Assembly: GCA_029882335.1 (NCBI GenBank)
Contig: JAOUKW010000056.1
Span: 1-15,466, forward strand
Origin: Candidatus Heimdallarchaeota archaeon
Lineage (GTDB): Archaea > Asgardarchaeota > Heimdallarchaeia > Heimdallarchaeales > Kariarchaeaceae
Length of the DNA stretch: 15,466 bases
Reading direction: 5' to 3'
Of the stretch, positions 1 to 15,466 are shown one piece after another. The position numbers and the translations under genes were made by a program. How positions within the stretch are numbered: position 1 is the first letter of the stretch; the number at the start of each line of letters is the position of its first letter. The notes beneath the pieces were generated by a model. The model made no database searches and was not told where the DNA came from. It saw only the letters and a list, made by a program, of their open reading frames with translations.

Positions 1-1
1 G

Positions 2-247
2 CATGTTGCTTCATATCTAGGTGTAGTCGATTCCGAGAGAGATAAAAGATATCCTAGTAGTCCATATGATCTACCTGTAGTGGTAAGAGCAATACAGGTG
101 ACCAGAAAAAGAGATGCGTATATTAGTACAGAAAGAGAGGAAGATGGCAAACTAGATGTGGCTAATTACGATAATCTCCATAAATTAACAGAACCTCAAC
201 ACAGAGCTGTTAGATATCTGATTCGTCAAAAGGAGGTCTTACAATGA
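2..247 (+). CDS. 3' end of an unknown protein; the 5' part lies outside the window.
   Basis: Frame 2 is open from the window edge to TGA at 245-247. That stop overlaps the ATG at 244 of the next gene (ATGA overlap). It ends ...YLIRQKEVLQ*, and the SD of the downstream gene lies inside it. No recognisable domain. Confidence 0.4.
   Translation, partial: HVASYLGVVDSERDKRYPSSPYDLPVVVRAIQVTRKRDAYISTEREEDGKLDVANYDNLHKLTEPQHRAVRYLIRQKEVLQ
231..236 (+). promoter_or_regulatory. Shine-Dalgarno (AGGAGG) for the gene starting at 244.
   Basis: AGGAGG sits 7 nt upstream of ATG 244. Confidence 0.5.
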
Positions 248-1059
248 ATTTTATTTCTAAGAAATTTTGGATTTGGCAGGGCAGACGCAAGCTTAATTCA
301 GATGACCTAGCGTTAAAATATACTGGAATTCATTTTGTAGGTCAACTGGGTACAACAAGAGACTTAGATCGTTTGTATCCATTATTATCACATCAATCAC
401 AGGTAATTCGTAATATTTCTTCATTTTCGATCAAAGAAATAATTTCACGTTATAAGAATGAATCTACAATTATTTCAAAGATAAGTGAGTCCATTCATGG
501 TTTATTTACCAATTCTTCATTATTAATAGAAAAACTAGCAATAATTGAGGTAATGGGAGAACTAAATTTACAGACAAGAGAATCATGGTTGGGTGATTTA
601 GTTTCAGTGAGTGAAAATGATCTTCAGTTTGTCATTCTAAGATCATTGAAAGGAACAAAAAATGTGGATATTTTAGATGCAGTAATGGATGCAAGTGAAA
701 CAACAGATTTGGTGCTAAGAAAAGCTGCATTAACGACTTGGTATGATGGTTTACAAAATCAAGATATTCATTCCGTATTGGATTATGTCACACCAAGACT
801 CCATTATTTAATTCGTGCAACATACGAACTTCAAACAGATGGTTTGCTCATGAAACAAGTATTATCATTTTCTGAAGTAGTTAATCTTCCAAGTCCGAAA
901 GCATATCCTGATTTTATTATAAGATATTTAACTGAATTAATTGGAAACTGGGACTATGATCCTGAGGCGAATCGTTCACTGTATAGCATAGTAGTTCCTT
1001 CATATTTTACTTTTAATGATGATAAATCTGATACTGAGAGACCCTATATTATTCTTTAA
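244..1059 (+). CDS. Hypothetical protein (271 aa), possibly alpha-helical/HEAT-like; function unknown.
   Basis: Long ORF with a strong SD and an ATGA overlap with the upstream ORF. It has weak repeated helical segments (VIRNISSFSIKEI, FVILRSLKGTKNVD, LVLRKAALTTWYD) but no diagnostic motif. Confidence 0.6.
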   Translation: MNFISKKFWIWQGRRKLNSDDLALKYTGIHFVGQLGTTRDLDRLYPLLSHQSQVIRNISSFSIKEIISRYKNESTIISKISESIHGLFTNSSLLIEKLAIIEVMGELNLQTRESWLGDLVSVSENDLQFVILRSLKGTKNVDILDAVMDASETTDLVLRKAALTTWYDGLQNQDIHSVLDYVTPRLHYLIRATYELQTDGLLMKQVLSFSEVVNLPSPKAYPDFIIRYLTELIGNWDYDPEANRSLYSIVVPSYFTFNDDKSDTERPYIIL

Positions 1060-1065
1060 CACAAT

Positions 1066-1080
1066 ATGCTTTTTATTTAC
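1066..1080 (+). terminator. Oligo-T tract between the convergent genes; candidate archaeal-type terminator.
   Basis: 'ctttttattt' lies immediately after the TAA at 1057-1059. Intrinsic oligo-T terminators are typical of archaea, but AT-rich sequence is abundant here, so the call is weak. Confidence 0.2.
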
Positions 1081-1153
1081 TTCTACGTAAGTATTATTTT
1101 CTAAAACCAAATGCTGATTGAGGATAATATATTAATTATTTATATTCTATCTA

Positions 1154-2422
1154 CTACTTAAGATACTCAAATTCCGGATACAATGGATAGTTATTGCATA
1201 TTTCAGCGACATTTTCTTTAATCTTTTGTAATTTTTCCTTATTTTCAATGTTTACAAGCGTTTGTACAAACAATTCTCCTATTTCAATCATCTCATTTTT
1301 TCCTAAACCTCTTGTGGTTAGAGCTGCAGTTCCAATACGTATTCCTGATGGATCAAACGGAGTTCTTTGATCAAATGGAATCATATTTTTGTTGGTAAAA
1401 ATACCCACGCCATCTAATGTTTTTTCGGCAATTTTACCACCAATTCCATATTTTGAGATATCGATCAATAATAAATGATTGTCTGTACCACCTGAAATAA
1501 CCTCTGCATCTTGGTCAAGTAGAGAATCTGCTAAGAATTTTGCATTGTTGATAACTTTTTGAGCATATTCCTTAAAAGATGGATCGAGTGCTTCCTTAAA
1601 GCAAACTGCCTTTGCAGCGATAATATGTTCCAATGGTCCACCCTGCATGCCTGGAAACACTGCTTTATTAATCGCTGTACCGTGAGCTTCTTTTGCCATA
1701 ATAATTGCACCACGTGGACCTCTGAGTGTTTTATGTGTAGTGGTTGTTACAACGTCACAATATGGTATAGGGTCTGGATGAACCTTTCCAGCAACAAGAC
1801 CTGCAATATGTGCAATATCCGCCATCAAGATGGCACCTACTTCATCTGCTATTTCTTTAAATGCCTTGAAATCTAATGTTCTAGAATATGCTGAGAATCC
1901 TGCGAGTATCAGTTTTGGTTTTTCTTCTAGAGCTCTTTTTCGAACTACATCCATGTCAAGCATTTTTGTCTCAGGATCAACACCATAAGACGAAAATTTA
2001 TAGAATTGACCTGAAAAATTAACTTTATGTCCATGTGTTAAGTGACCACCATGATCTAGACTCATACCTAATATGGTATCTCCCAAGTTAAGTAAAGCAA
2101 AATATGTCTCCATATTTGCTTGAGATCCCGCATGTGGTTGTACATTGACATATTCTGCACCAAATAATTGTTTGGCTCTATCGATAGCCAAGTTTTCTGC
2201 AATATCAATGAATTCATTTCCCCCATAATATCGTTTGGAAGGATATCCTTCACTATATTTATTAGTAAGAACTGAACCCGCTGCCTGTAATACTGCTTTT
2301 GAAACATAATTTTCTGAGGCAATCATCTCTAGACCATCTCTTCCTCGATTTAACTCGTTCAATAAAACAGTATAAATCTCCGGATCAACATTCATTATAT
2401 CCGACATAAAACGTCCGTTCAT
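1154..2422 (-). CDS. glyA: Serine hydroxymethyltransferase (PLP-dependent, bacterial/GlyA type).
   Basis: Full-length 422-aa ORF containing the canonical SHMT motifs: ...[13 protein letters not shown]; HAGSQAN; the PLP-lysine region [13 protein letters not shown]; [10 protein letters not shown]. The true start may be the second Met (MSDIMNV..., start at 2407). Confidence 0.95.
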
Positions 2423-2440
2423 AATTTATCCGTAGAAATC

Positions 2441-2450
2441 ATGTATAAAA
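2441..2450 (-). promoter_or_regulatory. Candidate TATA box for glyA, which looks leaderless.
   Basis: On the minus strand, TTTTATACAT lies at about -28..-19 relative to the A of the glyA ATG, and no SD is present. This fits an archaeal leaderless transcript with the TATA centred near -25. Confidence 0.3.
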
Positions 2451-2558
2451 TCAGATTGAAAAGACAATAGTATAAAGGGAATTTCACCTGCTTTGATTAG
2501 TACAAACATATATAGTATCTGAAAAAATTAAGTTCTCGGTAAATACATATGTAAAATA

Positions 2559-2643
2559 TGCGGGGGGTGGGATTTGAACCCACGAATTTCTAAAAAACTA
2601 GGATCTGAACCTAGCGCCGTTGACCAGGCTGGGCGACCCCCGC
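2559..2643 (-). tRNA. tRNA-Leu (anticodon CAG), class II with a long extra arm; CCA is not encoded.
   Basis: Read on the minus strand: GCGGGGG-U-C-GCC[13-nt D loop with GG]GGC-G-CTAGG-TTCAGAT-CCTAG-[14-nt extra arm TTTTTTAGAAATTC]-GTGGG-TTCAAAT-CCCAC-CCCCCGC-A. It has a 7-bp acceptor stem, a 3-bp D stem as in Leu/Ser tRNAs, a perfect 5-bp anticodon stem, U33 and A37, a T-loop TTCAAAT and discriminator A73. It is a GC-rich island in AT-rich DNA. An oligo-T (AATTTTTT) follows the 3' end on the minus strand. Confidence 0.85.
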
Positions 2644-2665
2644 TTATACTTACTAACTGTTGTAA

Positions 2666-2684
2666 TGGATAAATTAAACGTTTT
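2666..2684 (-). promoter_or_regulatory. Candidate archaeal TATA/BRE promoter for tRNA-Leu.
   Basis: On the minus strand, AAACG-TTTAATTTAT lies with the TATA-like element about 26-35 nt upstream of the mature tRNA 5' end. Confidence 0.25.
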
Positions 2685-2711
2685 AGTTAATGAATATTCA
2701 TTAAACTTCGA

Positions 2712-3578
2712 TTAATCAAAATTTATAATTTTTAGTTTATTATATCTGAGAAAAGCAAGAATTGCAGTTGCTATCCATAATCCGCCAGCTATAATTCCTA
2801 TTAATATTCTAGTTATTGAATCAATCTCTAATATATTTAGTATTAGTATTCCCAACATTAAAACGTACATTATTGTAAATATATACCCCAGTGTTTTCAT
2901 TATGCTTAGATGTTGTGTGGTTAATTTTGCTTGTTTATTATTAAATACTAATTCTGAATAATTGGTGTAATATTTTGAGAGTGTGTAGGTGTACTGTATC
3001 CCCAAGGTGATTAGTAATCCAATTAATAGATTGATACTGTAATTAGAATCTAATCCTACAAATCCAAATGTACCAAATATAGCAGAGATGATTAATGAAT
3101 TCAAAAAAATATTAATATCAACAACACCTCCAACTACAATTTTTCTTGGTCGAAGAGTGTGTTGAAGGGTATTTTCGGTGGGTGGTCTGGTAGGGTTGAT
3201 GGAATAATCTCCAAGGTCTTTTTGATATGCTTCTTTGAATTTTGCTTTTACATTGTAGATTCCTTTTTTATATCTATCAGTTGTTATATTTCGTTTGACT
3301 AATCTAACTAATGTGAGTAAACCTATTATAAGAAGAAATAAAAGTACATTAATTACTAGAATAAATATATTATTATTTTCCCTGATATTGAAGGTATTAT
3401 TTGTTGCATTCATCAATAATAGAAATAAGCTACTCATAACTAGTGTAACGAAACTCATAAAAAATTTCAACCTATTCTCACCAATTTCATCATTTTTTAA
3501 CAACAATTCAGAGAGTATTTCATATTCTGTAAGTAAAAATTCACTCGCTTGTCTATCTAAACCTTGGTTATTACTCAT
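2712..3578 (-). CDS. Hypothetical polytopic membrane protein (288 aa).
   Basis: Long ORF with a soluble N-terminal helical segment followed by about 6 hydrophobic stretches (e.g. FFMSFVTLVMSSLFLLLM, IFILVINVLLFLLIIGLLTLV, IFTIMYVLMLGILILNIL, ILIGIIAGGLWIATAILAFL). No recognisable catalytic motif. Confidence 0.6.
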   Translation of the reverse strand: MSNNQGLDRQASEFLLTEYEILSELLLKNDEIGENRLKFFMSFVTLVMSSLFLLLMNATNNTFNIRENNNIFILVINVLLFLLIIGLLTLVRLVKRNITTDRYKKGIYNVKAKFKEAYQKDLGDYSINPTRPPTENTLQHTLRPRKIVVGGVVDINIFLNSLIISAIFGTFGFVGLDSNYSINLLIGLLITLGIQYTYTLSKYYTNYSELVFNNKQAKLTTQHLSIMKTLGYIFTIMYVLMLGILILNILEIDSITRILIGIIAGGLWIATAILAFLRYNKLKIINFD

Positions 3579-3712
3579 AACTTGCTTTGATAATAACTAT
3601 TTAAAAAATTAAAGTGTTTTGCGTATTTTATTAGATAAATAATCGAAAGTAATTGATTTCTATTAATCCAAATAATAAAAAATTAAAGGTGAGAAAATTA
3701 TTTTAATTTGCT

Positions 3713-4477
3713 ATGCATCCACTATTGGATCAATCATTATCTGCTGAGAGAAGGATTCAAGCTTGTTTTCAATTACAAAATGAAGAAATTGAGCTGGCTG
3801 TAGAATTATTAAGTCAGGGTTTATTTACCGATCCTAGTCCAATCGTTAGGCATGAATGCGCATATACACTAGGTGAAATCTCAACACCTCAATCTATTAA
3901 ATCACTTATTCATGCAATAGAAACAGATTCTAATGATTTTGTTGTTCATGAAGCTGCATTAGCTCTATCGAATCTAGGTGAAGGTGCACAATATTTTCAA
4001 AACTTATTAAAATCAAATAATCTCGATATTGTATGTACTGCTGAAATTTCGCTTCAAAGAATGAAGATGAAAAAAAATCAACAATCAATTGAAGATTTTA
4101 CATCATCCTATAATTCTCTTATCATGGATTTACATAAACCTGCTGAACATAGAATTCAAGCTGCATTTAAATTGATGAAGGAGGGTTCTGAATCCTCCAT
4201 AACTCAACTGATTTCTGCGATGAAACAGGAGTCAGACCCAATCGTAAAACACGAGATCATATTTTCTCTTGGTGAGACTGCATCCATAATTGCTGCAGAG
4301 GCATTGGCCCAAGAGTTAGAGAAGGATGCAAATTTATTTGTTATCCATGAAAGTCTTCTTGCTTTGGGAACCTTGGGTTATCCTGATTATTTACCAATAA
4401 TATCTAGTTTTCTTGAACACGAACATGCAGACATAAAGGAATCTGCAGAAATCGCAATAGAACGGCTTCAATCATAA
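3713..4477 (+). CDS. HEAT-repeat protein with four His-Glu pairs in two symmetric halves; deoxyhypusine hydroxylase (DOHH)-like.
   Basis: There is an internal duplication: AERRIQACFQL...DPSPIVRHECAYTLGEI...NDFVVHEAALALSNLG is mirrored by AEHRIQAAFKL...SDPIVKHEIIFSLGET...ANLFVIHESLLALGTLG. The HE pairs fall at about residues 47, 80, 181 and 213 (spacing 33/101/32). This matches the spacing and flanking residues of eukaryotic DOHH motifs (xLLKHELAYCLGQ, PMVRHEAGEALGAIG, and RFRALFTLR before each half), as recalled from memory. Phycobilisome-lyase-type HEAT repeats normally have VRxxAAxALG without HE. Confidence 0.85.
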   Translation: MHPLLDQSLSAERRIQACFQLQNEEIELAVELLSQGLFTDPSPIVRHECAYTLGEISTPQSIKSLIHAIETDSNDFVVHEAALALSNLGEGAQYFQNLLKSNNLDIVCTAEISLQRMKMKKNQQSIEDFTSSYNSLIMDLHKPAEHRIQAAFKLMKEGSESSITQLISAMKQESDPIVKHEIIFSLGETASIIAAEALAQELEKDANLFVIHESLLALGTLGYPDYLPIISSFLEHEHADIKESAEIAIERLQS

Positions 4478-4522
4478 TCATTGGATAGTGTATTATTGTA
4501 ATTTTATGCTGAAGATTGAACC

Positions 4523-5308
4523 TTAAACTTCATGTTTTGTTTGAATAATAAATTCTTTTGTTGTAATGTAATCTTCAAATGATATTTGTAGTGCTCCGCT
4601 GAGTGGATTATCCATATCATGAATTATGATATATGATAGAAAGACTAATACAGAAACAGAGAAAAGAATTATAATATATAATTTGAAACTTTCAAATCCA
4701 TCAATTAGGTACCCAAACCAGAAGAAAAATGATGCAGTGATATAAAATACTCGAAGCATTCCTGGCATTTGGCTTTTACAATGTTTTATTCTTTGTGATC
4801 GTGCGGTTGCTAATTTTTGATATGCATGCATGATTGATTCAAATGCAATTGGATCTCGGGGATCATCAAATTTTATTTTATCAATAACTCTTATAATGGC
4901 AATTAATTCTTTTGATGGATATTTCACAGGTTTCTGATTTCTTAACAGGTCAAACTCTGAATTTAATGTGGAATCAATATAGTTAATTAATGCTGGCTTC
5001 ATTTTATTGGTGGTTTCCTCACTGTTTAGATAATCACAAAAATTCCAAAGTGATACCAAAGCGTTTGCTTCTTCTGCAAATACATTCTCTGTAGATGTAA
5101 AATGAGACCACACCGTAACTAAAATAAATGCTGTAATCAGGGAGTACAATGTTCCCATTACTCCAATCACATCTGATATTCTTATTTCTGATAATTCAAT
5201 ATACAAATTCTTAAAAAATTGATGATAAATCACTCCAAAAAGTGTTGATGTGAAAATATAAATAGTCGTTTTAACAATCAACTTTGATTTTTTATATGGA
5301 TGTTGCAT
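4523..5308 (-). CDS. Hypothetical membrane protein (261 aa), arranged as 2 TM - soluble domain - 2 TM.
   Basis: N-terminal hydrophobic segments (TTIYIFTSTLFGVIY, VIGVMGTLYSLITAFILVTVW), a central soluble region of about 120 aa, and C-terminal hydrophobic segments (VFYITASFFFWFGYLI, LYIIILFSVSVLVFLSYIII). Confidence 0.6.
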   Translation of the reverse strand: MQHPYKKSKLIVKTTIYIFTSTLFGVIYHQFFKNLYIELSEIRISDVIGVMGTLYSLITAFILVTVWSHFTSTENVFAEEANALVSLWNFCDYLNSEETTNKMKPALINYIDSTLNSEFDLLRNQKPVKYPSKELIAIIRVIDKIKFDDPRDPIAFESIMHAYQKLATARSQRIKHCKSQMPGMLRVFYITASFFFWFGYLIDGFESFKLYIIILFSVSVLVFLSYIIIHDMDNPLSGALQISFEDYITTKEFIIQTKHEV

Positions 5309-5505
5309 AAATCGAAGTTATGAAATATTTATTTAAGAATTTTCAATAAAAAGATTATAATTACAACTCAATCTTATATATTTTTTACATTAACTTGATT
5401 ATAACTATTAAAATATTACTTATAGATAAGATTACAAAATTTATTTTACTAATTCAGCATATTCTCTATCACAATGATATTAATTTTCAAAAATAAATTT
5501 CGACT

Positions 5506-6654
5506 ATGGATACATTCTCATTATCAGAGGATCAAGTTCTTATTAGAGAAACAGCAAGAGATGTTGCAAAAGAGAAGATAGCTCCATTGGCTTCTGGATT
5601 TGATGCACGAGAGGAATTTCCGTGGGAATCTGTTAAACAATTACAGGAATTGGGATTTATGGCAATGATGGTCAGTCCTGAATATGGTGGAAGTGGTTTG
5701 GATACTCTCAGTTATTCAATTGCAATGGAGGAAATAAGTGCAGCTTGTGCAAGTACTGGAGTAACAATGAGTGTTAATAATTCACTGGCTGCATATCCTC
5801 TTGAGGCTTTTGGAACTCATGAACAAAAAGATGTATTTTTGCGTTCTATTGCTGACGGTGGGGGACTTGGTGCATTTGGATTGTCTGAACCGGACGCTGG
5901 CTCGGATGCTGCAGGTATGAAAACAACTGCAATACTTGAAGGTGATAATTGGAAATTAAATGGTTCCAAGATGTGGATAACAAACGGGGGAGTGGCTGAT
6001 GTTTACATCATTTTTGCAAAAACAGATGTGAATGCTGGTCACCGTGGGATATCTGCATTTATACTTAAAAAAGGTGATATTGGATTTGAGATAGGTGCTC
6101 CTGAGAAAAAGTTAGGAATTCGAGCATCAACCACCACCCCACTCCAATTTGATGAATGTATTATACCTCATGATCGTTTACTTGGAAATGAAGGTGACGG
6201 TTTTAAGATAGCCATGAAAACATTAGATGGAGGTAGAATTGGGATTGCATCTCAGGCACTGGGTATCGGTCAAGCAGCAATAGACGCTGCTATTGAATAT
6301 GCAAAAGTAAGGAATGCATTTGGAGGTCCTATCGCTCGGTTTCAAGGATTGCAGTGGAAAATTGCAGATGCAGCTATGGAGATAGAAGCGGCAAGAATGA
6401 TTACTTGGAAAGCGGCACGAATGAAGGACGCTGGTCAAAATTATACATTGCAGGCGGCGATGGCGAAGTTATACAGCAGCGAAGCCTCAGTACGAGCTGC
6501 TGATATGAGTCTGCAAATTCATGGTGGAGCTGGGTACAGTAGAGATTTTCCTGTTGAGAGATATTATCGTGATTCTAAGATAACTGCAATTTATGAAGGT
6601 ACTTCCGAAATTCTTAGACTAGTAATTGCTCGTGAATTATTAGGTAAATACTAG
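5506..6654 (+). CDS. Acyl-CoA dehydrogenase (FAD-dependent, short/medium-chain type).
   Basis: 382-aa ORF with the typical ACAD layout: a GxSEPxAGSD-like substrate loop (GLSEPDAGSDAAGM), MWITNG, and the C-terminal IYEGTSEI with the catalytic Glu. There is no SD; an A/T box (TATTAATTTT) lies at about -28..-20 from the ATG. Confidence 0.93.
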   Translation: MDTFSLSEDQVLIRETARDVAKEKIAPLASGFDAREEFPWESVKQLQELGFMAMMVSPEYGGSGLDTLSYSIAMEEISAACASTGVTMSVNNSLAAYPLEAFGTHEQKDVFLRSIADGGGLGAFGLSEPDAGSDAAGMKTTAILEGDNWKLNGSKMWITNGGVADVYIIFAKTDVNAGHRGISAFILKKGDIGFEIGAPEKKLGIRASTTTPLQFDECIIPHDRLLGNEGDGFKIAMKTLDGGRIGIASQALGIGQAAIDAAIEYAKVRNAFGGPIARFQGLQWKIADAAMEIEAARMITWKAARMKDAGQNYTLQAAMAKLYSSEASVRAADMSLQIHGGAGYSRDFPVERYYRDSKITAIYEGTSEILRLVIARELLGKY

Positions 6655-6657
6655 ATT

Positions 6658-7284
6658 TCAATTCGTACCTCTTTCAATTTCGTTATCAGGTATATATTTT
6701 GTATAATATCCGATATTATTGAGAATTTTAATTAATTCTTCAAGTCTTATATTCAACTTTTGTTCATTCAATAGCTGTTGCTTATCCAAAGGACTAAGTT
6801 GCAATGTAAATATGATACCATTTAGCAGATCTTCTGCAGGTATTTTATTTAAATCCTCAACAATAATTCTGCTTCTTTTTGAAAATTCGTTCATTGAATG
6901 AAGTAATTTATCTGTTAGTGTGGTTTTATTATTTTCATTCTCCCAGTATTCTGGTCTAATATTAATAATTTTACCCTGTTTATATGGTGTTATTGTATCA
7001 TTAAGTTCTTCAATTTCTACCGTTTGGATACCATGTAAAACGATGTTTGATCTACCATCTGTAAGTGATTGATGGTGGATTATTTTTCCAATGGTTGCAA
7101 TGTGATTTGGCTTATTATTGGCCATCAATTGTGTTATACAAATTAATCTTTCATTTTCAGGTAATGCAAGCATATCTTTAATCATTATCTGATATCGGTT
7201 TTCAAAGATATGTAGTGGCAAAATGACTCTGGGAAAGAAAACCATATCAGATAGTGGAAAGAGGGGATATGATTTTCCTATCAC
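6658..7284 (-). CDS. Stand-alone Lon protease N-terminal (substrate-binding, PUA-like) domain protein; no ATPase or protease domain.
   Basis: N-terminus YPLFPLSDMVFFPRVILPLHIFENRYQIMIKDML matches the LON_N hallmark (LPLfPL..vlFPg..lpLhIFEpRY). It is 208 aa and ends 3 bp from the ACAD stop on the opposite strand. Confidence 0.8.
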   Translation of the reverse strand: MIGKSYPLFPLSDMVFFPRVILPLHIFENRYQIMIKDMLALPENERLICITQLMANNKPNHIATIGKIIHHQSLTDGRSNIVLHGIQTVEIEELNDTITPYKQGKIINIRPEYWENENNKTTLTDKLLHSMNEFSKRSRIIVEDLNKIPAEDLLNGIIFTLQLSPLDKQQLLNEQKLNIRLEELIKILNNIGYYTKYIPDNEIERGTN

Positions 7285-7444
7285 AATAATATAATAAAGC
7301 TAAATGTATTTAATCCTTATTGCAAGATAATGAAATAAAAATACATTTTAACGTTTATAGGTCATCACAGTAATTATTTATATTTTAAATGTTCATACAA
7401 TCAACACACCAAATGTCTAAATAGATACTTTATGATTTGAATTT

Positions 7445-8416
7445 ATGGTACACATACCGTTTAATGAAGATATTTTAATTTGGGTTGCAGAACATCGATT
7501 TTACTTGCTAACCTTCATTATGTCATTTTTTACTCATATAGGTAGTATTGAAGGTTATATCCTATTGATCTGTGGTATTCACTGGTTGTATAATAAAAAC
7601 GTTGGTGTGAGAGCAGGTGTTGCACTTTTGATTTCTGCGATATTAAATCATACACTCAAGATTATTATTAAAAATCCAAGGCCATTTATAGAATCTGGAG
7701 AAACTGATAAGTACTGGGCCAAACCATTTCTAGAAGCAGATGAATCTGAACTGGGTTATTCAACACCTTCAGGACATGCAATGGGATCTTCTACTTTTTT
7801 TAGTTATATTTATTTAAAGAATAAATCAAGAAAATCACTCATAATATCATTCATTTTTATTTTTATGATCGGAATTTCAAGACCATATTTAGGTGTGCAC
7901 TACCTTGAGGATGTATTATTGGGTTGGATGATTGGCATACTAGTTACTTTACTTGTCTTTAAGGTAGAACCTGTAATTCCAACTATTTGGAATAAACAAA
8001 GTGAATCAGTAAAATATATAATACTTCTAGTACCTGCACTACTAACAACAATTATTTCAGGTGTAGTAACAAATTATTCTGAGGATGGAACTGCATATGT
8101 TACACTTAGTGGAATATTAAGCGGTGCATTATTTGGATATGTCTATGAATTAAAAGCAAATGACTTCGATGAGGATTACGATGAGGTTTATATTGGAATA
8201 CTGCGATATATTTTAGGAATAGTACTAGTATTTAGTTTTCAAATTGGTTTAGATGAAATATTTGCAATTATTTCTGATGATTATTCTTTATTAGGATATA
8301 TCTTACGGTTGATTCGATATTTTTTAATTGGTTTTTCAATAACATACCTTGCCCCATTTCTCTTTGTGAAGCTAAATTTAGCAAAAACACGGATAGAAGG
8401 CAATAAATCAGAATAG
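7445..8416 (+). CDS. PAP2-family membrane phosphatase (phosphatidic-acid / undecaprenyl-PP phosphatase-like) with an extra C-terminal multi-TM extension.
   Basis: All three PAP2 signature motifs are present: KIIIKNPRP (Kx6RP), PSGH (TPSGHAMGS) and SRPYLGVHYLED (SRx5Hx3D). About 150 additional residues with 3-4 hydrophobic helices follow the core. Confidence 0.88.
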   Translation: MVHIPFNEDILIWVAEHRFYLLTFIMSFFTHIGSIEGYILLICGIHWLYNKNVGVRAGVALLISAILNHTLKIIIKNPRPFIESGETDKYWAKPFLEADESELGYSTPSGHAMGSSTFFSYIYLKNKSRKSLIISFIFIFMIGISRPYLGVHYLEDVLLGWMIGILVTLLVFKVEPVIPTIWNKQSESVKYIILLVPALLTTIISGVVTNYSEDGTAYVTLSGILSGALFGYVYELKANDFDEDYDEVYIGILRYILGIVLVFSFQIGLDEIFAIISDDYSLLGYILRLIRYFLIGFSITYLAPFLFVKLNLAKTRIEGNKSE

Positions 8417-8426
8417 ATTATCAGTG

Positions 8427-9320
8427 TTAGTCATCTTCAAGGATGTCTATTGCCTTCTTATTTTTTAATTTACTTAGGGTTGGTTGTTCTGAATGACCTC
8501 GAGTAATGAGATACATTTGCTCTTTTTTTGCCCACACATATCCTTTTTCTCCTTTTGAGAAGTTGTCATGGGGAAATGCGCCTATAGCTAATTCAGTACT
8601 GATATATCCATCTCTTCTTTTAATATGAACCATGCCTGCTTTATCCTTTGTAACTGAATGTTGAACAGTAGCAATATCACCTCTAGAAACATGTTTAATT
8701 GGTACAATTACTGTTTTAGCATAATTTGCGATGATGTAGGCAAACAATTTAGAGATAAAATAACCACTCATAATTGCTAGAAACAGGTTCCAATCTTGCA
8801 AATTATCAATTAATGACCATCCAACTTGACCAAATATTAATGTAAATACTGCAATATTTCCCATCATATAGTTTGATTTCTCTACATGGGCATCATGTAC
8901 AATACCAGCATCAATTTGATCTGGTAGATGATCGAAATGACCTTGCAAGACGGAATGTTCTGTAGAGGTTTCAAGGAGGGAATCACTATTAAGATCGCCA
9001 TCAAAGTCATGACCATCCATATCAAAGTCGGTGTCGGCATCAAAGTCATGACCATCCATATCAAAGTCGGTATCTGCATCAAAGTCATGACCATCCATAT
9101 CAAAGTTGGTATCGGCATCAAAGTCATGACCATCCATATCAAAGTCGGTATCGGCATCAAAGTCATGACCATCCATATTGTGTGAGTCTACATCAGAATC
9201 TTCATCTCCAAGTCCACCTATGATGGTAAATACTAGAAATATCAATCCAAAAAAGAATGAAGTGATGAAGATAATCAACCATACTTCTAGTGGTAATAAG
9301 TTCACAATTAATTTTGTCAT
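8427..9320 (-). CDS. NfeD-like membrane protein (short form, C-terminal OB-fold) with an inserted Asp/His-rich tandem-repeat region.
   Basis: N-terminal TM (LIIFITSFFFGLIFLVFTII), then roughly 5 copies of MDGHDFDADTDFD, then further TM segments. The C-terminal beta-rich segment (GMVHIKRRDGYISTELAIGA...GEKGYVWAKKEQMYLI) is typical of NfeD OB domains. GGAGG SD lies 7 nt upstream. The gene starts 23 bp after the flotillin stop, so this is an operon. Confidence 0.85.
   Translation of the reverse strand: MTKLIVNLLPLEVWLIIFITSFFFGLIFLVFTIIGGLGDEDSDVDSHNMDGHDFDADTDFDMDGHDFDADTNFDMDGHDFDADTDFDMDGHDFDADTDFDMDGHDFDGDLNSDSLLETSTEHSVLQGHFDHLPDQIDAGIVHDAHVEKSNYMMGNIAVFTLIFGQVGWSLIDNLQDWNLFLAIMSGYFISKLFAYIIANYAKTVIVPIKHVSRGDIATVQHSVTKDKAGMVHIKRRDGYISTELAIGAFPHDNFSKGEKGYVWAKKEQMYLITRGHSEQPTLSKLKNKKAIDILEDD
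8999..9180. repeat. Direct tandem repeat, 39-bp unit x ~4.7 copies, in frame inside the NfeD-like gene.
   Basis: Unit catcaaagtcatgaccatccatatcaaagtcggtRtcgg at 8999-9037, 9038-9076, 9077-9115, 9116-9154, plus a partial copy from 9155. The copies are near-identical (1-2 mismatches). On the minus strand the unit encodes MDGHDFDADTDFD. Confidence 0.9.
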
Positions 9321-9327
9321 ATAATTT

Positions 9328-9332
9328 CCTCC
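9328..9332 (-). promoter_or_regulatory. Shine-Dalgarno (GGAGG) for the NfeD-like gene.
   Basis: Minus-strand AAGGAGGAAATTAT-ATG, with a 7-nt spacer. Confidence 0.5.
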
Positions 9333-9343
9333 TTGAATTTACT

Positions 9344-10948
9344 TTAAACAATGAGCTGTCTTAGTTCAGAGAGTTGAATGTCTGGTTTTCCATCTCCATC
9401 AAGATCCAACGCATCAACTATTCCATCACCATCATTGTCAATGAAGGTCACTTGTTCTGGAAAGGGGAAATCTATTGTTCCATTTCCATTCAAATCTACA
9501 CCATTTACATTTCCATCACCATTTAAATCAACAAATGATATTCCTGGTGGTAGTTTGGGGAGCTCTAATTTTAATTTTTCAGGATTCCCATTCTTAGGTG
9601 ATTGTCCGCGAATTGATCTCATTAAACCTTCGAGATCCAATCCAAATGATTTAGCAAGTGCCATTACTTGTAGTAAATTCTTAGGAATAATTCCTAAAGG
9701 CGAATTTTCACCATCTGAAGAATTATTACCACCCATATTTAACCAGTTAATGTCACCTACTTTCATTGAACTTGCAATATTTGGTAATTGATTTACAAGT
9801 TCTTGCAATATCATAGCTTCATTCACCATACCTTGTGCTTTTACTTTTTCTCTCAGACCTTCTGCTTCAGCAAGTAAGATTGCCTTTTTACCCTCTGCTT
9901 CTGCCAAAAGTGATTGTTTCTTTGCTTCGGCTAGCTTGATCTCAGCTTGGGCATCCATATCTGCTGCAAGTAATTTTGCTTGTGCCTCAATTTTGATTGC
10001 CTCCGCTGTAGCTTCTGCCATTAGTTTTTTCTGCTGTGCCTCTACTTGGATATTTTCGAGTATGTGTTTTCTCTTTTTAGCTTCTGCCTGTAATTCAATC
10101 TCCATTAACTTTGTTTCAGCTTCTACCTGAAGTTTTTCCTTTTCAAGAGTGGCAATTTTTACTTCTCGGGTTTTCTGGAGTTCTTGTACAGTTCTAAGTC
10201 TTTGTTCTTCTTGATGATTCATTTTCTCTGTTTCTTGAACAACAACTTTATCTCTTTCTAGTTCTGAGATTTGTACTTCTTGTGATGAAAGAGCTCTTGC
10301 TTTTGCAATTTCTTTTTCTGTTTCTATCTTCTTGTTCTCTGCATTTAGCCTGGCTTCTTGTTTGTATTTTTGTTGAAGGTCCTCAAAAAGGTCTACATCT
10401 AATACATCTACATGTCTAATTTCTGCAGTATTTATTTTAATACCCATTGGACCTACCACTGTAACTAATTCAGCAACTAATGCCTCTATTATGAGTGATC
10501 TCTCTCTGAGAACTTGATCCAATGATAATCTTGCTACGGTTGTTCTAACTATACTTTCCACCAATCTTGATATTGTCTCATTAATGTGTGTCATTACACC
10601 TGATCCTTTATTACCAGATAAACTCTGATAGGCAATCTCTGGGTTCTCAATTCTCCATAAAACAAATCCAATAACTCTAACATCTTGGTTTTCTGCAGTG
10701 ATAACCTCACCAGCGTTAACTTCTAATTGTTGTACTGTAGTAGTTAAAACAATTAATTGGTCGATTAATGGAAGGACAAAGTATCCTCCACCATATCCAC
10801 TGTTCTTCAGCACACCATTTCTAAATCGAAGCACAAAATCCTGATTTGTGAATTTTCTGTATCGACTTTTTATAATAGCTATGGTTGCAGTCATAATAAT
10901 GAATGCACTAAGTGCAATCGTTAATCCGGTTTGAAATTCCTTTACCAT
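9344..10948 (-). CDS. Flotillin-type SPFH/band-7 membrane scaffold protein with a C-terminal calcium-binding (DxDxDG) repeat tail.
   Basis: N-terminal TM (LTIALSAFIIMTATIAII), an SPFH domain (about aa 50-230) and a long Glu/Ala/Lys-rich coiled coil with flotillin-style EA repeats (LLAEAEGKKAILLAEAEGLREKV). The C-terminus reads DLNGDGNVNGVDLNGNGTIDF...DNDGDGIVDALDLDGDGKPD, i.e. four DxDxDG loops. AGGTGA lies upstream of the ATG. Confidence 0.9.
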   Translation of the reverse strand: MVKEFQTGLTIALSAFIIMTATIAIIKSRYRKFTNQDFVLRFRNGVLKNSGYGGGYFVLPLIDQLIVLTTTVQQLEVNAGEVITAENQDVRVIGFVLWRIENPEIAYQSLSGNKGSGVMTHINETISRLVESIVRTTVARLSLDQVLRERSLIIEALVAELVTVVGPMGIKINTAEIRHVDVLDVDLFEDLQQKYKQEARLNAENKKIETEKEIAKARALSSQEVQISELERDKVVVQETEKMNHQEEQRLRTVQELQKTREVKIATLEKEKLQVEAETKLMEIELQAEAKKRKHILENIQVEAQQKKLMAEATAEAIKIEAQAKLLAADMDAQAEIKLAEAKKQSLLAEAEGKKAILLAEAEGLREKVKAQGMVNEAMILQELVNQLPNIASSMKVGDINWLNMGGNNSSDGENSPLGIIPKNLLQVMALAKSFGLDLEGLMRSIRGQSPKNGNPEKLKLELPKLPPGISFVDLNGDGNVNGVDLNGNGTIDFPFPEQVTFIDNDGDGIVDALDLDGDGKPDIQLSELRQLIV

Positions 10949-11308
10949 ATTTCATTTCACCTTGTGTTTAATTAGCTATATAGTTAATATAATATGATAT
11001 TTTGTTTTATATCATCATATGCTTATACTATTTACTATGTTTCTGTATAAATATTCTCGTGGCAAATAATAAATACATTCTATATATTATATATATTATA
11101 TATATAAAATGTATAATTTGATATAAGCTCTGTAATCAACTGAAATACTATAATTACTAATCAAAGCATTAATTTCTTTGCAGAAGTATAAATGTCAATG
11201 TAATTTGATTGTAATCAAAAAATCACTTAATGTGTAAATATGTTGATGTTTTTATGTATTTGTGTGAAAAAATCAATAAATCAGTACTAGGGAGTTATAT
11301 ATAATAAA

Positions 11309-12088
11309 ATGAAATTTACCATAATGGGAATATCAACTCGTATACAAATGTTGAATCCTTCCTTAAGGCCTTCTAATGCCAAAACTAGGTCATCTCAGAA
11401 ACAAAAAACACTACCAAAGAAACAAACCAAAAATAAAATGAGTGAGACCTTTCAAAATAAAAGTATATATTTCTACCGCATTTTATTACACGTATTTGCA
11501 TTCACAATGGCCGTGACAAGTTTAGTTGCATATGACCCTGTAACTCTGACAGGCTTTATATTAATCCCACTAATACTCTGGATTACCCATAAATCCATCG
11601 TTAATGGTGTAGAGATATTTATTCAGATATCTTTCTTTACCATACGTTTTTTCCATTTAACTACTGCATCTCTACTCGATGGATTCACTGAACGACCCTA
11701 TCAAACTTCAAAAGGAAAAAAAATAATTCCTGAATTGAATAAATCGCTATCAGCTAAAAAGACTAATTCAAAAACAAATAAAGGAAAAATATACATCACA
11801 GAGAAAAAATACAATGAGGTTAAAAATAGAAAAAATGTCTCACTATTAAGGGGTATTATCTGTCTAATTGTATTAGTTAGTTCGATTCTTTTTATAATTT
11901 GGCTGGTTTTATTGGTTCTGAATACTAATCTTGAAGGATATGTGAATGATCCTGGTATTCCACCATTGATACGGAATTATTTCTTCTTTATTGTAAATTT
12001 CAAGGTTTTTTTTATATTTCCTATATTCGGGCTGATACAAGAAATATTTGGGAGTATTCGTATAGGTGGGATTAAACTTATCAAATAA
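11309..12088 (+). CDS. Hypothetical orphan membrane protein with basic low-complexity segments; the start codon is uncertain.
   Basis: ORF of 259 aa containing Lys/Ser/Thr/Gln-rich stretches (PSNAKTRSSQKQKTLPKKQTKNK; KKTNSKTNKGK) and 4-5 hydrophobic helices. Alternative internal starts (MGIS..., MSETFQNK...) are equally plausible. No similarity was recognised. Confidence 0.45.
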   Translation: MKFTIMGISTRIQMLNPSLRPSNAKTRSSQKQKTLPKKQTKNKMSETFQNKSIYFYRILLHVFAFTMAVTSLVAYDPVTLTGFILIPLILWITHKSIVNGVEIFIQISFFTIRFFHLTTASLLDGFTERPYQTSKGKKIIPELNKSLSAKKTNSKTNKGKIYITEKKYNEVKNRKNVSLLRGIICLIVLVSSILFIIWLVLLVLNTNLEGYVNDPGIPPLIRNYFFFIVNFKVFFIFPIFGLIQEIFGSIRIGGIKLIK

Positions 12089-12296
12089 TAAATAAGTACT
12101 ATTAAATTTGAATTACTTTTGTTAATAATCGATTAAAAGTGTGATGAGTTCTTCTTTTATTTGTTTTCATAAGCTTAAAATGAATCCAAAATATTAAATT
12201 ACTATAATTAAAGAAGCAACTTAAAGGTATTTATAATAATGGAATAATTAAAATACCATTTTTACAATATAGTATCTAATTTAATGGTGAGTAAAA

Positions 12297-14240
12297 GTGA
12301 TAAACAAAAATAAGTCCATCTCGGATAGAAATTCATTTGGATTAAATAATTTGGACTTGGATTTATTGTTGCAACATATTCCCACTGCCATCGCAATATT
12401 TGATACCAAGATGAGATATATTGCCTGTAGTGATCGTTATCGAATTGAAAATAATATTGAAAATCAAGACATTGAAGGAAAAAGCCATTATGATATATTT
12501 CCAGATATCCCTAAAAAATGGAGAGAAGTTCATCAAAGATGTTTAGCTGGATCTTCTGAAAGTGCTATTAGAGATGTTGTCGAACGAAAGGGAATAAAAG
12601 AATGGATTACATGGAGTGTTATTCCTTGGTACCATGCAGATAATGAGATTGGTGGTATAATATTATTTACAGAAAGCTCCACCGAATTAGTTACGAAAGA
12701 AAATGAACTACAAGAAAGCAAGGAAATCTTTCAATTTGCTGTTGAAGCAGCTAATCTAGGTATTTGGGATTGGAATATTGAAACAAACGAGGTGTTCTTC
12801 TCTACCCAATGGAAAAAAATGTTAGGATACACCAACGATGAAATATCTAATAACTACAACGAGTGGGAAAGATTGGTTCATCCTGATGATAGGAATAAAA
12901 TTTTGAGTGTGTTGAATGGTTATTTAAAAGGTGAAAGCAATAAATATCAATCAGAACATCGTTTACTTTGTAAAGATGGATCATACAAATGGATATTAAC
13001 CAGTGGAAAGGTAATTTCCAGAAATAGTAAAGGAGATCCAATACGAGTGATGGGTATTCATAGTGATATCAATCAGGAAGCAATGGAAAAACTGAAAAAA
13101 GAACAATCAAATAAAATGGAAGTAATTGGGATGTTAGCGGGAGGTGTTGCACATGATTTTAATAATCATTTAATGGTTATCCAGGGTTACAGCGATTTAA
13201 TTGCAGATCAAATGGTTCATAATACTTCCATTCTGGATAATATTTTTAAAATTAGAGAAACAGTTGATAAAGTGAAAAAATTAGTTACAGAGTTATTAAC
13301 TGTAAGTAGTAATCAGATTATTAATCAACAGGTTTTATCCATAAATGATGTGATATTAAGATCGACAAAAACAATTGACGACCTATTAACTGATCATATA
13401 AAAATGAAATTGCAACTTGAGGGAAAGGGATTCATTAAAATCGATATGGGTCAATTTGAACAAATCCTTGTCAACCTCACTTTAAACTCACTAGAAGCTA
13501 TGTCTGCTGAAGGTGAAATTCTAATCAAGACTAAAAATATTACTATTACCTCGGACAATCAGCAACATTATCAATTTATGAATATTGGTGATTATATTGA
13601 ACTGACTTTCTCTGATACTGGAGTAGGAATGAGTCAAGAAGTACTTGATAAAATATTTGTTCCATTTTATTCAACAAAAGAAGGTCAAAATAGAGGTTTA
13701 GGATTATCTACTGTATTTGGTATTGTCAATCAAAATAAATGGGAATTAGTGGTTGAATCTACAATTGAAAAAGGAAGCACATTTACATTCTTTATCCCAA
13801 TTACAGATGAGCGAATTACAAAAACAACTATAATGAGGAATCCCATATATTCCAATGTGGGAAAGACGACTATATTATTGGTTGAGGATAATACTGATGT
13901 ACGGGAAATAATTTCGTTATCATTAAGAAGAAAAGGCTATGAAGTGCTTGAGGCGACCAATGGGGAACAAGCATTAAAATTATTTGAAAAAAATCGATCT
14001 TCTATTCATGTTACTTTAACAGATGTAATGATGCCAGTTATGGATGGAGAGGAATTGGCTTTAAAATTACTCGAATTAAATTTTAATAATATCATATTTA
14101 TGTCTGGATTTGACAAACAAATATTTTCCAAACAAAGGTTGAGAGATGAGAATTTGATCTTTTTATCCAAGCCATTATCCATTAAAGATTTACATAATAC
14201 AATTCAGGAACTAATCAGTTTAAAGTCCTTATCTAATTAG
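12297..14240 (+). CDS. Soluble hybrid sensor histidine kinase: PAS-PAS-HisKA-HATPase_c-receiver.
   Basis: GTG start with GGTGA 7 nt upstream; the first in-frame ATG would truncate PAS1. PAS1 is about aa 20-130. PAS2 is about aa 145-260 (NLGIWDWNIETNEVFF...HRLLCKDGSYKWILTSGKVI). The H-box is GGVAHDFNNHL (His286). The ATP-binding region carries N, G1 (DTGVGM) and G2 (GLGLS) boxes. The receiver has ILLVEDN...LTDVMMPVMDG...LSKP (Asp576). No TM segments. Confidence 0.92.
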   Translation: MINKNKSISDRNSFGLNNLDLDLLLQHIPTAIAIFDTKMRYIACSDRYRIENNIENQDIEGKSHYDIFPDIPKKWREVHQRCLAGSSESAIRDVVERKGIKEWITWSVIPWYHADNEIGGIILFTESSTELVTKENELQESKEIFQFAVEAANLGIWDWNIETNEVFFSTQWKKMLGYTNDEISNNYNEWERLVHPDDRNKILSVLNGYLKGESNKYQSEHRLLCKDGSYKWILTSGKVISRNSKGDPIRVMGIHSDINQEAMEKLKKEQSNKMEVIGMLAGGVAHDFNNHLMVIQGYSDLIADQMVHNTSILDNIFKIRETVDKVKKLVTELLTVSSNQIINQQVLSINDVILRSTKTIDDLLTDHIKMKLQLEGKGFIKIDMGQFEQILVNLTLNSLEAMSAEGEILIKTKNITITSDNQQHYQFMNIGDYIELTFSDTGVGMSQEVLDKIFVPFYSTKEGQNRGLGLSTVFGIVNQNKWELVVESTIEKGSTFTFFIPITDERITKTTIMRNPIYSNVGKTTILLVEDNTDVREIISLSLRRKGYEVLEATNGEQALKLFEKNRSSIHVTLTDVMMPVMDGEELALKLLELNFNNIIFMSGFDKQIFSKQRLRDENLIFLSKPLSIKDLHNTIQELISLKSLSN

Positions 14241-14332
14241 AATTTATATGGATACTTCGAAATCTTACAATAAATCTTGTTTACATTTCCTCTGAAAATA
14301 ATGATTTCTAAGTGAATAATGGGTTTTGTACT

Positions 14333-14863
14333 TCAACTTTTTAGCAAGTGACTAAATTGCTTACGAAATTTTATTACCTTTGGTTCAACCACAAATTTAC
14401 AATATGGTTGATTCGGATTATTTACGAAGTAATTTTGATGATACTTCTCTGCTTCATAAAATCGATCCAAGGGCGTAACTTCAGTGACGATTGGATTTTT
14501 CCAGATCTTTTGTTCTGTAAATTCATTTATTATTTTTTCTACAATCTGTTTTTGTTCTTCATTTTCATAAAGAATTATAGATCTGTATTGAGGTCCTACA
14601 TCATTTCCTTGTCGATTTAGAGTTGTAGGGTCATGAATTGATAAAAAGATGTTTATTATTGTTTCAAATTTAATTTCATCAGCATTGAATGAAATTTTTA
14701 CAATTTCTGCGTGCCCTGATTTTCCAGAGCAAACTTCCTCATATGTTGGATTTTCTTTCATTCCTCCAGCATAACCAGAGATTACTGATGTAACTCCAAT
14801 TAATTCCACATAAACTGCTTCTACACACCAAAAACATCCTCCTCCTAAATATGCGGTACTCAT
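14333..14863 (-). CDS. msrA: Peptide methionine-(S)-sulfoxide reductase MsrA.
   Basis: N-terminal GGGCFWCVEAVY (the catalytic GCFWC motif), HDPTTLNRQGNDVGPQYRS, and EKYHQNYF near the C-terminus; 176 aa. Confidence 0.95.
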   Translation of the reverse strand: MSTAYLGGGCFWCVEAVYVELIGVTSVISGYAGGMKENPTYEEVCSGKSGHAEIVKISFNADEIKFETIINIFLSIHDPTTLNRQGNDVGPQYRSIILYENEEQKQIVEKIINEFTEQKIWKNPIVTEVTPLDRFYEAEKYHQNYFVNNPNQPYCKFVVEPKVIKFRKQFSHLLKS

Positions 14864-14999
14864 CTTTTTAATATAATATATTGCAATGTTATATACCTAA
14901 CGAAAAGGGAGCTCACAAGTTGAAATAAAATAATTTATATTGATTTGTTAATAGAAATAATATCGATATTTTAATTACAGGTAAATGATAGGTTGAATT

Positions 15000-15395
15000 A
15001 TGGGTAGTAAACATTCTGTTCGATTTGATGTTCGATTTCGAGATACAGACGCCATGGGACACGTTAATAATGCTGTATTTGCTACTTATTTAGAATCAGT
15101 ACGAATTAATTGGTATAACTCATTAGAGCAAAGTAAAATTCCAGAAATGATACTTGCTAGATTAGAAATTGATTATAAATTACCAATAAAGATTGAGCAC
15201 AAGATTCAAGTGGATATGTGGGTATCGAAGATTGGTACTAAATCATGGACTTTTGAATATGAAATTATGGATTATACCAACAATCAAACTTTTGCTATTG
15301 CAAAAACAGTGATAGTATGTTATGACTATAAAGAACACAGATCAATTCCTATACCTGAATTCATGAAGTCTGAAGTTGAAAAACTTGTCATTTAA
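15000..15395 (+). CDS. 4HBT/YbgC-family acyl-CoA thioesterase (hot-dog fold).
   Basis: The N-terminal VRFRDTDAMGHVNNAVFATYLE matches the 4HBT/YbgC signature (DxDxxGHVNNAxY, catalytic Asp17); 131 aa, a typical size. Confidence 0.88.
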   Translation: MGSKHSVRFDVRFRDTDAMGHVNNAVFATYLESVRINWYNSLEQSKIPEMILARLEIDYKLPIKIEHKIQVDMWVSKIGTKSWTFEYEIMDYTNNQTFAIAKTVIVCYDYKEHRSIPIPEFMKSEVEKLVI

Positions 15396-15466
15396 TAGAG
15401 ATTAGAACAGTTTCTGATAAAAATTGTATAATTTGATCCTGAACTTCATTATTTTTGAGTATCCCT

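Follow-up and report, generated by a model that had tools for sequence, protein, structure and literature searches.

Do archaea encode a deoxyhypusine hydroxylase (DOHH, EC 1.14.99.29)? This question is raised by an open reading frame (ORF) on a contig of Candidatus Heimdallarchaeota archaeon (JAOUKW010000056.1), whose 15,466 nucleotides form the stretch of DNA analyzed here (the window). Reviews from 2016 to 2021 describe archaea as possessing deoxyhypusine synthase (DHS) without a DOHH ortholog, so that neither the origin of the hydroxylation step nor the presence of hypusine in some archaea has been accounted for. The original prediction, made from sequence alone, interpreted the ORF product as a DOHH-like protein on the premise that no archaeal DOHH had been identified. 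The premise held in the literature, and the assignment to the DOHH family is supported overall, with a qualification concerning orthology.

The ORF spans positions 3713-4477 of the + strand, starts with ATG and is complete, encoding 254 amino acids plus a stop codon; the opposite strand is closed. These coordinates and the protein length had been predicted exactly, and the assignment to a probable archaeon also held, as NCBI lists the protein as HEAT repeat domain-containing protein [Candidatus Heimdallarchaeota archaeon]. The product is a HEAT protein of two arms with four His-Glu (HE) pairs. The N-terminal arm (residues 1-127; 3713-4093, + strand), whose helices span residues 11-121 in the structural model, carries HE pairs 1 and 2, and the C-terminal arm (residues 128-254; 4094-4474, + strand), which includes a short inter-arm linker, carries HE pairs 3 and 4. 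The two halves are 34% identical across 119 aligned positions, and the internal tandem duplication that had been proposed is thus real. All four HE motifs that had been quoted are present, i.e., RHECAYTLGE (residues 46-55) and VHEAALALSNLG (residues 78-89) in the N-terminal arm and KHEIIFSLGE (residues 179-188) and IHESLLALGTLG (residues 211-222) in the C-terminal arm.

Among the eukaryotic DOHHs, which include human DOHH (PDB 4D4Z/4D50) and yeast Lia1, the human enzyme, whose sequence was verified against fragments of the structure 4d4z, served as the reference for a global alignment. At an identity of ~27%, all four HE pairs fall in register: H47-E48 (3851-3856) with human H56-E57, H79-E80 (3947-3952) with H89-E90, H180-E181 (4250-4255) with H207-E208 and H212-E213 (4346-4351) with H240-E241, all encoded on the + strand. 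The pairs are spaced by 32/101/32 residues, compared to 33/118/33 in the human enzyme; the predicted spacing of 33/~100/32 contained a one-residue slip. Furthermore, G54 (3872-3874, + strand) and G187 (4271-4273, + strand) align to human G63 and G214, the two glycines with a role in substrate binding (PMC9117371). The cited review prints G65 for the former, whereas the conserved glycine in our alignment is human G63. Both arms also share the R..A.F.L pattern of the first helix with eukaryotic DOHH, as RIQACFQL (3752-3775, + strand) in the N-terminal and RIQAAFKL (4151-4174, + strand) in the C-terminal arm. The predicted element RxRAxFxL was therefore only partly confirmed, since both arms read RIQAxFxL, with Gln in place of the second Arg of the eukaryotic R-F/Y-R-A-x-F-x-L. 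A C-terminal EHEHAD stretch (residues 235-240; 4415-4432, + strand) exists as described, but failed as a conserved motif. We rejected it as an additional metal motif and consider it an unlikely metal site: only H236 recurs (38 of 45 orthologs), the remaining residues vary, and in human DOHH the stretch aligns to SDPVIE, i.e., to non-ligand positions.

Had the HE pairs not been conserved in orthologs, the original prediction would have been refuted; this was not the case. Among 45 full-length orthologs of 42-53% identity, H47, E48, H180, E181, H212 and E213 are invariant, and H79 and E80 are each retained in 44, with single-ligand losses in two proteins (HK in P0019 and RE in P0024). A cross-clade alignment of 139 proteins, comprising 45 Heimdall-type, 58 DPANN-type and 36 eukaryotic sequences, showed that the eight His and Glu positions are kept in ≥98% of the proteins across the three clades. 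HE pairs 1, 3 and 4 reach 100% in every clade and pair 2 reaches ≥98%. G187 is likewise found at 100% in all clades, and G54 is invariant in the family and conserved to ≥97% in all clades. Further positions conserved in all three clades are F19 (human F29) in the first-helix element of the N-terminal arm, R147, F152 and L154 in that of the C-terminal arm, and L65, V77, G89 and L218. Retention of the HE pairs at this level (44-45 of 45 orthologs and ≥98% of the 139 proteins) goes far beyond what chance would produce.

Sequence searches classified the repeat type more readily than the family. Among the Pfam and NCBIfam matches no DOHH-specific family was found, only HEAT_2, HEAT_PBS, NblB and CpcE-like. 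HEAT_2 (121 bits) and HEAT_PBS (48.7 bits) scored above the gathering threshold of Pfam; such matches describe the type of repeat and are common to eukaryotic DOHHs, too. When the PDB was searched, human DOHH (4d4z) was the top natural match, with E-values of 4.7e-17 for the single sequence and 2.3e-28 for the profile and with the HE pairs in register. Higher scores belonged to synthetic consensus alphaRep proteins, which carry VR..AA (Arg-x) at the HE positions. In the search with the family profile, these alphaReps outrank DOHH because the scores of many repeats add up, and the sequence score alone therefore cannot separate DOHH from generic HEAT proteins.

The boundaries of the family are clearer. 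When 1.84 billion cluster representatives were searched exhaustively with phmmer, all hits of 250-460 amino acids contained four HE pairs with a spacing of 32-33 residues inside each arm, and no periodic HE was found in the giant, similarly scoring HEAT proteins of the same search. The short hits include named eukaryotic DOHHs, e.g., a Galdieria protein and many plant and fungal ones. The four-HE two-arm proteins thus very likely constitute a discrete family. PBS-lyase-type HEAT proteins (PF03130/PF13646; CpcE/F, NblB, MTH187, alphaRep) differ from it in forming open solenoids without a closed dyad and in carrying Arg-x where the DOHH family has its His-Glu pairs. To our knowledge, no metal site has been described in these proteins.

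The AlphaFold2 model of the window protein is of very high confidence, with a pLDDT of 97.4 and a pTM of 0.93, and its sole pLDDT dip, to about 89, coincides with the inter-arm linker. Foldseek ranked human DOHH first (TM 0.85, 3.2 Å), whereas alphaRep, armadillo and PBS-lyase structures all remained at TM ≤ 0.45 with an r.m.s.d. above 11 Å. DOHH alone matched how the two arms are positioned relative to each other, and it is this arrangement that forms the active site. The full-length model superposes on the peroxo-diiron structure 4d4z with 2.5 Å. According to the predicted model, the protein therefore consists of two pseudo-symmetric HEAT arms folded back onto one another in the manner of human DOHH, i.e., an all-α symmetric dyad of two arms of four repeats each. 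Taken together, conservation, family boundaries and fold very likely decide for a DOHH-like over a generic HEAT protein.

A closer look at the active site supports this assignment. In human DOHH, the di-iron center is anchored by H56, H89, E90, H207, H240 and E241, and the deoxyhypusine side chain is bound by E57, E90, E208 and E241 together with the two glycines (Park review, PMC9117371). Each arm of the window protein contributes two His-Glu pairs, and the counterparts of all six human iron ligands are present and conserved. The same is true for the counterparts of the deoxyhypusine-binding E57 and E208 and of the two glycines. The protein hence satisfies what would be asked of a DOHH-family member with respect to fold (as predicted), to the register of the four HE pairs with human positions 56, 89, 207 and 240, and to the residues contacting the deoxyhypusine side chain (E48, E80, E181, E213, G54 and G187, all aligned and conserved). 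We infer from the 4d4z superposition that the eight His and Glu residues would assemble a non-heme di-iron center at the interface of the arms; their convergence rests on this superposition only, and there are no metal-binding data.

Consistent differences nevertheless separate the archaeal from the eukaryotic proteins. The window protein is shorter (254 versus ~300 amino acids), its linker is ~17 residues shorter and lacks the SVDPAPP motif, and the C-terminal FQYADGL tail of eukaryotic DOHH is missing. In both arms, archaea have LGE instead of the eukaryotic LGQ, and RIQA of the window protein replaces R-F/Y-R-A. The window protein has F at the positions of human M86 and M237 (archaea F/I versus M237) and L at that of E244 (archaea L/F), and archaea have A in place of human C122 and C273. 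These substitutions may reflect the different surface of archaeal IF5A (aIF5A), or a different substrate.

Related archaeal proteins come in two formats. Two-arm proteins of ~270-300 amino acids occur in DPANN metagenome-assembled genomes (MAGs) named Nanoarchaeota or Nanoarchaeia, one of them on a 1.09 Mb contig. They (e.g., P0063, P0204, P0249 and P0252) resemble the window protein in their archaeal hosts, in LGE and in having two arms with four identically spaced HE pairs; they differ in being longer, in their C-terminal PY(R/S)G tail and in sharing only ~30% identity with it. They fall into a clade of their own, which also takes in two single-arm proteins (75/100 bootstraps). Archaeal single-arm proteins (~130-147 amino acids; P0053, P0260, P0262) consist of one such arm with its two HE pairs, are the nearest relatives of the Heimdall arms (39-42% identity) and are in fact closest to every arm class. 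At half the size, they would require dimerization to form a four-HE site. They are not fragments, because their genes sit deep inside archaeal contigs; they stand alone, and no second half-gene was found beside them. A single-arm gene (L084) and a two-arm gene (L090) occupy syntenic loci.

How the two arms arose bears directly on whether the window protein is a bona fide DOHH homolog, as had been suggested. Within a clade, N- and C-terminal arms share 34-38% identity, compared to 25-33% for arms of the same position across clades. In a neighbor-joining (NJ) tree, which is crude and based on 120 columns, the arms cluster by clade first and by position second. The eukaryotic N- and C-terminal arms are monophyletic to the exclusion of the archaeal arms in 100/100 bootstraps, and a grouping of arms by position was obtained in 0/100. 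A single ancient fusion inherited by the three clades is therefore unsupported, because the arms group by clade and not by position. A better fit is offered by separate duplications of a single-arm ancestor or by intragenic gene conversion. Most likely, a single-arm ancestor, which would have acted as a homodimer, was duplicated in tandem to give the two-arm form, and the archaeal duplication appears to be separate from the eukaryotic one. One-to-one orthology with eukaryotic DOHH through a shared two-arm ancestor is not borne out by these identities and this tree; strict orthology is unproven and doubtful, and the term bona fide homolog needs qualifying. The arm phylogeny weakens the claim of orthology, but not that of a DOHH-like mode of action.

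We conclude that this compact protein is a new archaeal representative of the DOHH family, in which the predicted closed two-arm fold specific to DOHH is combined with the full set of ligand and substrate-binding residues. Its most likely function is the O2-dependent hydroxylation of deoxyhypusine on aIF5A, to which we assign a probability of about 0.65; substrate, iron binding and O2 activation are inferred, and biochemical evidence is lacking. In this reading, the substrate would be aIF5A that has been deoxyhypusinated by the archaeal DHS, an enzyme reported in all archaeal genomes (PMC5178350), and a marine Heimdallarchaeon exposed to oxygen would thereby produce hypusine-aIF5A. A Heimdall lineage of marine surface water is among the closest relatives, and no Asgard MAG other than Heimdallarchaeota RS678 comes from this habitat according to Eme et al. 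Cytochrome oxidase genes have been reported in Kariarchaeaceae, although the complexes were judged incomplete and probably non-functional (Zhang et al.). An oxygen-exposed lifestyle is plausible for this lineage because of the surface-water origin of RS678 and the reported oxidase genes, in keeping with an O2-dependent enzyme. Several relatives carry the automatic JGI annotation 'deoxyhypusine monooxygenase'. A eukaryote-like aIF5A loop (TGKHGHAK) could be compared with the presence of the DOHH-like gene for three aIF5A sequences only, too few for a conclusion. The family is absent from those Crenarchaeota in which hypusine was chemically detected and therefore cannot be the general archaeal hydroxylase; hypusine formation in Crenarchaeota stays unexplained by our finding.

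The genomic surroundings contribute little to the functional assignment of the window gene itself. It stands alone between a tRNA-Leu and an unannotated ORF on one side and a bestrophin-like gene on the other; the contig further encodes serine hydroxymethyltransferase (SHMT), an acyl-CoA dehydrogenase, a Lon-N domain protein, flotillin, a hybrid histidine kinase and MsrA. A bacterial origin of the contig, suspected from the neighboring genes, proved wrong, as the closest SHMT loci are archaeal. A divergent pair of SHMT and DOHH-like genes is retained in the archaeal MAG locus L001 (46% identity), and the neighbors of the DOHH-like gene vary among other Heimdall genomes. Neither DHS nor aIF5A was found on the 15.5 kb window contig. 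Elsewhere, DHS lies 2.6 kb from the DPANN-type gene of P0063 (L089); in L102 and L107, it is 6-7 kb away from single-arm genes, and aIF5A lies 4 kb from a further single-arm gene (L086). To judge such linkage, 53 DOHH-like loci and archaeal control loci were scanned with HMMs; tblastn with one DHS query was under-sensitive and understated the strength of the matches in L102 and L107. DHS or aIF5A occurred within ±6 kb of 2 of 29 long DOHH-like loci versus 2 of ~23 archaeal controls, i.e., without enrichment. In one locus (L133), the gene of a four-HE relative (P0101) is the last of an apparent operon, following DHS, an Orn/Arg decarboxylase, a CN-hydrolase and an agmatine deiminase, and a gene divergent to it encodes just the N-domain of IF5A, with an AGKHG loop. 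An operon of this type was not found around the two closest relatives, in L134 and L135. L133 is strong guilt by association, yet a single case.

The main rival to deoxyhypusine hydroxylation is a di-iron oxygenase of the DOHH fold that acts on another substrate, such as another polyamine-modified protein, a free polyamine or a small molecule, and we regard this as possible. It draws support from the arm duplication independent of eukaryotes, from the archaeal-specific substitutions beside the HE motifs in both arms, and from a linkage to DHS and aIF5A that does not exceed background. In addition, single-arm and signal-peptide-bearing relatives indicate that the HE-HEAT module occurs in a variety of protein formats. 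Against it stands the conservation of all counterparts of human E57, E208 and the two glycines, which bind the deoxyhypusine side chain, and this fold is not known to have any activity besides deoxyhypusine hydroxylation. Moreover, the sole tight operon (L133) joins a DOHH-like gene with DHS, an IF5A-like protein and polyamine synthesis, and, with DHS reported throughout archaeal genomes without exception (PMC5178350), any archaeon should contain deoxyhypusine-aIF5A.

Two further explanations fare considerably worse. A non-catalytic scaffold of the PBS-lyase type, in which the HE dipeptides would be incidental, could be argued from the exclusively generic Pfam and NCBIfam matches (HEAT_2, HEAT_PBS, NblB, CpcE-like) and from the alphaRep proteins that outscore DOHH in profile searches. 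The latter, however, reflects the summation of repeats, the HE pairs are near-invariant at 42-53% identity and across three clades, and generic HEAT proteins have R-x at these positions and no periodic HE. This explanation is thus very unlikely and effectively refuted by conservation and fold. A eukaryotic DOHH gene acquired through contamination or recent horizontal transfer would agree with the earlier view of DOHH as restricted to eukaryotes and with the possibility of mis-binned contigs in Asgard MAGs. Yet the neighboring genes are of archaeal type, with the SHMT nearest to those of the MAG harboring L001 (78%) and of Heimdallarchaeota RS678 (69%), and the synteny of SHMT and the DOHH-like gene is retained in L001. 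More than 45 orthologs are encoded on archaeal contigs, the longest of 1.13 Mb, with ribosomal and eIF-1A genes as neighbors; the identity to eukaryotic DOHH is only ~27%; and the clade of eukaryotic arms excludes every archaeal arm in 100/100 bootstraps. We therefore consider a eukaryotic origin very unlikely as well.

The preferred reading, a DOHH-family enzyme acting on aIF5A, has not been discussed before in the literature we searched. No link between DOHH and Asgard archaea, Heimdallarchaeota or DPANN was found there; hypusine appeared together with Asgard archaea only in the context of spermine synthase and together with DPANN only in that of aminoacyl-tRNA synthetases. The text supplements of Eme et al. 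2023 do not mention hypusine, DOHH or K06072. The similarity is thus visible in databases through the JGI labels, but undiscussed in this literature, and what is new is an archaeal member of the DOHH family with the full active-site signature, its activity being inferred.

Among Asgard archaea, eukaryotes have their nearest relatives in the Heimdallarchaeia, and similar proteins exist in DPANN; the Heimdallarchaeia protein offers a concrete candidate for cloning and assay. The single-arm relatives and the clade-wise phylogeny of the arms provide a rare insight into the assembly of a pseudo-symmetric di-iron enzyme. A bolder reading, which we consider possible but less likely than not, is that hypusine hydroxylation is not a eukaryotic invention. 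The DOHH active site would instead have originated in a single-arm protein with two His-Glu pairs, acting as a homodimer and still encoded by stand-alone genes in archaea, and the fused two-arm enzyme would have evolved at least three times independently, in eukaryotes, Heimdallarchaeia and DPANN. If so, the closest archaeal relatives of eukaryotes would already make hydroxylated hypusine-aIF5A using O2. On either reading, the O2-dependent modification of a translation factor would join the eukaryote-like traits of Asgard archaea, and would bear on the timing of oxygen's entry into the biology of the host lineage.

At a prokaryotic locus outside the window (L133:2857-9092, Logan SRR21363124_14), the genes for deoxyhypusine synthase (DHS), an Orn/Arg decarboxylase, a CN-hydrolase, an agmatine deiminase and P0101 follow one another in this order. 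P0101, encoded by the last gene of the set, is a DOHH-like protein with four His-Glu (HE) pairs and an N-terminus that resembles a signal peptide. By its appearance, as inferred from sequence alone, this set is a complete hypusination operon. The operon is divergent from a gene for a 221-aa protein that contains only the N-domain of IF5A (loop LKAGKHGGPK), preceded by an acidic N-terminal extension. A gene for a TauD/GBBH-like oxygenase adjoins this operon/IF5A N-domain gene arrangement.

DHS is also found 2.6 kb from a DPANN-type DOHH-like gene on a 1.09 Mb contig (L089:8001-12586, ENA ERZ25074195), where the genes for CysRS and an FKBP26-type protein separate the two. At the archaeal locus L086, aIF5A (10733-11122) neighbors a single-arm DOHH-like gene, and an FKBP26 gene again intervenes between them. 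The loop of this aIF5A reads SKTGKHGHAK, which is identical to that of eukaryotic eIF5A. The corresponding loops are SRPGKHGHAK in one aIF5A from Woesearchaeota (L045) and SKAGKHGAAK in one from Aenigmarchaeota (L068). Our comparison was limited to these three loci, a sample too small to assess covariation with the presence of DOHH-like genes.

In two of the 45 full-length orthologues of the window protein, the second HE pair has been broken by loss of a residue, leaving HK in P0019 and RE in P0024. Sequencing errors might account for these changes, or the two genes might be inactive copies or functional variants. Moreover, the Kariarchaeaceae orthologues P0008 and P0009 carry a 7-residue insertion separating HE1 and HE2 (spacing of 39 versus 32), and the N-arm loop is therefore tolerant of length change.

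Within the window, four ORFs of 259-296 aa had no match in Pfam or NCBIfam (244-1059, + strand; 2712-3578, - strand; 8427-9320, - strand; 11309-12088, + strand). The second of these (288 aa) lies directly upstream of the DOHH-like gene in divergent orientation. It is apparently missing at the equivalent position of the archaeal locus L001, as judged solely from the short gap between the SHMT and DOHH-like genes there. Two further genes of this Asgard contig look bacterial: one encodes a hybrid PAS/histidine-kinase/receiver protein (12297-14240, + strand), the other the N-terminal substrate-binding domain of Lon as a stand-alone protein (6658-7284, - strand).

The best matches of the window SHMT (1154-2422, - strand) are two archaeal MAGs. 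As Woesearchaeota (about 60% identity) and assorted bacteria rank directly after these, transfer of SHMT or its region between lineages is hinted at, namely between marine Heimdallarchaeia and DPANN. These are the two groups that also possess DOHH-like genes.

Stand-alone single-arm HEAT proteins of about 130-147 aa with two HE pairs are encoded at L084:8001-8438, L086:6262-6675 and L088:8001-8441, and further at L099, L101-L104, L107, L108, L110 and L121. The archaeal contigs that carry them reach 200 kb in length. L084 and L090 are syntenic (GyrB, methyltransferase, SecDF, TatD ... NOG1, RimK, Rpp14), the former carrying a single-arm and the latter a two-arm DPANN-type gene, which suggests an arm duplication or halving within this lineage. 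The nearest relatives of every arm class are such single-arm proteins. They may represent homodimeric ancestors of DOHH or else secondary halves.

Follow-up and report, generated by a model that had tools for sequence, protein, structure and literature searches.

A 39-nt in-frame repeat in the polyanionic loop of an NfeD-like protein encoded beside a flotillin in Heimdallarchaeia

A membrane protein gene that lies beside a flotillin gene in Heimdallarchaeia carries an in-frame array of 39-nt repeats, and this array sits in a polyanionic loop that recurs in every full-length relative of the protein. The explanation that we favour, and that we consider about evenly balanced between right and wrong as a whole, is that the array would have grown recently, in frame, through slippage or unequal exchange, within a conserved and intrinsically disordered loop of an NfeD-like operon partner of flotillin. 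The OB fold of this partner would dock on the flotillin scaffold, by analogy with bacterial NfeD proteins, and the loop would serve on the cytoplasmic side as a multivalent module, either electrostatic or binding cations with low affinity, placed beneath or inside the flotillin basket, with a length tuned by repeat number and a possible effect on flotillin assembly. What evolution would have kept is the character of the loop, i.e., Asp/Glu in strict alternation with His or with small or hydrophobic residues, a near absence of Lys/Arg and, in full-length members, a length of 68-170 aa. Ca2+ or Mg2+ would be candidate ions, bound by carboxylates and Dx[DN]xDG motifs, and in His-rich loops transition metals would be candidates too. 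The features of the window, i.e., the whole stretch of 15,466 nt that was analysed, on which the argument depends are as follows.

8427-9320, minus strand: gene of the NfeD-like membrane protein, 297 aa, with TM1, acidic loop, TM2, TM3, OB-fold domain and C-terminal helix
8505-8678, minus strand: five-stranded beta domain with NfeD-type OB fold, aa 215-272
8712-8873, minus strand: TM helices 2 and 3, aa 150-203 (AF2 helices 150-168 and 175-203, pLDDT >90)
8880-9209, minus strand: acidic loop, aa 38-147, predicted disordered (pLDDT 31-47 across aa 39-147 in both models)
8982-9176, minus strand: five in-frame 39-nt units encoding MDGHDFDADTDFD, aa 49-113 (Tandem Repeats Finder and unit-by-unit comparison)
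9210-9293, minus strand: TM helix 1, aa 10-37 (AF2 helix, pLDDT about 90-97), with a conserved FFFGL motif
9321-9343, minus strand: 23-nt spacer from the flotillin stop (TAA, 9344-9346) to the nfeD-like ATG, read from the sequence
9344-10948, minus strand: flotillin-like SPFH/Band_7 gene, 534 aa, operon partner (Pfam Band_7, E 1.1e-22)
9371-9529, minus strand: flotillin C-terminal tail, aa 474-526, in which five Dx[DN]x[DN]G motifs (EF-hand/dockerin-like) overlap

A single array was detected by Tandem Repeats Finder; it occupies 8994-9178, with a period of 39 nt, 4.7 copies, 95% matches, no indels and a score of 342. In frame, the units follow each other in the order MDGHDFDADTDFD, MDGHDFDADTNFD, MDGHDFDADTDFD, MDGHDFDADTDFD, MDGHDFDGDLNSD; units 1-4 are 1-2 nt apart in pairwise comparison, through two synonymous changes and one D>N, and in unit 5 the final 17 nt have diverged, with 7-9 differences from the others. 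An earlier sequence-only reading of this DNA had called the repeat perfect in its title and near-identical in its text, and the second wording is the accurate one, since units 1-4 differ by 1-2 nt and unit 5 has diverged. The period, the 4.7 copies and the presence of about five in-frame copies of a 13-residue motif in the NfeD-like ORF were read correctly, and the coordinates then given, 8999-9180, are replaced by those above. Two overlapping ORFs, at 8882-9172 on the minus strand and 8928-9185 on the plus strand, were set aside as by-products of the repeat, as they lie wholly inside the array in other frames and it is the long ORF that has conserved homologues.

Fold, family and genomic neighbourhood

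SPFH/flotillin scaffolds with NfeD partners are found across all life, and the role of NfeD is poorly understood. The window protein is highly likely to be an NfeD-like partner of this kind. Its AF2 model, built on 22 sequences, reaches pLDDT >90 in the TM helices and the OB domain and is of high confidence everywhere but in the loop; it displays a hydrophobic membrane anchor N-terminal to a five-stranded C-terminal OB fold of the NfeD type, and places the array between the first TM helix and the later TM and beta domain, as had been proposed. TM2 and TM3 are joined by the short, K/R-free loop DNLQDWN, and the conserved motifs MGNIS..FGQIGW and NYAKTVIVP also speak for this pair of helices. 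The top Foldseek matches are 8z5g (QmcA-YbbJ, 144 columns aligned to full-length YbbJ), 3cp0 and 3wwv, with modest E-values (best 2e-3). In E. coli QmcA-YbbJ, binding between the OB domain and the SPFH partner is seen (PDB 8z5g).

The NfeD label given from the sequence is thus borne out by fold, architecture and flotillin synteny, and finds no backing in any sequence model tried, be it Pfam, NCBIfam or hhalign. In particular, Pfam (E <= 0.1) and NCBIfam returned no NfeD, YqiJ or other credible family for the window protein, and the Pfam NfeD (PF01957, COG1585) and YqiJ models matched none of seven relatives at E <= 10 and none of five further members at E <= 1; no other credible family came up for these 12 relatives either. 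A PDB hmmsearch with two family profiles retrieved no NfeD chain, only chance matches such as MotA and LH1, and hhalign found no match to E. coli YqiJ, nor to an alignment of 10 YqiJ sequences (probability <1%). As a control, E. coli YqiJ matches YqiJ_N and YqiJ_OB (PF21001, PF07290) at E 1e-15 and 2e-14, whereas the Heimdall proteins do not. The family is tiny, with 23 representatives among 1.84 billion, and all labelled members belong to Heimdallarchaeia; the relatives are only 23-51% identical overall to the window protein. A search with the loop alone recovered only the same gene from another assembly and no other protein family at detectable similarity, and one with E. coli YqiJ recovered only 209-aa enterobacterial proteins with short linkers. 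We are thus dealing with a small NfeD-like family limited to Heimdallarchaeia (Hodarchaeales among them), which escapes current sequence models and bears an adhesin label in public records.

The same-strand tandem arrangement implies that the flotillin and the nfeD-like gene would be co-transcribed. A GGAGG stands at 9328-9332, 7 nt upstream of the nfeD-like start. Besides Band_7, the Pfam model Flot and the NCBIfam model FloT match the partner flotillin below their cut-offs. A Band_7 gene is present at most two genes away in eight of 11 loci. Either gene may come first, as the flotillin does in the window, L007 and L011, and the arrangement is divergent once; no nearby flotillin gene was found at the remaining three loci (L001, L003, L013). 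The flotillin C-terminal tail closes the dome cap in solved SPFH complexes. Here the tail gives weak, sub-threshold matches to Dockerin_1 and FG-GAP_3 in Pfam, and similar tail loops occur in four of six partner flotillins. At another locus, the LC_2 orthologue adjoins a CopZ-like HMA gene; a link to heavy-metal operons was not counted as evidence because such a neighbour is seen at just one of the 11 loci.

Character, placement and possible role of the acidic loop

On a TM-based count the window loop has 117 aa, of which 31% are Asp, 9% His and one Lys/Arg, and a net charge of -39. Its acid-x-acid alternation is far above that of shuffled sequences (z = 5.2), with 2 adjacent acidic pairs versus 13.3 expected. 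Every full-length member has, between TM1 and TM2, a loop of 68-170 aa in which Lys/Arg are nearly absent; K/R counts are 0-4 and net charges -5 to -49 in 21 of the 21 loops examined, and 14 of these show acid-x-acid alternation with z = 2.7-8.6, adjacent acidic pairs being nearly absent. The loops of P0007, P0013, P0016 and L007 are His-rich with little alternation. The insert is therefore not lineage-specific, as could have been thought, and only the 39-nt unit of the window is. Its description as a length-variable module foreign to canonical NfeD proteins holds, as it is absent from short NfeD and the D/H-containing linker of E. coli YqiJ has only ~30 aa. In-frame arrays exist with units of 39 nt (window), 27 nt (L007), 66 nt (L001) and 24 nt (L003). 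Since the unit differs between lineages, expansion has recurred, and since all relatives have such a loop, the repeat in the window is just the most recent expansion within a conserved feature. Very probably, what is under selection is the character of the loop and not its sequence, so that lineages have rebuilt it with different repeat units. The distinguishing part of this Heimdallarchaeia family is thus a poly-Asp loop that is hypervariable yet compositionally constrained.

A passive spacer would be another account, in which a low-complexity tether between TM1 and TM2 is tolerated and changes by neutral slippage, has no ion role, and is acidic for solubility and to stay off the anionic membrane. 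The loop has no sequence conservation, varies widely in length among full-length members, is built from repeat units that differ in every lineage and is predicted to be disordered, all of which would suit such a tether. However, its composition is tightly constrained at 23-51% identity (0-4 K/R, adjacent acids avoided, period-2 z up to 8.6), and the charge pattern of a neutral spacer would be expected to drift, so that its maintenance across the family argues against neutrality; an enrichment in cation motifs is moreover common to the loop and the partner flotillin tail. On these grounds we consider a passive spacer unlikely. Even if the loop did not bind cations, it would still offer a clean case of a disordered region in which charge pattern is conserved over sequence, with recurrent repeat turnover.

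As for sidedness, Lys/Arg residues are found after TM3 (AKTVIVPIKHVSRGD) and after the flotillin TM (KSRYRK), but none occur in the TM2-TM3 loop; by this positive-inside pattern the acidic loop would rather probably lie on the cytoplasmic side, together with the OB domain and the flotillin, and not form the surface loop that had been suggested. The bulk of the flotillin should be cytoplasmic, as KSRYRK directly follows its single TM. In S. aureus FloA-NfeD, the OB domain of NfeD is cytosolic and binds the flotillin coiled coil (PMC11222466). The placement is not secure, because the charge difference across TM1 taken alone would favour an outside loop: the N-side flank is near neutral and the C-side flank extremely acidic, which by the charge-difference rule gives N-in, loop-out. 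An acidic repeat located outside would bind environmental Ca2+ or metals or contact the cell envelope, and it would agree with the fact that Dx[DN]xDG, dockerin-like and thrombospondin-like motifs are commonest in extracellular proteins (PMC3123361) and with the surface-protein-like, Thr-rich C-terminal anchors in which the upstream genes at L003 and L013 end. Three TM helices would, however, put the OB domain outside as well, against the Lys/Arg cluster after TM3, the cytosolic position of NfeD OB domains (PMC11222466) and the cytoplasmic bulk of the partner flotillin, and an extracellular loop is accordingly improbable.

The binding of cations by the loop appears to us about as well argued for as against. 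In the window, Dx[DN]x[DN]G motifs number three in the loop, five in the flotillin tail and zero in the other 12 ORFs (3634 aa). Those of the loop are DFDMDG at aa 59, 85 and 98, at the unit junctions, and contain the linear motif Dx[DN]xDG, which binds Ca2+ in many structural contexts and folds (PMC3123361). The relatives P0006 and P0011 carry DLDGDGxPDGIDLDGDGIID. Together with 9% His and strict Asp alternation, the three motifs make metal binding by the loop plausible as far as sequence can tell. Besides the window protein, only seven of the 21 relatives scanned have Dx[DN]x[DN]G, so that Ca2+-loop chemistry is not a conserved feature of the family, and the loop is without structure in AF2 (pLDDT 31-47 in both models), which supports no binding geometry. 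If the loop lies in the cytoplasm, the normally very low level of free Ca2+ there would speak against a role in Ca2+ buffering.

The preferred explanation can be made more specific as a cation-triggered beta-meander, in which each 13-residue unit would supply one amphipathic strand (H-D-F-D-A-D-T-D-F-D-M) and an Asp-Gly turn of two residues. An antiparallel sheet of five units would result, with an all-Asp face (about 25 carboxylates) opposite a Phe/Ala/Thr/Met/His face. Folding would require cations to bridge the Asp face, and the membrane or a second sheet would be the docking site of the hydrophobic face. This arrangement would account for the strict period-2 alternation, which is far above shuffles in most family members, and the DG turn would give a register with D opposite D and F opposite F across strands. 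Gly breaks (DLG, DGH, DGD) recur between the alternating runs in relatives, and a designed (Phe-Asp)5 peptide acts likewise (PMC9078708). On the other hand, AF2 gives no strands in this low-confidence region, a result to be read knowing that AF2 models no ions and that the loop is poorly aligned; neither the length of the strands nor the spacing of the turns is conserved across the family, and alternation is missing in the His-rich members. We thus regard such a fold as unlikely.

A bolder extension of the cation-binding explanation, which we find less probable still, would be that flotillin baskets are cation-regulated in Heimdallarchaeia. A loop of ~40 carboxylates per NfeD-like subunit, in which Asp alternates with hydrophobic residues or His, would fold or condense on Ca2+, Mg2+ or transition metals and, with the EF-hand-like Dx[DN]xDG loops in the tails of many partner flotillins, create an ion-gated or ion-buffering membrane microcompartment, whose capacity would be set by repeat number. 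Heimdallarchaeia are the closest archaeal relatives of eukaryotes, and if the loop binds cations, this would be a first clue to the regulation of archaeal flotillin scaffolds in the lineage closest to eukaryotes.

Assemblies and turnover of the array

Two further public contigs span the array. L010 is 100% identical across window positions 8974-11992, including the whole array with the same five units, and L004, which comes from an independent JGI metagenome, matches the window at 99.77% identity and also spans the whole array with the same five units. The six differences between the window and L004 (a 2.6-kb contig) all fall at 9072-9186 of the window, i.e., in or next to the array; unit 3 of L004 equals its unit 4, so that its unit content differs from that of the window array. 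Five units are thus found in all three contigs spanning the array, a comparison with just two near-identical relatives in which all may be short-read assemblies. Scanning genome contigs with the family profile for further relatives spanning the array yielded no loci, and scanning metagenome contigs yielded one contig only, already in the comparison set. The suggestion that the array is recent and prone to copy-number change is hence supported as to fast turnover, by the clustering of all differences in or beside the array, whereas the copy number is the same in the three assemblies. On/off phase variation was rejected, since slippage by units whose length is divisible by three cannot silence the gene.

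The array could in principle be an artefact, through expansion or collapse by the assembler or an ORF that is not real. Short-read assemblers do break here, since L010 terminates 20 nt and L004 about 92 nt away from the array, and variant positions inside the units may be mis-phased. Nevertheless, expansion or collapse, raised earlier as a possible flaw, is unlikely because two other contigs span the array with the same five units. A broken frame had been feared as well, and ORF 8427-9320 is intact; the C-terminal half is highly conserved in the 23 family representatives, with E down to 1e-81, and periods that are multiples of three are likewise found in the arrays of relatives. All in all, a real in-frame repeat is practically certain, and an artefact or mis-called gene very improbable.

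Comparison with known systems

Two NCBI records (P0001 and P0030) are named 'MSCRAMM family adhesin SdrC, partial', and a cell-wall adhesin of the MSCRAMM Sdr type has virtually no chance of being the right identification, as NCBIfam ClfB and SdrD score 11.3 and 10.0 bits on the Asp-rich stretch only, versus cut-offs of 999 and 2500 (NF033845 and NF012181 tested), the architecture is TM, loop, two TMs and OB fold, and the host is an archaeon. This spurious annotation arises because the Ser-Asp regions of staphylococcal SdrC, SdrD and ClfB, like the window loop, are long Asp-rich dipeptide-like repeats arising from tandem DNA repeats; unlike MSCRAMM adhesins, the window protein has no A domain, B repeats or sortase signal, and organism, architecture and context differ.

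The designed Asp/Phe peptide shares the alternation of Asp with hydrophobic residues, forms beta-sheets and adsorbs calcium and phosphate (PMC9078708), but it is a synthetic 13-mer biomaterial, whereas the natural loop is broken by MDGH, tethered between TM helices and of predicted structure only. With the Ca2+ loops of EF-hand, dockerin and thrombospondin type-3 proteins, the unit junctions of the window have in common Dx[DN]xDG, as DFDMDG three times. Unlike in an EF loop, position 8 is Asp and not Ile/Val/Leu, and flanking helices and Cys are absent; the motif is missing from two thirds of the family, and the Dockerin and FG-GAP matches of the flotillin are sub-threshold.

Among NfeD2 flotillin partners (B. 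subtilis YuaF, 2k14; E. coli YqiJ), YqiJ has a linker of about 30 aa that is neither repetitive nor alternating, and hhalign of the window family against the YqiJ alignment finds nothing. The best structural matches are the short NfeD proteins (E. coli YbbJ, 8z5g; C. glutamicum, 3cp0; P. horikoshii PH1510-C, 3wwv, and PH0471, 2exd). The window protein differs from them in having no detectable sequence similarity, one more TM helix at the N-terminus and a polyanionic loop of 110 aa, and it shares with them a multi-helix membrane anchor followed by a five-stranded OB fold, with an SPFH gene adjoining.

The tandem array in the window and in related assemblies

The window contains a single strong array at positions 8994-9178 (period 39, 4.7 copies, 95% matches, no indels, score 342 by Tandem Repeats Finder), located on the minus strand within the intact 297-aa open reading frame (8427-9320) of the NfeD-like protein. 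It encodes in frame five units of 13 residues (aa 49-113; window 8982-9176), where units 1-4 have the sequence MDGHDFDADTDFD apart from single-nucleotide differences, two of them synonymous and one causing an Asp>Asn change, and unit 5 retains MDGHDFD and then diverges. The array call and the in-frame units confirm the repeat and show that its coordinates, unit, copy number and frame had been read correctly from the sequence alone; the same reading had called it perfect, which these differences do not bear out, and its interpretation as a metal-binding, spacer or surface-loop module is partly supported. The other frames over the array contain two short ORFs (8882-9172, minus; 8928-9185, plus), which were discarded as by-products of the repeat.

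Two public contigs, from the same organism or one nearly identical to it, cover the whole array, both with five units. One (L010, GCA_029880815.1) matches window 8974-11992 with 100% identity and stops at 8974, 20 nt beyond the array; the other (L004, JGI metagenome 3300022205) aligns over 2637 nt at 99.77% identity and stops about 92 nt past the other side, at about window 9270. The array thus behaves as an assembly breakpoint. The window and these two contigs show no difference in copy number, and further scans for close relatives yielded nothing new. The six nucleotide differences that separate L004 from the window all fall at 9072-9186, inside or directly beside the array, and the other ~2.4 kb of the alignment has none. 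Compared unit by unit, L004 has identical units 3 and 4 and a unit 2 with different variants, which looks like unit turnover or gene conversion with net copy number unchanged; short-read mis-phasing of strain variants is a possible alternative source of the same differences.

A polyanionic loop with alternating acids

In this repeat, a conserved polyanionic, alternating-Asp loop has undergone its most recent expansion. All 21 loops examined sit between TM1 and TM2, with a length of 68-170 aa in full-length proteins, 0-4 Lys/Arg, a net charge of -5 to -49, and Asp and His contents of up to 31% and 17%, respectively; the window loop has 117 aa, 31% Asp, 9% His and a net charge of -39. The loop sequences are not alignable across the family, and the repeat units vary by lineage.

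Repeat units in relatives of the window protein
P0010: DHDFDTGIDSDL
P0006, P0011: DLDGDGIPDGIDLDGDGIID
P0012: DGHDGDHG
P0014: DHDxxxDHD
Family member of locus L007: DGHDTHFDA, four copies

The in-frame DNA arrays of the window (39 nt), L007 (27 nt, 3.9 copies, 92%; 2492-2597), L001 from Heimdallarchaeota LC_2 (66 nt) and locus L003 (24 nt) appear to have arisen independently. A core DGHD..FDA is common to the units of the window and of L007, whose protein is distant (about 36% identity in the conserved half); this could reflect common ancestry or convergence.

What is conserved is the pattern. Acid-x-acid alternation exceeds composition-preserving shuffles in the window (z = 5.2) and in 14 of the 21 loops (z = 2.7-8.6), adjacent acidic pairs are almost absent (in the window, 2 observed vs 13.3 expected), and the residues between acids are mostly Leu, Phe, Thr, Ala, His, Ser, Met and Ile. 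Such a constraint is more specific and stronger than plain acidity, and it counts against reading the loop as a neutral spacer.

Fold and distribution of the NfeD-like family

No family match was obtained for the 297-aa protein in Pfam or NCBIfam; the sole matches, to the ClfB and SdrD adhesin models, reach 10-11 bits against cut-offs of 999 and 2500. These weak matches explain the spurious name 'MSCRAMM family adhesin SdrC, partial' carried by the partial products of both L010 and L004. Structure was predicted with AlphaFold2 from a 22-sequence alignment, in agreement with an earlier first model.

Predicted segments of the NfeD-like protein
aa 10-37: helix, block-mean pLDDT mostly >90
aa 39-147: unstructured stretch, pLDDT 31-47
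aa 150-168 and 175-203: helices, block-mean pLDDT mostly >90
aa 215-272: five-stranded beta domain, block-mean pLDDT mostly >90
After the beta domain: short C-terminal helix

Since every sequence-level test for NfeD or YqiJ membership failed, the protein as modelled is NfeD-like in fold and architecture yet a separate sequence family. A profile of the conserved C-terminal half recovered only 23 representatives (E <= 1e-3) among 1.84 billion cluster representatives, each cluster having one or two members, and all taxonomically labelled members are Heimdallarchaeota or Hodarchaeales. The family is a Heimdallarchaeia-restricted, previously unrecognised flotillin partner. A few genes downstream of P0011, the unlabelled contig L013 encodes an Arf/Ras/Roc-family small GTPase (4095-4445), consistent with an Asgard origin.

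Flotillin linkage, sidedness and putative cation motifs

The flotillin-like Band_7/SPFH gene (534 aa; 9344-10948, minus; Band_7 E 1e-22) ends 23 nt before the nfeD-like start, and GGAGG lies 7 nt upstream of the nfeD-like ATG. Across the family, a Band_7 gene is found at most two genes away in 8 of 11 loci.

Gene arrangements
Flotillin then nfeD-like: window (23-nt spacer), L007 (overlapping ATGA), L011 (12-nt gap)
NfeD-like then flotillin: L002, L005, L012
Divergent pair: L014
One gene apart: L015
No nearby Band_7 gene: L001, L003, L013

Several neighbouring features were also recorded. Upstream of the flotillin/nfeD-like operon, the divergent intergenic region (360 nt, AT-rich) holds a microsatellite of A and T only, (TA)n with ATATATTAT-type units (window 11073-11115), which is possibly promoter-associated. 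A Bestrophin-like domain (PF14023, E 3e-27) was identified in a 261-aa membrane protein (window 4523-5308, minus); in eukaryotes, bestrophins act as Ca2+-activated anion channels. In L001, whose orthologue has no adjacent flotillin gene, a 72-aa CopZ-like heavy-metal-associated protein with an MTCGSC motif (6868-7086) follows 12 nt after the orthologue, the only such neighbour in the 11 loci. In the DLDGDG-type subfamily loci L003 (2-154) and L013 (1-222), likewise without an adjacent flotillin gene, the 3' end of the upstream gene encodes a Thr/Glu-rich stretch followed by a TM helix and a basic tail, which looks like a surface-protein C-terminal anchor.

As for sidedness, a Lys/Arg cluster lies past TM3 (AKTVIVPIKHVSRGD), the TM2-TM3 loop has no Lys/Arg, and KSRYRK follows the single TM of flotillin and is conserved in orthologues. 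By the positive-inside rule, this placement would put the OB domain, the acidic loop and flotillin all in the cytoplasm; this assignment is fairly probable and no more than that, because the very acidic sequence following TM1 argues for the opposite.

DFDMDG occurs at the unit junctions, and Dx[DN]x[DN]G motifs number three in the loop, five in the flotillin tail and none in the other 12 window ORFs (3634 aa).

Flotillin C-terminal tail
aa 474-526 (window 9371-9529, minus): five overlapping Dx[DN]x[DN]G (EF-hand/dockerin-like) motifs

Of six orthologous or partner flotillins of related loci, four have similar tail loops (e.g., DLNNDGEVDYKI), and against Pfam the tail gave Dockerin_1 and FG-GAP_3 matches below threshold only. 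Ca2+ binding by this linear motif is known from many structural settings (PMC3123361); as it is found in the loops of only 7 of 21 relatives, the motif is not a family-wide feature. The 13-residue unit might also form a sheet by strand pairing: if the Asp-Gly of MDGH made a two-residue turn, neighbouring strands would stand in a register of D opposite D and F opposite F, giving one all-Asp face and one hydrophobic/His face, a reading that the AlphaFold2 model, unstructured over aa 39-147, does not support.

The candidate mechanism judged most likely is an electrostatic or cation-binding function beneath the flotillin scaffold. The more specific idea of a flotillin basket gated by cations, in the archaea most closely related to eukaryotes, is improbable on present evidence. 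With the classical SPFH-NfeD pair, of which linkage in several arrangements is the signature (PMC2636767), the window family has such linkage in common; in parallel, the predicted cytoplasmic OB domain agrees with S. aureus NfeD, whose OB domain is cytosolic and binds the flotillin coiled coil (PMC11222466).

Follow-up and report, generated by a model that had tools for sequence, protein, structure and literature searches.

Double-loop calcium-type tails on Heimdall-group flotillins and a proposed cation-dependent basket tip

The flotillin-like protein of a Heimdallarchaeota archaeon was found to end in four calcium-type loops arranged as two tandem double-loop units, and this tail, which lies beyond the canonical C-terminus, is an accessory module confined to the flotillins of the Heimdall group. 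On balance, we lean towards the reading that the basket formed by the flotillin would carry a ring of calcium sites at its narrow tip, serving as a cation-dependent switch or stabiliser.

The window, which is the whole stretch of 15,466 nucleotides that was analysed, belongs to a Candidatus Heimdallarchaeota contig. The 534-aa flotillin encoded in it showed 100% identity to P0001, the NCBI entry 'SPFH domain-containing protein [Candidatus Heimdallarchaeota archaeon]'. The gene and its canonical parts were located as follows.

9344..10948, minus strand: flotillin-like SPFH gene, an open reading frame of 534 aa plus stop
10868..10927, minus strand: single N-terminal transmembrane anchor, residues 8-27, from hydropathy and flanking charge
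10313..10834, minus strand: SPFH / Band 7 domain, residues 39-212, from Pfam Band_7
9761..10312, minus strand: Ala/Glu/Lys-rich long helical 'wall' and start of the cap helix, residues 213-396, from the Flotillin-1/-2 alignment
9605..9760, minus strand: canonical flotillin C-terminal cap, residues 397-448, an INWLNMGG strand and then the helix IPKNLLQVMALAKSFGLDLEGLMRSIRG

Residues 39-212 matched Pfam Band_7 above the gathering score (E=1.1e-22, 81.3 bits, cut-off 23.6), and the SPFH domain also matched stomatin, HflC and QmcA chains in the PDB. By phmmer against the PDB, residues 53-396 aligned with human Flotillin-1 (E=2e-5) and residues 68-395 with Flotillin-2, and the helical region was matched by E. 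coli YqiK (BLASTP E=4e-10). Pfam Flot covered residues 328-410 below its cut-off of 27 (2.6e-4, 21.5 bits), and the FloT equivalog level was not reached (NCBIfam FlotScfldFlot, 42 bits, cut-off 700). The protein is a member of a distant archaeal clade, separate from bacterial FloT. The cap motif LPxIA...strand...GLDL and the N-terminal membrane anchor were common to it and the bacterial homologues P0048, P0052 and P0054. Its canonical C-terminus reads FGLDLEGL...IRG, and the loop tail begins beyond this point, after a linker of 23 aa; the chain beyond the cap motif measured 7-38 aa (median 31) in bacterial homologues versus 36-144 aa in the Heimdall family. The tail was divided into the following parts.

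9536..9604, minus strand: Pro/Lys-rich linker from the cap to the repeat module, residues 449-471, QSPKNGNPEKLKLELPKLPPGIS
9455..9535, minus strand: double-loop unit 1, residues 472-498, FVDLNGDGNVNGVDLNGNGTIDFPFPE, from the unit HMM
9365..9445, minus strand: double-loop unit 2, residues 502-528, FIDNDGDGIVDALDLDGDGKPDIQLSE, from the unit HMM
9347..9373, minus strand: short C-terminal amphipathic helix after the last loop, residues 526-534, LSELRQLIV

The protein ends in ...GISFVDLNGDGNVNGVDLNGNGTIDFPFPEQVTFIDNDGDGIVDALDLDGDGKPDIQLSELRQLIV, and positions 9344-9545 comprise the stop codon and residues 468/469-534. Four consecutive DxDxDG loops at the flotillin C-terminus, the core of the original prediction, were confirmed as quoted: D-x-[DN]-x-[DN]-G occurred at residues 474, 485, 504 and 515, with a spacing of 11/19/11, and nowhere else in flotillin. 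When the 66-aa tail was shuffled 200,000 times with its composition kept, four matches were never reached and three were reached 3 times, and the maximum over 20,000 shuffles of the whole flotillin was 2. All four loops fitted D-x-[DN]-x-[DN]-G-x-x-[DSTN], and three of them also agreed with the fuller EF-loop pattern, which asks for I/L/V at position 8; loop 4 has Pro at that place. Position 12 was D, F, D and L in loops 1-4, respectively, and the later acidic residue was found as D at position 12 in loops 1 and 3 and as E at position 14 in loops 2 and 4. The 66-aa segment carried a net charge of -12 and no Cys.

The tail consisted of two units of ~27 aa, each with a strand-loop-strand-loop-strand architecture. 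In unit 1, which scored E of about 1e-9 to 1e-11 against the unit HMM, loop 1 (D474-D485) and loop 2 (D485-D493, with E498 at position 14) have D485 in common; in unit 2, loop 3 (D504-D515) and loop 4 (D515-D523, with E528 at position 14) have D515 in common. The AF2 model of the tail, computed without ions, was ordered (pLDDT 84) and showed strands, not helices, on either side of each loop; the C-terminal helix was modelled at its residues 58-62, and an h-x-L-x-[DE]-h-L ending was kept in tail-bearing orthologues. Tandem Repeats Finder detected no tandem repeat in the tail DNA, the only one that it detected being in the neighbouring partner gene. A recent DNA-level tandem duplication of the tail was rejected on this ground, and the units are therefore probably old and maintained.

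One to three double-loop units were present in 24 of the 43 Heimdall/Kariarchaeaceae flotillin orthologues, and 19 of the 43 (~44%) had none. Neither a DxDxDG loop nor a unit match was found in any of the 77 other flotillin homologues (P0044-P0120), which bears out, for flotillins outside the lineage, the earlier statement that canonical bacterial flotillins lack such a tail. The expectation that close orthologues would share it held in part: the loops were position-specifically conserved where present, but the tail was missing from the 19 orthologues above. In the 46 units from the 24 orthologues, the second loop was the best-conserved part (D1 43/45, D/N3 36/45, D5 39/45, G6 40/45, D9 42/44, acidic residue at position 14 30/40), and the hydrophobic positions were also kept. 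The first loop was degenerate in many orthologues (D5 28/45, D9 19/46), so that four sites per chain are peculiar to this flotillin and its close relatives. Ligand, Gly and hydrophobic positions were conserved at only 30-50% overall tail identity, and the loop motif is therefore not a chance feature of one sequence. No Cys was found in the archaeal units across orthologues, and the linker differed among them in length and sequence. Tail-less orthologues had unrelated charged low-complexity C-terminal ends. Tail-bearing and tail-less flotillins were interleaved in a rough NJ tree, which, together with the 19 of 43 orthologues without the module, suggested that the tail is dispensable for the core function.

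Within the Heimdall DNA sampled, six-frame translations of the loci revealed the unit only in flotillin and its operon partner. The latter was mapped as follows.

9328..9334, minus strand: Shine-Dalgarno-like AAGGAGG, in the 23-nt gap from the flotillin stop to the partner start
8427..9320, minus strand: operon partner gene, 297 aa
8994..9178, minus strand: 39-bp tandem DNA repeat of 4.7 copies at 95% identity, encoding the partner's DGHDFDADTDFDM, from Tandem Repeats Finder

The AAGGAGG within the 23-nt gap implied co-transcription of the two genes. The partner adjoined the flotillin gene in the window and in L006 (twice), L009, L010, L015, L017, L018 and L020, in both gene orders. It lay nearby but divergent in L016, and upstream across a ~1.4-kb gap in L021; because of this orientation and this gap, operon membership is not shown in these two loci. 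The protein was laid out as TM1, a hypervariable Asp/His-rich loop of 110 aa containing DGHDFDADTDFDM ~5 times, TM2-TM3 and a conserved beta domain of ~80 aa. Its C-terminal domain and tail were rich in Lys/Arg, which predicts a cytoplasmic location for that side, and the acidic loop was also predicted to be cytoplasmic. No NfeD or DUF1449 match was obtained for the partner in Pfam, and 9 family members had no Pfam match of any kind at E<=10; no PDB match was returned by phmmer or profile search, and hhalign gave a probability of 0.4% against E. coli YqiJ (from MG1655). The structure model was of low confidence (pLDDT 51). Matches to purine nucleoside phosphorylase and MSCRAMM were discarded as artefacts of the Asp-rich composition. 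The co-transcribed gene had been named NfeD; its operon position beside an SPFH gene agrees with that name and its sequence does not, and the partner is NfeD-like only by architecture, operon position and a tentative likeness of fold.

A link between the tail and the Asp/His loop of the partner had also been suggested. The flotillin-type double-loop unit was also present in the acidic partner loop at two related loci, which makes the link stronger than was known at the time, but the Asp/His loop also occurred beside tail-less flotillins. Tail copy number was not found to correlate with whether a partner gene was present or with its type: tail-less P0029 had a partner with a His/Asp repeat, and tail-bearing P0003, P0007 and P0013 had no adjacent partner.

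The conserved basic motif KSRYRKFTN followed the transmembrane anchor of flotillin, and the median flanking charge of the helix was 0 before and +4 after it in the 33 orthologues with an intact N-terminus. Because positive charge follows the helix, the flotillin body beyond the anchor is predicted to be cytoplasmic by the positive-inside rule. We rejected a further membrane-spanning segment, which would place the tail outside, because the only other hydrophobic window (~151-170) is inside the SPFH domain.

The four loops are candidate Ca2+ sites because their motif and conservation match the published Dx[DN]xDG definition, in which side chains at positions 1, 3 and 5, a backbone group at position 7 and a later acidic residue act as ligands (PMC3123361), and they are thus predicted to bind Ca2+. 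By analogy with the solved flotillin, HflK/C and QmcA cages (PMC11260169, PMC13000311) and with the baskets seen by cryo-ET in Asgard cells, the protein probably assembles into a closed basket, the narrow distal end of which would be built from the C-termini. Flotillin C-termini form the narrow cage end, which may face the cytoplasm or touch a second membrane (PMC11260169, PMC13000311). Both the cage architecture and the placement of the tail, within the basket or on its outer side, are extrapolated from distant homologues.

On these grounds, one N-terminal helix would hold flotillin in the membrane with the remainder in the cytoplasm, and the flexible 23-aa linker would join the loop module to the canonical C-terminus. 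With two tandem units per tail, each with two overlapping 12-residue loops and a bridging Asp (D485, D515), each subunit would bring four cation sites to or around the distal tip, and n subunits would bring 4n sites. In the cation-free state, the acidic tails would be expanded and mutually repelling; binding of Ca2+, possibly Mg2+, would neutralise them and fold them into compact beta modules. Cation loading might then alter what the basket tip does or binds, e.g. through tip closure, contact with the acidic loop of the partner, or another surface. From these steps we infer a switch behaviour of the tail. High-affinity EF-hands have a bidentate Glu at loop position 12. This residue is missing from the tail loops, which have Asp or a hydrophobic residue there and may therefore bind Ca2+ too weakly to respond to sub-micromolar levels in the cytosol. 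Gelsolins of Heimdall and Loki archaea are known as Ca2+-regulated cytoplasmic proteins (PMC9433394).

A less likely candidate is a constitutive structural ornament, in which Mg2+ or Ca2+ is always bound and stabilises a small beta module that plugs or decorates the narrow end of the basket without any sensing or switching. DxDxDG loops outside EF-hands have mostly structural roles (PMC3123361), and the missing bidentate Glu12, the compact and ordered AF2 module and a copy number that ranges from 1 to 3 without hinting at a fixed stoichiometry are all consistent with such an ornament. A purely structural plug ought to persist more steadily among orthologues, yet 19 of 43 are without it, and the occurrence of the unit in the flexible hypervariable loop of the partner better suits a functional cation- or ligand-binding element. 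It is unlikely that the tail is instead a docking module which, once folded by Ca2+, recruits a specific protein, either the acidic loop of the partner or another, to the basket tip; the restriction of the unit, within the sampled Heimdall loci, to the two proteins of the operon would fit such a role, as would the weak Dockerin_1 loop matches described below.

HflK/C cages face the periplasm, and if the Heimdall basket likewise faced the extracellular side, the repeats would be ordinary extracellular structural Ca2+ sites as in bacterial lipoproteins. The closest relatives of the unit are indeed bacterial, with signal peptides, lipoboxes and Cys, and weakly resemble the TSP3 repeats of MtsD/CglD. 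We nevertheless regard an outward-facing basket as improbable, since positive charge stands after and not before the helix with hardly an exception among the orthologues, an arrangement also seen in FloT and YqiK, which are cytoplasmic, the archaeal units are without Cys, and the Lys/Arg-rich C-terminal domain and tail of the partner also predict the cytoplasmic side. Least probable of all is a neutral acidic low-complexity extension with D/N/G repeats arisen by slippage and drift and DxDxDG as a by-product of composition: tails are variable and often missing, tail-less orthologues end in unrelated charged low-complexity sequence, the partner loop was clearly formed by recent repeat expansion, and Asp/Gly interconversion eases convergent origin of the loop motif (PMC3123361), but composition proved insufficient in the 200,000 shuffles, the key positions are kept at 30-50% tail identity, the old and maintained units show no DNA-level tandem repeat, and the AF2 tail model is confident.

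A wider reading can be sketched, which we hold to be unlikely: Heimdall flotillin baskets would be Ca2+-gated devices and would foreshadow, in archaea, the regulation of membrane contact, repair and trafficking by Ca2+. Asgard archaea are the archaeal group closest to eukaryotes, and SPFH/flotillin cages are found in all domains of life. A local rise of cytosolic Ca2+, for instance where the covered patch leaks or contains a gated channel, would load the 4n loops, and Ca2+ might then link the loaded tip either to the partner or to another membrane or a vesicle through its anionic lipids, in an annexin-, C2- or ALG-2-like logic built on a flotillin scaffold. Eukaryotic flotillin cages touch a second membrane via their C-terminal narrow end (PMC11260169), Asgard cells show SPFH-like baskets on the inner face as well as internal vesicles in cryo-ET, and Heimdall gelsolins are under strict Ca2+ control (PMC9433394). 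What the window offers is a natural flotillin variant from this archaeal group, the distal end of which bears a conserved array of calcium-type loops that its partner can bear too. If cytoplasmic Ca2+ binding proves true, no earlier cation-responsive flotillin is known to us; the protein would bring a membrane scaffold into the argument for Ca2+ signalling before eukaryogenesis, which is now mainly based on gelsolins, and give a simple handle (+/- Ca2+, loop mutants) on cage-tip function.

The tail had been likened to dockerin, EF-hand, FG-GAP and TSP3 domains, and as a domain assignment this did not hold, since all Pfam scores were below threshold, strands stood in place of helices and no fold match was found for the AF2 tail model. 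When the tail was scanned against Pfam and NCBIfam, every match stayed below threshold and covered a single loop (EF-hand_5, FG-GAP_3, Dockerin_1, BamM, XopAW); at the sequence level, these scores rule out membership and leave resemblance. Like type I dockerins, the tail has ~65 aa with duplicated Ca2+-type loops, Asp at position 12 and a C-terminal location on its carrier. It differs in having four loops rather than two and strands where dockerin has helices, with no fold match; Dockerin_1 scored 14.9 bits on the whole protein and 18.7 on the tail alone (cut-off 22.9), covering profile positions 35-49 of 57 only, and neither the loop-helix (F-hand) segments nor the dockerin fold were found. 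A cohesin domain was found in none of the neighbouring genes that were examined. The first 9-10 residues of the tail loops fit the EF-loop consensus, but entering and exiting helices and Glu at position 12 are absent, and an EF-hand was rejected at 20.8 bits for EF-hand_5 (cut-off 25.9) and 10.1 bits for EF-hand_1. The tail profile matched only EF-hand Ca2+ loops in the PDB, the best being those of CaBP1 (E=4e-4; 'FDTNGDGEI', 'VDLNGDGRVDF'), hippocalcin and calmodulin. An FG-GAP or calcium-blade beta-propeller was likewise discarded (FG-GAP_3 20.6 bits, cut-off 26.9; FG-GAP 15, cut-off 22.1), the module having only 57-66 aa versus the several blades of ~60 aa that are needed; propeller proteins in the representative search were matched one loop at a time.

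For the thrombospondin type 3 repeat, Pfam TSP_3 and TSP3_bac gave no match at E<=1, and the tail has no Cys. An exhaustive representative search identified the closest relatives of the unit, and the best matches over its full length, as uncatalogued bacterial lipoproteins built of DxDGDGxPDGxDxDCDGxxD units, with signal peptides, lipoboxes and Cys-containing units and no Pfam family; they matched throspo3_MtsD weakly (27.7 bits, cut-off 800). That these relatives are secreted, with Ca2+ structural there, speaks against reading the tail as a switch. When the tail profile was run against a word index of 5.8 billion proteins, the yield was just 3 short bacterial proteins, and the family itself was absent from the result. 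TSP/COMP, bacterial CglD/MtsD and the lipoproteins resemble the tail in their contiguous Asp-rich loops ~11 residues apart, often followed by P-x-G; the archaeal units are distinguished by the lack of cysteines, disulfides and signal peptide, and by their predicted cytoplasmic location. Together with its relatives among the bacterial lipoproteins, the double-loop unit makes up a repeat family outside current Pfam and NCBIfam descriptions.

Calcium-binding Dx[DN]xDG loops outside EF-hands were reportedly described by Rigden and Galperin in 2004. In the tail, as in such loops, positions 1, 3 and 5 are Asp/Asn, position 6 is Gly, position 8 is hydrophobic and position 9 is Asp, and an acidic residue stands further on. 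Strand-loop-strand settings are known for them; most contexts lie outside the cell, only EF-hands and calcium blades being common inside (Rigden et al. 2011, PMC3123361). The Heimdall loops differ from the known ones in forming overlapping pairs with one common Asp, in tandem, on a scaffold predicted to be cytoplasmic. Compared with NfeD (YuaF, YqiJ, YbbJ, PH1510 C-domain), the partner lacks an NfeD sequence match and has an extra 110-aa Asp/His-rich loop. FloT/YuaG of B. subtilis, YqiK of E. coli and Flotillin-1/2 have the N-terminal anchor, the SPFH domain and the Ala/Glu-rich helical wall in common with the Heimdall protein; the LPxIA-strand-helix C-terminal cap, the frequent operon with a small membrane protein and the predicted cytoplasmic location are further likenesses among prokaryotic and eukaryotic flotillins. 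The Heimdall flotillin is only 24-29% identical to the bacterial ones, and what sets it apart from the 77 other homologues is the 86-aa extension of linker and four Dx[DN]xDG loops, which none of them has.

It was found that the final 66 residues of the flotillin, GISFVDLNGDGNVNGVDLNGNGTIDFPFPEQVTFIDNDGDGIVDALDLDGDGKPDIQLSELRQLIV (net charge −12), contain D-x-[DN]-x-[DN]-G at residues 474, 485, 504 and 515, with no further site in the protein. Four loop matches were reached in none of 200,000 composition-preserving shuffles of the tail, which bore out the four-loop tail of the original prediction, quoted for these same residues. The flotillin and its operon partner are laid out as follows.

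9344–10948, minus strand: flotillin ORF, 534 aa, coordinates of its parts verified by back-translation
Flotillin residues 397–448: canonical flotillin end, followed by a 23-aa Pro/Lys-rich linker, two double-loop units and a 9-residue helix
8427–9320, minus strand: partner ORF, 297 aa, 23 nt downstream of the flotillin gene, behind AAGGAGG
Partner protein: N-terminal transmembrane helix, ~110-aa Asp/His-rich loop, two transmembrane helices, conserved ~80-aa domain
8994–9178, minus strand: 39-bp tandem repeat inside the partner ORF, 4.7 copies, 95% matches

The flotillin matched the NCBI entry 'SPFH domain-containing protein [Candidatus Heimdallarchaeota archaeon]' at 100%; this entry lies on a 15,466-bp contig, which makes the window an entire contig of a Heimdall-group Asgard MAG. 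The Band_7/SPFH domain of Pfam covered residues 39–212 (E = 1.1e-22), and the Flot match was sub-threshold. By phmmer, human Flotillin-1 aligned with residues 53–396 and Flotillin-2 with 68–395, and the SPFH part also aligned to stomatin, QmcA and HflC.

Comparison of 43 orthologues (40–63% identical, source names all Heimdallarchaeota or Kariarchaeaceae) indicated that the tail is built of tandem double-loop units of ~27–30 aa and not of four independent loops, with the consensus h-D-L-[DN]-G-D-G-K-I-D-G-F-D-L-[DN]-G-D-G-E-I-D-F-x-L-P-E. The two 12-residue loops of a unit overlap at one Asp (D485 and D515 here), position 12 of loop 1 being position 1 of loop 2. Among 46 units the second loop was strongly conserved (D1 43/45, D5 39/45, G6 40/45, D9 42/44), and position 14 was acidic in 30/40. 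Loop 1 was often degenerate (D5 28/45, D9 19/46), as in the LDKKGRIKGFD of some orthologues, so that four intact loops are a trait of this flotillin and its closest relatives. The DNA encoding the tail contained no tandem repeat, implying that its two units are old duplicates. The AF2 model of the tail, built from an 11-sequence alignment, was confident (pLDDT 84), with short strands to either side of each loop and a single short helix at the terminus.

The survey of orthologues gave a divided answer: conserved units, one to three each, were borne by 24 of the 43, but the other 19 end in short, unrelated charged tails. By a rough NJ tree built on the core, a tail-less clade (P0038–P0041) was basal, and within the main clade flotillins with and without the tail are intermingled, implying repeated loss or gain. 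Among GTDB species representatives, units were present in 3 of 10 Heimdall or Kariarchaeota loci and in 0/13 bacterial or Bathyarchaeia flotillin loci. DxDxDG was likewise absent from all 77 more distant flotillin homologues, in agreement with the expectation that canonical bacterial flotillins end without such a tail. An exhaustive search of 1.84 billion representatives with the tail profile returned 872 proteins at E ≤ 1e-3; the flotillins among the best 150 were the Heimdall family representative and two fragments of it. At one locus (L013:471–2215, Candidatus Kariarchaeota FT_008, JAEOUB010000001.1), the ORFs of the flotillin core (471–1895) and of its ~3-unit tail (1865–2215) lie in different frames, a frameshift through assembly error or a pseudogene. 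Downstream of the closest orthologue, P0003 (L001:7832–13680), two ~1000-aa SBBP beta-propeller-repeat proteins take the partner's place; one gave a faint TSP3_bac match, and the unit HMM matched neither.

In the partner's Asp/His-rich loop, DGHDFDADTDFDM occurs ~5 times, encoded by the 39-bp repeat. Seven homologues were found, those with a named source all Heimdall, and none contained a Pfam domain; among them the loop is hypervariable, and conservation lies in the transmembrane segments and the C-terminal part. The partner gene adjoins a flotillin gene, in either order, in the window and at L006 (twice), L009, L010, L015, L017, L018 and L020, and lies near one at L016 (divergently oriented) and L021 (upstream, ~1.4-kb gap); it was not beside the flotillin genes of P0003, P0007 and P0013. 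NfeD genes likewise neighbour SPFH genes (PMC13086221). We call the partner NfeD-like only on this operon position, its predicted fold and its architecture; the firm NfeD label proposed originally was not supported. A 99% identical allele, P0124, with point differences within the 39-bp repeat, is named 'MSCRAMM family adhesin SdrC, partial' by NCBI, which looks like a misannotation from Asp-rich composition (NCBIfam Sdr/Clf matches of just ~10 bits). The LC_2 homologue (P0128/HeimC2_40820, L008:4001–4855, Heimdallarchaeota, MDVR01000146.1) has no flotillin adjacent. A gene for a 72-aa heavy-metal-associated (HMA) domain lies 13 bp downstream of it (L008:4868–5086), a hint that transition metals, in place of Ca2+ or alongside it, may be what the protein with the Asp/His-rich loop handles.

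We found the flotillin-tail unit in the acidic partner loop at two related loci, namely AIDLDGDGIADGLDLDGDGVIDV and GIDLDGDGVIDGYDLDGDGIID in the partner at L006:3481–4434, and AIDLDGDGMPDGIDLDGDGIIDV in P0129. When the window and every Heimdall locus fetched were translated in six frames, unit HMM matches were confined to flotillin tails and partner loops, making the unit an accessory, and a mobile one, of this two-protein system; the two sets of sites presumably share one compartment. The partner of the tail-less flotillin P0029 also carries a DGHD.HFD repeat, and the Asp/His loop is thus not specific to tail-bearing flotillins. The L006 region (1729–7640; GCA_026702845.1, JADCLS010000007.1) holds tandem pairs, P0014 with a 317-aa partner and P0019 with a 259-aa partner; the loops of the two partners are very different: double-loop units in one and a DGHDGDHGDGHD repeat in the other.

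Solved cages of human flotillin have a narrow end, distal to the membrane, that is made by the C-terminal region and can contact a second membrane; the poorly ordered last residues point to the cytoplasm in Flotillin-1 and are buried in Flotillin-2 (PMC11260169; PMC13000311). By homology, tails in the archaeal basket would be arrayed around its distal tip. In the best-supported reading, a somewhat probable one, a basket of n subunits would bear 4n Ca2+-type sites, ringed on flexible linkers about its cytoplasmic, membrane-distal tip. A cation-driven change of the tip is predicted: with a cation bound, the acidic tails would fold and be neutralised, and the state or contacts of the tip would change in turn. 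Heimdall and Loki gelsolins are strictly Ca2+-controlled (PMC9433394), making Ca2+ plausible as a cytoplasmic signal in these organisms. Against this reading as a whole stand the missing Glu at loop position 12, which suggests that affinity may be low, the degenerate first loops of many orthologues and the dispensability of the module in 19/43. The original interpretation was partly supported: a cation-responsive scaffold remained reasonable and was strengthened by the unit common to the partner loop, and the family labels and the firm NfeD label found no support.

The likeliest of the rivals, though an improbable one, is a constitutive structural cation site, which the missing Glu at position 12 would fit; the absence of the module from 19/43 orthologues speaks against it. 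A docking module, which is unlikely, would suit the unit common to both operon products and the weak, sub-threshold Dockerin_1 match. An outward-facing topology, very unlikely, would agree with the mostly extracellular non-EF-hand DxDxDG contexts (PMC3123361) and the secreted bacterial relatives, which make a cytoplasmic module unusual. The flanking charges of the single transmembrane helix (residues 8–27) argue against it: the median over 33 orthologues whose N-terminus is intact was 0 in the short pre-helix segment and +4 over the 15 residues after it (K-S-R-Y-R-K-F-T-N-R-E-F), which by the positive-inside rule predicts a cytoplasmic body. The bodies of FloT and YqiK are cytoplasmic. For the partner, the Lys/Arg-rich segment that follows TM3, like the Lys-rich C-terminus, points to a beta domain in the cytoplasm, and the two helices between loop and domain would put the acidic loop on the same side. 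The predicted orientation is consistent. A neutral low-complexity extension, also very unlikely, fits the 19 unit-less orthologues and poorly the shuffles and the conserved second loop.

Other genes in the window include one for a bestrophin-like protein (4523–5308, minus strand; Pfam Bestrophin-like, E = 3e-27), ~4 kb away from the flotillin operon. In eukaryotes, bestrophins are anion channels that Ca2+ activates. A PAP2-family lipid phosphatase gene (7445–8416, plus strand), whose product has a long extra C-terminal membrane region, is convergent with the 3' end of the operon across a 10-nt gap. It is adjoined by a gene for a stand-alone Lon substrate-binding (LON_substr_bdg) domain protein (6658–7284, minus strand); membrane proteases are frequent partners of SPFH cages.

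The flotillin tail bears on the role of the SPFH cage distal end, and on how long before eukaryogenesis Ca2+ regulation arose. Its module is outside all catalogued families. Dockerin, EF-hand, FG-GAP and TSP3 identities, raised in the original prediction, were rejected: all Pfam matches on the tail covered one loop each, below the gathering score (EF-hand_5 20.8 bits against a cut-off of 25.9, FG-GAP_3 20.6 against 26.9, Dockerin_1 18.7 against 22.9, FG-GAP 15 against 22.1), TSP_3, TSP3_bac and RTX gave no match, and NCBIfam gave BamM and XopAW alone, far sub-threshold. Among PDB sequences, the profile matched EF-hand loops alone (CaBP1 at 4e-4, hippocalcin, polcalcin, calmodulin), over 10–17 residues. 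The tail works like a calcium loop of the Dx[DN]xDG class in a strand-loop-strand context, and Ca2+ binding is predicted; at least 16 structural contexts are on record for this class (PMC3123361).

FG-GAP/VCBS many-blade proteins match the tail profile singly, loop by loop. Full-unit matches were a few large secreted proteins and numerous small proteins of bacteria that have a signal peptide, a lipobox and tandem h-h-D-x-D-G-D-G-x-P-D-G-h-D-h-D-C-D-G-x-x-D units. These lipoprotein-like proteins (P0133, P0136, P0140, P0145, P0148, P0152, P0154, P0168, P0237 and others) are a widespread family made almost wholly of DxDGDGxPDGxDxDCDGxxD double-loop units with paired cysteines; they had no Pfam or NCBIfam family, matched Cu-binding_MopE weakly, and are only weakly similar to the thrombospondin-3-like repeats that myxobacterial MtsD and CglD contain. 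Heimdall and bacterial flotillins share a C-terminal motif (LPxIA, a strand, and a helix ending (F)GLDL..L), beyond which bacterial homologues continue for 7–38 residues (median 31) and the Heimdall family for 36–144. The flotillin itself is of a known kind; what is new is its accessory Ca2+-type loop repeat in the Heimdall group of Asgard archaea.
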